64,000 nt of DNA from Gammaproteobacteria bacterium (GTDB lineage: Bacteria > Pseudomonadota > Gammaproteobacteria > Eutrophobiales > Eutrophobiaceae): NCBI GenBank assembly GCA_965116495.1, contig OZ220696.1:2080001-2144000 (forward strand). Direction: 5' to 3'. A program made the position numbers and the translations under genes. Every line of letters starts with the position of its first letter. Within the stretch, counting starts at the first letter, position 1. Shown here one piece after another: positions 1-64,000 of this stretch. Below the pieces are notes generated by a model that worked only from the letters and a program-made list of their open reading frames with translations, had not been told where the DNA came from and ran no database searches.

Positions 1-2793
1 GGAAAACCTTTTGCCTTGGGCAAGATTCTTCCTTCTCCTGGTTCGCAATTCATCGTTCAGGATCTTCTTCAGCAGTTCGAGGGCAAGGTTCTTGCGTTTC
101 ATGCCCTGGATTTCCTGCAGGAAGTCATCGGAAAGAATAGAGATATCCGGCTTCTTGATGCCGGCGGCCTCAAATATATCGAGCACGCCTTCCACGACGA
201 CCGCCTTGTCAACAATCTGCCGTATGGCGGTTTCCACCTCGTCCAGGCTTTTGCCGCTGCCTTGCTGTTCAAATTTTTTCAGGCGCGCCTTCACGGCCTG
301 GAAAAAACCCACCTCGGCCTTGATCGCCATGGCCCTGGGGTCCGGCACGGACAACGCAAACGCTTTTTCCAGCAGGCCGACCTCCCTGGTAAATCGCTCC
401 TTGCCGTTTTCCAGACCAAGAACGTGCTCCTCAGCTTCCAGGATAAGGCCCAGCTTTACCTGTGTGTCGGCAGAAAAATAGGTCTTGTAGGCAAAACGAT
501 CAAACATGGCCGCGACGACGGCGTGTTTTTCCAGCATTTTTTCCACTGCCTGCTCCTGCTCAAAAGCCGGCGCGCCCCTGCCATTGCTTTGGGTATAGGA
601 AACCAGGGCTTGTTTCAAATCTGAGGCAATACCGATATAGTCCACAACCCTGCCACCGGGCTTGTCCTTGTACACCCGGTTGACCCGGGCGATGGCCTGC
701 ATCAGGCTGTGCCCGCGCATGATTTTGTCAAGGTACATCGTTGTCAGGCAGGGTGCGTCAAACCCGGTCAGCCACATGTCCCGCACGATGACGATCTGCA
801 ATGGGTCGTCGGGGTCCTGAAAACGTTCCCGTAGCGTCTTGCGCTCCGTTTTGCTGGTACTGTGCCGTTGCCACGTCGCGGGGTCGCTTGAAGATGAGGT
901 CATGATCACCTTCACCTGTCCCTTGCTTTTATCTTCATCGTGCCAATCGGGACGCAAGCCAACTATTTCATCGTACATGGCCACCGCGATCCGGCGGCTG
1001 GTGGCAACGATCATGGCCTTGCCGGCAAACGCCTCCTGCCTGGCATCAAAATGCTTGAGGATATCCGTTACGACCGATTTCACTCGTTCCTCATGCCCTA
1101 TAATCGCTTCCTGCTTGCTCCATTTTACCTTTGCCTTCTCCGTTGCCGTTGCTTCTTCGCTTTCGGTGATACCCTCAACCTCGGCGTCCAGTTCCGCTTT
1201 TTCCTCTTCCTCCAAATGCACTTGCACCAACCGGGATTCGTAATACACCGGCACAGTCGCGCCATCTTCGACGGCTTGTTCTATGTCGTAAACGTCGACG
1301 TAATTGCCGAAGACCGCCGGGGTCGATGCATCTTCCTTTTCAATGGGCGTGCCGGTAAAACCGATGAAAGTCGCTTCGGGGAGGGCATCCCGCAGATACT
1401 TGGCAAAACCATAATTGGTTTTCGCACCGTCCTTGACAAAGTGGGTCCGGGCGCCGAAACCGTACTGGCTGCGGTGCGCTTCATCTGCGATGACAATGAT
1501 GTTGTGTCGGTTGGACAGCAGTTGGAAGTTTTCACTGCCGTCTTCAGGCAGGAACTTCTGGATGGTTGAGAAGACGATACCCCCTCCCGCGGTCTGCAAG
1601 AGTTGTTTCAACTGCGCACGGCTTTCCGCCTGTTTGGGAACCTGCCTGAGCAGTTCCTTCCCCGCGATAAAAGCATCGAATAACTGATCGTCAAGGTCAT
1701 TACGATCGGTAATGACAACGATAGTCGGATTGTTCATCTCCCGGTGTACGACCAGCAGGCCGGCGTAAAATACCATGGACAAGGATTTGCCACTACCCTG
1801 CGTGTGCCAGACTACCCCCGCCTTGCGGTCTCCCCTGGGTTGGCCTTTGACTCCGGGCAGGTTGTATACCCCGGGATCTTCCTCGACGTTCTCTCCGGAT
1901 GAGGCCCTGATAGTGGATTTAACCGCTTCCTTCACCGCGTGATACTGGTGGTATGCCGCTACTTTCTTGATAGTTTCAATACTTATCTGGCCGCTGGCCG
2001 GGTCTTCCTGTTTCACTTTCTCAAAGACGGAAAAGTGGCGAACCAGCTCCAGTAACACGTCCGGTCGCAGCATACCTTTGATCAGCGTCAACAGTTGCGG
2101 CGTCGTGTTGGGATCTTCCTTTTTCCCATCCACGGTCTTCCACGCCATGAACCGGCTCCAGCCGGCAGTCACGGAACCGGCTTTTGCATCCAGGCCGTCT
2201 GAGGCAACCAGCACACCGTTGTAGCAAAACAGGCTGGAGATTGTCTCTTTGTACGTTTGCAATTGGTCAAACGCTTTCCTCGGAGTCGCATTCTCATCGG
2301 CCGGGTTCTTCAATTCGATGACGACCATGGGCAGGCCGTTCACAAACAGGATAATATCCGGGCGTTTTGTCACGCCTGTTCCATGACCGGAAAGAGGTTT
2401 GTTTTCCGTTACGGTAAACTGGTTGCAGACTACGAAATCATTATTAAGCGGGGTCTCAAAATCAATCAAACGCACTTTGACCCCGATTGTTTCACCGTCT
2501 TTCTGCCGGTCTTCCGTTACACCTTCCCTCAGCATCTCATGGAACAGTTCGTTGCTTGCAACGGGATTCTGACCGGCGAGGGCGAGCGCCCGCCTGCGTG
2601 CCTGCTCTCTGATCTCATTCGGGATGGCCGGATTCAGTTTGTCAATCGCTGCTTGCAGACGTGTGCCCAGGACAACGTCGGAGAAGTCGTGTCTTTCAAA
2701 CTCCTGTGCTTCCGGGGACAGGTATAACCAACCCTGGCGCTCCAGGAGTTCCACGGCTAACTGTTCAACGTCGGACTCGTAGAGGGAGGTCAT
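1..2793 (-). CDS. hsdR: Type I restriction endonuclease subunit R (3' end runs off the window)
   Basis: Not in the ORF track because it has no stop in the window. Manual translation from ATG at 2793 gives MTSLYESDVEQLAVELL. In-frame motifs: nuclease RPDIILFVNGLPMVVIELKNP, Walker A WHTQGSGKS (~1809), DEAHR (~1485), FTGTP, DMWLTGFD (~780). Confidence 0.93.
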   Translation of the reverse strand, partial: MTSLYESDVEQLAVELLERQGWLYLSPEAQEFERHDFSDVVLGTRLQAAIDKLNPAIPNEIREQARRRALALAGQNPVASNELFHEMLREGVTEDRQKDGETIGVKVRLIDFETPLNNDFVVCNQFTVTENKPLSGHGTGVTKRPDIILFVNGLPMVVIELKNPADENATPRKAFDQLQTYKETISSLFCYNGVLVASDGLDAKAGSVTAGWSRFMAWKTVDGKKEDPNTTPQLLTLIKGMLRPDVLLELVRHFSVFEKVKQEDPASGQISIETIKKVAAYHQYHAVKEAVKSTIRASSGENVEEDPGVYNLPGVKGQPRGDRKAGVVWHTQGSGKSLSMVFYAGLLVVHREMNNPTIVVITDRNDLDDQLFDAFIAGKELLRQVPKQAESRAQLKQLLQTAGGGIVFSTIQKFLPEDGSENFQLLSNRHNIIVIADEAHRSQYGFGARTHFVKDGAKTNYGFAKYLRDALPEATFIGFTGTPIEKEDASTPAVFGNYVDVYDIEQAVEDGATVPVYYESRLVQVHLEEEEKAELDAEVEGITESEEATATEKAKVKWSKQEAIIGHEERVKSVVTDILKHFDARQEAFAGKAMIVATSRRIAVAMYDEIVGLRPDWHDEDKSKGQVKVIMTSSSSDPATWQRHSTSKTERKTLRERFQDPDDPLQIVIVRDMWLTGFDAPCLTTMYLDKIMRGHSLMQAIARVNRVYKDKPGGRVVDYIGIASDLKQALVSYTQSNGRGAPAFEQEQAVEKMLEKHAVVAAMFDRFAYKTYFSADTQVKLGLILEAEEHVLGLENGKERFTREVGLLEKAFALSVPDPRAMAIKAEVGFFQAVKARLKKFEQQGSGKSLDEVETAIRQIVDKAVVVEGVLDIFEAAGIKKPDISILSDDFLQEIQGMKRKNLALELLKKILNDELRTRRRKNLAQGKRFS

Positions 2794-2822
2794 AGATCGT
2801 TAACTCTTGCTAATGCAGGTTT

Positions 2823-2847
2823 TGGGGACAGACACATTCTGTCCCCA
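2823..2847. repeat. GGGGACAGA-family palindrome between the ATPase gene and hsdR
   Basis: tggggacaga-cacat-tctgtcccca; same family as 21945, 25021 and 29755. Confidence 0.7.
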
Positions 2848-2885
2848 GCCTGAGTTACATTTTGTCGGGGTGCGCAGTACCCTGA

Positions 2886-4130
2886 TCACGAGGGTTTGGC
2901 CCAGAGAAATTGCAGCGGCAAAGCGTAGAGCTTGTCCCCGAAAGGCATAACCCTGTCGCCGGTGTACAGTAACACACCACCGGCAAACTTCTCACCCAAT
3001 GCTTCCTCGAGCTTGCGCAGCCCTTTGAAGTCGGAATTGACAACTGTGCCGGAAGCCTTCACTTCAACACCTGCCGCGGCGAGCGCGCTGCGTTGTATTA
3101 CAATATCCACTTCGACGCCATAGCGGTCGCGAAAGTGATGGAAAGTATGGCGCTGCTGATGCGCGCTGGCCTGCCGCTTCAGTTCCTGCAACACGAAGGT
3201 CTCGAGAATATGACCGAATAAAGGCCGATTCGCCGACAGCGATACCGCGTTCAGGTTCAACAACGCACAGATAATCCCCGTATCACAGAGATGTATCTTC
3301 GAGGTCTTTACCAGCCGTTTCAAGTGGTTATTATGCCAGGGTGGAATTCTTTCCAGCAAAAACATTTTTTCCAGGAGCGTGAGGTACTTCCCTATTGTCA
3401 ACCTGTTGAGTTGAAAGGAAGAGGCCAGACCATTCACGTTTAACAGTTGCGCGGTTTGCGCCGCCGCCAGTTGCAGCAACCGCGGCAGGGTTTCAAGAGA
3501 TTGAATTTCCATAATTATTGACGCATCGCGCTCAATCAGGGCTTCGATATAGGTCTGGTACCAGTTGGCTCGTCTGGTCGGGGTACGCTGCAAGGCAGCC
3601 GGGTAGCCTCCCGCCACCACGCGCCTGATCACCTGCTCGTCAAACGGCGGTTCCTCACGTATGAAGGAATCCGAGGCAAACAGGAAATCCAGAAATCGGG
3701 GCGCAGTCCGTTCAAGTTCATTCTGTGAGAAAGGATGCAATCTTACTATGTCCATACGACCGGCCAGCGATTCTTTTGTGCGGGTCATTTGCAACAGGTT
3801 CACCGAACCGGTCAGTATGAAACGGCCCGCGGTGCGGTCGTTATCAATGGCCAGTTTGATAGATGGAAACAGTCCGGGCACCAACTGCGCTTCATCCAGG
3901 ATCGTCCGGTCCGGCAAAGATTTTACAAAACCGAGCGGGTCTTCTGTGGCGTAACTGCGCGTGCCATCATCGTCAAAAGTCGAGTATTGGTAACCCTCGG
4001 ACTCCCCTATTGTCTGAGCAAGCGTCGTCTTGCCGCATTGGCGCGGTCCCTGTATCAGAACAGCAGGAGAATCAGCCAGCGCCTCCATCAGGCGCGGTTC
4101 AATATGACGTTGGTAATGATTGTTGTTCAT
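2886..4130 (-). CDS. AAA+ ATPase (AAA_14-type) with C-terminal DUF4143 / PD-(D/E)XK-like domain
   Basis: 414 aa. Walker A GPRQCGKTT, Walker B ILDEAQ, ILTGS, ESLAGR, GGYP, a central helix-turn-helix-like region, and C-terminal ETFV...EVDIV...GVEVKAS. Confidence 0.88.
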   Translation of the reverse strand: MNNNHYQRHIEPRLMEALADSPAVLIQGPRQCGKTTLAQTIGESEGYQYSTFDDDGTRSYATEDPLGFVKSLPDRTILDEAQLVPGLFPSIKLAIDNDRTAGRFILTGSVNLLQMTRTKESLAGRMDIVRLHPFSQNELERTAPRFLDFLFASDSFIREEPPFDEQVIRRVVAGGYPAALQRTPTRRANWYQTYIEALIERDASIIMEIQSLETLPRLLQLAAAQTAQLLNVNGLASSFQLNRLTIGKYLTLLEKMFLLERIPPWHNNHLKRLVKTSKIHLCDTGIICALLNLNAVSLSANRPLFGHILETFVLQELKRQASAHQQRHTFHHFRDRYGVEVDIVIQRSALAAAGVEVKASGTVVNSDFKGLRKLEEALGEKFAGGVLLYTGDRVMPFGDKLYALPLQFLWAKPS

Positions 4131-4156
4131 AGGGTAAAGTTATTAATCTGTTATGC

Positions 4157-4329
4157 GGCTGATTATCAGTCAACCCCATGGCTGATTGTTACTCTACCTC
4201 ACGGCTGATTGTTAGTAAACCCTATGGCTGATTGTTACTCTACCTGCGGCTAATTGTTACTGCACCCTACGGTTGATTGTCAGTTATAACTGCGACTGAT
4301 TGAAAACTTTACAGGAAAGCTGATTGTGG
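4157..4329. repeat. Tandem array of ~8 units of 22-24 bp, each a conserved GGCTGATTGT box plus a 12-14 nt variable part
   Basis: Unit starts at 4157, 4180, 4203, 4226, 4248, 4271, 4294 and 4318, read directly from the sequence. Confidence 0.92.
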
Positions 4330-4377
4330 CGGGTATTGTGATATAATGCCGCCTCTGTTTCAGGAAGCACCGGATCA

Positions 4378-4704
4378 ATGACTGACTTCTTCATTAACGA
4401 CGCGTGGGCCCAGGGCGCTGGGCAGGGGGGCGGTGGCTCTTTCCTGTTCATGATGGTCCTGTTTTTTGTCATATTTTATTTCTTTTTAATCCGGCCGCAG
4501 ATGAAGCAGGCCAAGGAACACAAGGCACTGGTCGGCGGTCTGGCCAAAGGGGATGAAGTCGTGACCAACGGCGGTGTGCTGGGAAAGATCAACCAGGTGG
4601 GGGATAATTTCATAGTACTGGAAATTGCGAAGGAGACGGAGATCAAAGTGCAGAAATCGGCCGTTTCCGCGGTACTGCCCAAGGGAACGCTGAAAACACT
4701 CTGA
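4378..4704 (+). CDS. yajC: Preprotein translocase subunit YajC
   Basis: FYFFLIRPQMKQAKEH...LAKGDEVVTNGG; directly upstream of secD. Confidence 0.96.
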   Translation: MTDFFINDAWAQGAGQGGGGSFLFMMVLFFVIFYFFLIRPQMKQAKEHKALVGGLAKGDEVVTNGGVLGKINQVGDNFIVLEIAKETEIKVQKSAVSAVLPKGTLKTL

Positions 4705-4752
4705 CCAGGCGTCTTGTTACAGTATTTCAACCGCCTGTGGACTGCCACTTCA

Positions 4753-4786
4753 AATTCCTAATTCCTAATTCTTAATTCCTAATTCC
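4753..4786. repeat. Heptamer tandem repeat (AATTCCT/AATTCTT) x5
   Basis: aattcct aattcct aattctt aattcct aattcc; same unit as 28360-28497. Confidence 0.85.
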
Positions 4787-4798
4787 AGTTCGCTGTCT

Positions 4799-6658
4799 AT
4801 GAACCGTTATTCTCTCTGGAAATACCTGTTTATCAGCGCCATTATTGCGGTCGGTTGCCTGTACGCGTTACCCAATCTTTACGGCAAGGACCCGGCCCTG
4901 CAGGTCTCTGCAGCGCGGGGAGCCGAGATCAGCGAGTTGACCCGGTATTCCGTTGAAGATGCCCTCGACAAGGCGGGCATAAAATACGGCGCGATAAGCC
5001 TGGGTGCAGGGAACCTTGTGGTCAGGTTCCAGGATGAAGGAACCCAGCTCAAGGCCCAGGACATAGTGAAGGAAGCGCTGGGCCGTTCCTATACCGTGGC
5101 CCTGAACCTGGCGCCGGCAACGCCGGGCTGGTTGCAGACGTTCGGCGCCGAACCCATGTTCCTTGGCCTGGACCTGCGCGGCGGCGTACATTTCCTGATG
5201 CAAGTTGACATGGAGGCAGCGGTTGCCAAGGCGGAGGAACGTTACGTCTCGGACATCAGGACGCAACTGCGGGATAACCGGATCCGCTATAAAACCATAA
5301 CCCGGCGCAGGGATGGCGGATTATTGATCAGGTTCCGCGGCGCCGACCAGCTCTCGCAGGGCATCACCGAGATAGAGGATAATTTTCCCGACCTGGAACT
5401 TGAACAAACCCAGGCGGACGGCGACGAATTTCCCCTGACAGCAAGGTTGAGTGAGAGTGCCGTGACAGAGACCCGGCGCCTGGCCCTGCAACAGAACATC
5501 ACCACCTTGCGCAAACGGGTCAACGAACTGGGCGTGGCCGAACCGGTCATCCAGCAACAGGGGCTGGAGCGGGTGGTCGTGCAACTTCCGGGTGTACAGG
5601 ATACCGCCAGGGCAAAAACCATCCTGGGCGCTACCGCAACCCTGGAATTCCGCATGTCCGACGAGGAACATGCCGTACAGGATGCCCTGGACGGCCGGGT
5701 ACCGGCCGGTTCACGGCTCTATTATGAACGCGGCGGCAACCCGGTCCTGTTGAAGAAACAGGTTATGCTGACCGGCGACTATATCATCGACGCCGCGGCC
5801 GGTTTCGATTCCGTCTCCGGCAGCCCCAACGTCTCCATCACCCTGGACGGCAAGGGCGCAAAGCGGTTCAGTGATGCCACCGCCGAGGAAGTCGGCCGGA
5901 ATATGGCCGTTGTGTTTATCGAGAACAAGACGGAGACTGTCGAAAGAGACGGTGAAAGGGTGAAACGCAAGGAAACCATAGAAGAAGTGATCAACGTGGC
6001 TACAATCCGCGAGCAACTGGGTAAGCGCTTTCAAATCACCGGTCTTGATTCCACCGAGGAATCCCGCAACCTGGCCCTGCTGCTCCGGGCCGGCGCCCTG
6101 GCGGCGCCCATCGAGATCATTGAAGAACGTACCGTAGGTCCCAGTCTCGGCCAGGACAATATCGACAAGGGCTTCATGTCGGTCAAGATCGGATTTATCC
6201 TGGTGCTGATTTTCATGGCTTTCTGGTACAAGGCCTTCGGCCTGGCTGCCGACGTGGCCCTGGCGCTGAACCTGGTGTTGATCGTCGCCCTGCTGTCGAT
6301 GCTGCAGGCAACCCTGACCCTGCCGGGTATCGCCGGCATTGTACTGACCGTGGGCATGGCGGTGGACGCCAACGTGCTCATCTTCCAGCGTATCCGCGAG
6401 GAGATCAGGAACGGCAATTCACCCCAGGCCAGTATCCATGCCGGTTATGAAAAGGCGTTTAAGACCATTGCCGATGCCAATATCACAACCTTGTTTGCCG
6501 CCATCGTACTGTTCAGTTTCGGCACCGGGCCGATCAAGGGGTTTGCGGTAACCCTGTCCCTGGGGATAGTCTGCTCCATGTTTACCGCGATCATGGTAAC
6601 CCGGGGCATCGTAAACCTGGTATACGGCGGCAAGAAGCTACGGCGGCTCGTTATCTGA
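4799..6658 (+). CDS. secD: Protein translocase subunit SecD
   Basis: LGLDLRGGVHF, RVNELGVAEP, GPSLGQDNI, GMAVDANVLI. Confidence 0.97.
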   Translation: MNRYSLWKYLFISAIIAVGCLYALPNLYGKDPALQVSAARGAEISELTRYSVEDALDKAGIKYGAISLGAGNLVVRFQDEGTQLKAQDIVKEALGRSYTVALNLAPATPGWLQTFGAEPMFLGLDLRGGVHFLMQVDMEAAVAKAEERYVSDIRTQLRDNRIRYKTITRRRDGGLLIRFRGADQLSQGITEIEDNFPDLELEQTQADGDEFPLTARLSESAVTETRRLALQQNITTLRKRVNELGVAEPVIQQQGLERVVVQLPGVQDTARAKTILGATATLEFRMSDEEHAVQDALDGRVPAGSRLYYERGGNPVLLKKQVMLTGDYIIDAAAGFDSVSGSPNVSITLDGKGAKRFSDATAEEVGRNMAVVFIENKTETVERDGERVKRKETIEEVINVATIREQLGKRFQITGLDSTEESRNLALLLRAGALAAPIEIIEERTVGPSLGQDNIDKGFMSVKIGFILVLIFMAFWYKAFGLAADVALALNLVLIVALLSMLQATLTLPGIAGIVLTVGMAVDANVLIFQRIREEIRNGNSPQASIHAGYEKAFKTIADANITTLFAAIVLFSFGTGPIKGFAVTLSLGIVCSMFTAIMVTRGIVNLVYGGKKLRRLVI

Positions 6659-6680
6659 CTGACTGTCCCGGTACTGTCCC

Positions 6681-7595
6681 ATGCAAAACTCGACGCAAAG
6701 ATTCAATTTCGACTTTATGGGTAAACGCAAAACTGCGGTTATCTTCTCGGCCCTGCTCCTGAGTGTTTCCCTTGTCTCCCTGTTCACCCAGAAACTCAAT
6801 TTCGGCATCGATTTTACCGGCGGCACCCTGGTTGAAGCCGGTTACCAGGAAACCGTTGAACTTGACCAGGTCAGGAATGTACTGTCCGCCACCGAGTTCA
6901 GCGATGCGGTCGTCCAGTATTTCGGTTCCGCCAGGGACATACTGATACGGGTTGCCCAGGTACAGGGCAGGAACAGCGCGGATATCAGCAACGAGATTAT
7001 CAAGGTCCTGGAACAGTCCGGCCAATCCGTCGAGATCCGCCGGGTGGAATTCGTCGGTCCCCAGGTAGGTGAAGACCTGCAGGAAGACGGCGGGCTGGCG
7101 ATGATCTATGCGCTGATCATGATATTTATTTATATCGCATTCCGCTTCCAGCGCCTGTTCTCCGTCGGCGCCATCGCCGCGCTGGTGCACGATGTCACCA
7201 TCACCATCGGTTTCTTTTCCGTTCTGCAACTGGATTTTGATTTAACCGTCCTGGCTGCGCTGCTGGCGGTTATCGGCTATTCACTCAACGACACCATCGT
7301 CGTGTTTGACCGGATCCGGGAAAATTTCCGCCGCATGCGCAAGGTATCACCGGTCGAGGTGGTCAATGCGTCATTGAACCAGACCCTGAGCCGTACCCTG
7401 ATGACGTCCCTGACAACCCTGCTGGTATTAACCGCCCTGTTCTTCCTGGGGGGCGAGATCATCCGGCCGTTCTCCGCCGCATTGATTGTCGGGGTCATCA
7501 TAGGGACTTATTCTTCCATCTACGTTGCCAGCCCGGTCACCCTGGCGCTGGGAATCAGCAAACAGGACTTGATGCCGGTCGAGAAAGAAGAGTAA
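6681..7595 (+). CDS. secF: Protein translocase subunit SecF
   Basis: GIDFTGG, VGPQVG, IGYSLNDTIVVFDRIRE. Confidence 0.97.
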   Translation: MQNSTQRFNFDFMGKRKTAVIFSALLLSVSLVSLFTQKLNFGIDFTGGTLVEAGYQETVELDQVRNVLSATEFSDAVVQYFGSARDILIRVAQVQGRNSADISNEIIKVLEQSGQSVEIRRVEFVGPQVGEDLQEDGGLAMIYALIMIFIYIAFRFQRLFSVGAIAALVHDVTITIGFFSVLQLDFDLTVLAALLAVIGYSLNDTIVVFDRIRENFRRMRKVSPVEVVNASLNQTLSRTLMTSLTTLLVLTALFFLGGEIIRPFSAALIVGVIIGTYSSIYVASPVTLALGISKQDLMPVEKEE

Positions 7596-7600
7596 CAGAA

Positions 7601-7637
7601 TGTAACAGGGGACGGAATTAACCTGCCCGCTGTTACA
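7601..7637 (+). terminator. Imperfect hairpin after secF (degenerate GGGGAC element or terminator)
   Basis: tgtaacaggggacgg...cctgcccgctgttaca inverted repeat; no clear U-tract. Confidence 0.35.
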
Positions 7638-7644
7638 GCTTGCC

Positions 7645-8868
7645 ATGAAGATAGTCGCTGACAAGGCAATCCCTTACGCCAGGCAGTTTTTTTCAACCGT
7701 TGGCGATGTTACTTTGCTTCACTGCAGCGACATCACTCCCGCATCTGTCAGGGATGCGGATTGCCTGGTCGTCAGGTCCGTTACCCGGGTAGACCGCAAC
7801 TTGCTCAGCGATACACGGATTAAATGCGTTGCCAGCGCCTCGAGTGGAATCGACCACGTGGACCTCGACTGCCTGAACGCCCGGGCTATTCCCTTGTTTG
7901 ATGCAAAAGGCTGTAACGCGAACGCAGTTGCCGAATACGTATTGAGCTGCCTGTTCGTGTTGTCGGAACAATACGGCCTGGAACCGGAAGGCAAAACGGT
8001 TGGTATTATCGGTTGCGGTCATGTGGGGGGGCGGCTTCGATACCTGTTGCAGGTCGTCGGAATTGAGACACGGGTTTACGATCCGTTTATCAGGGACGAG
8101 AACGATCGTTTCATATTCCGGGACCTTGATAGCGTATTATCATCGGACATTATTACCCTGCATGTCCCGATGACGATAACGGGCGAGTATCCTACCGCGC
8201 AAATGGTAGACCGGAGTTTTCTGGACAGGTTGAAGCAGGACGTCATATTAATCAACACCGCCAGGGGCGGTATTGTAGATGAGCAGGACCTGATCGATTT
8301 CGCCAGGCGCAATCGGGACAGCCACCTGGTGCTGGACGTATGGAAAAATGAACCTTGCATCAATGATGAGTTATTCGCATTGGCGTCGTTGGCTACTCCC
8401 CATATCGCCGGTTACAGCGCCCAGGCAAGAATGAATGCGACGCGCCTGGTGTATGAGCAGGTTTGCAGATGGTTCGGTGTGAGCGCAACGGCAGATGCCG
8501 TGACAAATCGTCAGGACAGACGATTTGCACGGCCACAGGCCGCCGTAAGGTTGCGCCCAGGGATGGACACAGTGACACTGGCGGATGAAAACGCGGAATT
8601 AAACCTGTCCGGGTTCGACAAGACACTGGATGCCATCGGAGCCGCGGTGCTTGCCTGTTATGACGTGCGCAGTGATTGCGCGGCACTGCAGGGGCTGGCA
8701 GAGATAGAGCCGCATGAACGGGGCGCTTTTTTTGATTCACTGAGAACAGATTATCCGTCCAGGCGGGAATTTCCGGCGTTACGGGTAGCCTTGTCGGATA
8801 ATCAAGGCCTGATCGGTGAGAAACTTTCAGCACTGGAATTCAGCATAAAAACCACGCCAGGGCAATAG
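7645..8868 (+). CDS. pdxB: 4-phosphoerythronate dehydrogenase (contains a 24-aa repeat-derived insertion)
   Basis: MKIVAD, LVVRSVTRV, GIDHVD, GIIGCGHVG, LINTARG, LDVW, TPHIAGYS. Confidence 0.92.
   Translation: MKIVADKAIPYARQFFSTVGDVTLLHCSDITPASVRDADCLVVRSVTRVDRNLLSDTRIKCVASASSGIDHVDLDCLNARAIPLFDAKGCNANAVAEYVLSCLFVLSEQYGLEPEGKTVGIIGCGHVGGRLRYLLQVVGIETRVYDPFIRDENDRFIFRDLDSVLSSDIITLHVPMTITGEYPTAQMVDRSFLDRLKQDVILINTARGGIVDEQDLIDFARRNRDSHLVLDVWKNEPCINDELFALASLATPHIAGYSAQARMNATRLVYEQVCRWFGVSATADAVTNRQDRRFARPQAAVRLRPGMDTVTLADENAELNLSGFDKTLDAIGAAVLACYDVRSDCAALQGLAEIEPHERGAFFDSLRTDYPSRREFPALRVALSDNQGLIGEKLSALEFSIKTTPGQ
8500..8577 (+). mobile_element. 72-bp palindromic element inserted in-frame in pdxB with a GTGACA duplication
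   Basis: Homologous to the intergenic copies at 38196-38350 and 57574-57647. GTGACA occurs at 8500 and 8572, 72 bp apart. Confidence 0.8.
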
Positions 8869-8923
8869 AGACAATGGGACCCATCAGCCGGAATAATTCA
8901 CTTCGAATACGAAGTTCGCATCA

Positions 8924-9514
8924 ATGAACCTCGGATTTCTTGCATCCCATAACGGATCGAACATGCAGGCCGTCATCGATGCCTGCCGCTCCGGCAGACT
9001 GAATGCCGACCCCGCAGTCGTCATCAGCAACAACCGGGATTCCGGCGCCCTGGAACGCGCCCGCAATGAAAATATTCCCTGGTTTCACCTGAGCGGCCGT
9101 ACTCACACGGATGCGCAGGACCTGGACAGGGAAGTCGTCGACGTCCTGCTCAACCATGATGTCAACCTGGTGATACTGGCAGGCTACATGAAGAAAATCG
9201 GCCCGGTCACGCTGGCAACTTTCCCGGGGCGTATCATCAACATCCACCCCGGCCTGCTACCCGAATACGGCGGTCAGGGTATGTACGGCCGATTCGTGCA
9301 TGAGGCAGTGATCGCGTCCGGCGATAAAGAAACCGGCGTAACTATCCATGTCGTAGACCCGGTATACGATCACGGTCCGATCCTGGCACAAACCGGGATC
9401 CCCGTAAAACCGGGAGATACCGCAGACAATCTGGCTGAACGCGTGCTAGCCGTTGAGCACGAATTCTACGTGGATACCATAGACCGGATTATCCGCGGCG
9501 AAATCCTGCTCTAA
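8924..9514 (+). CDS. purN: Phosphoribosylglycinamide formyltransferase
   Basis: ASHNGSNMQA, LAGYMK, NIHPGLLP, GVTIHVVD..YDHGPI. Confidence 0.93.
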   Translation: MNLGFLASHNGSNMQAVIDACRSGRLNADPAVVISNNRDSGALERARNENIPWFHLSGRTHTDAQDLDREVVDVLLNHDVNLVILAGYMKKIGPVTLATFPGRIINIHPGLLPEYGGQGMYGRFVHEAVIASGDKETGVTIHVVDPVYDHGPILAQTGIPVKPGDTADNLAERVLAVEHEFYVDTIDRIIRGEILL

Positions 9515-9586
9515 TATAACAGTATAGTTATACTTGATATTTATTACTAAACTGTTATAATATATAAATATAACATATTCGTTATA
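9515..9586. promoter_or_regulatory. Three palindromic operators TATAAC-N6-GTTATA at 27-bp spacing upstream of hipB
   Basis: Sites at 9515-9532, 9542-9559 (TATTAC variant) and 9569-9586. Confidence 0.75.
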
Positions 9587-9656
9587 TTTTAAGACACCCC
9601 TGATTGACTCTCAGAGATTCCTTGAATACTAATCAATCCACAAGCGCGAGAACACC

Positions 9657-9899
9657 ATGATACCTGTTACTTCACCCGAAAATCTGGGAAAAGTCCTTCG
9701 GCATTACAGAAAAAACCGGGGATTGACACAAGTTGAAGCAGGCGGCAAATTCAACCTGCCCCAGAAAACCGTTTCCACGATAGAGGCAGGAACTGCAGGT
9801 ATACGATTGGACACGGTATTTAAATACATGTCGGCGCTTGGCCTGGAAATGCATCTGGAACCCAGGAACAAACCGTCCGATGATGAGGCGCTCTGGTAA
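9657..9899 (+). CDS. hipB: HipB-like XRE helix-turn-helix antitoxin
   Basis: 80 aa, RKNRGLTQ...QKTVSTIE HTH; its stop overlaps the hipA start (TAATG). Confidence 0.85.
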   Translation: MIPVTSPENLGKVLRHYRKNRGLTQVEAGGKFNLPQKTVSTIEAGTAGIRLDTVFKYMSALGLEMHLEPRNKPSDDEALW

Positions 9900-11191
9900 T
9901 GGCGTCATCCCTGTTCATTTACATGAACGGCCATGAAGTTGGCGAATATATCCAGCGGAGCGGTGGTGTTCACGAACTTGTTTACAACGATTCATGGCTC
10001 GAACTCAGGGGGGCGCTTCCACTCTCCCTTTCTTTACCGCTTACGGACAAGCGACATAAGGGCGACGTGGTATACAACTATTTCGACAATATGTTGCCCG
10101 ATAGCATGGAAATTCGAAATAGAATCCAGGCCAGGTTCGGCGTCAAAACCAACCAGCCTTTCGATTTGCTCTCATGCATCGGTAAGGACTGCGTCGGCGC
10201 CATCCAACTCACAAACGGACGAACACAGATTGATGTAAAGAGAATTGAAGGCATACCTCTGAACGAAAAAGAGATCGCAGAAGAACTCAGAAACTACAAA
10301 GCGCTGCCGTTAGGCATGTCAAAAGACAGGGAATTCAGGATCTCCATTGCCGGTGTCCAGGAAAAAACCGCATTGCTCATGCACAAAGGACAATGGCAAC
10401 GTCCTGTGGGCGCAACGCCTACTACACACATCCTGAAATTACCGATTGGGAGAATTGACCATGCAGGTATCGACCTGTCGGGCAGTACTGAAAATGAGTG
10501 GATATGCCTCGAGATATTAAGGAGCTTCGGCCTGCCTGTTGCTGCCGCTCGTGTTGAGAAGTTCGAAGACATCAAAACGCTTGTGGTGGAGCGTTTTGAT
10601 CGGAAGGTTGCCGATAACAAATCCTGGATCATCCGCCTTCCGATAGAAGACATGTGCCAGGCAAACGGGATTGCGCCTGCCTTGAAATATGAAAATGAAG
10701 GCGGTCCCGGTATTACAAAAATCATGGAGCTACTCAGGTCTTCACTTTATGCGGAAGAAGACCGGTTCCGGTTCATGCAATCCGTCTTCCTGTACTGGTT
10801 GCTTGGCGCTATTGACGGCCATGCAAAAAACTTCAGTATTTTCCTGTACCAGGGCGGACGCTTTGAGCTGACTCCTTTCTACGACGTCATCTCGGCATAC
10901 CCACTCGCTGAGAAGCGCCAGGTTGAATACAGGGACTTGAAAATGGCGTTGGCCCTGCGCAGCAAAAATGTACATTATGCGTGGCATGAAATCATGCCGC
11001 GGCACTGGTTCAGTCATTCGGCAAAAGTCGATTTCCCCAAGGTACAGATGCAACAAATCATAGAGGATATCGCGGACAGGCTGGATTCAGTAATCGACAC
11101 GGCGGCAGCAAACATTCCCGCGGATTTTCCGGCCGGGGTAGCCGAACCGATTTTTGCCGGCATGAGAAGGTGTATGGAACGAATCACCTGA
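9899..11191 (+). CDS. hipA: HipA family serine/threonine kinase toxin
   Basis: PLSLSLP, IGKDCVGA, ISIAGVQEK, PTTHILKLPIG, LVVERFDR, DGHAKNFS, LTPFYDVISA. Confidence 0.93.
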   Translation: MASSLFIYMNGHEVGEYIQRSGGVHELVYNDSWLELRGALPLSLSLPLTDKRHKGDVVYNYFDNMLPDSMEIRNRIQARFGVKTNQPFDLLSCIGKDCVGAIQLTNGRTQIDVKRIEGIPLNEKEIAEELRNYKALPLGMSKDREFRISIAGVQEKTALLMHKGQWQRPVGATPTTHILKLPIGRIDHAGIDLSGSTENEWICLEILRSFGLPVAAARVEKFEDIKTLVVERFDRKVADNKSWIIRLPIEDMCQANGIAPALKYENEGGPGITKIMELLRSSLYAEEDRFRFMQSVFLYWLLGAIDGHAKNFSIFLYQGGRFELTPFYDVISAYPLAEKRQVEYRDLKMALALRSKNVHYAWHEIMPRHWFSHSAKVDFPKVQMQQIIEDIADRLDSVIDTAAANIPADFPAGVAEPIFAGMRRCMERIT

Positions 11192-11218
11192 CGGGAGTCG
11201 TAGCCCTCGGCCCCTTTT

Positions 11219-11632
11219 CTATTCGACGGTTATCGTGATCCTCTCTGACATGACGGGAGGTTCATGGGGGATATGGGCGAAATCACCCAGCAGGAGTTGC
11301 AGGGTGCGGACACCGGGAGGGAGGTCCAGGGTGGCTTCGGTCTGCCCCTTGCCGAAGTGGAGGTGATTCTCATCGTTGATGATCGGCAGGTTCAGGGGTG
11401 GTACATCGATATCCACCAGCAGATGATGATGGCCCGTATCATTGTACTTGATACCCGCGGGCGCGACTCCCATGTTGTTCAGGCCAAAACGGACGGTGAT
11501 CGGGTTTGACAACGTCGCCCCGTCAACAGGCGAGATGAAATAAAGTTCTGCATTTTCCGCCGCCGGCGTTCTCTCCTGGGCATAACCGGGAAGCGTGCAA
11601 AGTGCCAGGATAAGGATAATCAGTCTATACAT
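11219..11632 (-). CDS. Exported DUF4399-like protein
   Basis: Signal peptide; FISPVDG, GVAPAG, TGHHHLLVD, HFGKGQTE. Confidence 0.75.
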   Translation of the reverse strand: MYRLIILILALCTLPGYAQERTPAAENAELYFISPVDGATLSNPITVRFGLNNMGVAPAGIKYNDTGHHHLLVDIDVPPLNLPIINDENHLHFGKGQTEATLDLPPGVRTLQLLLGDFAHIPHEPPVMSERITITVE

Positions 11633-11805
11633 TTGCGTACCTCTTCAACACTGAGTTCCCGGCAAGTTTATCACAAGGCAGAGATAAATTCGGTAATGCG
11701 AACGCAGATGTATCTTTTGCCATATCAAGATCAATTTATTAACATATTCCAATAATCAGAAATTTTTAGTTTTTAATTCCTGATTATCACTTCATAACTA
11801 AAATA

Positions 11806-14304
11806 ATGTTGGTTAATCAGATAACAGCAATTTACGACCGGTATATCCTGGGGCGGCCCGGGCTGGTGCTGCTGGCGCTCCTCGCCGTATTTGCTTTCTT
11901 TGCCTGGCATTCCAGGGATTTCAAACTGGATGCCTCCACCGATACACTTATACTGGAAAGCGACAAGGACCTGCGCATACTGCGCCAGGTGAACAAACGA
12001 TACGAAACACGGGAGTTCCTGGTCGTGACGTTCACGCCCGACGCGGACCTGTTTTCAGTATCGTCGCTGGAAACGGTTCTTCAATTGCGTGAGGATTTGA
12101 AACAGGTACCGGGCGTCGCATCGGTGTTCTCCCTGGTCGATGCCCCGCTGGTCAAGATCGTCGGCGGAAAACTGGCCGAGGTAGCAACGAATTATCGTAC
12201 CCTTGAGGATCCGGCTGTAGACCGAGCCCGGGCCCGGGAAGAACTGTTGGCCAGCCCGGTATTCCTCGACCTGCTCATCAGCCAGGATGCCAGCACAACG
12301 GCGCTGCAGGTCAACCTGAAAAACAAGGTGATCTTTACCGATGCACAGAAAAGGAAAAATGAACTGCTGATCAAGCAGGACGGCGAGGGACTGACTGAAG
12401 CGGAACAGCAGGAACTGGCAGATACCTTGGAACAGTATGATGAGATCAAGGAAGAGGTCAACCGGATCAATCACGAGACCGTGGCGGCAACCCGTGCGGT
12501 GATGGACCGGTACCGGGACCGGGGGACTCTCTACCTGGGCGGCATTCCCATGATCGCGGATGACATGATCACGTTCATCAAGAACGACCTGCTGGTGTTC
12601 GGCGCCGGCGTGTTTGCCTTCCTGGTGATTATGTTGTCGATCATTTTCCGTCAACCCCGTTTTGTCCTGCTGCCGCTGTGCAGTTGTGTATTCGCAGTGG
12701 TCATCATGATGGGCCTGCTGGGCCTCACCGGCTGGCCGGTCACGGTCATATCGTCCAATTTCATTTCCCTGATGCTCATCCTTACCATGTCGATGAACGT
12801 ACACCTGATCGTGCGTTACCGGCAACTCAGCCGTGACTTTGCCGGGCAAAACCAGATCGAACTGGTTTCCAATACCGTCCGGCGCATGGTCTGGCCCTGC
12901 CTGTATACCGCGCTGACCACCATGATCGGGTTCGGCTCCCTGGTAGTCAGCGATATCAAGCCCGTGATCGATTTCGGCTGGATGATGACCCTGGGACTCA
13001 GCGTTACCTTCATGACATCCTTCCTGTTGTTTCCGACCATACTGATATCCCTTGATAAAAGGATCACCGCCCCGGGGAAGCAGGAAGTACCGTTCACCGC
13101 TTCCCTGGCAAGGATCACCGAAAAATTCGGTAACGCTGTGGTGGTGACCGCGCTGCTGCTGGCCGCGCTCAGCCTTTACGGCGTATCCAGACTCAAGGTC
13201 GAGAACAGCTTCGTCAATTATTTCAGCGACGCTACGGAAATACACCAGGGCCTGAAACTGATCGACAATGAACTTGGCGGTACTGCGCCGATGGACGTCG
13301 TGCTCAAATTCGACCCTGTCAAGGAGTTCGGAGAAGAAGATGAGTTGCTGGAAGGGGATGATGAGTTTGACGACCTGGACAACTTGTTCGGCGGCTTCGA
13401 TGATGAACCCGCAGACCCCGCGGATGGCTGGTTTACCGACTACAAGATCGACCGCATCAAGGCGGTTCACGACTACCTGGACAGCCTGCCGGCAGTAGGC
13501 AAGGTACTGTCGCTGGCTTCGGTCCTGCGCCTGGCCGAAGACCTGAATGAGGGTGAGGAGTTCGACGCCTTCGAACTCGCGGTCATCAACAAAAAATTGC
13601 CCCCGGAAATCAAGGAACAACTGATTGATCCGTATATCTCCATTGCGGACAACGAAGCCCGCATCAATATACGCATCCTTGATTCCCTTCCCGATTTGCG
13701 CCGCAAGCAGTTCCTGGAAAAAATCGACGCGGACCTGCGCACGGAACTGGGCCTGACCGGGGATGAGTTCCAGGTCAGCGGCATGATGGTGTTATACAAC
13801 AACATGCTGCAAAGCCTGTTCACTTCCCAGATCGAAACCCTGGGTGTCGTGATGCTGGGTATTGCCTTGATGCTCCTGGTCCTGTTCCGTTCATTCTCCC
13901 TTGCCCTCATCGGCATCCTGCCGAATATCCTGGCCGCCGGTATCATCCTGGGCCTGATGGGTATCCTGGATATTCCCCTGGATATGATGACGATAACCAT
14001 TGCCGCCATCACTATCGGCATCGCGGTGGACAACAGCATTCATTATATCTACCGCTTTCGCGAGGAATACCCCGGCAAAGCCGACTATGTGGCGACACTC
14101 CATTATTGTCATGCCAACATAGGCCGGGCCGTTTTCTACACGGCGATCACGATCATCATCGGTTTTTCAATCCTGGTGATGTCCAATTTCATACCGACCA
14201 TCTATTTCGGCCTGCTCACCGCCCTGGCCATGTTCATCGCCCTGCTGGCGGCTCTTACCCTGCTGCCGAAACTTATTCTCATATTCCGGCCATTCCGGAA
14301 ATAG
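11806..14304 (+). CDS. MMPL/RND superfamily transporter
   Basis: 832 aa with two repeats of TM1 + periplasmic loop + TM bundle; GIAVDNSIH motif; acidic periplasmic loop. Confidence 0.85.
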   Translation: MLVNQITAIYDRYILGRPGLVLLALLAVFAFFAWHSRDFKLDASTDTLILESDKDLRILRQVNKRYETREFLVVTFTPDADLFSVSSLETVLQLREDLKQVPGVASVFSLVDAPLVKIVGGKLAEVATNYRTLEDPAVDRARAREELLASPVFLDLLISQDASTTALQVNLKNKVIFTDAQKRKNELLIKQDGEGLTEAEQQELADTLEQYDEIKEEVNRINHETVAATRAVMDRYRDRGTLYLGGIPMIADDMITFIKNDLLVFGAGVFAFLVIMLSIIFRQPRFVLLPLCSCVFAVVIMMGLLGLTGWPVTVISSNFISLMLILTMSMNVHLIVRYRQLSRDFAGQNQIELVSNTVRRMVWPCLYTALTTMIGFGSLVVSDIKPVIDFGWMMTLGLSVTFMTSFLLFPTILISLDKRITAPGKQEVPFTASLARITEKFGNAVVVTALLLAALSLYGVSRLKVENSFVNYFSDATEIHQGLKLIDNELGGTAPMDVVLKFDPVKEFGEEDELLEGDDEFDDLDNLFGGFDDEPADPADGWFTDYKIDRIKAVHDYLDSLPAVGKVLSLASVLRLAEDLNEGEEFDAFELAVINKKLPPEIKEQLIDPYISIADNEARINIRILDSLPDLRRKQFLEKIDADLRTELGLTGDEFQVSGMMVLYNNMLQSLFTSQIETLGVVMLGIALMLLVLFRSFSLALIGILPNILAAGIILGLMGILDIPLDMMTITIAAITIGIAVDNSIHYIYRFREEYPGKADYVATLHYCHANIGRAVFYTAITIIIGFSILVMSNFIPTIYFGLLTALAMFIALLAALTLLPKLILIFRPFRK

Positions 14305-14374
14305 AGTGGGATATTTGGGAACTTTGCCAAATTAATTCTTTCTCAAATGTCAGGATCAAATTAGAATATGAGGT

Positions 14375-14643
14375 CTAGTACTCTTTCAACTTAATATTGA
14401 CATGTTCAGAGCCACACAGCGACGTCAAGACAAGGCGCAGCCCGCAGAGAATGGCGCGCCCTTCTCAAAGGCTGCAACGCCGTATTGGCGTCGCTGTGTG
14501 GCTCCCTGCGGGCGGGCCGGGAAGCGGTCGCCCGCGGCGTTACACCGCTTGGCAAGGGCGCGCCATTACCTGCGCGGCGTGCCTTGCGCTCAACCGCTTC
14601 CCGACCCGCTGAACATGTCAATATTAAGTTGAAAGAGTACTAG
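14375..14643. mobile_element. MITE-like element with perfect 35-bp terminal inverted repeats
   Basis: ctagtactctttcaacttaatattgacatgttcag at 14375-14409 and its exact reverse complement at 14609-14643; the internal halves are also inverted-similar; no transposase. Confidence 0.88.
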
Positions 14644-14676
14644 TCCCATACTTATTCAATCAGGAGAAATCAAACC

Positions 14677-15309
14677 ATGAAACGGAAAGTTGGCATTTTA
14701 ATGATTTTGCTGTTGCCGGCGTTAGCGATAACTGCGTCCGCGGCTGATGATATAGGCGAGCCGAAAGAGATCATTCTCGCCACGGTCGATGGCGTGATTG
14801 CACGTATCACTGAAGAAAGGGAAAAACTTGATGCGCAACCGGATATAGTCTATGACCTGATAAATGACCTGATCATCCCCGTCTTCGATTTCAACAATAT
14901 GTCGAGATGGATACTGGGCAAGTACTGGAGCCAGGCTACCGAAGAACAACGCACTGTATTCACCGCTGAATTCAAAGCCCTGCTGGTGCGTACCTATGCC
15001 AAGGCGGTGCTGGGATTTACCAACGAGAGAGTCAATTACCTGGAGACCCTGACGGGTTCCAAACCCAATATCGTTATGGTGAAAACCGAGATCGTCTCGG
15101 ACAGCGGTATCACGCCGGTCAATTACACCATGCATATCAGTGACGGCAGCTGGAAGGTGGTAAATGTCGCCTTTGAAGGGATTAGCCTGGTAGAGACATA
15201 CCGGAAATCGTTTGCCTCCGAGATTCGCAACAACGGTCTTGAATCATTGATTCAAAAACTGGTAGACAAAAACGAGAAGCTGGAACAATCGTTGACCGAT
15301 AGTGCATAA
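14677..15309 (+). CDS. mlaC: MlaC/Ttg2D family phospholipid-binding protein
   Basis: Signal peptide; FDFNNMSRWILGKYW, LLVRTY, WKVVNVAFEGISLV. Confidence 0.85.
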   Translation: MKRKVGILMILLLPALAITASAADDIGEPKEIILATVDGVIARITEEREKLDAQPDIVYDLINDLIIPVFDFNNMSRWILGKYWSQATEEQRTVFTAEFKALLVRTYAKAVLGFTNERVNYLETLTGSKPNIVMVKTEIVSDSGITPVNYTMHISDGSWKVVNVAFEGISLVETYRKSFASEIRNNGLESLIQKLVDKNEKLEQSLTDSA

Positions 15310-15338
15310 GGTTTATCCGCGCCGAACCGGGGAATTCC

Positions 15339-15599
15339 ATGCAGGTTGAAGATATTACAAGATTGATCGAGGCCGGTGTGCCGGGCAGTGAGGTCGAGGT
15401 GGAGGGCGATGGTACGCACTTCACGGCAATCATCGTAAGCGATATATTTGCCGGTAAAAACATGGTCCAGCAGCATCAGGTAGTCTACAAGGCACTGGGT
15501 GACAAAATGGGAACAGACATCCATGCGCTCTCCATACAGACCTACACACCGGAACAATGGAAGAAAAAGAGCTCACTTCGGGTCATATCTGCTACCTGA
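15339..15599 (+). CDS. ibaG: BolA/IbaG family protein
   Basis: GDGTHF...FAGKNMVQQHQVVY...IHALSI; directly upstream of murA. Confidence 0.88.
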   Translation: MQVEDITRLIEAGVPGSEVEVEGDGTHFTAIIVSDIFAGKNMVQQHQVVYKALGDKMGTDIHALSIQTYTPEQWKKKSSLRVISAT

Positions 15600-16874
<1,275 letters not shown>

Positions 16875-16898
16875 ACCAACATTTCTGGGGTAATATAT

Positions 16899-16967
16899 GG
16901 GGTCAGAGTAAAATTCGTCGAGATTCAGGATTTAACCACTGTATCGAAATAATTTTACTCTGACCCC
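16899..16967. repeat. REP-like inverted pair GGGGTCAGAGTAAAATT
   Basis: Perfect 17-bp inverted repeat with a 35-bp spacer; same family at 59086-59156. Confidence 0.8.
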
Positions 16968-16991
16968 GGAAATTTCTGATCCCAAACTTTC

Positions 16992-17624
16992 ATGAATGAC
17001 GGAATCACCATCGCAATCTCCAAGGGGCGGATTCTTGCAGAATCCCTGCCCTTGCTTGCGCGCGCCGATATCCGGCCCCTGGATGATCCCGGCACTACCC
17101 GCAAACTCATTTTTGAGACCAACCATTCCGGGGTACGGCTGATTGTCATCCGCGCGGCTGACGTGCCCACCTACGTGTTGAACGGCGGCGCCGATCTCGG
17201 TATCGCCGGGAAGGACGTGTTGATGGAAAGTGACAGCGATAACCTGTACGAGCCGTTGGATCTGGATATCGCTCGCTGCAGCCTGATGCTGGCCGGACCG
17301 CAAGACGTATCGGAGATGACGGGCCGCTTGCGCATTGCTACGAAATACGTTACGACAACCCGGAACTTTTTTGCCGAAAGAGGCCAGCAGGTGGAAATCA
17401 TCAAGTTATACGGCTCTATGGAGCTGGCGCCCGTACTGGGATTGTCCGACCTGATAGTCGACCTGGTAAACAGCGGCAATACTCTGAAACAGAACGGTCT
17501 GGTTCCACTGGAGAAGATAGCGGATATCAGTTCCCGCCTCATCGTCAACAAGGCAGCCATGAAAATGAAACAGGAGATGATTAAACCTCTTGTTACGCGC
17601 CTGGCCGGGGTCATCTCCCAGTGA
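16992..17624 (+). CDS. hisG: ATP phosphoribosyltransferase, short form
   Basis: [38 protein letters not shown]; 210 aa, no C-terminal regulatory domain. Confidence 0.95.
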
Positions 17625-18922
17625 TACGTATCACCAGACTGACCGGTTCCGATGCGCAGTTTGAACACCATTTTGCGCAACTGCTCGGCGGCAACGAAAC
17701 CCTGGACCCGGAATTGACCGCGACCGTCTCGAGCATACTGAAAGACGTCAGGGACAACGGTGTTACTGCCCTGGTGGAATACACCAACCGGTTTGACCAT
17801 CGTTCCATTGGCAACGATGACCTGGAAGTGGCAAAAACGGCTTTGCAACAGGCCCTGCCGGCCATACCGGCAGACCTGTGCCAGGCGCTGGAGCACGCCG
17901 CCGCGCGTATACGTGAGTATCACCAGCATCAAAAAGGCCGGTCATGGAGTTACCGGGACCAGGACGGTTCGACCCTGGGACAGCGCATTACCCCCCTGGA
18001 CAGGGTAGGCATTTACGTTCCGGGCGGCAAGGCGGCTTATCCGTCATCGGTATTGATGAATGCCATACCGGCGCGAGTGGCAGGCGTCAGGGAAATCGTC
18101 ATGGTTGTACCTGCCGTAAACGACGAAATCAGCCCCGTCGTCCTGGCTGCCGCACAAGTGGCAGGGGTCGACCGGGTGTTTTCCATTGGCGGGGCGCAGG
18201 CTATCGCAGCCCTGGCCTATGGCGCAGGACCTGTCCCCGCGGTTGACAAGATCGTCGGGCCGGGGAACCGCTACGTCGCGGCCGCCAAACGGCTTGTTTT
18301 CGGCATTGTGGGGATAGATATGATCGCAGGCCCGTCCGAGGTGGTGATCGTTGCGGACGAGAGCGCCGACCCCGACTGGATCACCATGGATATGTTCGCC
18401 CAGGCAGAGCACGACGAGGATGCCAGGGCTATCCTGGTAACTGCCGACGCAAGTCTGCCGGACCGGGTCGAAGCCTCAATTAACCGGCAGATTACACAGA
18501 TGGAACGCGCCGGTATTATCCGCACTGCAATGGAAAACAACGGTGCGCTGATCCTGGCCGGGGATGTGGAACAGGCATGTGCTATCGTCAACCGGCTTGC
18601 GCCTGAGCACCTGGAACTCGCCGTACAGGATCCGGACAGGTACCTGGCAGGTATCAGGCATGCCGGCGCAATCTTCCTGGGACATTTTGCCGCAGAAGCC
18701 CTGGGAGATTACTGCGCAGGCCCGAATCACGTCCTGCCCACCAGCAGAACCGCCAGGTTCTCATCCCCGCTCGGGGTCTATGATTTCCAGAAACGTTCAT
18801 CGCTGATTGAATGCAGCGCGGCATCCGCCTCCCGGCTTGCAGAAACCGCAACGGTCCTGGCCCGCGCCGAAGGGCTGTCGGCCCACGCCCGCTCCGCAGG
18901 ACTGCGCATGAAAGAGAATTGA
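17621..18922 (+). CDS. hisD: Histidinol dehydrogenase
   Basis: [45 protein letters not shown]. Confidence 0.97.
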
Positions 18923-18923
18923 A

Positions 18924-18957
18924 AAAGAGTCGCCTTTCAGGCGACACAGTATTGACT
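18924..18957. terminator. Hairpin repeat GTCGCCT-TTC-AGGCGAC between the convergent hisD and degS genes
   Basis: Stem-loop; a near-identical inverted copy lies at 24937-24971. Confidence 0.6.
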
Positions 18958-18961
18958 CAAA

Positions 18962-20083
18962 TCACTGCATGAGGGCAGGCCGTTTCCCTACCCGCACGTT
19001 CAGCGTCTCTTTTTCCCAGCCGCGCAGGAGTTCCACTTCTATCATTGCGCCCGGTTTTACCTGGGAGATCAGGTTGATCGTGTATTGCGGGTTATGCAAC
19101 GGTTTGCCGTCGACCCTGGTCATGATATCGCCGGGCATGATGCCGGCCTGGTCGGCGGGGCCGCCGTTGAAAACGGCCGCGACCAGTATGCCGCTTTCAT
19201 CCAGGCCTGTCGCGTCGATGATATCCTGAGGAACAATCTGCGCCTCGATGCCGACCCAGCCGCGGATAACGTGACCGTATTCAATGATTTGCCGCATTAC
19301 ATCCAAGGCCAGGTTGGTCGGAATAGCCAGACCGATGCCCTGGGAACCGCCGCTGCTGGAAATAATGGCGGTGTTGATCCCGATCAATTCTCCCCGCGCG
19401 GAAACCAGCGCCCCGCCCGAGTTGCCCGGGTTGATATCGGCATCGGTCTGGATATAATTTTCGAATGTCGTAATGCCCACCCGGTTGCGCCCGGTGGCGC
19501 TGACGATACCCTGGGTGACCGTCTGGCCGAAATCATAAGGATTGCCTATAGCCAAGACGACGTCTCCGACCTTTACCCGGCCTGAATCGCTGGAAGGCGC
19601 GACGTGCAGGTCATCCAGTTCTGTTTTCAATACGGCCAGGTCGGTCTCCGCGTCGATACCCACGACCTGCGCGGGCGCCTGGCGGCCGTCGTGCAGGGTG
19701 ACGAGAATCTCATCGGCCTTGTTGATGACGTGGGCATTGGTAAGCAGGTAACCCTGCCGGTCCATAATCACCCCGGAACCCAGATTGCTGTTGCGCCGCT
19801 CAGCCGGAACCGGAGAGCCGAAAAAACGGCGGAACAAGGGGTCGTGGAACAGGGGATGAACCGTTCTCCGTTCGATCTGTGTGGCATAGACGTTCACCAC
19901 TGCCGGCGCCACCGCGGCCACCGCCTCACTGTAGGAAACAACACCCTCCCGGCCGCGCAGGATGCCATTGCCGTCCTGGGCCGAATACAGGCCGGGGAAC
20001 AAATACAGCAGGATGAACGCGGCGGCCAGGCCGGCAACAGCGGACCGGACAAAAAATTTCAAATGATTACCCACAGATGACAC
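18962..20083 (-). CDS. degS: DegS/AlgW-type trypsin-like serine protease with one PDZ domain
   Basis: N-terminal membrane anchor, LGSGVI, LTNAHV, DLAVLK, INPGNSGG, single PDZ. Exact start codon uncertain. Confidence 0.85.
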   Translation of the reverse strand: MSSVGNHLKFFVRSAVAGLAAAFILLYLFPGLYSAQDGNGILRGREGVVSYSEAVAAVAPAVVNVYATQIERRTVHPLFHDPLFRRFFGSPVPAERRNSNLGSGVIMDRQGYLLTNAHVINKADEILVTLHDGRQAPAQVVGIDAETDLAVLKTELDDLHVAPSSDSGRVKVGDVVLAIGNPYDFGQTVTQGIVSATGRNRVGITTFENYIQTDADINPGNSGGALVSARGELIGINTAIISSSGGSQGIGLAIPTNLALDVMRQIIEYGHVIRGWVGIEAQIVPQDIIDATGLDESGILVAAVFNGGPADQAGIMPGDIMTRVDGKPLHNPQYTINLISQVKPGAMIEVELLRGWEKETLNVRVGKRPALMQ

Positions 20084-20276
20084 AGATTAACACAGATTAT
20101 TAAGTAAGATTCAGGGTGGAAACTCATCTACCATTCTTGCACACATCTACCATTCCTACGCAAGCAAGAATCCAGTAAAAATAACACTTCATTATTTTTA
20201 GGATAATCTCTTGTTATCTACTGGCCTCCCATCCCCATTTATAATACTCACCTGTGCTAACCTGTGTCATCTGTGG
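20071..20276. repeat. Inverted pair of CACAGAT tandem repeats flanking an AT-rich remnant
   Basis: ccacagatgacacagattaacacagat (20071-20097) versus acctgtgctaacctgtgtcatctgtgg (20250-20276). Confidence 0.7.
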
Positions 20277-20283
20277 ATTATCT

Positions 20284-20438
20284 GGGGAAGCTCTGATCAA
20301 GTCCGTCCAGGACTTGTCAGAGCAAGGGAAACAAAAATGCGATTTTTGTTTCCCTTGCAAAATCAATGACATACTATCATTGATTTTGACGGTACATCCA
20401 TGTACCGTAGGAACCTCTGTTTTTGTCAGAGGTTCCTT
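20284..20438. mobile_element. MITE-like element made of five consecutive hairpins, with TIRs GGAAGCTCTGA / TCAGAGGTTCC
   Basis: Stem-loops ctctga..tcagag, caagggaaacaaaaat..atttttgtttcccttg, caaaatcaatga..tcattgattttg, acggtacat..atgtaccgt and aggaacctctg..cagaggttcct. Confidence 0.72.
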
Positions 20439-20446
20439 AGTTTGAA

Positions 20447-21400
20447 ATGCGACAGGAGAACTTTACGCTTATCGTGCCGGAACAGCATGCCGGTAAACGC
20501 CTCGACCAGGTGTTGGCCTTGTTATGCCCGCAGCATTCCCGCGCCCGTTTACAGGCATGGATAAGAGACGGTTTTGTCAGCGTGGACGGCGCTTCTCTGA
20601 GACAGAAGGATACCGTCGACACCGGCCAGTCGATCAAGGTCAGGGCACAGCTTGACAACCAAAATGAAAAATGGACTGGGCAGGAAATCCCCATAGATGT
20701 CATCTACGAGGATGAGGCCATTCTTGTCATCAACAAAGCGCCCGGCATCGTCGTTCACCCGGGCGCAGGCAACCCGGATGGCACCCTGGTCAATGCCTTG
20801 CTGCACTACTGCCCCGAACTGGCGCAGGTCCCGAGAGCGGGGATAGTTCAACGCCTGGATAAGGAAACCTCAGGGATCATGGTGGTCGCGAAAACACTGG
20901 AAGCCCATACGAGGCTGGTTATGGATTTGCAGGACAGGAATATCACAAGGGAATACCGGGCCGTCGTGCACGGGCATTTAATCAGCGGCGGCACCATAAA
21001 CGCCGCCATAGGCAGACACCCCACACTGCGAACCCGGATGGCCGTCACCGACAGGGGTAAAAGCGCAACGACTCATTATCGGATCGTCAGGAAATATCCC
21101 ATCTGCACGGACCTTAAATTAAGGCTTGAGACAGGGCGCACCCACCAGATTCGGGTGCACCTGGCGCACTTGGGCCATCCTGTTATCGGCGACCCTGTTT
21201 ATGGCGGAAGGAAGCGCTTTCCCAAAAACGTATCGGTAACACTCAGGGAGAAGGTTGCCTCATTCCCCAGACAGGCACTGCATGCGGTCCGGCTGGAGTT
21301 GCTTCATCCGTCGAATAATGAACAGTGCGCGTGGTCGGCGCCGCTGGCCGCAGATATTGAAGAATTGCTGGCCGCCATCAGGCATGAGGCAGATGAATAA
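20447..21400 (+). CDS. rluD: 23S rRNA pseudouridine synthase RluD
   Basis: S4 domain (RLDQVLA), VVHPGAG, RAGIVQRLDKETSG, LETGRTHQIRVH, RQALHA. Confidence 0.95.
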   Translation: MRQENFTLIVPEQHAGKRLDQVLALLCPQHSRARLQAWIRDGFVSVDGASLRQKDTVDTGQSIKVRAQLDNQNEKWTGQEIPIDVIYEDEAILVINKAPGIVVHPGAGNPDGTLVNALLHYCPELAQVPRAGIVQRLDKETSGIMVVAKTLEAHTRLVMDLQDRNITREYRAVVHGHLISGGTINAAIGRHPTLRTRMAVTDRGKSATTHYRIVRKYPICTDLKLRLETGRTHQIRVHLAHLGHPVIGDPVYGGRKRFPKNVSVTLREKVASFPRQALHAVRLELLHPSNNEQCAWSAPLAADIEELLAAIRHEADE

Positions 21401-22211
21401 GGTCTGGATGCCTGCAGACTGGCCGGCGCCCGTACACATTCACGCTGGAACGACCACACGTCTGCCTGGCGTCAGCCGCCCGCCGTTCGACAGCTTTAAT
21501 CTTGCCGGCCATGTAGGTGATGACCCGCAGGCCGTTGCGAAAAATCGCTTGCTTTTACAAAGTCAACTAAACCTGCCGGCTGCGCCAGGCTGGCTGCGGC
21601 AACGTCACAGCGGCAGGGTTGTCGAACTGAATCCAGGTGAGCCCGCAGAGGCGGACGGCGCATATACCCGTGAGACCGGCAGGGTTTGCGCGGTGCTGAC
21701 GGCCGATTGTATCCCCTTGTTGCTGTGTAATAGAACCGGCACTGAAATTGCCGCGCTGCATATAGGCTGGCGTGGTCTGAGCAAGGGGATCATAAAAAAC
21801 GCCCTCGCGATGTTTAACGCCAATCCTCGTGAACTGTTGGCCTGGCTGGGGCCCTGTATCAGCCAGAGGAACTACGAAGTTGGCGCAGACGTTATCAGCG
21901 CCTGCCTGGGAGAAAAGGGGACAGATTTATTTTTGGGAGGTAACGGGGACAGATTTGAAATCTGTCCCCAGTTGGAGCCGGGAGAAAGTAAATCTCTCCC
22001 TTTTTCTCAGGCGATCTCTCAGAGCCGTACAAATCACTGGTTCCTGGACCTTGGACAACTGGTAAAAACTGAGTTGCTGCAACTGGGTGTTGAAGACGTT
22101 TATGGATGCAACCTGTGTACCTGTGCCAGGAGAGAACTGTTTTATTCCTATCGCAGGGACGGCGTTACCGGGCGCACGGCAAGCATGATCTGGATGGATA
22201 GTGAAAAATAA
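21393..22211 (+). CDS. pgeF: Peptidoglycan editing factor PgeF / YfiH (contains a repeat-derived in-frame insertion)
   Basis: Start reassigned to ATG 21393, overlapping the rluD stop. NLAGHVGDD, ADG, VLTADCIP, HIGWRG, FYSYRR. Confidence 0.9.
   Translation: MNKVWMPADWPAPVHIHAGTTTRLPGVSRPPFDSFNLAGHVGDDPQAVAKNRLLLQSQLNLPAAPGWLRQRHSGRVVELNPGEPAEADGAYTRETGRVCAVLTADCIPLLLCNRTGTEIAALHIGWRGLSKGIIKNALAMFNANPRELLAWLGPCISQRNYEVGADVISACLGEKGTDLFLGGNGDRFEICPQLEPGESKSLPFSQAISQSRTNHWFLDLGQLVKTELLQLGVEDVYGCNLCTCARRELFYSYRRDGVTGRTASMIWMDSEK
21905..22011. repeat. Nested GGGGACAGATTT palindromes inside pgeF
   Basis: Outer imperfect IR cctgggagaaaaggggacagattta / taaatctctccctttttctcagg; inner ggggacagattt-g-aaatctgtcccc at 21945-21969. 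Confidence 0.78.
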
Positions 22212-22307
22212 TATCTTTTAATCCCCTTTCCTGTCTGTACGACCTTGAATCAAGTCGGGATGCCCATATTTAAGTGTTATTACTGATTATATTTAAGGAT
22301 TCAACTG

Positions 22308-24905
22308 ATGCGTACCGATCGATTAACCAGCAAGTTTCAGCAGGCCCTGGGAGATGCCCAGAGCCTGGCGCTCGGGCGCGATAACCAGTTCATTGAACCG
22401 GCGCACGTGATGAGCGCGCTGCTGGATCAGGAAGGCGGTTCGACCACCCACCTGCTCGCCCTCGCAGGGGTCAATGTTGAACGCCTGCATAAGGGGATAA
22501 CTCTGGCCATGGAGAACCTGCCCCGCGTCCAGGGTCATAACGGTGAAATATACGTGTCCAAAGACCTGGACAGGCTGTTCAACCTGACTGACAAATTTGC
22601 ACAGGACCGCAAGGATCAATACATCTCCAGCGAATTGTTCTCCCTGGCTGCTGCGGATGACAAATCAGCGCTGGGGAAACTCATGAGAGAGTGCGGCGCC
22701 GAGAAACGCAAGATAGAGATGGCAATAGACAAGATCCGCGGCGGAGAAAACGTGAATGACCCGAACAGTGAAGACAACCGTGGCGCGCTGGATAAATTTA
22801 CCATTGATTTAACCGGGCAGGCCAACCAGGGGAAACTGGATCCGGTCATCGGCCGGGATGAGGAGATTCGCCGCACTATCCAGGTCCTGCAGCGGCGGAC
22901 GAAAAACAACCCCGTGTTGATCGGGGAACCGGGTGTGGGCAAAACGGCCATCGTCGAGGGCCTGGCGCAACGGATTGTCAACGGCGAAGTCCCGGACTCC
23001 CTGAAAGGCAAGAAATTGCTGTCCCTGGACATGGGTTCACTTATCGCCGGAGCGAAGTTTCGCGGCGAATTCGAAGAACGGCTCAAGGCGGTATTGAACG
23101 ACCTCAACAAGCGGCAAGGCCGTATCATCCTGTTCATTGATGAGGTGCATACCATGGTCGGCGCCGGTAAGGCGGAAGGGTCGATGGATGCCGGCAATAT
23201 GTTGAAACCCGCCCTGGCAAGGGGCGAGTTGCACTGTATCGGCGCCACGACTCTGGACGAATACCGGGAAAATATCGAAAAGGACGCGGCGCTGGAACGG
23301 CGCTTTCAGAAAGTATACATAGACGAACCGGATGTGGACGACACCATTGCCATCCTGCGCGGCCTGAAAGAACGCTATGAAGTACATCACAACGTACAGA
23401 TCACCGATCCGGCAATCATATCCGCCGCCACGCTGGGGCAACGTTATATCACTGACAGGCAACTGCCCGACAAGGCCATCGACCTGATCGATGAGGCAGC
23501 CAGCCGTATCAGCATCGAGATCGACTCCAAGCCGGAGGCAATGGACCGCCTCGAGAGGCGTCTCATCCAGATGAAGATCGAGCGCGAAGCCTTGAAGAAG
23601 GAAACGGACGAGGCATCAAAACAACGTCTGGCGGATCTTGAAAACGAGATAAAACAGGTTGAACTGGAATTTGCCGATCTTGAAGAGATCTGGAAATCCG
23701 AAAAAGCGGCGTTACAGGGCTCGCACGATTTAAAGGAACGGCTGGAACAGGCGCGCCTGGAATTTGAAGCAGCACAAAGGGCCGCTGATCTTAACCGCAT
23801 GTCGGAATTGCAATACGGCATCATTCCCGATCTTGAAAGGCAACTCGAAGATGCCGACCGAACCGAAACCAAGCCGATGCAGTTGTTGCGCAACAAGGTA
23901 ACTGAAAACGAGATCGCTGAAGTGGTATCCATGTGGACGGGGATTCCGGTCACCAGGATGCTGCAGGGGGAGAAAGACAAGCTGTTGCAGATGGAAGAGG
24001 CATTACGGCGCCGGGTCGTCGGCCAGGATGAGGCAATCGTTACTGTCGCGGATGCCATCCGCCGCGCCCGCGCCGGTCTGTCCGACCCTGACAGGCCCAA
24101 CGGCTCCTTTCTTTTCCTCGGCCCTACCGGTGTGGGCAAAACTGAGTTGTGCAAGTCCCTGGCTGATTTCCTGTTCGACAGCGAAAACGCCATCGTCCGC
24201 ATCGATATGTCGGAATACATGGAAAAACACGCGGTGTCCCGCTTAATCGGCGCACCGCCAGGTTACATCGGATACGACGAGGGCGGCCAACTGACCGAAC
24301 AGGTCCGGCGCAGACCCTATAGCCTGGTCTTGTTGGACGAGGTGGAAAAAGCCCATCCTGACGTTTTCAACGTGCTGTTGCAGGTACTGGATGACGGCCG
24401 CCTCACGGACGGCCAGGGCAGGACTGTTGACTTTCGCAATACTGTTATTATTATGACATCGAACCTGGGTTCGGACCGGATTCGTGAAATGTCCGATGAC
24501 GCGGACTATGAAACCATGAAATCGACCGTACTGGAGATCGTATCCGCTTATTTCCGGCCTGAATTCCTCAACCGTATTGATGACCTGGTGGTGTTTCACG
24601 CGTTGAAGCGCGCACAACTCAACGCCATCGCCGGGATCCAGGTCGGCAGGCTGAAACAGCGTCTGGCCGAACAGGGCATTACCATCTCCATCTCGGACAA
24701 GGCAAAAGAGACTTTGGCCAATATCGGGTTTGATCCGGTCTACGGTGCACGCCCCCTGAAACGGGCTGTACAGACGCACCTGGAAACTCCCCTGGCTAAA
24801 CAACTGCTGGCGGGGAAATTTCACAGCACGGACAACATTTACGTGGATGCCGAAGCCTGCCCCCGCGAAGGCGGGGGACAAGTCCTGACTTTCTCCGGTA
24901 AGTAA
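22308..24905 (+). CDS. clpB: ATP-dependent chaperone ClpB
   Basis: Two AAA modules ([17 protein letters not shown]), coiled-coil middle domain, GARPLKR. Confidence 0.97.
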
Positions 24906-24912
24906 TGCCATA

Positions 24913-25046
24913 CCACTCCCACGAAAGTGGGAGTCCAGTCAAATACTGTGTCGCCTGAAAGGCGACTCTTTGTCTACTGGATTCCCGTTTTCACGGGAAT
25001 GGCGCCGGAAGCGGTATTGACGGGGACAGATTTAAATCTGTCCCCG
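24913..25046. repeat. Cluster of palindromic repeats (two ATTCCC/ACTCCC-N8-GGGA units, a GTCGCCT hairpin and a GGGGACAGA palindrome)
   Basis: 24913-24938, 24937-24971, 24977-25004 and 25021-25046. Confidence 0.8.
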
Positions 25047-25086
25047 TTTACGCGATACTGATGCTGTCCCCGATTTAGCGACATAG

Positions 25087-25962
25087 ATGAATACACTCCA
25101 GCAAATCCCCCTCCCCCTTTTTTATACCGTCAGCGCCTTGCTGGGCCTGCTTGTCGGGAGTTTCCTGAACGTGGTGATCCGGCGCCTGCCACGCATGATA
25201 GAAGCGGCCTGGCGGATGGAATGCCGCGAATTTGCCGGTATATCATCTGCTGAGGAACCGGGTCCGGAGCCGTATAACCTACTCAGACCCGGCTCCAAGT
25301 GCCCGCGATGCGGCCACAGGATCAGCGCATTGGAGAATATTCCACTACTGGGCTACCTCCTGCTCGGAGGGAGATGCGCCGGCTGCAATGGCACGATTTC
25401 GTTACGGTATCCTCTTGTCGAAACCCTGACTGCGGGCATGACGCTGTTTGTGGCAGTGAAATTCGGCGCCAGTGCCCAGACACTGTTTGCCTGTTTATTC
25501 ACCTGGGCGCTTATCTCGTTGACTTTCATCGATATTGACCGTCAACTGCTGCCCGACACAATCACCCTTCCTTTTCTATGGCTTGGTCTGCTCTGCAACT
25601 ATTTCGGTTTATTCACGGACTTGTACTCCAGCGTGATGGGCGCCGCGGCAGGTTACGGCATTTTCTGGCTTACCTACCAGATTTTCAAACTTGTTACCGG
25701 GAAGGAAGGCCTGGGGTTGGGAGATCTGAAGCTGCTTGCCATGCTGGGGGCATGGGCGGGATGGCAGGCATTGGCCTCGATAATTTTTCTCTCCTCCCTG
25801 CTCGGTTCCCTGGTCGGACTCTACCTGGTTTTATTTCGCCGCCGGCAAAGATCCGCGCCGATCCCTTTCGGGCCTTACCTGGCTGTGGCAGGATGGCTGA
25901 ACCTGGTGTGGGGATTGAACCTGTTTGATTATCTGTACCGGCAGGGAGAGCATGTGTTGTGA
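25087..25962 (+). CDS. pilD: Prepilin peptidase / N-methyltransferase PilD
   Basis: GSFLNVVIRRLP, CPRC...CAGC zinc motif, FIDID..LLPD, GLGDLKL, PFGPYL. Confidence 0.93.
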   Translation: MNTLQQIPLPLFYTVSALLGLLVGSFLNVVIRRLPRMIEAAWRMECREFAGISSAEEPGPEPYNLLRPGSKCPRCGHRISALENIPLLGYLLLGGRCAGCNGTISLRYPLVETLTAGMTLFVAVKFGASAQTLFACLFTWALISLTFIDIDRQLLPDTITLPFLWLGLLCNYFGLFTDLYSSVMGAAAGYGIFWLTYQIFKLVTGKEGLGLGDLKLLAMLGAWAGWQALASIIFLSSLLGSLVGLYLVLFRRRQRSAPIPFGPYLAVAGWLNLVWGLNLFDYLYRQGEHVL

Positions 25963-26576
25963 ACCACCCGATACGAGTCGGATTGACGGGGGGAATAGGC
26001 AGCGGCAAATCTTCGGTCAGGAGGTGTTTTGACGAGCTTGGAGTCCCCACAATCGATGCAGATGAGATTTCCCACAGGATTACCACACCCGGCCAGACGG
26101 CTTTCAATGAGGTGGTTGCCCTGTTCGGGAAAGAGAGTCTTGATAAAGCGGGCAACCTGAATAGGCAACGACTGCGCGAACTGATCTTTACCGAACCGGC
26201 GTTGAAGAAAAAACTGGAAGCCATCATCCACCCACGCGTGCGCGCAGAAATCCGTACATTCACGGATCGGGTGGATTATCCTTATTGCATTATCTGCATA
26301 CCCCTGTTGCTGGAAACGGGGGAACAGTCGGCAATGGACAGGGTACTGGTGGTCGACGCGCCTGAAGACTTGCAGGTAGAACGGGTCGCGCGCCGGGATA
26401 ATGCGAAAGACGACCAGACAAGGAGTATAATCATGGCTCAAATCAGCCGATCGGAAAGACTGCGATACGCGCATGATATTATTGTCAACGATGGTAGTAT
26501 TAACGAGTTGAAAATTCAGGTAGGGAAATTGCATAACAAATACGTCGAATTATCGGGTCGGAATAACACTCATTAA
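25959..26576 (+). CDS. coaE: Dephospho-CoA kinase
   Basis: VGLTGGIGSGKS, IDAD, IHP, IPLLLE. Confidence 0.95.
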   Translation: MNHPIRVGLTGGIGSGKSSVRRCFDELGVPTIDADEISHRITTPGQTAFNEVVALFGKESLDKAGNLNRQRLRELIFTEPALKKKLEAIIHPRVRAEIRTFTDRVDYPYCIICIPLLLETGEQSAMDRVLVVDAPEDLQVERVARRDNAKDDQTRSIIMAQISRSERLRYAHDIIVNDGSINELKIQVGKLHNKYVELSGRNNTH

Positions 26577-26598
26577 CTATAAACCTGACATAACTGCT

Positions 26599-27369
26599 AT
26601 GGAAAATCACCTGGTATATGAACAACCCGTGAATGAACGCATCAGGACCTTATTGAGGATTGAGAATTTATTCAACCGGTTAAATCATTATTCAGGGTCA
26701 CCGGACCTATGGGATATACGCCTGACCATCTCCCTGTTAATCGACTTGAATGATGTAGTGAAGTCGTCCGATATCAAAACCGAGTTGAGCAAGGAACTAG
26801 AGCGCTGCGGGTCGGTTTTACGCGCGCTGGAGGGCAAATCCGGGGTCGATACGTACAAGCTCAAGCAGGTCCTCGACGACATTAATGAATGTCTTGCGGC
26901 CACTCAGGATAATGACTACCGGCCTGGAGCGACACTGGATGCGGATGAGTTAATCAGCTCTATCAAACAAAGAAGCTCCCTGGCGGGAGGCGCTTGCAAT
27001 TTTGACCTGCCCGCTTATCACCACTGGTTGAACAAGTCTGCGCGCGCCCGGCAGCAGCGCCTGCGCGAGTGGTTGGAAGACATGTTAATTATCCAGAAGA
27101 GCGCTGACCTCGTGCTGAGTTTGATCAGGAGTAACGCCAACCCGACAAAAGAAATTGCCAAGGCGGGATTTTTTCAGCAATCCATCGAGACAGGCATCAC
27201 CTACCAGTTGATCAGGATCATCGTTCCCCGGAACCTGAAAAGTTTCCCTGAAATCAGTGGCGGCAAACATCGTGTCACAGTCCGGTTCATGGAGCAGGAC
27301 GAGACTGTAAACCGGCCGGCACAAATTGAGGATGACGTGGAATTCGAACTGCATTACTGTGTTTCATAA
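26599..27369 (+). CDS. zapD: Cell division protein ZapD
   Basis: YEQPVNERIRTLLRIE, GGACNFDLP, FPEISGGKHR; follows coaE. Confidence 0.92.
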   Translation: MENHLVYEQPVNERIRTLLRIENLFNRLNHYSGSPDLWDIRLTISLLIDLNDVVKSSDIKTELSKELERCGSVLRALEGKSGVDTYKLKQVLDDINECLAATQDNDYRPGATLDADELISSIKQRSSLAGGACNFDLPAYHHWLNKSARARQQRLREWLEDMLIIQKSADLVLSLIRSNANPTKEIAKAGFFQQSIETGITYQLIRIIVPRNLKSFPEISGGKHRVTVRFMEQDETVNRPAQIEDDVEFELHYCVS

Positions 27370-28350
27370 ATCTGCAGCGGATAATGTCCGGGTCAGATGC
27401 ACAGCGGAGTCCTGCCTGCCCCACACGTCGCTTATCAAGGCAATACCCTGGGCGCCGTGTTGCCTGGCAATGGCCAGGTCAGAAAGTTTCATCCCGCCCA
27501 GGGCGTAAACGGGAATGGGTATATTCCTGATCATGTCGGAAAACCTGTCCCACCCCATTGGATAACCGCTCTTCCCGGCGGATTTGCCCACCTGGGATAA
27601 AACACAAAAATCAAGATCTGTCTCTACGGCATGATTTAATTCCTGCAGGTTATGACAGGAAGCGCCAACCCAGGATCCGGCAGGTAACGGGCGTCCGGCC
27701 AATTCCAACAGGCGTTTGCCGGTCAGGTGGACACCGGAAGCGCCGGCTTCCATGGCAAATTCAGGGGTGGAATTAACGAGCAGGTCCGCACCCTGGCTTC
27801 GACAGGCGTCAGCCACCCTGGTGGCGGCCGGTTTGCAGTTAATTGATTTCTTGCTCCTGAACTGTACCAGTTTCACGCCTGCCTCCAGGTACTCCTGTAG
27901 TTCACTTACAAAGGCCGGGGAATAATCATCCAGATCCGGGGTGATAAGATACACCGCCGGCAGTTTGCAGGCAGCGATAATACCCTTGTTTGCAGCGGGA
28001 AAATCCGCTGCTGCCAGGGAGGAGATATCGGCCCATTGCGTTTCCTGCCCTTCCCTTCCCGTCAAACTGCCGGCCCAGTCATGTACTTTCCATACGCTGA
28101 ACCGCAACGCCTTGCCGGGATAATCATAATCGAATGAGATAAGCGGTGAGCAATTCCCGGTATCTATATTGATCTCCTCGGATAATTCCCGCTTCAAGGC
28201 CTGCAAAGTGTTTTCGCCGGTCCTGACCTTGCCGCCGGGAAATTCCCACAACCCGCCCAGGTGGGAGTGGCGCGGACGCCTGGCCACCAGCACCTTGTCC
28301 CCGGCGGCGTTGTAGACTACGCCCAGGGCGATATGATCTCTGGCAGGCAT
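27364..28350 (-). CDS. MutT-like Nudix hydrolase fused to a thiamine-phosphate-synthase-like domain
   Basis: WEFPGGK...LKRELSEE, FPAAN, then YLIT...GASCH...PVYALGG. Confidence 0.9.
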   Translation of the reverse strand: MPARDHIALGVVYNAAGDKVLVARRPRHSHLGGLWEFPGGKVRTGENTLQALKRELSEEINIDTGNCSPLISFDYDYPGKALRFSVWKVHDWAGSLTGREGQETQWADISSLAAADFPAANKGIIAACKLPAVYLITPDLDDYSPAFVSELQEYLEAGVKLVQFRSKKSINCKPAATRVADACRSQGADLLVNSTPEFAMEAGASGVHLTGKRLLELAGRPLPAGSWVGASCHNLQELNHAVETDLDFCVLSQVGKSAGKSGYPMGWDRFSDMIRNIPIPVYALGGMKLSDLAIARQHGAQGIALISDVWGRQDSAVHLTRTLSAADL

Positions 28351-28359
28351 GGGATTAAT

Positions 28360-28497
28360 AATTACGAATTAGGAATTACGAATTAGGAATTAGGAATGAA
28401 TGTGCTGCGTGGGGCGGCAGTTTTTCGCACGCAAAAATAAACCGTACATCGACATAACGCCCCCCAATTCGTAATTCTTAATTCCTAATTCTTAATT
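28360..28497. repeat. Inverted heptamer tandem arrays (AATTAGG/AATTACG versus AATTCCT/AATTCTT) flanking ~70 bp
   Basis: 28360-28397 and 28466-28497. Confidence 0.85.
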
Positions 28498-28513
28498 GAT
28501 TCCAGATTGTCCG

Positions 28514-29734
28514 TCAGGACCTGTACTCCGCGTTGATCGTGACATAGTCATGGGACAGGTCACAGGTCCAGTAGCAACCGCTCGCTTCACCCCGGTCCAG
28601 GTCGATGCGTACCAGAATCTCTTCAGCCTGCATGGCGGCAATTCCTTTTGCTTCGGTATAGTCTTTTGCCCTGGCGCCGTTTTCGACAATACATACTTCA
28701 TTCAGATATACCGAAATCCTGCCGATTTCCAGGTTGCCGATCCTGCTTCGTCCGATAGCTGCCAGTATCCTGCCCCAGTTGGGATCAGCCGCGTATACCG
28801 CGGTTTTGACCAGGGGAGACGTTGAAACGGCATCTGCCACGGCATCACACTCTGCTCCACTCCCGGCTTTATCAACCCGGATTGTTACAAATTTTGTCGC
28901 GCCTTCGCCATCCCTGGCAATCGACTGGGCCAACCGGATACATACCTCCGTGACTTGTCCTTCCAGCATGTGGTAGGCCGGACTGTGTTCGTTGATAACC
29001 CGTCCGGCGCGGCTTTTTCCGGTTGCAACCAGTACACATGCATCATTGGTGGAGGTATCGCCGTCAACACAGATCCTGTTAAACGACTGATTTACGGCCG
29101 CCGCCAACAAGCGCTCCAGTGCTTGTGGTTCCAGCGCGGCATCCGTGGCGATGAAAGCGAGCATGGTTGCCATATCCGGTTTTATCATGCCTGCACCCTT
29201 TGCTATACCGGTCACGGTAATCAATCCGGCATCAGCGGCAAACTGTACGGACAAGCCCTTTGGCTGCGTATCCGTCGTCATGATCGCCCGGGCACAATCA
29301 AGCCAGGCGTCATCTGTAAGTTTGTCGTGTAATTCAGGCAGCGCACGAGCAATCTTATCGACCGGCAGGTATTCTCCAATTACCCCGGTGGAAAACGGCA
29401 GCACCGCTTCGACCGCGCAACCGCCAAGGTTCGCCATGGCTTCGCAGACACGTGTCACATCGTCAATACCCCTGGCGCCGGTACCCGCGTTGGCATTGCC
29501 AGCATTGACCAGCAGGTGCTTTACGAAGCCATGCTGCAGATGTTTTCTGGCGACGGCAACCGGCGCTGCGTAAAAGCTGTTTTGTGTAAACACCGCACTG
29601 ACATTGGCGCCCGCACAGATGTCAAACAGGGCCAGGTCGTCCCTGGCGGCGCTATATATACCTGCTGAACAGGCTGCAACGCGGACACCGTCAACCGGCA
29701 AGAGGTGTGTGGGATGTGTTAACCCGACTGCCAT
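28514..29734 (-). CDS. argJ: Bifunctional glutamate N-acetyltransferase / amino-acid acetyltransferase
   Basis: NAGNANAGTG, STGVIG, IMTTDT, KGAGMIKPDMATML, DGDTSTND, DGEGATK. Confidence 0.96.
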   Translation of the reverse strand: MAVGLTHPTHLLPVDGVRVAACSAGIYSAARDDLALFDICAGANVSAVFTQNSFYAAPVAVARKHLQHGFVKHLLVNAGNANAGTGARGIDDVTRVCEAMANLGGCAVEAVLPFSTGVIGEYLPVDKIARALPELHDKLTDDAWLDCARAIMTTDTQPKGLSVQFAADAGLITVTGIAKGAGMIKPDMATMLAFIATDAALEPQALERLLAAAVNQSFNRICVDGDTSTNDACVLVATGKSRAGRVINEHSPAYHMLEGQVTEVCIRLAQSIARDGEGATKFVTIRVDKAGSGAECDAVADAVSTSPLVKTAVYAADPNWGRILAAIGRSRIGNLEIGRISVYLNEVCIVENGARAKDYTEAKGIAAMQAEEILVRIDLDRGEASGCYWTCDLSHDYVTINAEYRS

Positions 29735-29754
29735 AATTCACGCAGAGATTTCAA

Positions 29755-29779
29755 GGGGACGGATTTGAAATCCGTCCCC
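29755..29779. repeat. GGGGACGGATTT palindrome between secA and argJ
   Basis: ggggacggattt-g-aaatccgtcccc. Confidence 0.75.
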
Positions 29780-29828
29780 GGATCCCCATTCCAAGGTTCT
29801 CTGTGTCTGCTGTGGCAAAAGAATCATC

Positions 29829-32519
29829 CTAACTCAGTTTGCCATGACAGAACTTAAATTTTTTCCCGGAGCCACAGGGGCAGGGTTCATTACGGCCGAT
29901 TTTTCTTTGATTACGGATATAGGGTTTTTGCTGCGGGCTTTCGTCCTGCTTGCCCATGGCGCTGGGCGCGTCGGGATGATTAAACTGCATCTGCGCAGGC
30001 TGGGGCCGGTCCTGTAATACCTGTATATCCTGTTCTTCCCTGACGTGTATTTTTGTCAGCACGGTGATGACGTCATACTTGATATTTTCCAGCATGTCGC
30101 CGAACATTGCGAATGCTTCCTTCTTGTATTCCTGCTTGGGGTTCCTTGCCGCATAGCCGCGCAGCCCGATGCCCTGCCTCAGGTGGTCCATCGCAACCAG
30201 GTGTTCTTTCCAATGCCGGTCCAGGGTATCCAGCATCAGGCCCTTTTCGACCCTGCGAACCAAGTCCTCAGGTAAATCGGTATGTCTTTTATCCACTTCT
30301 CTTGTAACATTTTCAGTGACCTTCGCAAGCAATGCCTCTTCATCCAGGGAAGTATTCTCGTCCAGCCACTGTTGTACCGGCAGGTGCGCGTTCAATTCAT
30401 TGGCCAGCGCTTCCGTTAAAGCGGCGGTATCCCACATATCGTCCAGGCTGCCGGGAGGGATATGGGTTGCAAAAATACCTTTTACGACGTCTTCCCGCAT
30501 CGTCTGAATATCAGAGGAGATGTCGTCCCCACCCAACAGATCGTTACGCCATTCATAAATCACCTTGCGCTGGTCGTTTGCAACGTCATCGTATTCCAGT
30601 AAATGTTTGCGAATATCGAAATTATGGGCCTCGACTTTCCTCTGTGCGTTCTCAATCGCCTTGGTTACCAGGTTCGATTCGATAGCCTCGCCCTCTTCCA
30701 TTCCCAGTCTCTGCATGATGGAAGCAACCCGTTCGGAAGCGAAGATGCGCATCAAATCATCTTCCAGTGAAATATAGAACCGGCTTGACCCCGGGTCACC
30801 CTGGCGTCCCGAGCGCCCTCTCAACTGGTTGTCGACGCGTCTGGACTCATGCCTCTCAGTTCCGATTATGCGTAACCCGCCCCTGTCGATCACATGCTCA
30901 TGACGTTCCTGCCAGGCACTGCGAACTTTAGTCACCGTCGCGGTATCGGCATTGTTGAGCGCCTTGATTTCCGCATCCAGGTTTCCTCCAAGCACAATAT
31001 CAGTACCCCGCCCAGCCATATTCGTTGCGATGGTTACCGTCCCGGGCCGTCCGGCCTGGGCAATGATCTCGGCTTCCCTTTCATGATACTTGGCATTCAG
31101 AACCTGGTGTTTGATTTTCTGCTTCTTCAGTTGACCGGACAGGTATTCCGACACCTCAATGGAAACAGTACCCACAAGAACGGGTTGGCCGTTTTCCTGG
31201 CAGGACTTTATATCATCGATTATTGCCGCAAACTTCTCCCCTGCGGTCAGGTATATCATGTCCGGCTGGTCATCCCTGATCATCGTCAGGTGAGTCGGGA
31301 CTACAACCACCTCCAGGCCGTATATCTGCTGAAATTCATACGCTTCGGTATCCGCCGTACCCGTCATACCGGCCAGCTTTGTATAAAGGCGGAAGTAATT
31401 CTGGTAGGTTATGGTCGCCAGGGTCTGGTTTTCATTCTGGATCGGCACATTTTCCTTTGCCTCAATGGCCTGGTGCAACCCGTCCGACCAGCGCCTGCCC
31501 GGCATGGTCCTGCCGGTGAATTCATCCACGATGACCACTTCATTGTTCTGGACGATATACTCGACGTTATTATGGAACAGGGCATGTGCCCGCAGCGCGG
31601 CATTCAAGTGGTGCAGGATGGGAATATTGACCGGATCATACAGACTCATGCCCCGCTGCATGATCTTGCTTTCCAACAGCAGTTTTTCCACCCGTTCATG
31701 ACCCGTTTCCGTCAGGTAAGCCTGCCTGCTCTTTTCATCAAGTACATAATCACCCCCGTCCTCTTCCTCTTTTTGCAGCTTCAAACGGGGCACTAACTTG
31801 TTCATGCTAAGGTACAGGTCGGACCTGTCATCCACACTGCCCGAAATGATCAACGGGGTACGCGCCTCATCGATGAGTATCGAATCCACTTCATCCACTA
31901 TCGCGTACATCAAACTGCGTTGAACCTGGTCCTGCCCGTGGAACTTCATATTGTCACGCAAATAGTCAAAACCGAATTCATTATTGGTTCCATAGGTGAT
32001 ATCGGCGGCGTAGGCCTGTTTGCGTTCTTCGTTATCAAGTCCGGAAATAATCACCCCCGTCGACATTCCCAGGAAAGAATATATAGCTCCCATCCATTCG
32101 GCATCCCGCTGCGCCAGGTAATCGTTCACGGTGATGATATGCACTCCGGATCCCGTCAGCGCATTAAGATAAGCGGGCATTGTCGCTACCAGCGTCTTAC
32201 CCTCACCGGTACGCATCTCGGCAATGTTTCCCCGGTGCAATACGATGCCGCCGACCAGTTGTACGTCAAAGTGGCGCATATCCAGGGTTCTCCTGCCCGC
32301 TTCGCGAACCAGGGCAAATGCCTCCGGCAGGAGATCGTCCAGTGTTTCGCCCTGCTCATACCTGGACTTCAGCAGCGCGGTTTTTTGCGGGAACTCGGCA
32401 TCCTTGAGCCTGGTTACGCTTTCCTCAAGCGCATTGATCCTGCTAACGGTCTTTTGCATCGATTTCAGGACGCGTGTGTTCCTGCTGCCGAATATTTTTG
32501 TGAAAACAGTTCTGATCAC
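29829..32519 (-). CDS. secA: Protein translocase subunit SecA
   Basis: [32 protein letters not shown]-terminal [13 protein letters not shown]. Confidence 0.98.
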
Positions 32520-32554
32520 GTGGAAAATCCCATTAATACGCCCCGGTGTATGCG

Positions 32555-32706
32555 GTGTATGGGGTCAGGTCGCACAATGCACACGTCCGGGAATGCGTGT
32601 ATGGGGTCAGGTCGCACAATGCACACGTCCGGGAATGTGACCCCATACGGGTTGTGTGTGCATTGTGCGACCTGACCCCATACACGCACGTGACCCCATA
32701 CACGCA
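32555..32706. repeat. REP-like cluster GGGGTCAGGTCGCACAATGCACAC (two direct copies at 42-bp spacing, one inverted copy, fragments)
   Basis: Direct copies at 32555 and 32597; inverted copy at ~32654-32685; extra TGACCCCATAC at 32638 and 32691. Confidence 0.85.
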
Positions 32707-32751
32707 CAAGCGTGGGCTGATTAAAACAGAACGGGTTGAAAAAATAAAGGA

Positions 32752-33636
32752 TTACTGCAAAGAAATATAGCTGCGGGGATTGACGTGCCGGCCGTTTCTG
32801 ACAACCTCGAAGTGAACATGCGCACCTGTACTGCGCCCGGTGCTACCCATTATCGCGATCACCTCACCCCTCTCGACTTTTTCCCCTGCACTGACAAGGT
32901 TTTCCTTGTTATGTGCGTAGCGGGTAACATAGCCGTTGCCGTGGCTGATTTCAACCAGGTTACCATAGCCCTGGTCAGGACCCGACCAGGTTACGATCCC
33001 CGAGGCAATGGAGGTAACCGGCATCCCGGACCTCCCGGCCAGATCAACCCCCATGTGATACTCTTTCTTCCCAGATATGGGGTGCGTCCGGGGACCGAAG
33101 AACGACGAAAACCAGCCGCCTTCGGCAGGGTTGCCCAACGGCCGGGCCTGGTCCTGCAAACTTCTTCCCATCAGCATGGATTCCATCGCCGATAATTTAT
33201 CCTGACGGTCCTGCAGGGCCTGCTCCAGTTGATTAAGGGAAATGAGAAAATCAAAATCCGACAATTCCTGTGAACTGTCGTTGAGCATGGCTTGAGGTCC
33301 GCCGATACCCGGTGGATTCGTAGCTCCGAATTCAATATCATCCAGTTGCGCCATCTTGGCGAGTCGAGCACCCAGCGCATCCAGCCTCATGACATGGCTC
33401 TGCAATAAACTCAGCCGGCCCACCATCGCGCTCAAGGCTGTCTCCGTGTCCGCCTTCACGTCCTCCAGGGCCTGTAATTCACCCTTGATGAGACGCTTGT
33501 CCATATAAATACCACCCAGGCTGGAAAAGCAAACAGCAAATACGGCAATACCTGCCAATCCAACAGCACACGCCCACGGGCCCACGGACAGCCTCAGGGC
33601 CTTCTTTCTTTCACTGAAAAAGACTATTATCTTCAT
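32752..33636 (-). CDS. M23 family metallopeptidase
   Basis: HMGVD, GYGNLVEISH, YAHN, STGRSTGAHVHFEV; N-terminal TM and coiled coil. Confidence 0.9.
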   Translation of the reverse strand: MKIIVFFSERKKALRLSVGPWACAVGLAGIAVFAVCFSSLGGIYMDKRLIKGELQALEDVKADTETALSAMVGRLSLLQSHVMRLDALGARLAKMAQLDDIEFGATNPPGIGGPQAMLNDSSQELSDFDFLISLNQLEQALQDRQDKLSAMESMLMGRSLQDQARPLGNPAEGGWFSSFFGPRTHPISGKKEYHMGVDLAGRSGMPVTSIASGIVTWSGPDQGYGNLVEISHGNGYVTRYAHNKENLVSAGEKVERGEVIAIMGSTGRSTGAHVHFEVVRNGRHVNPRSYISLQ

Positions 33637-33657
33637 CTGTCACAATTTCTTCAGCTA

Positions 33658-34107
33658 ATGACTATCCACACTAATACTAAAATCAGTACGATATCAGACC
33701 TGCTTGCTACCTCTGACAGACTGTCACAAATTTGCGAGCATACCGAAAAAATCAGTGCACTACAAATCAAACTGTATGAAAACCTCGACTTTCCGCTGAA
33801 TAAGCATGCCATTGTAGCTGATTACCAGCAGAAAACTCTTGTTTTACATACTGACAGCGCCAGCTGGGCGGCCAGGCTGCGCTATGTGACCCCCGATCTT
33901 CTCACAGTTTTCAAAGGCGATCTTCCGGGGATCCGGACAATCCGCATTAAGGTAATGCTCCCTGACCCGCAAAACCAGACCTCGCTCAAGGCGGCAAAAG
34001 TCTCCCCCGTCACTGCACACGGAATTCGCCAGGTGGCTGATAAAACAGGAGATCCGGCTCTTCGATCCACCTTGCAAAGCATAGCCGAAAATTTGGGGTC
34101 ATCATAA
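33658..34107 (+). CDS. DciA/DUF721 family protein
   Basis: [16 protein letters not shown] motif; conserved position between lpxC and the M23 gene/secA. Confidence 0.75.
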
Positions 34108-35019
34108 TCCCACGGCAGCCAGCGGCCGAATATATGAAACCGATTCTGCGGTGTCTTCCCCGAAGTTGACGATCTCCCAGGCATCCCGGGTGAGCGTCAG
34201 TTTGTACAGGAGCTGGTTATTAAGCTCATGGCCTGATTTATAGCCCTGGTACGAACCGATCAAGTTATGACCGAGGAGGTACAAATCGCCTATCGCATCA
34301 AGAATCTTATGCCTGACGCACTCATCCTGGTAGCGCAGGCCCTCTTCATTGACGACCTGCTCGTTGTCAACAACGATCGCATTATCCAGGCTTCCACCCA
34401 GGATGAGATTTCTTTCCCGCAGGAAATCAAAATCCTTCATGAAGCCAAAGGTCCTGGCACGGCAGACTTCCTTGACAAATGACGTGGTGGAAAAATCAAT
34501 TTCCGCACGGCAATGCCTGTCCTGGAAAACCGGGTGATCGAACTGTATGGTAAAACCTACCTTGAACCCTTCATAAGGCTGAAGCATCGCCCATTTATCG
34601 CCGTCTTCGACGCGTAATTCCTTTTTTATCCGAAGAAAACATTTTTCTTCATCCTGTTCCCGTACCCCGGCGGATTGGATTAAAAAGACGAACGGACCTG
34701 CACTGCCATCCATGATCGGCACTTCTTCAGCGCTCACGTCGATATAAGCATTATCAATACTGAAACCGGCGAGAGCCGACAGCAGGTGTTCTACCGTGGA
34801 AATGCTGACCCCGTCCTTAACCAGGGTGGTAGACAGCCGGGTGCTCCCCACATTAGCCATGTGAGCAGGGATGTCTGTGGGGGGATCCTGGTCGACACGC
34901 CGGAAGATTATACCCGTGTTTACCGTTGCCGGGCGTATGGTAATGCTGGCCTTCTTGCCGGTATGCAAGCCTACCCCCTGCGCCCGGATCGCATTTTTGA
35001 GTGTACGCTGTCTAATCAC
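34102..35019 (-). CDS. lpxC: UDP-3-O-acyl-N-acetylglucosamine deacetylase
   Basis: [36 protein letters not shown]. Confidence 0.97.
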
Positions 35020-35021
35020 AA

Positions 35022-36164
35022 CTAATCAGCCTGTCTCCTAAGAAAAGCAGGAATCTCAAGATAATCAGGATCGTCCCTGACGGGGGCAATTCCAGCATTG
35101 GCATCTTTGTTGCGAATTATGGTCGGACGTTCGAGTTTATCATAATCCATGTTGTCCACGCCAACGGCACCCGTTGTGACCAGCTTTGGTCTTGACATCT
35201 CATCTCCAGGCTGGCTGAGCCCGGTGGCAACGATGGTAACCCATAATTCATCATTGAGGTCAGGGTTGAGAACGGTTCCAATAACCACTGTCGCTTCTTC
35301 GGCGGAAACAGTCTTGATGATGTTCCCCACTTCGTTGAACTCACCTATGCAAAAATCCATACCGGCAGTAATATTTGCCAGTATGCCTTTGGCACCAGAC
35401 AGGTCGATGTGTTCCAGTAACGGACTGCTTATGGCAGCCTCCGTCGCCATCCTGGCGCGGTCCTCGCCATTGGCTTTCCCGGATCCCATCATCGCCATGC
35501 CCATTTCTCCCATCACGGTTTTAACGTCGGCAAAGTCAACATTGATCAAGCCCCGGCAGGTTATTACCTGGGCAATACCCTGGACCGCGCCAAGGAGCAC
35601 GTCATCGGCAGACTCGAACGCATTCACCAGGGGCACGTCCGCGCCTAATACGTCCGCCAGTTTATCGTTCGGCACAGTGATCAGTGAATCAACATACTGG
35701 CTGAGATCACGAATACCGTTGTTCGCGATTTCGCACCGTTTTCTGCCTTCAAATGAAAATGGTTTGGTAACGATTGCGACTGTCAGAATACCCATTTCCC
35801 TTGCCACCTGGGCAACGATGGGCGCCGCTCCGGTACCTGTACCTCCGCCCATGCCGGCGGTAATGAATACCATATCGGCGCCCCCCAGGACATCCTCAAT
35901 TCTGTCCCTGTCCTCCAGCGCCGACTGGCGCCCGACTTCGGGGTCGGCACCGGCGCCCAGACCGTGGGTAATGGTGTTGCCGAACTGGATGATATTGTGT
36001 GCATTCGAGGCTTTCAGTGCCTGGGCATCGGTATTGGCACAAATGAAGTCAACTCCTTCAATCCCAGCCTTCAACATGTGGTTTACGGCATTACCGCCAC
36101 CGCCGCCAACCCCGATCACTTTTATTACCGCAGCTTGATTTGCAGCATCGACTAGTTCAAACAT
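35022..36164 (-). CDS. ftsZ: Cell division protein FtsZ
   Basis: [28 protein letters not shown]-terminal [10 protein letters not shown]. Confidence 0.98.
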
Positions 36165-36195
36165 TTTATCTGTCTCCTGGATTAAAAAAATATTG

Positions 36196-37416
36196 TCAAA
36201 CGTTACCTTGAAACCAACTCTTCATTCGATTCCAAACACTGGACGCCCCGCTATCAATACGCTTGGGGAGGGTGCGGTCCTGTTGTTGGCGCAGGCCGTA
36301 CAGCAACAACCCCACGCCGGTTGCATAAATCGGATTTTTCACCAGCTCAACCAGGCCACTGACATACTGTGGCGTTCCGACCCTCACGGGTACGTGAAAT
36401 ACTTCTTCGGCCAGTTCGACAACGCCTTGCATATTGGAACTGCCGCCCGTCAACACAATACCGGCCACGATCTGCCTCTCGTAACCAGTCCGTCTCAATT
36501 CAGCCTGCACCAGGGAAAACAGCTCCTCATAGCGGGGCTCGACGACTTCCGCCAATGTCTGTCTGGACATCCGGCGTACCGGCCGGTTGCCGACACTCGG
36601 GACTTCCACGGTCTCGTCGGGATTTGCCAGTTGCGCCAGCGCACAGGCGTGCCCGACCTTAATCTCTTCGGCATTCTGTGTGGGTGTACGCAAGGCAACT
36701 GCTATGTCGTTGGTAACCTGGTCGCCGGCTATGGGAATCACCGCGGTGTGGCTGATCGCGCCATTGGTAAAGACGGCCAGGTCCGTGGTGCCGCCGCCGA
36801 TATCCGCCAGGCAGACACCCAGGTCTTTTTCATCTTCCGTCAATACCGAATAGCTCGACGCCAGTTGCTCCAGGACGATATCGTCTGCTTCCAGACCGCA
36901 GTGGCGCACACACTTGATGATATTCTGGGAGGCGCTGGCTGCGCCGGTCACTATGTGCACCTTCGCTTCCAGCCTGACGCCGGACATGCCTATGGGCTCC
37001 TTGATGCCTTCCTGGCCGTCGATGATGAAATCCCGGGGGATGATATGCAGTATCTTCTGATCCGCCGATATGGCAACAGCCTTGGCTGCATCAATAACCC
37101 GTTCGATATCACCTGCCGTCACTTCATTATCACGAATCGCAACAATTCCATGAGAATTCAGACTCCTGATGTGATTGCCCGCAATCCCCGTGAACACTGC
37201 GTGGATATTACAACCCGCCATCAGCTCGGCTTCCTGAATGGCGCTCTGGATAGTCTGCACCGTCGATTCGATATTGACTACCACACCTTTCTTCAACCCG
37301 CGTGATCGGCACGATCCCAGACCGATTATTTCGATCTCGTTTTCCGCGGATACCTCTGCAACAATCGAGACGACTTTTGAAGTCCCGATATCAAGCCCGA
37401 CAATTAAATTAGTCAT
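36196..37416 (-). CDS. ftsA: Cell division protein FtsA
   Basis: VGLDIGTSKV, DIGGGTTD, VLTGG, YATGVGL. Confidence 0.97.
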   Translation of the reverse strand: MTNLIVGLDIGTSKVVSIVAEVSAENEIEIIGLGSCRSRGLKKGVVVNIESTVQTIQSAIQEAELMAGCNIHAVFTGIAGNHIRSLNSHGIVAIRDNEVTAGDIERVIDAAKAVAISADQKILHIIPRDFIIDGQEGIKEPIGMSGVRLEAKVHIVTGAASASQNIIKCVRHCGLEADDIVLEQLASSYSVLTEDEKDLGVCLADIGGGTTDLAVFTNGAISHTAVIPIAGDQVTNDIAVALRTPTQNAEEIKVGHACALAQLANPDETVEVPSVGNRPVRRMSRQTLAEVVEPRYEELFSLVQAELRRTGYERQIVAGIVLTGGSSNMQGVVELAEEVFHVPVRVGTPQYVSGLVELVKNPIYATGVGLLLYGLRQQQDRTLPKRIDSGASSVWNRMKSWFQGNV

Positions 37417-37422
37417 CTCCCC

Positions 37423-38199
37423 TCACCCGGAAATTATTGACCTGGACTCCTTGGTCCATTTGACCGCAAACCCGTTGGTGTATCTCATATCAATCAATTT
37501 TGCCTGCAACAGCCTGTCAGCCTGGTACGGGATTGCAAAACCGAAAAATCGTTTAAACCTGTCTTCTACATCTTTTCTCCCCAGCAGGACGAGCGGCCCG
37601 TCCGCCAGTTTAAATTGCCAGGCCCTTCTTTCCGTCAGCACAAGCATGTCGATTTCCATATCCCGGCTCATTAATTCCGTTTTCAGGAACTCGTATTTCT
37701 CCAACACCATCTCTTCGCTGCCCTGTGGCCCGCTCAGGAACGGCAGGCCCGGAGGAAAGGAAGCCTGTGGTGGTGAGAAAATGCTTGCATCGCTGCTGAT
37801 CAGGGCGTTGCTGCCCCATCGGGCCACTGGTTCATGTTCTGTAATAAATATCATCAGGCTATCGGGCCAGACCCGCCTGACCGCCACCTCGTCGATCCAC
37901 TCCTGTTGCAGTAACTCCCGCTTTATGGCGGCGACATTTTCGGTAATAAAACCACCCCGGATAATATGCGCGGCTTTTTTTTCCAATTCAGCCGGTGACA
38001 GGTGTACGAAGTTGCCGGCAATCTGCACACTTTTAATCGGCAGGATCTGCGACCAGGGAATTTTCGACCAGAAAAACAGCGCCAGTGATATGCACACGGC
38101 CGCTATCAATATCCTGACAAGTTTTTTTTGCGCACGCGCAACAGCCAAATCGGCGTTGGCCACCGTGTTATTGCCGATATGCATATACGATTGAGTCAT
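37423..38199 (-). CDS. ftsQ: Cell division protein FtsQ (start uncertain: ATG 38199 or 38184)
   Basis: TM then POTRA (VRRVWPD), IDMRYTNGFAV. The upstream ORF extension to 38247 is repeat-derived. Confidence 0.88.
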   Translation of the reverse strand: MTQSYMHIGNNTVANADLAVARAQKKLVRILIAAVCISLALFFWSKIPWSQILPIKSVQIAGNFVHLSPAELEKKAAHIIRGGFITENVAAIKRELLQQEWIDEVAVRRVWPDSLMIFITEHEPVARWGSNALISSDASIFSPPQASFPPGLPFLSGPQGSEEMVLEKYEFLKTELMSRDMEIDMLVLTERRAWQFKLADGPLVLLGRKDVEDRFKRFFGFAIPYQADRLLQAKLIDMRYTNGFAVKWTKESRSIISG

Positions 38200-38350
38200 T
38201 GCATCCATCCCTGGACGCAACCCTTCGGGCGGCTGCGCCGTGCACAAATCTGCCTGGAGCAGATTTGAACAGTTGAGCCACGCGAAACTGGCCCCAACGG
38301 GGCAAAGTACAGGACGTACTTTGTAAATCGTCTATCCTGACGATTTGTCA
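38196..38350 (-). mobile_element. Nested palindromic elements between ddl and ftsQ
   Basis: An element homologous to the pdxB insertion (TGAC...TGAC ends) is interrupted by an 81-bp element at 38244-38324 (acaaa...tttgt) in the opposite orientation. Confidence 0.75.
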
Positions 38351-39304
38351 CAGCGCCCCCACCGTAGCGGATTCTTTCTCCGGCAGGCTTGTGTCGAGCA
38401 CCTGCAGGACCAGGCTGTCGAAATCTATTCCCACCTGTTGCGCCGCCATGGGTACCAGGCTATGACCGGTCATCCCCGGGACCGTATTCACGTCGATCAG
38501 GTAAGGTCTGTGGTTTTCATCCAGTAACATATCAACCCTGCCCCAGCCACCGGAACCGATTGAGTCGAATGCCTTCAGCGCCAGGGCGGACATATCTTTT
38601 TCCAGTTCCTGCGGAAGGCCGCAGGGACAGAGATAACGGGTGGAATCATCCAGGTACTTGGCCTGGTAATCATAGAAATCCCGATCCGTTTCTATTTTGA
38701 TTGCCGGCAGTGCCGATCCGTTCAATATGCCCACGGTGTAATCGCCGCCGGTTATCCAGCGCTCGCACATGACGTCGCGGTCGTATTTGACGGCGTTCTG
38801 CCAGGCCTCCTGCAATCCTTCCGCACTGCCCACTTTACAGGCACCAAGACTGGAACCTTCGTGCACAGGTTTCAACATGAGCGGAAGACCCAGGTCTTCC
38901 GCCACGTTATCCAGATCTTCCGCACAGCGGACCTGTTTGAATTCCGGGGTCGGCAAGCCCTGGCTCTGCCAGATCCATTTGCACCTGACCTTGTCCATGG
39001 ACAAGGCCGAACCGAGCACGCTGCTTCCCGTATAGGGCAGGTTAAGGGTTTCCAGGGCGCCCTGGATGACGCCGTCTTCACCGCCACGACCGTGCAGCGC
39101 GACAAATACCCGATCAAAATCGGCGCCAACCAGGTCACTCACCACTGTTTCTCCCGCATCGATCCCCCAGGCATCCACACCCTGACGGCGCAGAGCCGCC
39201 AAGATCGCCGCGCCTGTCTGCAGGGATATTTCCCGCTCGGCCGAGCGACCTCCCATCAGCACTGCAACCTTGCCGTATCGGCTGTTTTTTTTTAGCTCGT
39301 TCAA
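38348..39304 (-). CDS. ddl: D-alanine--D-alanine ligase
   Basis: GGRSAEREIS, LHGRGGEDG, KPVHEGSS, FYDYQAKY, VNTVPGMT. Confidence 0.96.
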   Translation of the reverse strand: MNELKKNSRYGKVAVLMGGRSAEREISLQTGAAILAALRRQGVDAWGIDAGETVVSDLVGADFDRVFVALHGRGGEDGVIQGALETLNLPYTGSSVLGSALSMDKVRCKWIWQSQGLPTPEFKQVRCAEDLDNVAEDLGLPLMLKPVHEGSSLGACKVGSAEGLQEAWQNAVKYDRDVMCERWITGGDYTVGILNGSALPAIKIETDRDFYDYQAKYLDDSTRYLCPCGLPQELEKDMSALALKAFDSIGSGGWGRVDMLLDENHRPYLIDVNTVPGMTGHSLVPMAAQQVGIDFDSLVLQVLDTSLPEKESATVGAL

Positions 39305-40242
39305 GTCCGTACCCGTATTAATGCTTCACCGACGATTCTTACCTCCGGTATCAGTCTGACGCCTGTCTTCTTCCTGACACTTGCCTGTACGTGTAAAACC
39401 AGGGCTTCTATATCCCCCGCGCTGGCCTTGCCAGCATTGATGATGAAGTTCGCGTGTTTATCCGACACATGGGCATCACCGATGGCAAAGCCTTTCAGAC
39501 CGCACTGATCGACCAGACGCCCGGCAAAATCGCCCGCGGGATTTTTAAATACAGAGCCGCAACTGAACTGTCCCGTCGGCTGGGTCTCGGTTCTCCTGGC
39601 CAGTAATTCCCTGATGCGTGCTTCAGCCTTTCCGTCCGGGTCGGTTTCCAGCCGGAACAGCGCTCTGACGAACCATTCATCATGCGCCTTATCGACCTGG
39701 CGGTACCCTGTTGCAAATTCGGATCCCGACCTCCGGACCCGCATGCCTTTACGCGTCACTGTCTCCACCTGTTCGACGATACTCCAGGTCTCCGCGCCGA
39801 AGGCGCCGGCATTCATGGCCAGCGCACCCCCCACTGATCCCGGAATGCCCACCAGGAATTCTGCGCCGGTTAAACCGGATTTCGCACTGAACCGGGCCAC
39901 TTTTGCACAGGGCACGCCACAACCCGCCCATACTGCATTGTCCGCTGCCAATTCAAGCCTGTTTTTCATGCCGACGGTTGAAATGACCGTACCCCTGATG
40001 CCGCCGTCCCGCACCAGCAGGTTACTGCCCAGGCCAAGCCAGGTGACAGGTTCGTCATCCGGCAGTGCGGCGAGAAAAACGGCCAGGTCGTCCCCATCGG
40101 CGGGAACATAAAAACGGTCTGCAGGCCCGCCGACTTTCCACGAGGTATGCCTGGACATCTTCTCGTCCGTCCTGAGCGTGCCGCGCAGCGGTTGTTTCAC
40201 AATCCGGTCATTCTGGCCTGTCGAAATTGTTTCCATAAGCAT
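39301..40242 (-). CDS. murB: UDP-N-acetylmuramate dehydrogenase
   Basis: Start reassigned to ATG 40242. HTSWKVGGPA, GLGSNLLV, GIPGSVGG, MNAGA, GSVFKNP, KHANF. Confidence 0.94.
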   Translation of the reverse strand: MLMETISTGQNDRIVKQPLRGTLRTDEKMSRHTSWKVGGPADRFYVPADGDDLAVFLAALPDDEPVTWLGLGSNLLVRDGGIRGTVISTVGMKNRLELAADNAVWAGCGVPCAKVARFSAKSGLTGAEFLVGIPGSVGGALAMNAGAFGAETWSIVEQVETVTRKGMRVRRSGSEFATGYRQVDKAHDEWFVRALFRLETDPDGKAEARIRELLARRTETQPTGQFSCGSVFKNPAGDFAGRLVDQCGLKGFAIGDAHVSDKHANFIINAGKASAGDIEALVLHVQASVRKKTGVRLIPEVRIVGEALIRVRT

Positions 40243-40243
40243 C

Positions 40244-41659
40244 TCAGTTGCTCCCTTTGCCGTACTTGTCGAGTAACCGGACTCCAAGCGCACTGATATC
40301 CCCGGCGCCCAGCAACAACAGGATATCGTTGTGTTCCGTAACGTTTTCCAGCACGGCAAACAATTCCGTTTCATCACTGACGAGAATAGGTTCCACCTCT
40401 CCCCTGACCCTGAGCGCCCGGCTCAGGGAACGGCTGTCGGCGCCCTTGATGGGTTGCTCTCCGGCAGGATAGACCTCAAGCAGGATCAAGGTGTTGAGCC
40501 CGGACAACACGTGGCAGAATTCCTCGAACAGGTCCCGGGTGCGGGTATACCGGTGCGGCTGGAATACGACGACCACTTTCCTGCCGGGCCAACCATCGGC
40601 AACGGCAGTATTGATAGCGCTAATTTCACTGGGGTGGTGGGCGTAATCGTCGATAAGCAACACGGTTTTCCCGTCAATCCGGATATCACCCAGGATAGAA
40701 CTCCTGCGGTCTATACCCTGGAAGTTTGCCAACCCGGTACCGATTGCCTGTTGCGACACGCCCAGTTCGGTTGCCAGCGCCACTGCCGCCAGAGCATTAA
40801 GAATGTTATGCCGGCCCGGCAGGTTCAACGTCACCGGAAAAGCGTCATCCCGGTTGCGCTGTACAATATTGAAGCGGGTGATCGCACCGTCATATTCGAT
40901 TGATTCCGCCCGGTAATCCGCATCGGAATCTATCCCGTAAGTGACATAAGGCCGGTTGATGTGGGTAACTATCGCCCGGATACCGGGGTCATCGCCGCAG
41001 ATGACCACCAGCCCGTAAAACGGCAGGCAGTGCAGGAAATCGATAAAGTTGTTTTGCAACGCCTGGTAACTGCCGCCGCAATATTCAAGGTGGTCGGCAT
41101 CGATATTGGTCAGGACTGCGTAGACAGGTTGCAGGTGCAGGAAGGAGGCATCGCTCTCATCCGCCTCGGCTACAATGTATTTCCCCCTGCCGAGCCGGGC
41201 ATGGGAACCCGACATATTCAGGCGTCCGCCGATAATATAGGTCGGGTCGAACATGCCTTCCGCCAGCAGGTTGGCAATCAGGCTGGTTGTTGTTGTTTTC
41301 CCATGGGTGCCGGCCACCGCTATGCCTTCCCTGAAACGCATCAGTTCAGACAACATCTCTGCCCGCGGGATGATTGGTATGCGTTGTTTGCGCGCAGCCG
41401 ACAACTCCGGATTGTCATCCGGAACAGCACTGGAATAAACGACCACGTCGCTCCCGTTCACACATTTTGCATGATGCTCGAAGCGGACCTCGACGCCCAG
41501 ACTTGCCAGCCGTTCCGTGATGTTGCCCTGTTTCAGGTCCGAGCCCGTGACCGTGTAACCCAGGTTATGCAGGACCTCGGCTATTCCACTCATACCGACA
41601 CCGCCGATACCGACAAAATGGATATGCCTGACGCGACGCATGTTGTGGCTTTCAGGCAT
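40244..41659 (-). CDS. murC: UDP-N-acetylmuramate--L-alanine ligase
   Basis: Start reassigned to ATG 41659. HFVGIGGVGMSG, AGTHGKTTT, EADESD, DDYAHHP. Confidence 0.96.
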   Translation of the reverse strand: MPESHNMRRVRHIHFVGIGGVGMSGIAEVLHNLGYTVTGSDLKQGNITERLASLGVEVRFEHHAKCVNGSDVVVYSSAVPDDNPELSAARKQRIPIIPRAEMLSELMRFREGIAVAGTHGKTTTTSLIANLLAEGMFDPTYIIGGRLNMSGSHARLGRGKYIVAEADESDASFLHLQPVYAVLTNIDADHLEYCGGSYQALQNNFIDFLHCLPFYGLVVICGDDPGIRAIVTHINRPYVTYGIDSDADYRAESIEYDGAITRFNIVQRNRDDAFPVTLNLPGRHNILNALAAVALATELGVSQQAIGTGLANFQGIDRRSSILGDIRIDGKTVLLIDDYAHHPSEISAINTAVADGWPGRKVVVVFQPHRYTRTRDLFEEFCHVLSGLNTLILLEVYPAGEQPIKGADSRSLSRALRVRGEVEPILVSDETELFAVLENVTEHNDILLLLGAGDISALGVRLLDKYGKGSN

Positions 41660-42730
41660 AAGCTTCCTCCAGGCAGAATGTACCGACCGTCTGTGCGGCA
41701 TCCGGGTAGGCATGTATCCGGGTTTTCTGCGCCAGTTCGAACAGTCTGTTTTCCGTACTGCAGAGTTGCCACAATAAATCCTCGATCCTGGCTTCGGTCA
41801 ATTCTTTTTCGGGGAGCAACAACGCCGCGCCTGCATCACTCAGGTAGCGGGCATTGGCGGTTTGATGATCGTCTATGGCATAGGGAAACGGGATCAATAT
41901 CGACGCTAGTCCCGCTGCACACAATTCCGCAATCGTCAGGGCGCCGGCCCTGCATACGACGATATCCGCCCAACCGTAAGCTGATGCCATATCGGTAATA
42001 AACGGATCAACCCTGACCTGGTCCAGTTGCAGACCCGCATAGAGACGTTCCGTCTGAATGTGATTTTTCTCTCCGCATTGATGCCAGACGTTCACCTTGA
42101 GCCTGCCCTGCAACCTGTTCAGGCCCAGGGGCACCACCTGGTTCAGTTGTCGCGCGCCCTGGCTGCCGCCGAGCACCAGAACATTCAGCCTGTCCTGAGT
42201 CCCGGCAATTTTCGGTCCAGGCAGGTCTACGATCTCCCGACGTACCGGATTGCCCGTGGTGGCGACCCTGGCGCCGGCCTCGAACGTTTCCGGAAAACCC
42301 TGCATGACCTTCACGGCAAAGCGGGCGAGGATCCTGTTGGTCGTACCCGCAATCCTGTTCTGTTCATGGATCAGCAATGGGATGCGTAACAACCACGCTG
42401 CAATACCACCGGGGCCACTGGCGAACCCACCCATTCCCAGGACCGCAGCCGGACGCCGCCGAATGCAGATGTACAGCGCCTGGAGTATTGCAGTCAGTAT
42501 TTTTACCGGTGCAACAAGCTTGCTTGTCAACCCCTTGCCGCGTACTCCGCTTACCCTGACGGTCAGCAGTTCTATCCCTTGTTCCGGGACAACCCGGTTC
42601 TCGATCCCGCGGGGCGTTCCCAGCCAGAACAGCGGAATGTCTTTTGCACGCAGGTAATCGGCCACGGCCAGTGCGGGTACACGTGCCCGCCGGTCCCCCC
42701 CGCCATGATCATGATCGGGTTAGTTTTCAT
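41652..42730 (-). pseudogene. murG: MurG glycosyltransferase with an apparent 1-nt deletion at ~42674 (probably a sequence error)
   Basis: The N-terminus MKTNPIMIMAGGTGGHVYP (from ATG 42730) is in a different frame from the rest (ADYLRAK...HEQN...GNPVR...GGSQGA...RAGALT). Confidence 0.85.
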
Positions 42731-43910
42731 GCTCCACCACCTGCCTGCGTACCTTGATACCGCGGGGGTAACGGTTTTCCAAATCAATTCGCAACAGGAT
42801 TGCGATCAGGATGCAACTGGAGACAATACTGTTGGCGCCGTAGCTGAACAAGGGCAGGGTCAGTCCCTTGGTAGGCAGCAGACCCACGTTCACACCCATG
42901 TGGATAAACGCCTGGATGCCTGTGAGCAGGCCGATACCATAGGCCATATGCGCGGCAAAGTATTTTCCCAACTGCTGCGCGTACCCTGCAATACTGAACG
43001 CACGCCAGACGAAGACAAAAAAAGCCAGCGTAACAAGCAGGACAAACACCAGGCCCAGCTCTTCAGCGGAAATGGCAAAAATAAAGTCCGTATGCGCCTG
43101 TGTCAGGTAAAACAGTTTCTGCACGCTACTGCCCAGGCCGACCCCGAACCACTCACCCCTGCCGAATGCGATCAGTGACTGGGTAAGCTGGTAACCCGAG
43201 TTGAACGGGTCCTGCCACGGGTCCATAAAAGACTTCAACCTCTCCATACGATACGGAGCGAAGATTACCAGCGCTCCCAATGCAGCAACCAGCACCGGCA
43301 CCCACAGGAAAAACCGGCTTGCCGGAATACCCGCCATGAACAACATTCCGATCGTCGTCAGGAAAATAATAATGACCGAGCCGTAATCCGGCTCCAGCAG
43401 CAACAGGCCGGACATGAGGGTTACGATGCCGACAGGCCGTATAAATCCGGTATAAGTAAGGTGCAAATGCGTGGCATGACGCACCAGGTACGCGGCTGAA
43501 TAACTAATAATACAAACCTTGGCCAGTTCCGAACTCTGAAAATTAACGGGACCCAGCCTGATCCAACGTACGCTGCCATTGATCTCTTTGCCTATGCCGG
43601 GGATCAATACCAGAACGAGCAACGCCATCGCCGCGAACAGCAAAGGCGTGCTCATTTTCTCCCACAGGGACATCGGGGTTTTCAGGATGATGCCACCCAG
43701 CGCCAGACCGACCAGCACGGCAAGAATTTGCCGCCGGAAGTAGTAATAAGGATCATGGTGCAAGCGTTCGGCAAGAGAAACGGATGCGGACGAAACCATG
43801 ACGATTCCTGCTACCAGCAGGAACATGACAACCAGGACCAGCCAGGGGTCATATTCGTGCCAGTTGGCAGTCTTTACATCTTGGATCCGGATTGCCTGCA
43901 GTTTCCGCAT
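42720..43910 (-). CDS. ftsW: Peptidoglycan glycosyltransferase FtsW
   Basis: Start reassigned to ATG 43910. NGSVRWI, QSSELAK, LEPDYG, GYQL, AHTDFIF, KGLTLP. Confidence 0.94.
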   Translation of the reverse strand: MRKLQAIRIQDVKTANWHEYDPWLVLVVMFLLVAGIVMVSSASVSLAERLHHDPYYYFRRQILAVLVGLALGGIILKTPMSLWEKMSTPLLFAAMALLVLVLIPGIGKEINGSVRWIRLGPVNFQSSELAKVCIISYSAAYLVRHATHLHLTYTGFIRPVGIVTLMSGLLLLEPDYGSVIIIFLTTIGMLFMAGIPASRFFLWVPVLVAALGALVIFAPYRMERLKSFMDPWQDPFNSGYQLTQSLIAFGRGEWFGVGLGSSVQKLFYLTQAHTDFIFAISAEELGLVFVLLVTLAFFVFVWRAFSIAGYAQQLGKYFAAHMAYGIGLLTGIQAFIHMGVNVGLLPTKGLTLPLFSYGANSIVSSCILIAILLRIDLENRYPRGIKVRRQVVEHEN

Positions 43911-45301
43911 TATTTTCCGACTCCGGTCGAGAACCCGGTGACACAACGTTTAAACGCGTCGCCCCGATCAGCGTAGTCCGTGAACATATCGAAACTGGCG
44001 CAGGCAGGGGACAGCAGTACCGTATCTCCCGGTTGAGCAAGACGGAATGCCGTATTGACCGCTGCCGCCAGGCTCGTCGCGTAAAATACGGACTTCCCGT
44101 CGGGCACGATGCCGGCAATTTCATGCGCGCTCCTGCCAATCAGAATGGCCGACTTGACGTGTTTCTCTATTGCGCTTCCCAGGGGTGAAAAATCTGCGCC
44201 CTTCCCATCGCCGCCGGCAATCAGGAGAATATTCCTGCGATTATCCGCCAAGCCGCGCAGGGCTGCCAGCGTGGCGCCAACGTTTGTTCCTTTTGAGTCA
44301 TTGAACCAGTTGACACCGTTGAACTCGGCTACCCACTCACAGCGGTGCGGCAGCCCGGTAAATTCGGTTAACGCCTCCAGCAGGGCGGACATGGGCAGGT
44401 CCAGAGCCATGCCCAATGCAAGACACGCCAGGATATTCGCCAGGTTATGTCTGCCATGGACCTTGAGTTCGGATTGTTTTACCAGTGCGGCCTGGTTATT
44501 CATCAGCCAGTTTTCACCGTTACGGTTGCTGATACTGAAGTCGGCTTCAGCCTGTGTCAGGGAATAGGTGATCACTCGGCGCCCGGGCCGTAACATGCCC
44601 AGGACGCGTTCATCATCCAGGTTGATAACCATCGTACCGTCACCCGCATAAATTTTTTCCTTGATGCGTGCGTAGTCCCGGAGATCTTGATAACGGTCAA
44701 GGTGGTCGGCTGAAACATTAAGCACCGTTGCGGCAACGGGCCTGTGAGAATACAAGGTCTCCAATTGGAAACTGGATAGTTCCAGTATGTAATAATCAGG
44801 CGCCGGCAGCGGCAATAAATCCAGCGCCGGCGTACCGATATTTCCACCCAGACCAACCCGCAGACCGGACCGCCTGAACATCTCTGCCAGCAAACTCACG
44901 ACCGTGCTCTTGCCGTTGGAACCGGTTACTGCAATAAGCGGCGCGTTTATGTTGCGACAGAAAATTTCCACGTCGCCCAGGATTTCTACTCCTGCACGGC
45001 GCGCGGCGCGGATGGCCGGATGAGCCGGGTCTATTCCGGGACTGATGATTAACCTGCGCGCCCGGCACAGCAGACCGGGTTCAAAATCACCGGGAAAGAA
45101 CGGTACCAGAGGGTAATGCCGCTGCAGGTCCTCAAGTTCCGGCGGCGCCTGCCTGGAGTCAGCGACGCCCAGGCTTTCCCCTGTTTCCGCCAGGTACCTG
45201 ACACAGGATAAGCCGGTCTTGCCCAGGCCTAATACCAGCGTGTCGAACCGTTGCGCAGTTTCAGGCATAACGTGATTGCCTGGATCAGATAAAGCCTGCA
45301 T
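43910..45301 (-). CDS. murD: UDP-N-acetylmuramoyl-L-alanine--D-glutamate ligase
   Basis: GLGKTG, SPGI, TGSNGKST, ELSSFQL, DHLDRY, NDSKGTN, LSPACASFD. Start uncertain. Confidence 0.95.
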   Translation of the reverse strand: MQALSDPGNHVMPETAQRFDTLVLGLGKTGLSCVRYLAETGESLGVADSRQAPPELEDLQRHYPLVPFFPGDFEPGLLCRARRLIISPGIDPAHPAIRAARRAGVEILGDVEIFCRNINAPLIAVTGSNGKSTVVSLLAEMFRRSGLRVGLGGNIGTPALDLLPLPAPDYYILELSSFQLETLYSHRPVAATVLNVSADHLDRYQDLRDYARIKEKIYAGDGTMVINLDDERVLGMLRPGRRVITYSLTQAEADFSISNRNGENWLMNNQAALVKQSELKVHGRHNLANILACLALGMALDLPMSALLEALTEFTGLPHRCEWVAEFNGVNWFNDSKGTNVGATLAALRGLADNRRNILLIAGGDGKGADFSPLGSAIEKHVKSAILIGRSAHEIAGIVPDGKSVFYATSLAAAVNTAFRLAQPGDTVLLSPACASFDMFTDYADRGDAFKRCVTGFSTGVGK

Positions 45302-45337
45302 TCTTGTCAATCCCAAGTATTAACACTCAATCCCCCG

Positions 45338-46420
45338 TCACCTGATCTTCAGGCTCGCCAACCCGATCAGGACCAGGATCACCGTGATAATCCAGAAGCG
45401 CACGATAACCCGCGGCTCGGGCCAGCCTTTTAACTCGTAGTGATGGTGTAACGGCGCCATACGAAATATCCTCCTACCGGTCAATTTGTATGACGTTACC
45501 TGCAACATGACTGAAAGCGTTTCAATTACGAATACGCCGCCCATGATGAACAGGACAAGCTCCTGTCTGACGACGACAGCTATGGTTCCGAGCGCAGCAC
45601 CCAGTGACAAGGCGCCGATATCTCCCATGAACACCTGGGCCGGGTAGGTGTTAAACCAGAGGAAACCCAGACCGGAACCGGCAATCGCTGCACAGACAAT
45701 ACAGATTTCCCCAACCTGGGGCACATAGGGAAGACCGAGATATTCGGCAAACCTGATATTGCCGGCCACGTAGGCAAACGCGGTCAGACCGCCGACTACC
45801 ATGACGGTCGGTAGAATTGCCAGGCCGTCCAGGCCGTCCGTGAGATTTACCGCGTTGCTCGACCCGACGATGACGAAATAGCTTGTCACGATGAATAACA
45901 GGCCCAACTCATAATCAAAGGACTTGATAAACGGCAGGATCAGGCGGGTTTCGGCGGGGACTTCCGCACTGGCATACAGGAAAGCGGCTGTGGACAATGC
46001 GAACACCGATTGCCAGAAATACTTCCAGCGCGCGCTCAGTCCCCTGGGGTCCTTGCGCACGATCTTGCGATAGTCATCCACCCAGCCCAGCAGGCCAAAA
46101 GCCAGGATGACGATAAAGACTACCCATACAAACCGGTTTGAGAGGTCCGCCCAGCACAACACGCTGAAGGATATGGAGAGCAGGATCAACAGGCCACCCA
46201 TCGTAGGGGTGCCGGCTTTTTGGAGGTGCGTTTCCGGTCCGTCATCCCGCACTTCCTGGCCGATCCGGTATTTATCCAGGTAGCGGATCAGCCATGGCCC
46301 GATCAGCAAAGTTACAAACAACGCTGTCAAGGCCCCCAGTATGGTACGCGTGATTATGTATTGAAACGCATTGAAACCGCTGTAGAGCGGGGTCAGATAT
46401 TCGGCCAGCCACAGTAACAT
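45338..46420 (-). CDS. mraY: Phospho-N-acetylmuramoyl-pentapeptide transferase
   Basis: [37 protein letters not shown]. Confidence 0.97.
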
Positions 46421-47778
46421 TACGCCACCCTCTCGGCCACCAGGGCGTCAACCACGCGTTCCATGGACATGGACCTGGAGCCTTTGACCAGCAGGTTCAC
46501 ACCGGGCCGCAGTTCCCGGCGCAAGGTCTCAAGCAGGTCATCCAGCAATTCGAAATGCCTGGCACCTGCGCCGAACCCCCTGACCGAATGCATAGCAAGC
46601 TCACCAATCCCGTACAGGCGTTCGATACCGAGCGCCCGGGCCTGGGTGCCGGCCTCCTCATGAAGCCTGGCGGACGCAATGCCCAGTTCACCCATATCAC
46701 CCAGTATCAACCAGGAGTGTCCCGGCAATTCACTCACTACCTCGAGCGCCGCGTTCAGCGACGCGGGATTTGCATTGTAGCTATCGTCAATAATGCGTAT
46801 GTCCTGCAACCCGGTCTTCAATTGCAACCTGCCCTTTACGGGACGTACTTTCTCAAGCCCTTCCCTGATCTGCTCCAGTGGGGTATCGACGGCGATACAA
46901 CAGGCTGCGGCCGCCAGCGCGTTGAGGACGTTATGTGTGCCGTGCAGACTTAATTCCGTATTCACCTTACTGTTGTGGAATTCCAGGTCAAACCGGGTTC
47001 TGCCCCCGGTAAGGTCCGTAGTGATGTTGCTTGCGGTGACGTCGGCATTTGCGGCCAGGCCGAACGTGACTTGCCTGTTCTGCCGGGAACGCTCAAGCCA
47101 CAAACTGGCGAAGTCGTCATCGATGTTGATAATTGCGGCACCACCGGGAGCCAGCCCTTCGTAAATCTCGGCCTTGGCTTCGGCCACGCCTGCAATAGAA
47201 CCAAAACCCTCAAGATGCGCAGGGGCGCACTGGGTGATTAAAGCTACATCCGGCCTGGTAATCCGGCTTAACCAGCGTATCTCTCCGGCGTGATTGGCAC
47301 CCATTTCGACCACGCCAAAGCGGTGTTCGGGCGCCAGTCTGAACAGGGTCAGCGGGACACCGATGTCATTGTTTAAATTCCCCTGTGTAGACAACACCTC
47401 CGCTTCGGCTGACAGGATGGCCTTGATCATTTCCTTGACCGTGGTCTTGCCGTTACTGCCCGTCACCGCAATGATAGGTACGTTGAACCCGGCTCGCCAG
47501 TGACCGGCCAGCAGACCGGATCGCTTCCTGGCGTCATCTACCCTGATCACGGACAGCGGATAAGCAGCATCCCTGTCCACCAGGGCCGCGCCGGCACCTT
47601 TTGCAACAGCATCAGGGATGAAATCATGACCGTCTCTCGCCGCCCCCCGCAGGGCGATAAAAAGTTCACCGGGTTGCAGTGTCCGGCTGTCATAACTGCA
47701 ACCGCTGAACATCCGGTCTTCTCCCCTGAGTTTTCCATTGAGTGCGGCGCAGGCAGTTGATAATTGCATACTGATCAC
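46420..47778 (-). CDS. murF: UDP-N-acetylmuramoyl-tripeptide--D-alanyl-D-alanine ligase
   Basis: [41 protein letters not shown]. Confidence 0.96.
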
Positions 47779-49286
47779 CCGGATTCCTCCAGCAAACGCC
47801 TCACCTGTTGCCGATCGCTGAAGGGATAACGGGTACCTGCGATTTCCTGACAGGTTTCATGTCCCTTACCGGCAATCAGTACCGCATCAGCAGGACCGGC
47901 TTTCTCCAGCGCCAGTTCGATGGCCCTGGAACGGTTGCGTTCGACAGTGGTCGCGCCTTTGCCGGTTATGCCGGAAAGGATGGCCTCAATAATGTCGTCC
48001 CCTGGTTCAGACCTCGGGTTATCATCAGTCAAAATCACTTCATCAGAAAGTATCTGCGCCGTTTCTCCCATTTGCGGACGCTTTTCCACATCCCGTTCGC
48101 CGCCACAGCCGAAAACACAGATCAGTCGCCCGGCGCAGCATTCCCGCAGGCTTGCCAGGGCCTGTTCGAGAGCGGCGGGGGTATGTGCGTAATCGACGAC
48201 GATACGCAACCCGTCTGTGCGTATGAAAGTCTCCATACGACCGGGCACCGGGCCAATGTTTTCCATCTTTTCCAGAATCCGGTCCATGGGGAAACCCGCC
48301 AGGCCCAGTACCGAAACCGCAGCCAGTATATTTCCGACGTTGAATTTGCCCGTTACGCCCGGCCGAAGCCGGCCGTTGCCCCAGGGGCTGGCAATGTCCA
48401 GGACAAGTTCGGCACCTGGCGCCGGCGTCGCCTTGACGACCGGACAGACTGACTGCCGGGGGTTGCCTGACAGGCCGTAGCCGATCGCTTCGATATCCGC
48501 CGGGAGACCACGCAGTATTTTGCGCCCGTAGGGATCATCACAGTTCACAACGGCAGCACGCAATGGACGGAACGCAAACAATTTTTCCTTGGCCCGGAAG
48601 TACTCCTGCAGGTCCCGGTGGTAATCCAGGTGATCCCGGCTGAGGTTGGTGAATACGGCAACGTCGAAATCGACCCCGTTGACGCGTCCCTGGTCAAGTG
48701 CATGGGACGATACCTCCATGAATGCCGTGTCCATGCCCGCTTCGACGAAACCGGCAAAAAGACGTTGCAGACTGACCGCACCCGGAGTCGTATTAAGCCC
48801 GGATTGAAGGCGCGGGTAAGGGCCGTATCCAAGCGTACCTATCAGGCCCGGCTGTCCCTGTGTCAATAATGAATGGACTTTCGCCAACCACCAGCTTACC
48901 GAGGTTTTACCGTTGGTTCCCGTGACACCGGTGAGACTCAGGTGTTTTGTAGGGTCGCCGTAAAACCGCCCGGCTATCAACCCCAGTTTGTCCCGTAATC
49001 CCGGCACGGGAATCAGCGCGGTCCGGCGCCGGTCCAGGTCGGACAGCAGTTCATCATCAACGGCTACTGCCGCAGCCCCCGCTTCGATGGCAGCGCGAAT
49101 GAACAGGCTGCCGCGGGTGTTCGTCCCCCGGCAGGCGAGAAATAAATCACCCTCCCGGACATCCCGGCTGTCTGAACTGATCCCCCGTATTGAAATATCG
49201 TTTTCAATACGCGCATCCGTCATGTCTTCCAGCAGTGTCTGCAATGGAAAACCGGTTTGACGCTTGTTTATGGACAACCTCATCAC
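47775..49286 (-). CDS. murE: UDP-N-acetylmuramoyl-L-alanyl-D-glutamate--2,6-diaminopimelate ligase
   Basis: TGTNGKTS, MEVSSH, DHLDYH, DYAHTP, DNPR (DAP-specific motif), GKGHE. Confidence 0.96.
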   Translation of the reverse strand: MMRLSINKRQTGFPLQTLLEDMTDARIENDISIRGISSDSRDVREGDLFLACRGTNTRGSLFIRAAIEAGAAAVAVDDELLSDLDRRRTALIPVPGLRDKLGLIAGRFYGDPTKHLSLTGVTGTNGKTSVSWWLAKVHSLLTQGQPGLIGTLGYGPYPRLQSGLNTTPGAVSLQRLFAGFVEAGMDTAFMEVSSHALDQGRVNGVDFDVAVFTNLSRDHLDYHRDLQEYFRAKEKLFAFRPLRAAVVNCDDPYGRKILRGLPADIEAIGYGLSGNPRQSVCPVVKATPAPGAELVLDIASPWGNGRLRPGVTGKFNVGNILAAVSVLGLAGFPMDRILEKMENIGPVPGRMETFIRTDGLRIVVDYAHTPAALEQALASLRECCAGRLICVFGCGGERDVEKRPQMGETAQILSDEVILTDDNPRSEPGDDIIEAILSGITGKGATTVERNRSRAIELALEKAGPADAVLIAGKGHETCQEIAGTRYPFSDRQQVRRLLEESG

Positions 49287-50998
49287 CTGGTGTTATTGGC
49301 GAGCAGCGCCTGTTGTTTCAATCCGATCAGGTTATCAGGGGGAATATTCAATATCCGTAACGCCCCCTGCATCACATTGGCAAACACCGGTGCTGCAACC
49401 AGGCTGCCAAAATACTTGCCTGCCCCGGGATCATCGATTACCACGACCAGAACCAGGCGCGGTTCCGTTGCCGGGGCAAACCCGGCAAACAGTGAAACGT
49501 AACGGTCCTCTTCGTAACCGGAGGCCGAGGCCTTGTGTGCCGTGCCCGTTTTACCGGCGATATGGTAACCGTCGACAGCCGCCCGCCTGCCGCTACCTCC
49601 CGGCCCTACCACTGCCCGCATCATCCTGTTCACTTCAAACGCGACCATTTCCGGCATGACCCGGCGCGGAGCAGGAATGCTGGTGACTTTCTGAAAGCTG
49701 ATCGGGTATAACAGGCCGCCGGACGCAATGACGGAATAGGCCTGCGCCAACTGCATGGCAGTCACCGAGATACCGTACCCGTATGAAATCGTCGCCAGGT
49801 TAAACCTGGACCAGTCGGTATAATCAGAGAGTGTTCCCGCCACTTCTCCGGGATAGCTGCTCATGGTCAGGCTGCCGAAACCGATTTTATGATGCAGGTC
49901 CCAAAGCCGCTCAGCACCCAGCGACAGCGCGACTTTTGTTGAGCCGATATTACTTGATTTCCGAATCACGTCGCTGATGCTCAAGGTCCCATAATTATTT
50001 ATATCGCTGATCGAGTAGCGGCCGATTCTCAGGCGTCCCGGTTCGGTCTCTACCATGGTCTCCGGTCGGTACAGTCCCGAAATCAGCGCCGCTGCGATGG
50101 TAAACGGCTTTATAGTGGAACCGGGCTCGAATACATCAGTTACCACGCGGTTCCGGTACAGGTTACCTTTGAGGTCAGCACGATTGTTGGGATTGAACGG
50201 AGGTTGTACCGCCAGGGCAAGTACTTCACCGGTCCGGACGCCGAGCAACAACAGCATCCCTCCCCTGGCCTTATGGTTTATAACTGCTGATTGCAGTTCC
50301 CGGTATGCCAGGTATTGCAGGCGCTGGTCCAGTGCCAGGGCCAGGGATTGGCCGGGAACGGGTTGTTTGATATTTTCTATATCCTTGACGACCGAACCAT
50401 ACAGGTCTTTCAATACCCGTTTTTTGCCCGGAGCACCCCGTAACCAGTCATCAAAAGCAAGCTCGATGCCTTCCTGCCCGTCATCATCAACATTGGTAAA
50501 CCCGATCAGGTGAGAAGCCACTTCGCCGATGGGGTAATACCTTTTGTACTCCTTGCCGATATTGATCCCCGGAATCTTCAGGGCCCGCACCTGACGAGCC
50601 AGATCGGGAGGGATGTGTCTCCTGATATACACGAAGTTCCTCTCCCGCCGGTCGGCCAGGAACTGCCGGATTTCTGCTGCCGATGTATCCAGCAGACCGG
50701 CCAGTTCACCCAGGTCAACCTCTGAGTCCATGACTTTCCCCGGTACGGCCCAAATAGATGCCACCGGCGTGCTGACGGCCAGGGGCTCACCATTCCGGTC
50801 CGTAATCATGCCCCGGTAGGCGGGGATGGTAACGCTGCGGATAGCCCTGGCGTCACCTTCGTTTATCAGAAAATCCTTGTTTATCTGCAGGTAGAAGACT
50901 CGACAGGCTACTGCCGTTGCCGCGATGCCAAACAGGACCAGCAGAAACCACTTACGTCGGGCATAACCACTTTCCGGTATGGCTTTGGCTTTGCTCAT
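49283..50998 (-). CDS. ftsI: Penicillin-binding protein 3 (FtsI)
   Basis: RGMITDRNG, EPGSTIK (SxxK), SSN, GKTGT. Confidence 0.95.
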   Translation of the reverse strand: MSKAKAIPESGYARRKWFLLVLFGIAATAVACRVFYLQINKDFLINEGDARAIRSVTIPAYRGMITDRNGEPLAVSTPVASIWAVPGKVMDSEVDLGELAGLLDTSAAEIRQFLADRRERNFVYIRRHIPPDLARQVRALKIPGINIGKEYKRYYPIGEVASHLIGFTNVDDDGQEGIELAFDDWLRGAPGKKRVLKDLYGSVVKDIENIKQPVPGQSLALALDQRLQYLAYRELQSAVINHKARGGMLLLLGVRTGEVLALAVQPPFNPNNRADLKGNLYRNRVVTDVFEPGSTIKPFTIAAALISGLYRPETMVETEPGRLRIGRYSISDINNYGTLSISDVIRKSSNIGSTKVALSLGAERLWDLHHKIGFGSLTMSSYPGEVAGTLSDYTDWSRFNLATISYGYGISVTAMQLAQAYSVIASGGLLYPISFQKVTSIPAPRRVMPEMVAFEVNRMMRAVVGPGGSGRRAAVDGYHIAGKTGTAHKASASGYEEDRYVSLFAGFAPATEPRLVLVVVIDDPGAGKYFGSLVAAPVFANVMQGALRILNIPPDNLIGLKQQALLANNTR

Positions 50999-51261
50999 GG
51001 CACCAGAAAAACCAGGGAATCGTTGTCCGGCGCCTGCATGTCCAATTCTTCCTTCACCATAAGCTCGACCCGCTCATCAACCGTCCAGGCGCTCTGTTCA
51101 ATCTGGAGTCTGCCCCATTCCTCATTCAACAAGTCACGCTTTTTTTTCAACTGCTCTATCTCCATAAAAACCTTGCGTGACGTATGCTGCGTCTGGACTA
51201 CCGATACGGCTGAAACCAGTACGGTAAAAACCAGGAAGAAGATAACTGTCGGCTTTATCAC
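50995..51261 (-). CDS. ftsL: Cell division protein FtsL
   Basis: TM plus coiled coil EWGRLQIEQS; lies between rsmH and ftsI. Confidence 0.9.
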   Translation of the reverse strand: MIKPTVIFFLVFTVLVSAVSVVQTQHTSRKVFMEIEQLKKKRDLLNEEWGRLQIEQSAWTVDERVELMVKEELDMQAPDNDSLVFLVP

Positions 51262-52199
51262 GGCAGTTTCTCGGCAACCCTCAGAACCGCGCTACGGGCC
51301 CTTGGATTGGCCTGTTTTGCTTCGTTTCCGCTCTTGAGCGGCCGGCCGATTGCGTGCATCCCGGGTTTGATATCGCTGGCGGAAACGGGCAGGTAACTGG
51401 GATAGGGATCGGCGCGGGATTGTTGCCTTATGAACCTTTTTACAATCCGGTCCTCCCCGGAATGAAAACTTATTACGGCCAGTCTTCCCCCGACCCGTAA
51501 CACATCGGTTACCTGCGTCAGTACTGTCTTTAACTCTTCCAGCTCATTATTTACGTGGATCCTGATGGCCTGGAATGAGCGGGTCGCAGGATGCTTGCCT
51601 CTTTCAGTGGTCGGTACCGCGGCCTTAACCAGCTCGGACAATTCCCGCGTGGTACTGAGGTCTTTGCGGGAACGCGCAGCCACAATGGCCCGGGCAATCC
51701 TCCCGGCATATCTCTCTTCACCGTAATGACGCAATATACCGGACAATTCTGCTTTGCTCGCCTGGTTGATCCATTCCGCGGCACTGAATCCCTCATCAGG
51801 GTTCATCCTCATATCCAGCACGCCGTCCTTGAGAAAACTGAAACCGCGGGAGGCGTTGTCCAGTTGTGGCGAGGAAACGCCGAGGTCAAATAACAAACCG
51901 TCTATCGCGCCCAGCAAATCCATTTGTCCTATGACCTCAGCAAGACGGGTGAAAGAACCATGGAAACAGCTGAAACGTTTGTCGCCGGCAAACTCGGTTT
52001 GGGCAACGCGCAGCGCGTCCGGATCCTTGTCGAAAGCCAGTAAACGACCGCGGCTGTCAAGTCGCAGCAGGAGCGCTCTGCTATGGCCACCGCGACCGAA
52101 CGTACAATCCACATAACAGCCATCAGGTCGTACCTGAAGAGCATCCAACACCTCATTGAGAAATACCGGTTTATGTGCGTAGCCACTCAACTTCAACAA
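51258..52199 (-). CDS. rsmH: 16S rRNA C1402 N4-methyltransferase
   Basis: HKPV, DCTFGRGGHS, DLGVSSPQLD, HPATRSFQAIRI, NPRARSA. Confidence 0.96.
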   Translation of the reverse strand: MLKLSGYAHKPVFLNEVLDALQVRPDGCYVDCTFGRGGHSRALLLRLDSRGRLLAFDKDPDALRVAQTEFAGDKRFSCFHGSFTRLAEVIGQMDLLGAIDGLLFDLGVSSPQLDNASRGFSFLKDGVLDMRMNPDEGFSAAEWINQASKAELSGILRHYGEERYAGRIARAIVAARSRKDLSTTRELSELVKAAVPTTERGKHPATRSFQAIRIHVNNELEELKTVLTQVTDVLRVGGRLAVISFHSGEDRIVKRFIRQQSRADPYPSYLPVSASDIKPGMHAIGRPLKSGNEAKQANPRARSAVLRVAEKLP

Positions 52200-52214
52200 T
52201 ACGTTACCAAGGCA

Positions 52215-52664
52215 TCACAAGGACAGTGTTTGCAGCGCTCCGGTCGAACTCCCTTTTTCATCGCTCAACCAGTTGTCGCGCTGTTCGTCCCAGTTCTCCC
52301 TGTTCCAGATTTCGAACTTGTTACCCTGTCCCAGGATGGTGGCCTGCCTGTCAAGTTGGGCGTAGTTGCGCAGTTCGGCGGGGATCAGGATTCTCCCGTG
52401 GCTATCCAGTTGGCAATCTGTCGCATACCCGCGCATCATCTGCTTGGTCCTGCGGCTCTGCTTGTCGAAATCCGACAACTCTGCTAGTTTCTCCTCTATG
52501 AGTTCCCATGCAGGTAACGGATACAACCACAGGCAGCGGTCCAGCGGGTTGAGAGTTTGCACAAGGCAACCGTCAGCAATCCCCATGAGCCGTTCGCGAA
52601 AACGGCTGGGAATGGCGAGCCTGCCTTTGCTGTCCAGACTTACGTTGCTGGAACTTCGGAACAC
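52215..52664 (-). CDS. mraZ: Transcriptional regulator MraZ
   Basis: Two DxxGR repeats (LDSKGRLAIP, LDSHGRILIP). Confidence 0.95.
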   Translation of the reverse strand: MFRSSSNVSLDSKGRLAIPSRFRERLMGIADGCLVQTLNPLDRCLWLYPLPAWELIEEKLAELSDFDKQSRRTKQMMRGYATDCQLDSHGRILIPAELRNYAQLDRQATILGQGNKFEIWNRENWDEQRDNWLSDEKGSSTGALQTLSL

Positions 52665-52689
52665 ACTGCACCCCCCCTATACATTTATT

Positions 52690-52716
52690 ACCACATTTAC
52701 CCACTTTCTCCCACAA
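52690..52716 (-). promoter_or_regulatory. MraZ-binding GTGG repeats at 10-bp spacing
   Basis: CCAC at 52691, 52701 and 52711, just upstream of mraZ; matches the known MraZ operator architecture. Confidence 0.75.
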
Positions 52717-52924
52717 TTTGTAACTATAGGTAGCAAGTGGCCGCCATGTCAAGTAAATCTCGTAACTTTTCGGTAAAAATCTATCCGTGTTACAGGCACT
52801 TAGGAGATACCGATACCGTGATGGTCTGGTTGTAAGAACGGATACGGCTATACAAATCTTTAAATATTATGCAGTTGTAATACTTTGTTAAGAAAATCCC
52901 GAATATCAGGGGTCAGGATGGACT

Positions 52925-53043
52925 CGTCATTCCCGCGAATGCGGGAATCCAGTGAAATACTGTATCACCCCCAGGGCGACCCTTTATATTACTGGATGCC
53001 GGAACAAGCCTGCCCTGGCCTTGAGGCAGGGTCCGGCATGACG
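52925..53043. repeat. GTCATTCCCGCG-N-GCGGGAATCCAG palindrome plus a partner element with a nested CCTGCC..GGCAGG insert
   Basis: 52925-52952 and 52992-53043. Confidence 0.72.
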
Positions 53044-53073
53044 AGGAAAGTAGGCGACACAGTTCTCAAGAGG

Positions 53074-53445
53074 GGGAGTCAGCCTGTAAGCCGGGTTCTG
53101 TCATGGACAACCATTCATCTGGGGTGCATGTCACCATACACCTCAAGCGGCCTACCCGGGGGCAATGCGGGCCACATTATCGCCCCCTTATTTGGCCTTG
53201 CTCCAGGCGGGGTTTACCATGCCGTGCCTGTTGCCAGCCACGCGGTGCGCTCTTACCGCACCTTTTCACCCTTACCCGGCCACTTTAACAGTGATCGGGC
53301 GGTATATTTTCTGTGGCACTTTCCGTCGGCTCACGCCGCCCAGGAGTTACCTGGCGCCCTGCCCCTGCGGAGCCCGGACTTTCCTCTGCCGGAACCTGAC
53401 GAGTGACCTCATTCCGTCCCGACAGCGATTGCCCGGCTGACTCCC
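53074..53445 (-). ncRNA. rnpB: RNase P RNA (class A)
   Basis: The minus strand has GGAGTCAGCCGGGCAATCGC at the 5' end, GAGGAAAGTCCGGGCTCC, GGAAAGTGCCACAG, GGTAAGGGTGAAAAGGTGCGGTAAGAGCGCACCG, GGTAAACCCC and the 3' ACAGAACCCGGCTTACAGGCTGACTCC. Confidence 0.96.
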
Positions 53446-53600
53446 GTTACTATATTAGGTTGGAACCGTCCCGCTTTCAACTGCGTCTGTTAGGAACAAT
53501 AACCCGGTGAGTGCTTGAACCGGCTGCTACCTGCCCTTATCATTGCAAGCCGCGCAAAATCCAGGTTTACGAAAACAATATATTAACAACAGGAGATCAG

Positions 53601-54224
53601 ATGATGAACGGCATTATCACCCTGACGGGTTATGCGCAGGCGTTACTTGACAAGATCAGGAAATACCTGGAATTCGTTGGTCCCGTGTTACTCAGGTTGT
53701 ACCTCGTCCCCGTGTTCTGGGTAGCGGGCAATAACAAATGGAACCCGCTTGACGAAGACAGTTCGCTGGCCTCTGTAATAGAGTGGTTCGGTAATGCCGA
53801 ATGGGGCCTGGGACTGCCGTTTCCCGCCCTGAACGCCTACATGGCCTGGGGCGCGGAATATTTCGGCGCCATCCTGCTGGCCCTGGGCCTGGCAACCCGC
53901 TGGGTTTGCATCCCGCTCATGGTGACCATGGTTGTCGCCATGTCAACGGTGCATATCAGTCACGGCTGGCAAGCTGTTCATGACCTGAGCAGCCCATACC
54001 CCTCTGCCGACGCCGGCGAGGCGCTGGAGCGTCTGGCCCGGGCAAAAAGCATTTTAAAGGAGCATGGGAATTACAACTGGTTGACGGAGCATGGCAATTT
54101 CATTGTCTCGAATAACGGCATCGAATGGGCGGCAACTTACTTCATCATGCTCGCAGCCCTGTTTTTTCTGGGAGGCGGCAGGTATATCAGCGTGGATTAC
54201 TGGATCAGGCGCAGGTTCAATTAA
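53601..54224 (+). CDS. DoxX family membrane protein
   Basis: AGGAG RBS before ATG 53601; LLRLYLVPVFW, GLATRW, VHISHGW, NNGIEW. Confidence 0.8.
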   Translation: MMNGIITLTGYAQALLDKIRKYLEFVGPVLLRLYLVPVFWVAGNNKWNPLDEDSSLASVIEWFGNAEWGLGLPFPALNAYMAWGAEYFGAILLALGLATRWVCIPLMVTMVVAMSTVHISHGWQAVHDLSSPYPSADAGEALERLARAKSILKEHGNYNWLTEHGNFIVSNNGIEWAATYFIMLAALFFLGGGRYISVDYWIRRRFN

Positions 54225-54311
54225 TAAAACCGGGCACTTTATCCCTAAAAAGACCCCTTTAAGCCCATTTATAGTCCCGTTTCAGAATTTATCCATAATA
54301 TAATCAAGGGG

Positions 54312-55181
54312 TTATCCAGAGTCATGCTGGTCCGACCCCCCTGTCCCTGTCAGGGTTACTGCAAGGTTGTAGATTTCGTTCCTGCTGCCGCCGGTCAACT
54401 CGGTTGCTATCTGCACGCTCTGTTTCAGGGTCAGGGATTTGAGTAATACACTCAGCATGGATGCCAGTTCAGGCGTGTCGATCTTTTTTCTGCCGGCTCC
54501 GGCAATGATGATGACAAATTCACCCCTGCCCTGGTCCGGGTCATGATTTATCCAATCGATCAATCCACCCAGTGTGTCGCGGCGTATGGTTTCAAATTTT
54601 TTAGTCAGTTCCCGGGCGATGGACGCTTCCCTGTCCGGGCCGAAGATTGACGCGGCATCGGCCAAAAAAGCTTTTATCCTGTGAGGGGCTTCATAAAAAA
54701 TCATGGTATGGTCCGCGTCGGCCAGTTTTTGCAGGTGTTTGAACCGAGTCTCCGCCTTACTCGGGGTGAAACCTTCAAACAGGAACCTCCCGGGAGCGAT
54801 GCCGGCTGTCGACAAGGCCGCGATCAATGCCGTCGGACCGGGAACGGGAGACACGGGAATGTTCTCAGTGTGGGCTTGCCTGACCAGCTTGAAACCGGGG
54901 TCGCTGATCAGCGGCGTACCGGCATCGGCTACCAGGGCAACATTGCCTCCGGCGGCAAGCCGGCTGATTACCTTTGGCGTCATGGTCTCCTCGTTATTCC
55001 CATGGTAGGCGAGCAACGCAGTTTTAATATTGTAGGCATTCAATAACTTCCGGCTGTGGCGGGTGTCTTCCGCCAGGATCAGATCAACTGTGGAAAGGAT
55101 TCTTTCCGCACGCCGGCTCAGATCTTCAAGATTGCCGATTGGTGTTGCCACGATAAATAAGGTGCCCGGTTCAGTTGGCAT
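54312..55181 (-). CDS. rsmI: 16S rRNA C1402 2'-O-methyltransferase
   Basis: Start reassigned to ATG 55181 (GGAG RBS). VATPIGNLED, AEDTR, DAGTPLISDPG, ARELTK. Confidence 0.95.
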   Translation of the reverse strand: MPTEPGTLFIVATPIGNLEDLSRRAERILSTVDLILAEDTRHSRKLLNAYNIKTALLAYHGNNEETMTPKVISRLAAGGNVALVADAGTPLISDPGFKLVRQAHTENIPVSPVPGPTALIAALSTAGIAPGRFLFEGFTPSKAETRFKHLQKLADADHTMIFYEAPHRIKAFLADAASIFGPDREASIARELTKKFETIRRDTLGGLIDWINHDPDQGRGEFVIIIAGAGRKKIDTPELASMLSVLLKSLTLKQSVQIATELTGGSRNEIYNLAVTLTGTGGSDQHDSG

Positions 55182-55215
55182 GACATACTCCACTTTTTCG
55201 CTATAGAATAAGCGT

Positions 55216-57075
55216 ATGCGCGCTACATTCAAAATCCTGCTCATAATCCTGTTGTTACATGGCTGTACGCCGGGGGTCAGGAAAGCTGCGGTAGTCGTTG
55301 ACCCGGAAATGGAAATCAGGCAGTTACTGAGTAACGGCCAATATCCGGACGCCGTCGCGGAATACCGGCGCCTGGCGGAATTATACCCGGACAAATCCGA
55401 TTCCTATCATTTACAGGCTGCAGCAATCCTGCTGTCATTGGAGCGACCGGCAGAGGCAGGTGAATTATTATCCGGAACAAATCCGCAGGATACGGACAAC
55501 AATACGTTGAAGACGCTCCTGCAAGCCGAACTCCACTTGCACTACAAGCAACCCGGAACTGCATTGGAACTCCTGTCGCGGGACTTGCCGGCCACCGCCC
55601 CGGCTTCACTCCAGGCGCGGCGCCATCGATTAAGCGCGCTTGCCCATGAACAGCTTGCAGACTTTATCAACGCGGCTGAAGCACGCCTCAGTTATAACAC
55701 CTGGTTACTGCAGGATGCCGGCAAGAAGGCCAATACGGCGAAGATCTGGGAAGACCTGAACATGGCCGAGAAGGATGACCTGCGGGAGGCCCACCGCGCA
55801 GACCCCCAGGCATTGTCGGGCTGGCTGGAGCTTGCGCTTATCAATCGGACCATGTTGGCTGATCCTGAGACATTGTCCCGCGCGCTGGAGGCCTGGCAGG
55901 ACAGGTATCCCGCGCATCCCGCCAACCAGGCCATCATCGGGCAAATTCGCGCGGCCGGCCAACGCCACCACCTGGAACCCCGCCGGATTGCTCTGCTATT
56001 GCCCTTGCGCGGGGGTTACCGGAGAGCTGCCGAGGCAATCAGGGACGGCTTTATTACCGCCTGGTATAACTCGGACCAGGACAGACCCCCGGTTAAAATA
56101 TACGAGGCAAACTCGCTGAACGTTGAGCAGGCCTATACACAGGCCGTGACGGACGGCGCGGATATCATTGTCGGCCCACTGGAAAAACAGGCACTGACAA
56201 AGTTGTCATCTTCGGCCAGCCTGCCGGTGCCCACACTGGCCTTGAACCAGATACAGCCTGTGCCTGACATGGCCGCAGGCGCTGATGGAAATACGATCCC
56301 GCACCTGATGCAGTTCGGACTGTCTCCGGAAGATGAGGCGCGCCAGGCGGCAGAACGGGCTTTTGCAGACGGGCACACCAGGGCCCTGGTCATTATTCCG
56401 AATGACCGGTGGGGCCGGCGCCTGTACGGCGCATTCCGGGAAAACTGGTCTGAACTGGGCGGAAAAATACTGGAAACAATTGATTATGACCCTCAGAGTA
56501 ACGATTATTCCGCTCCGGTCAAACAGTTGTTGAACGTGGACAGCAGTGAATTCCGGGTGCAACGACTCCGGCAGGCGCTAAACAGGAAACTGGAAAACCA
56601 CACCCGCCGGCGCCGTGATGCGGACGTGATTTTCATGGCCGCATTTCCCATTGCCGGACGCCAGATCATGCCGCAGCTACGCTTCCACGATGCCGGGCAA
56701 ATTCCCGTTTATGCAACCTCGCATATCTTTACCGGCAGCGCCAATCCACAGGCCGATATGGATATGGACGACGTCATTTTTCCCGACCTGCCCTGGATTC
56801 TTTTTCCCCATGATGAAAGCTCATCGATAAAGTCCATCATCAGCCGTAATTTTCGGGCCGATACATCCGCTTACCAGCGTTTATATGCATTGGGGGTGGA
56901 TGCCTTTCATCTCATCCCGTATCTTTCCCGTCTGGCGTTTGATGATGAGGCTGGTTTCAATGGGGAAACGGGGTTTCTCAGCATGTCCGGGGACGGCCGC
57001 ATCAACAGAAAATTACCCTGGGCTAAAATTATCAACGGCAAACCGGAATTACTTGAAGCCCATGGGGGGAGATAA
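55216..57075 (+). CDS. lpoA: Penicillin-binding protein activator LpoA (lipoprotein)
   Basis: Lipobox LHGC, WQDRYPAHPA, IALLLPL, IVGPLEK, RLYALGVDA; divergent from rsmI. Confidence 0.88.
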   Translation: MRATFKILLIILLLHGCTPGVRKAAVVVDPEMEIRQLLSNGQYPDAVAEYRRLAELYPDKSDSYHLQAAAILLSLERPAEAGELLSGTNPQDTDNNTLKTLLQAELHLHYKQPGTALELLSRDLPATAPASLQARRHRLSALAHEQLADFINAAEARLSYNTWLLQDAGKKANTAKIWEDLNMAEKDDLREAHRADPQALSGWLELALINRTMLADPETLSRALEAWQDRYPAHPANQAIIGQIRAAGQRHHLEPRRIALLLPLRGGYRRAAEAIRDGFITAWYNSDQDRPPVKIYEANSLNVEQAYTQAVTDGADIIVGPLEKQALTKLSSSASLPVPTLALNQIQPVPDMAAGADGNTIPHLMQFGLSPEDEARQAAERAFADGHTRALVIIPNDRWGRRLYGAFRENWSELGGKILETIDYDPQSNDYSAPVKQLLNVDSSEFRVQRLRQALNRKLENHTRRRRDADVIFMAAFPIAGRQIMPQLRFHDAGQIPVYATSHIFTGSANPQADMDMDDVIFPDLPWILFPHDESSSIKSIISRNFRADTSAYQRLYALGVDAFHLIPYLSRLAFDDEAGFNGETGFLSMSGDGRINRKLPWAKIINGKPELLEAHGGR

Positions 57076-57429
57076 TTCCCGGGCTGAATTCGGCCGGATG
57101 GCCGAGAACCTGGCTTTGCATTACCTGCAAAATCACGGCCTGACTCTGCTGCAGCGTAACTATCGCTCCCGGTTCGGTGAGATTGACTTGATCATGCAGG
57201 AAAAGAATACCATTATATTCATAGAAGTCAGGTCGAGAAAAAACAGTGCTTTTTTACATCCGGCTGAGACTGTTGATTGTACAAAGAGAAACAAAATCAG
57301 GAAAACCAGCCAGGTCTTTATGCAGCAAACATCCGCAGGCAACCGGTTCAACTGGCGTTTTGACGTCATCACGTTGACTGGCAACAGGGCAAGCGGCATG
57401 AAGATCGAGTGGTTCAAGGCGGCATTTTA

Positions 57430-57430
<1 letters not shown>
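57062..57430 (+). CDS. yraN: YraN family protein
   Basis: ATG 57062; AENLA, RNYRSRFGEIDLIM, FIEVR, RFDV. Confidence 0.9.
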
Positions 57431-59073
<1,643 letters not shown>

Positions 59074-59085
59074 AACCCGAATTTT

Positions 59086-59156
59086 GGGGTCAGAGTTAAA
59101 ATACAGTCATATGCAGTTGTTGCCGGTTTATTCCAGAGTATTTTTACTCTGACCCC
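59086..59156. repeat. REP-like inverted pair GGGGTCAGAGT between the convergent dolP and sspA genes
   Basis: ggggtcagagttaaaatac / gtatttttactctgacccc. Confidence 0.78.
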
Positions 59157-59165
59157 GGATATTCG

Positions 59166-59804
59166 TCAGGCCGTCAGACGCTCACTCATCTCGCGTTCCG
59201 GCTCGGACATGCTGGACTGGAACGCGTCGCGTTCAAACAGCGATTCTGCATATCTGCGCAATGCCCTGGCGCTGGCGGGCAACCGGATACCGTAGGCTTC
59301 CAGACGCCACAACAACGGCGCCATAAAGCAGTCCACTAACGTATATTCCTCGGACATAAAATAAGGCATTTGAGAGAATGCGGGATCGATTGCCAACAAG
59401 CTGGTGCGCAGGTTTCTCCTGGCGCCTGCTGCGGCAATTTCATTTTCACTGTCCAGTTCTTCAGCCAGGTTATACAGGTCCCGCATAATCCGAAATCTCA
59501 ACTGCCTGTTAACGGCGCGGGACATGGGATCGACCGGCATCAACGGTGGGTGTGGGAAGCGTTCATCCAGGTATTCCAATATGATCTGGACATCATACAA
59601 GGTAAGTTCCCGGTCTACCAGGGTGGGAACCGTGCCGTATGGATTTAACTCCGCCAGTTCTTCGGGAATAGTGTCCTCGTGAATATATTTGATCTCCGTA
59701 TCGATGTCTTTTTCCGCCAGTACCAGGCGTACACAGTGACAGAGCGGACCGGTCCTGTCTGAATACAGGACCATCACCGGACCGCCGTTAAGTAAGGTAA
59801 TCAT
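59166..59804 (-). CDS. sspA: Stringent starvation protein A (GST-like)
   Basis: RLVLAEK, ELNPYGTVPTLVDR, EYLDERFPHPPLMP; follows petC. Confidence 0.92.
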   Translation of the reverse strand: MITLLNGGPVMVLYSDRTGPLCHCVRLVLAEKDIDTEIKYIHEDTIPEELAELNPYGTVPTLVDRELTLYDVQIILEYLDERFPHPPLMPVDPMSRAVNRQLRFRIMRDLYNLAEELDSENEIAAAGARRNLRTSLLAIDPAFSQMPYFMSEEYTLVDCFMAPLLWRLEAYGIRLPASARALRRYAESLFERDAFQSSMSEPEREMSERLTA

Positions 59805-59811
59805 TTGAAGT

Positions 59812-60576
59812 TCAATGTACGTCGCGCCAGTATTCCCGCTTGAGCAGGTAGACGATTACCAGTAACACCAGCAGGTAGGTTATCGTCCAGGCGCCGATTG
59901 TCTTGCGTTTAAGTTTGATGGGTTCACCAAGGTAAACCATAAAATTTACCAGGTCGCTGACCGTCTCCTCGTAGCTTTCATCCTGGTAGGGTTTCGGCTT
60001 GTCGACTGCTTCGGTCACGAGCTCCAGGGAGTCGATTACCCTGCTTATCCTGCCGTCGTCCCGGTGGGTCACTTCCTTGTACACAGGCTCCTGCCAGCCC
60101 TGTAACTGCCAGAGCACATGCGGCATTGCGGTGTCCTCAAAGGCCAGGTTGTTGACACCGGTGGGTCGGGATGGGTCCCTATAAAACGTCATCAGGTAAG
60201 TATACAACCAGTCAGCGCCGCGGGAACGGGCAGTAACGGACAGGTCGGGCGGAGTGATGCCGAAATATTTTTCCGCTTCCCGCCTATTCAAGGCAATAGT
60301 CATGGTGTCACCCGATTTGTCCGTCCCGAACATGAAATTATCTTTCAGGACGTCCTCGCTGATGTGCAGGTCCCGGCCCAGGCGATTGTAGCGCATAAAC
60401 GAGGCTGAATGACAACTGAGGCAATAGTTTACGAAGGTACGGGCGCCGCGCTGCAGTGATTTCCTGTCGGACAGGTCTACATCCATGTGCATCATGTGGC
60501 CGTTGTTGACGGCAGGCCAGCATGGAGCAGTCATCAGCAGCGGCAAAATGGTACCGAATAGAGCGCGCTTGTTCAT
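59812..60576 (-). CDS. petC: Cytochrome c1
   Basis: LQRGA...YCLSCHS heme motif, PPDLS, AMPHVL, C-terminal TM. Confidence 0.95.
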   Translation of the reverse strand: MNKRALFGTILPLLMTAPCWPAVNNGHMMHMDVDLSDRKSLQRGARTFVNYCLSCHSASFMRYNRLGRDLHISEDVLKDNFMFGTDKSGDTMTIALNRREAEKYFGITPPDLSVTARSRGADWLYTYLMTFYRDPSRPTGVNNLAFEDTAMPHVLWQLQGWQEPVYKEVTHRDDGRISRVIDSLELVTEAVDKPKPYQDESYEETVSDLVNFMVYLGEPIKLKRKTIGAWTITYLLVLLVIVYLLKREYWRDVH

Positions 60577-61793
60577 GTCACCCTGTCCGGTACGGGTTTA
60601 TCCTTATCGGAGCTGGTGTAAATCGGCATCAACAGGAAAAACAGGAAATAGATCAGTGTAAACAGGCGCGCCATCCAGGTGTAACCCGTCGTGGCGGGTT
60701 GCAGCCCCAGCCAGCCCAGCATGATAAAACTGACCGTGAACAAGGCCAGGGCAGACTTGTATTTCCAGCCCCGGTAACGGATGGACTTGACCGGGCTCCG
60801 GTCCAGCCAGGGCAGAAAACAGAACAACAGCGTTGCCGCGCCCATGGCCACGACACCGCCGAACTGGCTCGGTATGGCCCGCAGAATGGCGTAGAACGGC
60901 GTGAAATACCACACCGGCGCGATGTGTTCCGGTGTCTTCAGCGGGTCTGCGGGAATAAAATTATTTGCTTCGAGAAAATAGCCGCCCATTTCCGGCGTGA
61001 AAAATACAACCGCACAAAAAATGATTAAAAAGACCACCACCCCGACGATATCCTTGACCGTGTAATAAGGATGAAAGGGAATGCCGTCCAACGGGATGCC
61101 ACCGGCATCCTTGTGATTCTTTATTTCAACTCCATCCGGATTATTCGAACCGACCTCGTGCAGGGCGATCAGGTGCGCGCCGACCAGGCCGCACAACACC
61201 AGCGGGAAGGCGATGACGTGCAGGGAGAAAAACCGGTTCAGGGTCACGTCGGACACGACGAAATCACCCCGTATCCACAGGGCAAGCTCGTCTCCGACAA
61301 CCGGCAATGCGCCAAACAGCGAGATGATTACCTGCGCGCCCCAGTAAGACATCTGTCCCCACGGCAACAGGTAGCCGAAGAATGCCTCGCCCATGAGGGT
61401 GAAGTAGATGAGCATGCCGATGATCCAGAGCAACTCCCTGGGCCGCTTGTAGGAACCGTACAGCATGGCCCGGTACATGTGCAGGTAGATCACGATAAAG
61501 AACGCTGAGGCGCCGGTAGAGTGCATGTAACGTATCCACCAGCCCCACTCCACATCGCGCATGATGTACTCGACCGAGGCAAACGCGAGTTCCGCGGACG
61601 GTTTGTAATTCATCGTCAACCAGATCCCGGTAACAATCTGGATCACCAGGACGAACAGGGCCAATGAGCCGAAGAAATACCAGAAATTAAAATTTTTCGG
61701 GGCGTAATACCGGGCCAGGTGGTCGTTCCACAACTGTAGCAGCGGAAAGCGCGCGTCCACCCAGTCGCGCAACGCGGTTAACCGTTTAATCAT
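60573..61793 (-). CDS. petB: Cytochrome b
   Basis: KNFNFWYFFGS, RYMHSTGAS, GYLLPWGQMSYWG, HIAPVWYF. Confidence 0.97.
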   Translation of the reverse strand: MIKRLTALRDWVDARFPLLQLWNDHLARYYAPKNFNFWYFFGSLALFVLVIQIVTGIWLTMNYKPSAELAFASVEYIMRDVEWGWWIRYMHSTGASAFFIVIYLHMYRAMLYGSYKRPRELLWIIGMLIYFTLMGEAFFGYLLPWGQMSYWGAQVIISLFGALPVVGDELALWIRGDFVVSDVTLNRFFSLHVIAFPLVLCGLVGAHLIALHEVGSNNPDGVEIKNHKDAGGIPLDGIPFHPYYTVKDIVGVVVFLIIFCAVVFFTPEMGGYFLEANNFIPADPLKTPEHIAPVWYFTPFYAILRAIPSQFGGVVAMGAATLLFCFLPWLDRSPVKSIRYRGWKYKSALALFTVSFIMLGWLGLQPATTGYTWMARLFTLIYFLFFLLMPIYTSSDKDKPVPDRVT

Positions 61794-62395
61794 GACTGGG
61801 CGGCACCCGAATCATCGCCGATCAATACCCGGGTATCGCTAAGGTACTGGTGCGGCGGCACCACCAGGTTGGTGGGCGCAGGCACACCTTTGAAAACCCT
61901 GCCGGCCAGGTCAAAACGGCTGCCGTGACAGGGGCAGAAAAACCCTCCCTGCCAGTCTTCGCCGAGCTGGTGGGTTTCACCTTCCCCTTTTCTTGCGTAA
62001 ACGGGGGAACATCCCAGGTGGGTACAGATCCCCAGCACGATCAGGTATTCCGCGCGTTGTGAACGGTACTCGTTCCTGGCATAAAACGGTTGTTGTTCGG
62101 CTTTCGACGCCGGGTCCTTTACATCCTCATCCAACGCGTTGAGTTCATCTATGGCTGCCTCGTTGCGGCGCAGGATCCAGACCGGTTTGCCGCGCCACTT
62201 GACTATTTTTCGCTCCCCGAACTCCAGATCACCGATATCGACCTCAATCGGGGCGCCGATTGCCCTGGCCCTGGCGCTGGGCGTCAATGTAGATACGAAC
62301 GGCACACTGGTTGCCAGCGCGCCGGCCCCGCCCACAACGGACGCAGTGGTGGTGAGAAAGCGGCGGCGTTCAGTATTTATTCCCTCGTTCTTCAT
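61790..62395 (-). CDS. petA: Ubiquinol-cytochrome c reductase Rieske iron-sulfur subunit
   Basis: Tat motif RRRFL, CTHLGC and CPCHGS; start at ATG 62395. Confidence 0.96.
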   Translation of the reverse strand: MKNEGINTERRRFLTTTASVVGGAGALATSVPFVSTLTPSARARAIGAPIEVDIGDLEFGERKIVKWRGKPVWILRRNEAAIDELNALDEDVKDPASKAEQQPFYARNEYRSQRAEYLIVLGICTHLGCSPVYARKGEGETHQLGEDWQGGFFCPCHGSRFDLAGRVFKGVPAPTNLVVPPHQYLSDTRVLIGDDSGAAQS

Positions 62396-62498
62396 TCCGT
62401 ACAACCTCAGACTCGTTGTTGCGTTACAAACTGCTAAAAAAGGGGGGATTATATCATGAACTGTTGAATAACGTGTCGCCTCGGCGACGGCGTTTTGA

Positions 62499-62586
62499 CT
62501 GGATTCCCGCGTGCGCGGAAATGACGAATCTCTTTTACCGCCACTCCCGCACCCCTACCGTCACTCCCGCGAATGCGGGAGTCCAG
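62499..62586. repeat. Two ATTCCC/ACTCCC-type palindromic repeats between petA and bamD
   Basis: ctggattcccgcgtgcgcggaaatgacg (62499-62526) and cgtcactcccgcgaatgcgggagtccag (62559-62586). Confidence 0.78.
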
Positions 62587-62680
62587 TAGACTACTCATCC
62601 CGAAGGGACATCTTATTATTGTCTTACGAGCAGGTTTTATGAGACTATTTGCGGGTGAACCATTCTGATCCGGAAATGAA

Positions 62681-63463
62681 ATGTATCGACACCTGATACC
62701 CTGTATTTGCACACTCCTGCTGCTCGGCGGGTGTGCCTGGTTTGGCGACAAGGACGGTGATGAAGCGAAGAACTGGACGGTGGAACGCCTGTACTCCGAA
62801 GCCAAGGGGGCGCTCGATTCCGGTTATTACAGCAAGGCGGTCGAGTATTATGAATTTCTCGAAACCCGCTTTCCATTCGGAGTTTACGGGCAACAGTCTC
62901 TGCTGGACCTGGCATACGCCTATTACAAGACTGAAGAATTTGATTCGTCCATTGCCGCCTGCGACCGGTTTATTCGTCTCTATCCCCAGAACACTTACGT
63001 CGATTATGCCTATTTCCTGAAGGGACTGGTGAACTTTAACCGCGGAAAAGGCTTGACGGAACGATTTTTACCGATTGATTCGAGCCATCGCGACCAGGGT
63101 TCAGCCCTGACCTCATTCCAGGCTTTTTCCGAACTCCTGGAAAAATATCCCCAGAGCCAGTATGCCGAGGACGCAAAAAAGAGGATGGTGTTCCTGCGCA
63201 ACCGCCTCGCCAAACATGAAATCCACGTAGCAAACTATTATATGAAAAGAGGCGCGTACCTGGCTGCAGTCAACCGGGCAAGGACCGTGGTGGAAACCTA
63301 CCCGCGCACACCTTCGGTACCCGACGCCCTGGTGTTGATGGCCAAGGCCTATAAAGTCCTGGAAATGCCGGACTTGTCCGCGGACACCGTACGCGTGCTG
63401 CAATTAAACTATCCGAACCATCCCGGAATCTACGACGTCAGAGACATCATCGTCGAAGATTAA
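62681..63463 (+). CDS. bamD: Outer membrane protein assembly factor BamD
   Basis: Lipobox LGGC, TPR repeats, RFPFG, DRFIRLYP, LAKHE...YYMKRGAYLAAVNRA. Confidence 0.94.
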   Translation: MYRHLIPCICTLLLLGGCAWFGDKDGDEAKNWTVERLYSEAKGALDSGYYSKAVEYYEFLETRFPFGVYGQQSLLDLAYAYYKTEEFDSSIAACDRFIRLYPQNTYVDYAYFLKGLVNFNRGKGLTERFLPIDSSHRDQGSALTSFQAFSELLEKYPQSQYAEDAKKRMVFLRNRLAKHEIHVANYYMKRGAYLAAVNRARTVVETYPRTPSVPDALVLMAKAYKVLEMPDLSADTVRVLQLNYPNHPGIYDVRDIIVED

Positions 63464-63564
63464 TCTGAATTTCCCTAAACGGTTGGTGACCCAAGAACGG
63501 GAACGGGGTCAGTAGCATTAGTTTCTGTACGAATGAAAAAAGCTTGGCTCCTTCGGATTCGCTA

Positions 63565-63999
63565 CTAGTAAATTTCACTTACGGACCTTCGCATGTAGAT
63601 TGTCGGATTGCCGTACATTCCATCGGAAAGCGACTCCGGGCTGAGGTGTTCTATTACCGGCCCCTGCCCCATTTTGCTACGCCAGCGTCCGTTGGGGGTC
63701 TGTAATGCCGCGTGTTCAAATCTACCATGGATTTCGTATAGCGCGACCTTTTCGTAGCCATCTTCGAAGCTACTGTCGTCGCATTGTTCGTATTCCAGTC
63801 CGGCGAATATTTCCTTGAGGCTTGCTATCTTGTTATCGACTGTTGCCCACGGAGGCCAGTAGTCAATTCCGTTAGGCCACCACCAATTGGTTGTATCTCC
63901 GGCAGCATATGCGATGCAGTTATAACGACCTGATGCTTGTTCTACTATCTTGAACCCTTCACTGGACAGCCTTGGAAATGTTTGGGTAAGCGACCGTAC
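63565..63999 (-). CDS. Partial hypothetical protein with YNCIAYA / HAA / WRSKMG motifs (DUF7689-like, tentative)
   Basis: Not in the ORF track because the start is outside the window. Manual translation gives 144 open codons: ...FPRLSSEGFKIV...YNCIAYAAGD...WWWP...YWP...EKVALY...HAALQTPNGRWRSKMG...YGNP... Confidence 0.7.
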   Translation of the reverse strand, partial: VRSLTQTFPRLSSEGFKIVEQASGRYNCIAYAAGDTTNWWWPNGIDYWPPWATVDNKIASLKEIFAGLEYEQCDDSSFEDGYEKVALYEIHGRFEHAALQTPNGRWRSKMGQGPVIEHLSPESLSDGMYGNPTIYMRRSVSEIY

Positions 64000-64000
64000 C

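Follow-up and report, generated by a model that had tools for sequence, protein, structure and literature searches.

The window, by which we mean the whole 64,000-nucleotide stretch of gammaproteobacterial DNA that was analysed, carries near its left end a gene for a 414-aa ATPase-nuclease, with hsdR of a type I restriction-modification operon behind it and a tandem array of short repeats in front of it (Table 1). The gene is co-oriented with hsdR and lies upstream of it, as initially annotated: hsdR starts 92 nt 3' of the ATPase gene on the same strand, and the two are likely co-transcribed. An hsdM-like gene and further genes lie to the left of hsdR. On the other side, upstream of the array, yajC-secD-secF runs divergently, and host-conserved DNA starts at about 4336, so that the array ends at the edge of a variable insertion site. 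The direct neighbours of the array-gene unit are hsdR and yajC, neither of them a cas gene.

Table 1. Features of the locus, with window positions, strand and the basis of each assignment
Feature	Position	Strand	Basis
hsdR of type I restriction-modification operon; runs off the window	1..2793	-	Pfam
AAA_14 + DUF4143 ATPase-nuclease gene, 414 aa (PDC-S01)	2886..4130	-	ORF list, Pfam, PADLOC PDLC04790
PD-(D/E)xK-type nuclease domain, about aa 300-414	2889..3233	-	Alignment; DUF4143/COG1373 family listing in PMC3424549
Predicted winged helix, aa 214-262: helices 214-224, 232-237 and 243-255, then strands	3345..3491	-	AlphaFold2 topology, fold matches to aa 1-292, alignment
P-loop ATPase domain, aa 21-139: Walker A G28/G33/K34, Walker B D79/E80, T107, putative arginine finger R125	3714..4070	-	Pfam, alignment
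Array, 8 boxes at 22-24 bp; predicted operators interleaved with promoter hexamers	4157..4327	-	Box positions, TRF, homolog boxes
Extra -35-type hexamer TTGACT (5/6) before the last box	4168..4173	-	Homolog comparison
Predicted -10 hexamer TAGAGT (4/6), 17 bp after TTTACT; a box fills the spacer	4191..4196	-	Inference
Predicted -35 hexamer TTTACT (4/6); closest homologs have TTGACT in the same register	4214..4219	-	Inference
Upstream -10-type hexamer TAGAGT, second copy of the 46-bp dimer	4237..4242	-	TRF
TATAAT of the divergent yajC promoter	4342..4347	+	Sequence, genus comparison

Eight phased boxes precede the ATPase gene

The array consists of eight boxes on the minus strand, starting at positions 4157, 4180, 4203, 4226, 4248, 4271, 4294 and 4318, with spacings of 23, 23, 23, 22, 23, 23 and 24 bp. 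The 10-nt box reads GGCTGATTGT on the plus strand and ACAATCAGCC in gene sense, and its core at this locus is CAATCAGCC. The proximal box ends 26 nt ahead of the ATG at 4130, and the two distal boxes are degenerate. The initial annotation had described about eight units of about 23 bp, ending 26 nt before the ATG and decaying distally; the gap proved exact, the decay is that of the two distal boxes, and the six intervening segments were reproduced exactly as listed. TRF detected the array both at period 23 (3.8 copies, score 106) and at period 46 (2.8 copies, score 164). Allowing one mismatch, a search of the window gave 14 boxes, against a mean of 5.0 and a largest count of 12 in shuffles, and 7 of the 14 lie inside the array.

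An assembly artefact was ruled out by short-read contigs from runs X1, X3 and X5, which reproduce the array letter for letter. Contigs of X1 and X3 cover 3802-4782 with zero letters differing from the window, and these reads may be the window's own source; one contig of X5, which belongs to a different study, covers 4144-4488 with an array identical to that of the window.

The segments between the boxes are inherited rather than acquired, since five of them match ortholog segments at 75-83% identity, and they do not behave as free variable spacers. Within the window, too, the segments resemble one another in the 46-bp alternation detected by TRF. The initial annotation, which had described the segments as variable, needs correction on this point. 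The window unit also holds an imperfect palindrome, GRCTRA-CAA-TYAGYC. A model in which a dimer sits on this palindrome was dropped, since the palindrome fails in the clade consensus.

The protein belongs to a catalogued family of defence candidates

Pfam matched the 414-aa protein to two families only, neither of them Nop: PF13173 (AAA_14, E 7e-25, aa 21-139) and PF13635 (DUF4143, E 6.3e-43, aa 200-360). The PADLOC model PDLC04790 for PDC-S01 matched over the whole length (aa 1-412, E 8.9e-159), and NCBIfam returned no family for the protein. The initial annotation had proposed an undescribed system; the full-length PADLOC match instead places the protein in the same family as the catalogued candidate PDC-S01 (AAA_14 + DUF4143; COG1373), which PADLOC treats as a single gene.

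The ATPase residues named in Table 1 are kept in 75/75 aligned homologs. The nuclease motif E340-V-D342...E356-V-K358 is present, and in the homologs D342 and E356 are kept in 75/75 and E310 and K358 in 74/75, while in the predicted helix R243 is kept in 70/75 and T245 and Y249 each in 74/75. As these motif residues are kept in 70-75 of 75 homologs, ATPase, nuclease and helix all look to be under selection. The Walker A/B motifs and the C-terminal EVD...EVK noted at the outset are therefore intact, and the putative winged HTH noted with them is predicted from an AlphaFold2 model. The model (pLDDT 90.1) resolves into an ATPase domain, a unit of three helices plus strands at residues 214-262, and an alpha/beta domain at the C terminus; the winged helix was read from the topology of the whole-protein model, and the fold matches span aa 1-292, not this unit alone. 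The best structural matches, at 17-20% identity, are Paby2304 (2QEN; Z 16.1, rmsd 4.6, 253 aligned, residues 1-292) and then SSO1545 (2FNA; Z 15.1, residues 1-292), which we take to be STAND-class (MNS clade) ATPases with winged-helix and nuclease-like domains. NLR/STAND proteins, RFC and Orc1/Cdc6 rank lower. The Orc1/Cdc6 structures 2v1u and 2qby are among the Foldseek and VIA matches, and the Orc1/Cdc6-DNA complex 2qby reaches Z 10.3 (rmsd 8.2, 244 aligned), with better matches elsewhere. According to the family listing in PMC3424549, DUF4143/COG1373 is a PD-(D/E)XK family of unknown function.

As described in the parts of the literature consulted, PDC-S01 is one of 145 untested candidates (10.1101/2024.01.29.577857), ranks fourth by frequency among prokaryotic defences in a large survey (PMC12988326) and is abundant in the rumen (PMC13356809). 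The window gene stands beside type I restriction-modification genes, like the 'guilt-by-embedding' candidates described in the part of 10.1101/2024.01.29.577857 consulted, and its role in defence is that of a candidate. A PDC-S01 representative, carried as a coding sequence in pQE82L, is not among the four systems reported as protective in E. coli B against T4/T5/T7 in the part of 10.1101/2024.09.26.614923 consulted. The consulted parts of these papers mention no cis array or promoter for PDC-S01, and a literature search outside bioRxiv supplements and subscription journals turned up no account of it.

The array travels with one clade of the family

In the window's own genome, tblastn gave 22 matches to the protein. 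At five of these 22 paralog loci, counting that of the window, a tandem array of 23-24-bp period lies directly upstream, with a unit that differs from locus to locus, and eight have long palindromes at the same upstream position instead, a descriptive count without a null. From 116 loci we kept the 99 with a complete 5' end and 150 nt or more of upstream sequence, and dropped the other 17. At 42% identity or above, 67 of 77 loci (a set that includes the window locus, one paralog and four near-duplicates) showed an upstream periodicity of 21-25 bp, each at p<=0.01, and the best lag was 22 or 23 in 73 of the 77. Where both flanks could be compared (85 loci), a periodicity score of at least 0.6 was reached by 54 upstream flanks versus 1 downstream flank. 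Below 42% identity the period was seen in just 4 of 22 loci, and 23-bp arrays are therefore not a property of the whole family.

After removal of duplicates, and with box chaining permitted in steps of 22-24 only, at least three copies of one box family were present in 70 of 75 loci. The clade box has the consensus TT[A/G/T]CAATYRGMCG and is followed by a poorly conserved linker of about 10 nt; information amounts to 0.3-1.8 bits per column over the 13-nt box and to 0.02-0.5 over the linker, about five columns of which are free. Arrays hold 3 to 12 copies and show plain duplications of 23 and 46 bp. When a clade matrix was trained on loci outside this genome, it found phased triples at two places in 4.34 Mb, the window array and one before a paralog; both precede DUF4143 genes, and three shuffled genomes held none. 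This rules out a dispersed genomic repeat. Single box hits are not enriched in the genome (2508 and 2522 per strand, against 2699-2787 in shuffles). The prediction made from the window sequence, that homologs carry 22-24-bp arrays and that the repeat is not dispersed, was thus borne out, and the linkage of array and gene is real, as that of a cis-element on a known gene family.

The core CAATYRGMCG is kept across distant hosts and phyla while the linkers diverge, and the box follows the protein tree across phyla. The initial annotation had also looked to co-variation between box and HTH, and here the answer is mixed. The top two of 9,522 residue-base covariation scores fall on residues 244 and 242, at the start of the predicted recognition helix, each paired with the second box base, but on a quick tree the signal reduces to about three clade-level switches and is confounded by descent. 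For that reason we regard the covariation between helix and base as weak and suggestive only, and a one-residue recognition code was not upheld.

The closest homologs sit at different chromosomal sites (after a cysG-like gene versus before yajC) and also in another phylum. Homologs were found at three loci on viral contigs and in 157 plasmid records, all of the latter below 60% identity.

Restriction genes are frequent local partners, and two genomes have lost the ATPase gene

The yajC region was matched in 22 of 23 genomes of the genus, and the content of the gap before yajC differs between them, with hsdM there in one (G318). Among 54 loci with a scored downstream ORF, hsdR lies 3' of the gene in 9, of which 5 belong to the sublineage of the window, which rules out an obligatory partnership with restriction-modification; the downstream ORF has no Pfam match in 27 of the 54, and the other neighbours include methylases and toxin-antitoxin genes. 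The link to restriction-modification is strong locally and not family-wide.

In two genomes, G320 and G308, the array is still present at this yajC site and the ATPase gene is missing, so that the array runs directly into hsdR. Their -10 register reads TATAAT or TAGAAT. In G320 a remnant of the deleted gene is detectable (local score 48; largest of 500 shuffles 31), and neither genome has a homolog of the protein at E<=1e-90. These deletions fit a predicted role of the array as the promoter of the operon. They also mean that the box can outlast its predicted binder for a while, which needs either a recent loss or a different binder.

The array period matches the geometry of a sigma-70 promoter

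A sigma-70 -35 hexamer plus a 17-bp spacer makes 23 bp, and the array period would on this account be that of promoter geometry. The last box reaches to within -1 to 4 nt of the start codon in 40 of the 70 arrays, and in the other 30 it does not. Within the 40 start-proximal arrays, the third base of the box depends on rank: T in the third-last box (21/40), G in the penultimate (29/40) and A in the last (35/40). The typical hexamer of the penultimate box is accordingly TTGCAA and that of the last box TACAAT or TACGAT, one base in. The last box contains TAnnnT in 30/40 and the penultimate in 0/40, while the penultimate begins with TTG in 28/40 and the last in 0/40. The ordered pair, TTG and then TA, was found in 27/40 arrays, where 20,000 shuffles of box order within arrays averaged 4.3 and peaked at 13, a permutation count that overstates independent support because the loci are kin, and with start codons picked by script.

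The distance from the -10-like hexamer to the start codon downstream is 5-9 nt in 30/30, and the -35/-10 spacer in the 27 arrays is 18 bp (24 arrays) or 17 bp (3 arrays). Only 5 of the 40 start-proximal arrays have an SD-like 4-mer. When all 70 arrays are taken together, 39 have TAnnnT at 5-9 nt ahead of the start, whereas control anchors averaged 4.8 and never exceeded 20. We therefore predict that the start-proximal arrays are leaderless promoters, with the consequence that the array would fall outside the transcript; the predicted start of transcription coincides with the ATG in 30 of the 40.

In the lineage of the window the register differs. The window clade has six members, in which the box begins with TAAC and the hexamers sit in the segments between boxes; the promoter hexamers thus appear to have shifted into the linker, and what had been taken for variable segments would be those hexamers. 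Four of the five closest homologs have TTGACT-17-TAnnnT: in L117 (89% identity), L118 and L119 (both 84%) and L001 (74%), TTGACT is followed 23 bp on by TACAGT, TACACT, TACAAT or TATATT, and L119 has two whole predicted promoters in tandem. In the fifth, L002 (73%), TTGACT is followed by CACACT and no promoter could be placed.

The window segments themselves read ATAACT, TGCAGT, TAGAGT, TTTACT, TAGAGT and TTGACT. Their best pair, TTTACT-17-TAGAGT, agrees with the consensus at 8 of 12 positions, which is below the 9-of-12 threshold of our consensus scan, and was not called by it. From this pair a transcription start near 4184 is predicted, with a 54-nt leader that would contain boxes and has no SD sequence. 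The extra TTGACT before the last box is possibly a second promoter or a product of the 46-bp duplication, and the 46-bp period itself is best read as a duplicated -35/-10 dimer. The initial annotation missed both the equality of the array period with the -35/-10 spacing and the predicted promoter.

A predicted promoter with operators for the encoded protein

Taken from sequence comparison, the probable explanation is that the array is a sigma-70 promoter combined with autoregulatory operators to which the encoded protein is predicted to bind. The predicted winged helix is the part of the protein that is likely to contact the boxes. Through the encoded protein, the gene would repress its own expression together with that of the downstream hsdR operon. 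Because 6 + 17 makes 23, successive boxes would lie upstream of the -35 hexamer, within the spacer and across the start. Each asymmetric box would be occupied by one protomer through the winged helix, and neighbouring protomers would link head to tail through their ATPase domains, with the invariant R125, in an ATP-linked manner; the resulting short filament on the array would exclude RNA polymerase. In this way a potentially toxic nuclease would be held at a low fixed level, with a burst of expression on entry into a naive cell as in C-protein circuits, and extra units would arise by slippage of 23- and 46-bp blocks. The nuclease would then be released or activated against foreign or unprotected DNA, most likely its target and trigger, and this is the weakest step of the model.

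Several observations count against this explanation. The window pair, at 8/12, escapes the consensus scan, and its predicted leader would hold boxes without an SD sequence; L002 offers no promoter that could be placed; 30 of the 70 arrays stop away from the start codon; below 42% identity the period is seen in just 4 of 22 loci; hsdR lies behind the gene in only 9 of 54; and two genomes that lack a homolog at E<=1e-90 still carry the box. The alternative offered in the initial annotation, a phased loading or autoregulation site for an oligomeric ATPase, agrees with arrays of 22-24-bp period and predicted operators.

The closest working analogy is with C-protein circuits, in which sites for self-binding stand at fixed spacing before a leaderless gene co-transcribed with a restriction gene, as described in the part of PMC2632904 consulted. 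The predicted layout of fixed-spacing sites before a leaderless gene would be the same. The differences are that C proteins are small HTH dimers on two palindromic operators, whereas the window protein is a 414-aa ATPase-winged-helix-nuclease, and that its boxes are asymmetric direct repeats in 3-12 copies with -35/-10 hexamers recognisable within the repeat. By analogy, the window system would work like a C-protein circuit without being a member of that group.

Archaeal Orc1/Cdc6 proteins have origin recognition boxes, and plasmid Rep proteins have iterons. Like them, the window locus has phased direct repeats, each spanning about two helical turns, beside the gene for the predicted binder, and its protein may share with Orc1/Cdc6 an ATPase plus winged-helix fold. 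The differences are that the fold match is weaker than to SSO1545 or Paby2304, the window protein has a C-terminal nuclease and the locus is a chromosomal island.

If the promoter-operator model is right, the private DNA site would give the first concrete substrate for binding, ATPase and nuclease assays of PDC-S01. The model predicts leaderless, self-repressed expression of PDC-S01, and it suggests why the phenotype may go unnoticed when the coding sequence alone is expressed from an inducible plasmid. A period set by the geometry of RNA polymerase, with the -35 in one copy of the unit and the -10 in the next, is a testable promoter architecture, and this promoter reading would explain away arrays that look like guides. 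What the locus adds is a rank-specific -35/-10 test, a register shift and natural deletions.

Alternative explanations

It is unlikely that the array is chiefly the loading origin of a selfish cassette, whose ATPase would assemble on the boxes of its own array, much like Orc1/Cdc6 at origin boxes, and whose nuclease would promote copying or insertion of array and gene; insertion would often occur at the 5' end of hsdR, whose expression would then be captured, and autoregulation would be a side effect. Among the 88 loci with both flanks, 14 score at least 57 for a direct repeat between the flanks (most score 10-39), the repeats being diverged and about 45-250 bp long. For L001, L099, L121 and probably L079, what is repeated is the 5' end of hsdR, a stub of which remains in front of the array; L002 has a weaker stub. 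The scatter of the closest homologs over different chromosomal sites and into another phylum, and the 22 tblastn matches in one genome, also speak for a mobile unit, as does a review that, in the part consulted, links prokaryotic NTPase+REase proteins with transposable elements (PMC5289972). On the other hand, 74 of the 88 loci, the window included, have no such flanking repeat, several of the repeats are unrelated dispersed elements, the stubs are explicable by recombination-driven insertion or tandem duplication, and neither terminal inverted repeats nor a fixed target site were seen at the examined loci. A rather unlikely joint claim goes further along these lines: rather than simple defence genes, PDC-S01 genes would be self-addressed selfish cassettes whose private 23-bp-phased array is promoter, operator and polymerisation origin at once, and which would insert at the 5' end of restriction genes, leave a stub, capture the type I operon and perhaps decay to an array-only promoter.

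The array could also be a promoter multiplied by slippage, or the operator of a host regulator, in either case without contact to the encoded protein. The copy number of 3-12 with its 23- and 46-bp duplications, the orphan arrays that persist without the gene and the confounding of the covariation by descent would all be expected on such an account. We nevertheless hold it to be very unlikely, since the core CAATYRGMCG stays conserved between distant hosts and phyla as the linkers diverge, the paralogs of one genome differ in their boxes, and the lack of genome-wide enrichment (2508 and 2522 against 2699-2787) argues against a host regulon.

Least probable is that the array is transcribed and processed to short RNAs that guide or neutralise the ATPase-nuclease in the manner of a type III antitoxin or of TIGR. 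Type III toxin-antitoxin loci have structured RNA repeats of about 34-57 nt, a terminator and then a ToxN/TenpN/CptN RNase; TIGR-Tas has dual-spacer units of about 36 nt with box C/D motifs and a Nop-domain protein; CRISPR arrays have repeats with unique acquired spacers of about 26-72 nt. The likeness to all three is a tandem array next to an effector gene. In the window, by contrast, the period is shorter, there are no structured or unique guide segments, no Rfam or Pfam family matches these systems, and the array lies mostly upstream of the predicted start. A CRISPR array was ruled out by segments that are 12-13 nt long, mutually related and shared with orthologs, which agrees with the initial remark that the units are too short for CRISPR; type III toxin-antitoxin was ruled out by the period of 23, a fold z of -0.40, the lack of an Rfam match or terminator-like site and the AAA_14 + DUF4143 protein, and TIGR-Tas by the period of 23 and the lack of a Nop family.

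The layout of box plus variable segment directly 5' of an effector gene does resemble an RNA array, and the predicted transcript of the window would hold one to two boxes, with a further upstream promoter possible. Tests on fold, Rfam, terminator and linkers were all negative for an RNA guide or antitoxin, and the small-RNA component proposed in the initial annotation is not supported. The window array folds no better than its shuffles (z -0.40), and 69 arrays gave a mean z of -0.69 in sense and -0.44 in antisense, with 9 and 4 arrays, respectively, below -2. Rfam gave no match for the array at E<=1, and a scan of the interval between array and gene gave no terminator-like site. In 30 of the 40 start-proximal arrays the predicted start is the ATG, which would leave the array untranscribed. 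The array is identical in the contig of another study, and, with about five linker columns free and segments that look inherited (75-83% identical to ortholog linkers), the linkers are more alike within arrays (0.46) than between them (0.32).

Gene turnover between the fdh-like gene and yajC

As seen across loci L136–L159, the gap running from an fdh-like gene to yajC (leftwards from window position 4330) is an insertion hotspot. Type I restriction-modification genes occupy it in the window genome and in the congeneric genomes G318, G320 and G308, and other congeners carry different small modules there or have an empty gap. At L141 (G320) and at L152 and L157 (G308), a window-type array upstream of yajC directly abuts hsdR and the ATPase gene is absent, although a small piece of it survives at L141.

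At the ATPase loci L001, L002, L099, L121 and probably L079, the hsdR that follows the gene has its 5' end duplicated, in degenerate form, directly before the array and 60–330 nt upstream of the ATPase gene, so that the cassette of array and ATPase gene is bracketed by hsdR starts. Direct repeats of 100–180 bp flank the cassette on both sides at L010, L101, L115, L123, L016 and L032; at L010 an additional array box lies at the end of the downstream repeat copy.

On the yajC side, within window 4318–4347, the distal-most box falls approximately where the divergently oriented promoter of yajC would have its -35 region, and occupancy of the box could therefore affect yajC-secDF expression.

Arrays of paralogous genes

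In the window's own genome, paralog-specific 23–24-bp arrays lie upstream of contig positions 3337174, 3359341, 3023717 and 2491126 (G000:C1), among others, and some further paralogs have long palindromes or 32–33-bp periods across their predicted promoters. The congeneric paralogs L128 (G310; at least 12 units), L122 and L120 have very long arrays and different boxes, showing rapid expansion.

A second allele and other window features

Two public short-read runs, X1 and X3, contain a second allele, approximately 10% divergent across the ATPase gene (window 2958–3770) and with a shorter gene–hsdR junction; both alleles were found together in the same samples. The first heptamer run listed below separates yajC from secD, and such runs occur in dozens of copies in several congeneric genomes.

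Additional sequence features of the window
Feature	Window position	Remark
TATAAT of divergent yajC promoter	4342–4347	
AATTCCT-type heptamer runs	4753–4786, 28360–28397, 28466–28497	intergenic
HTH_3 and HipA-like pair	9657–11191	hipBA-type module
26-bp tandem duplication	25038–25089	
42-bp tandem duplication	32550–32637	
18-bp tandem duplication	32673–32707
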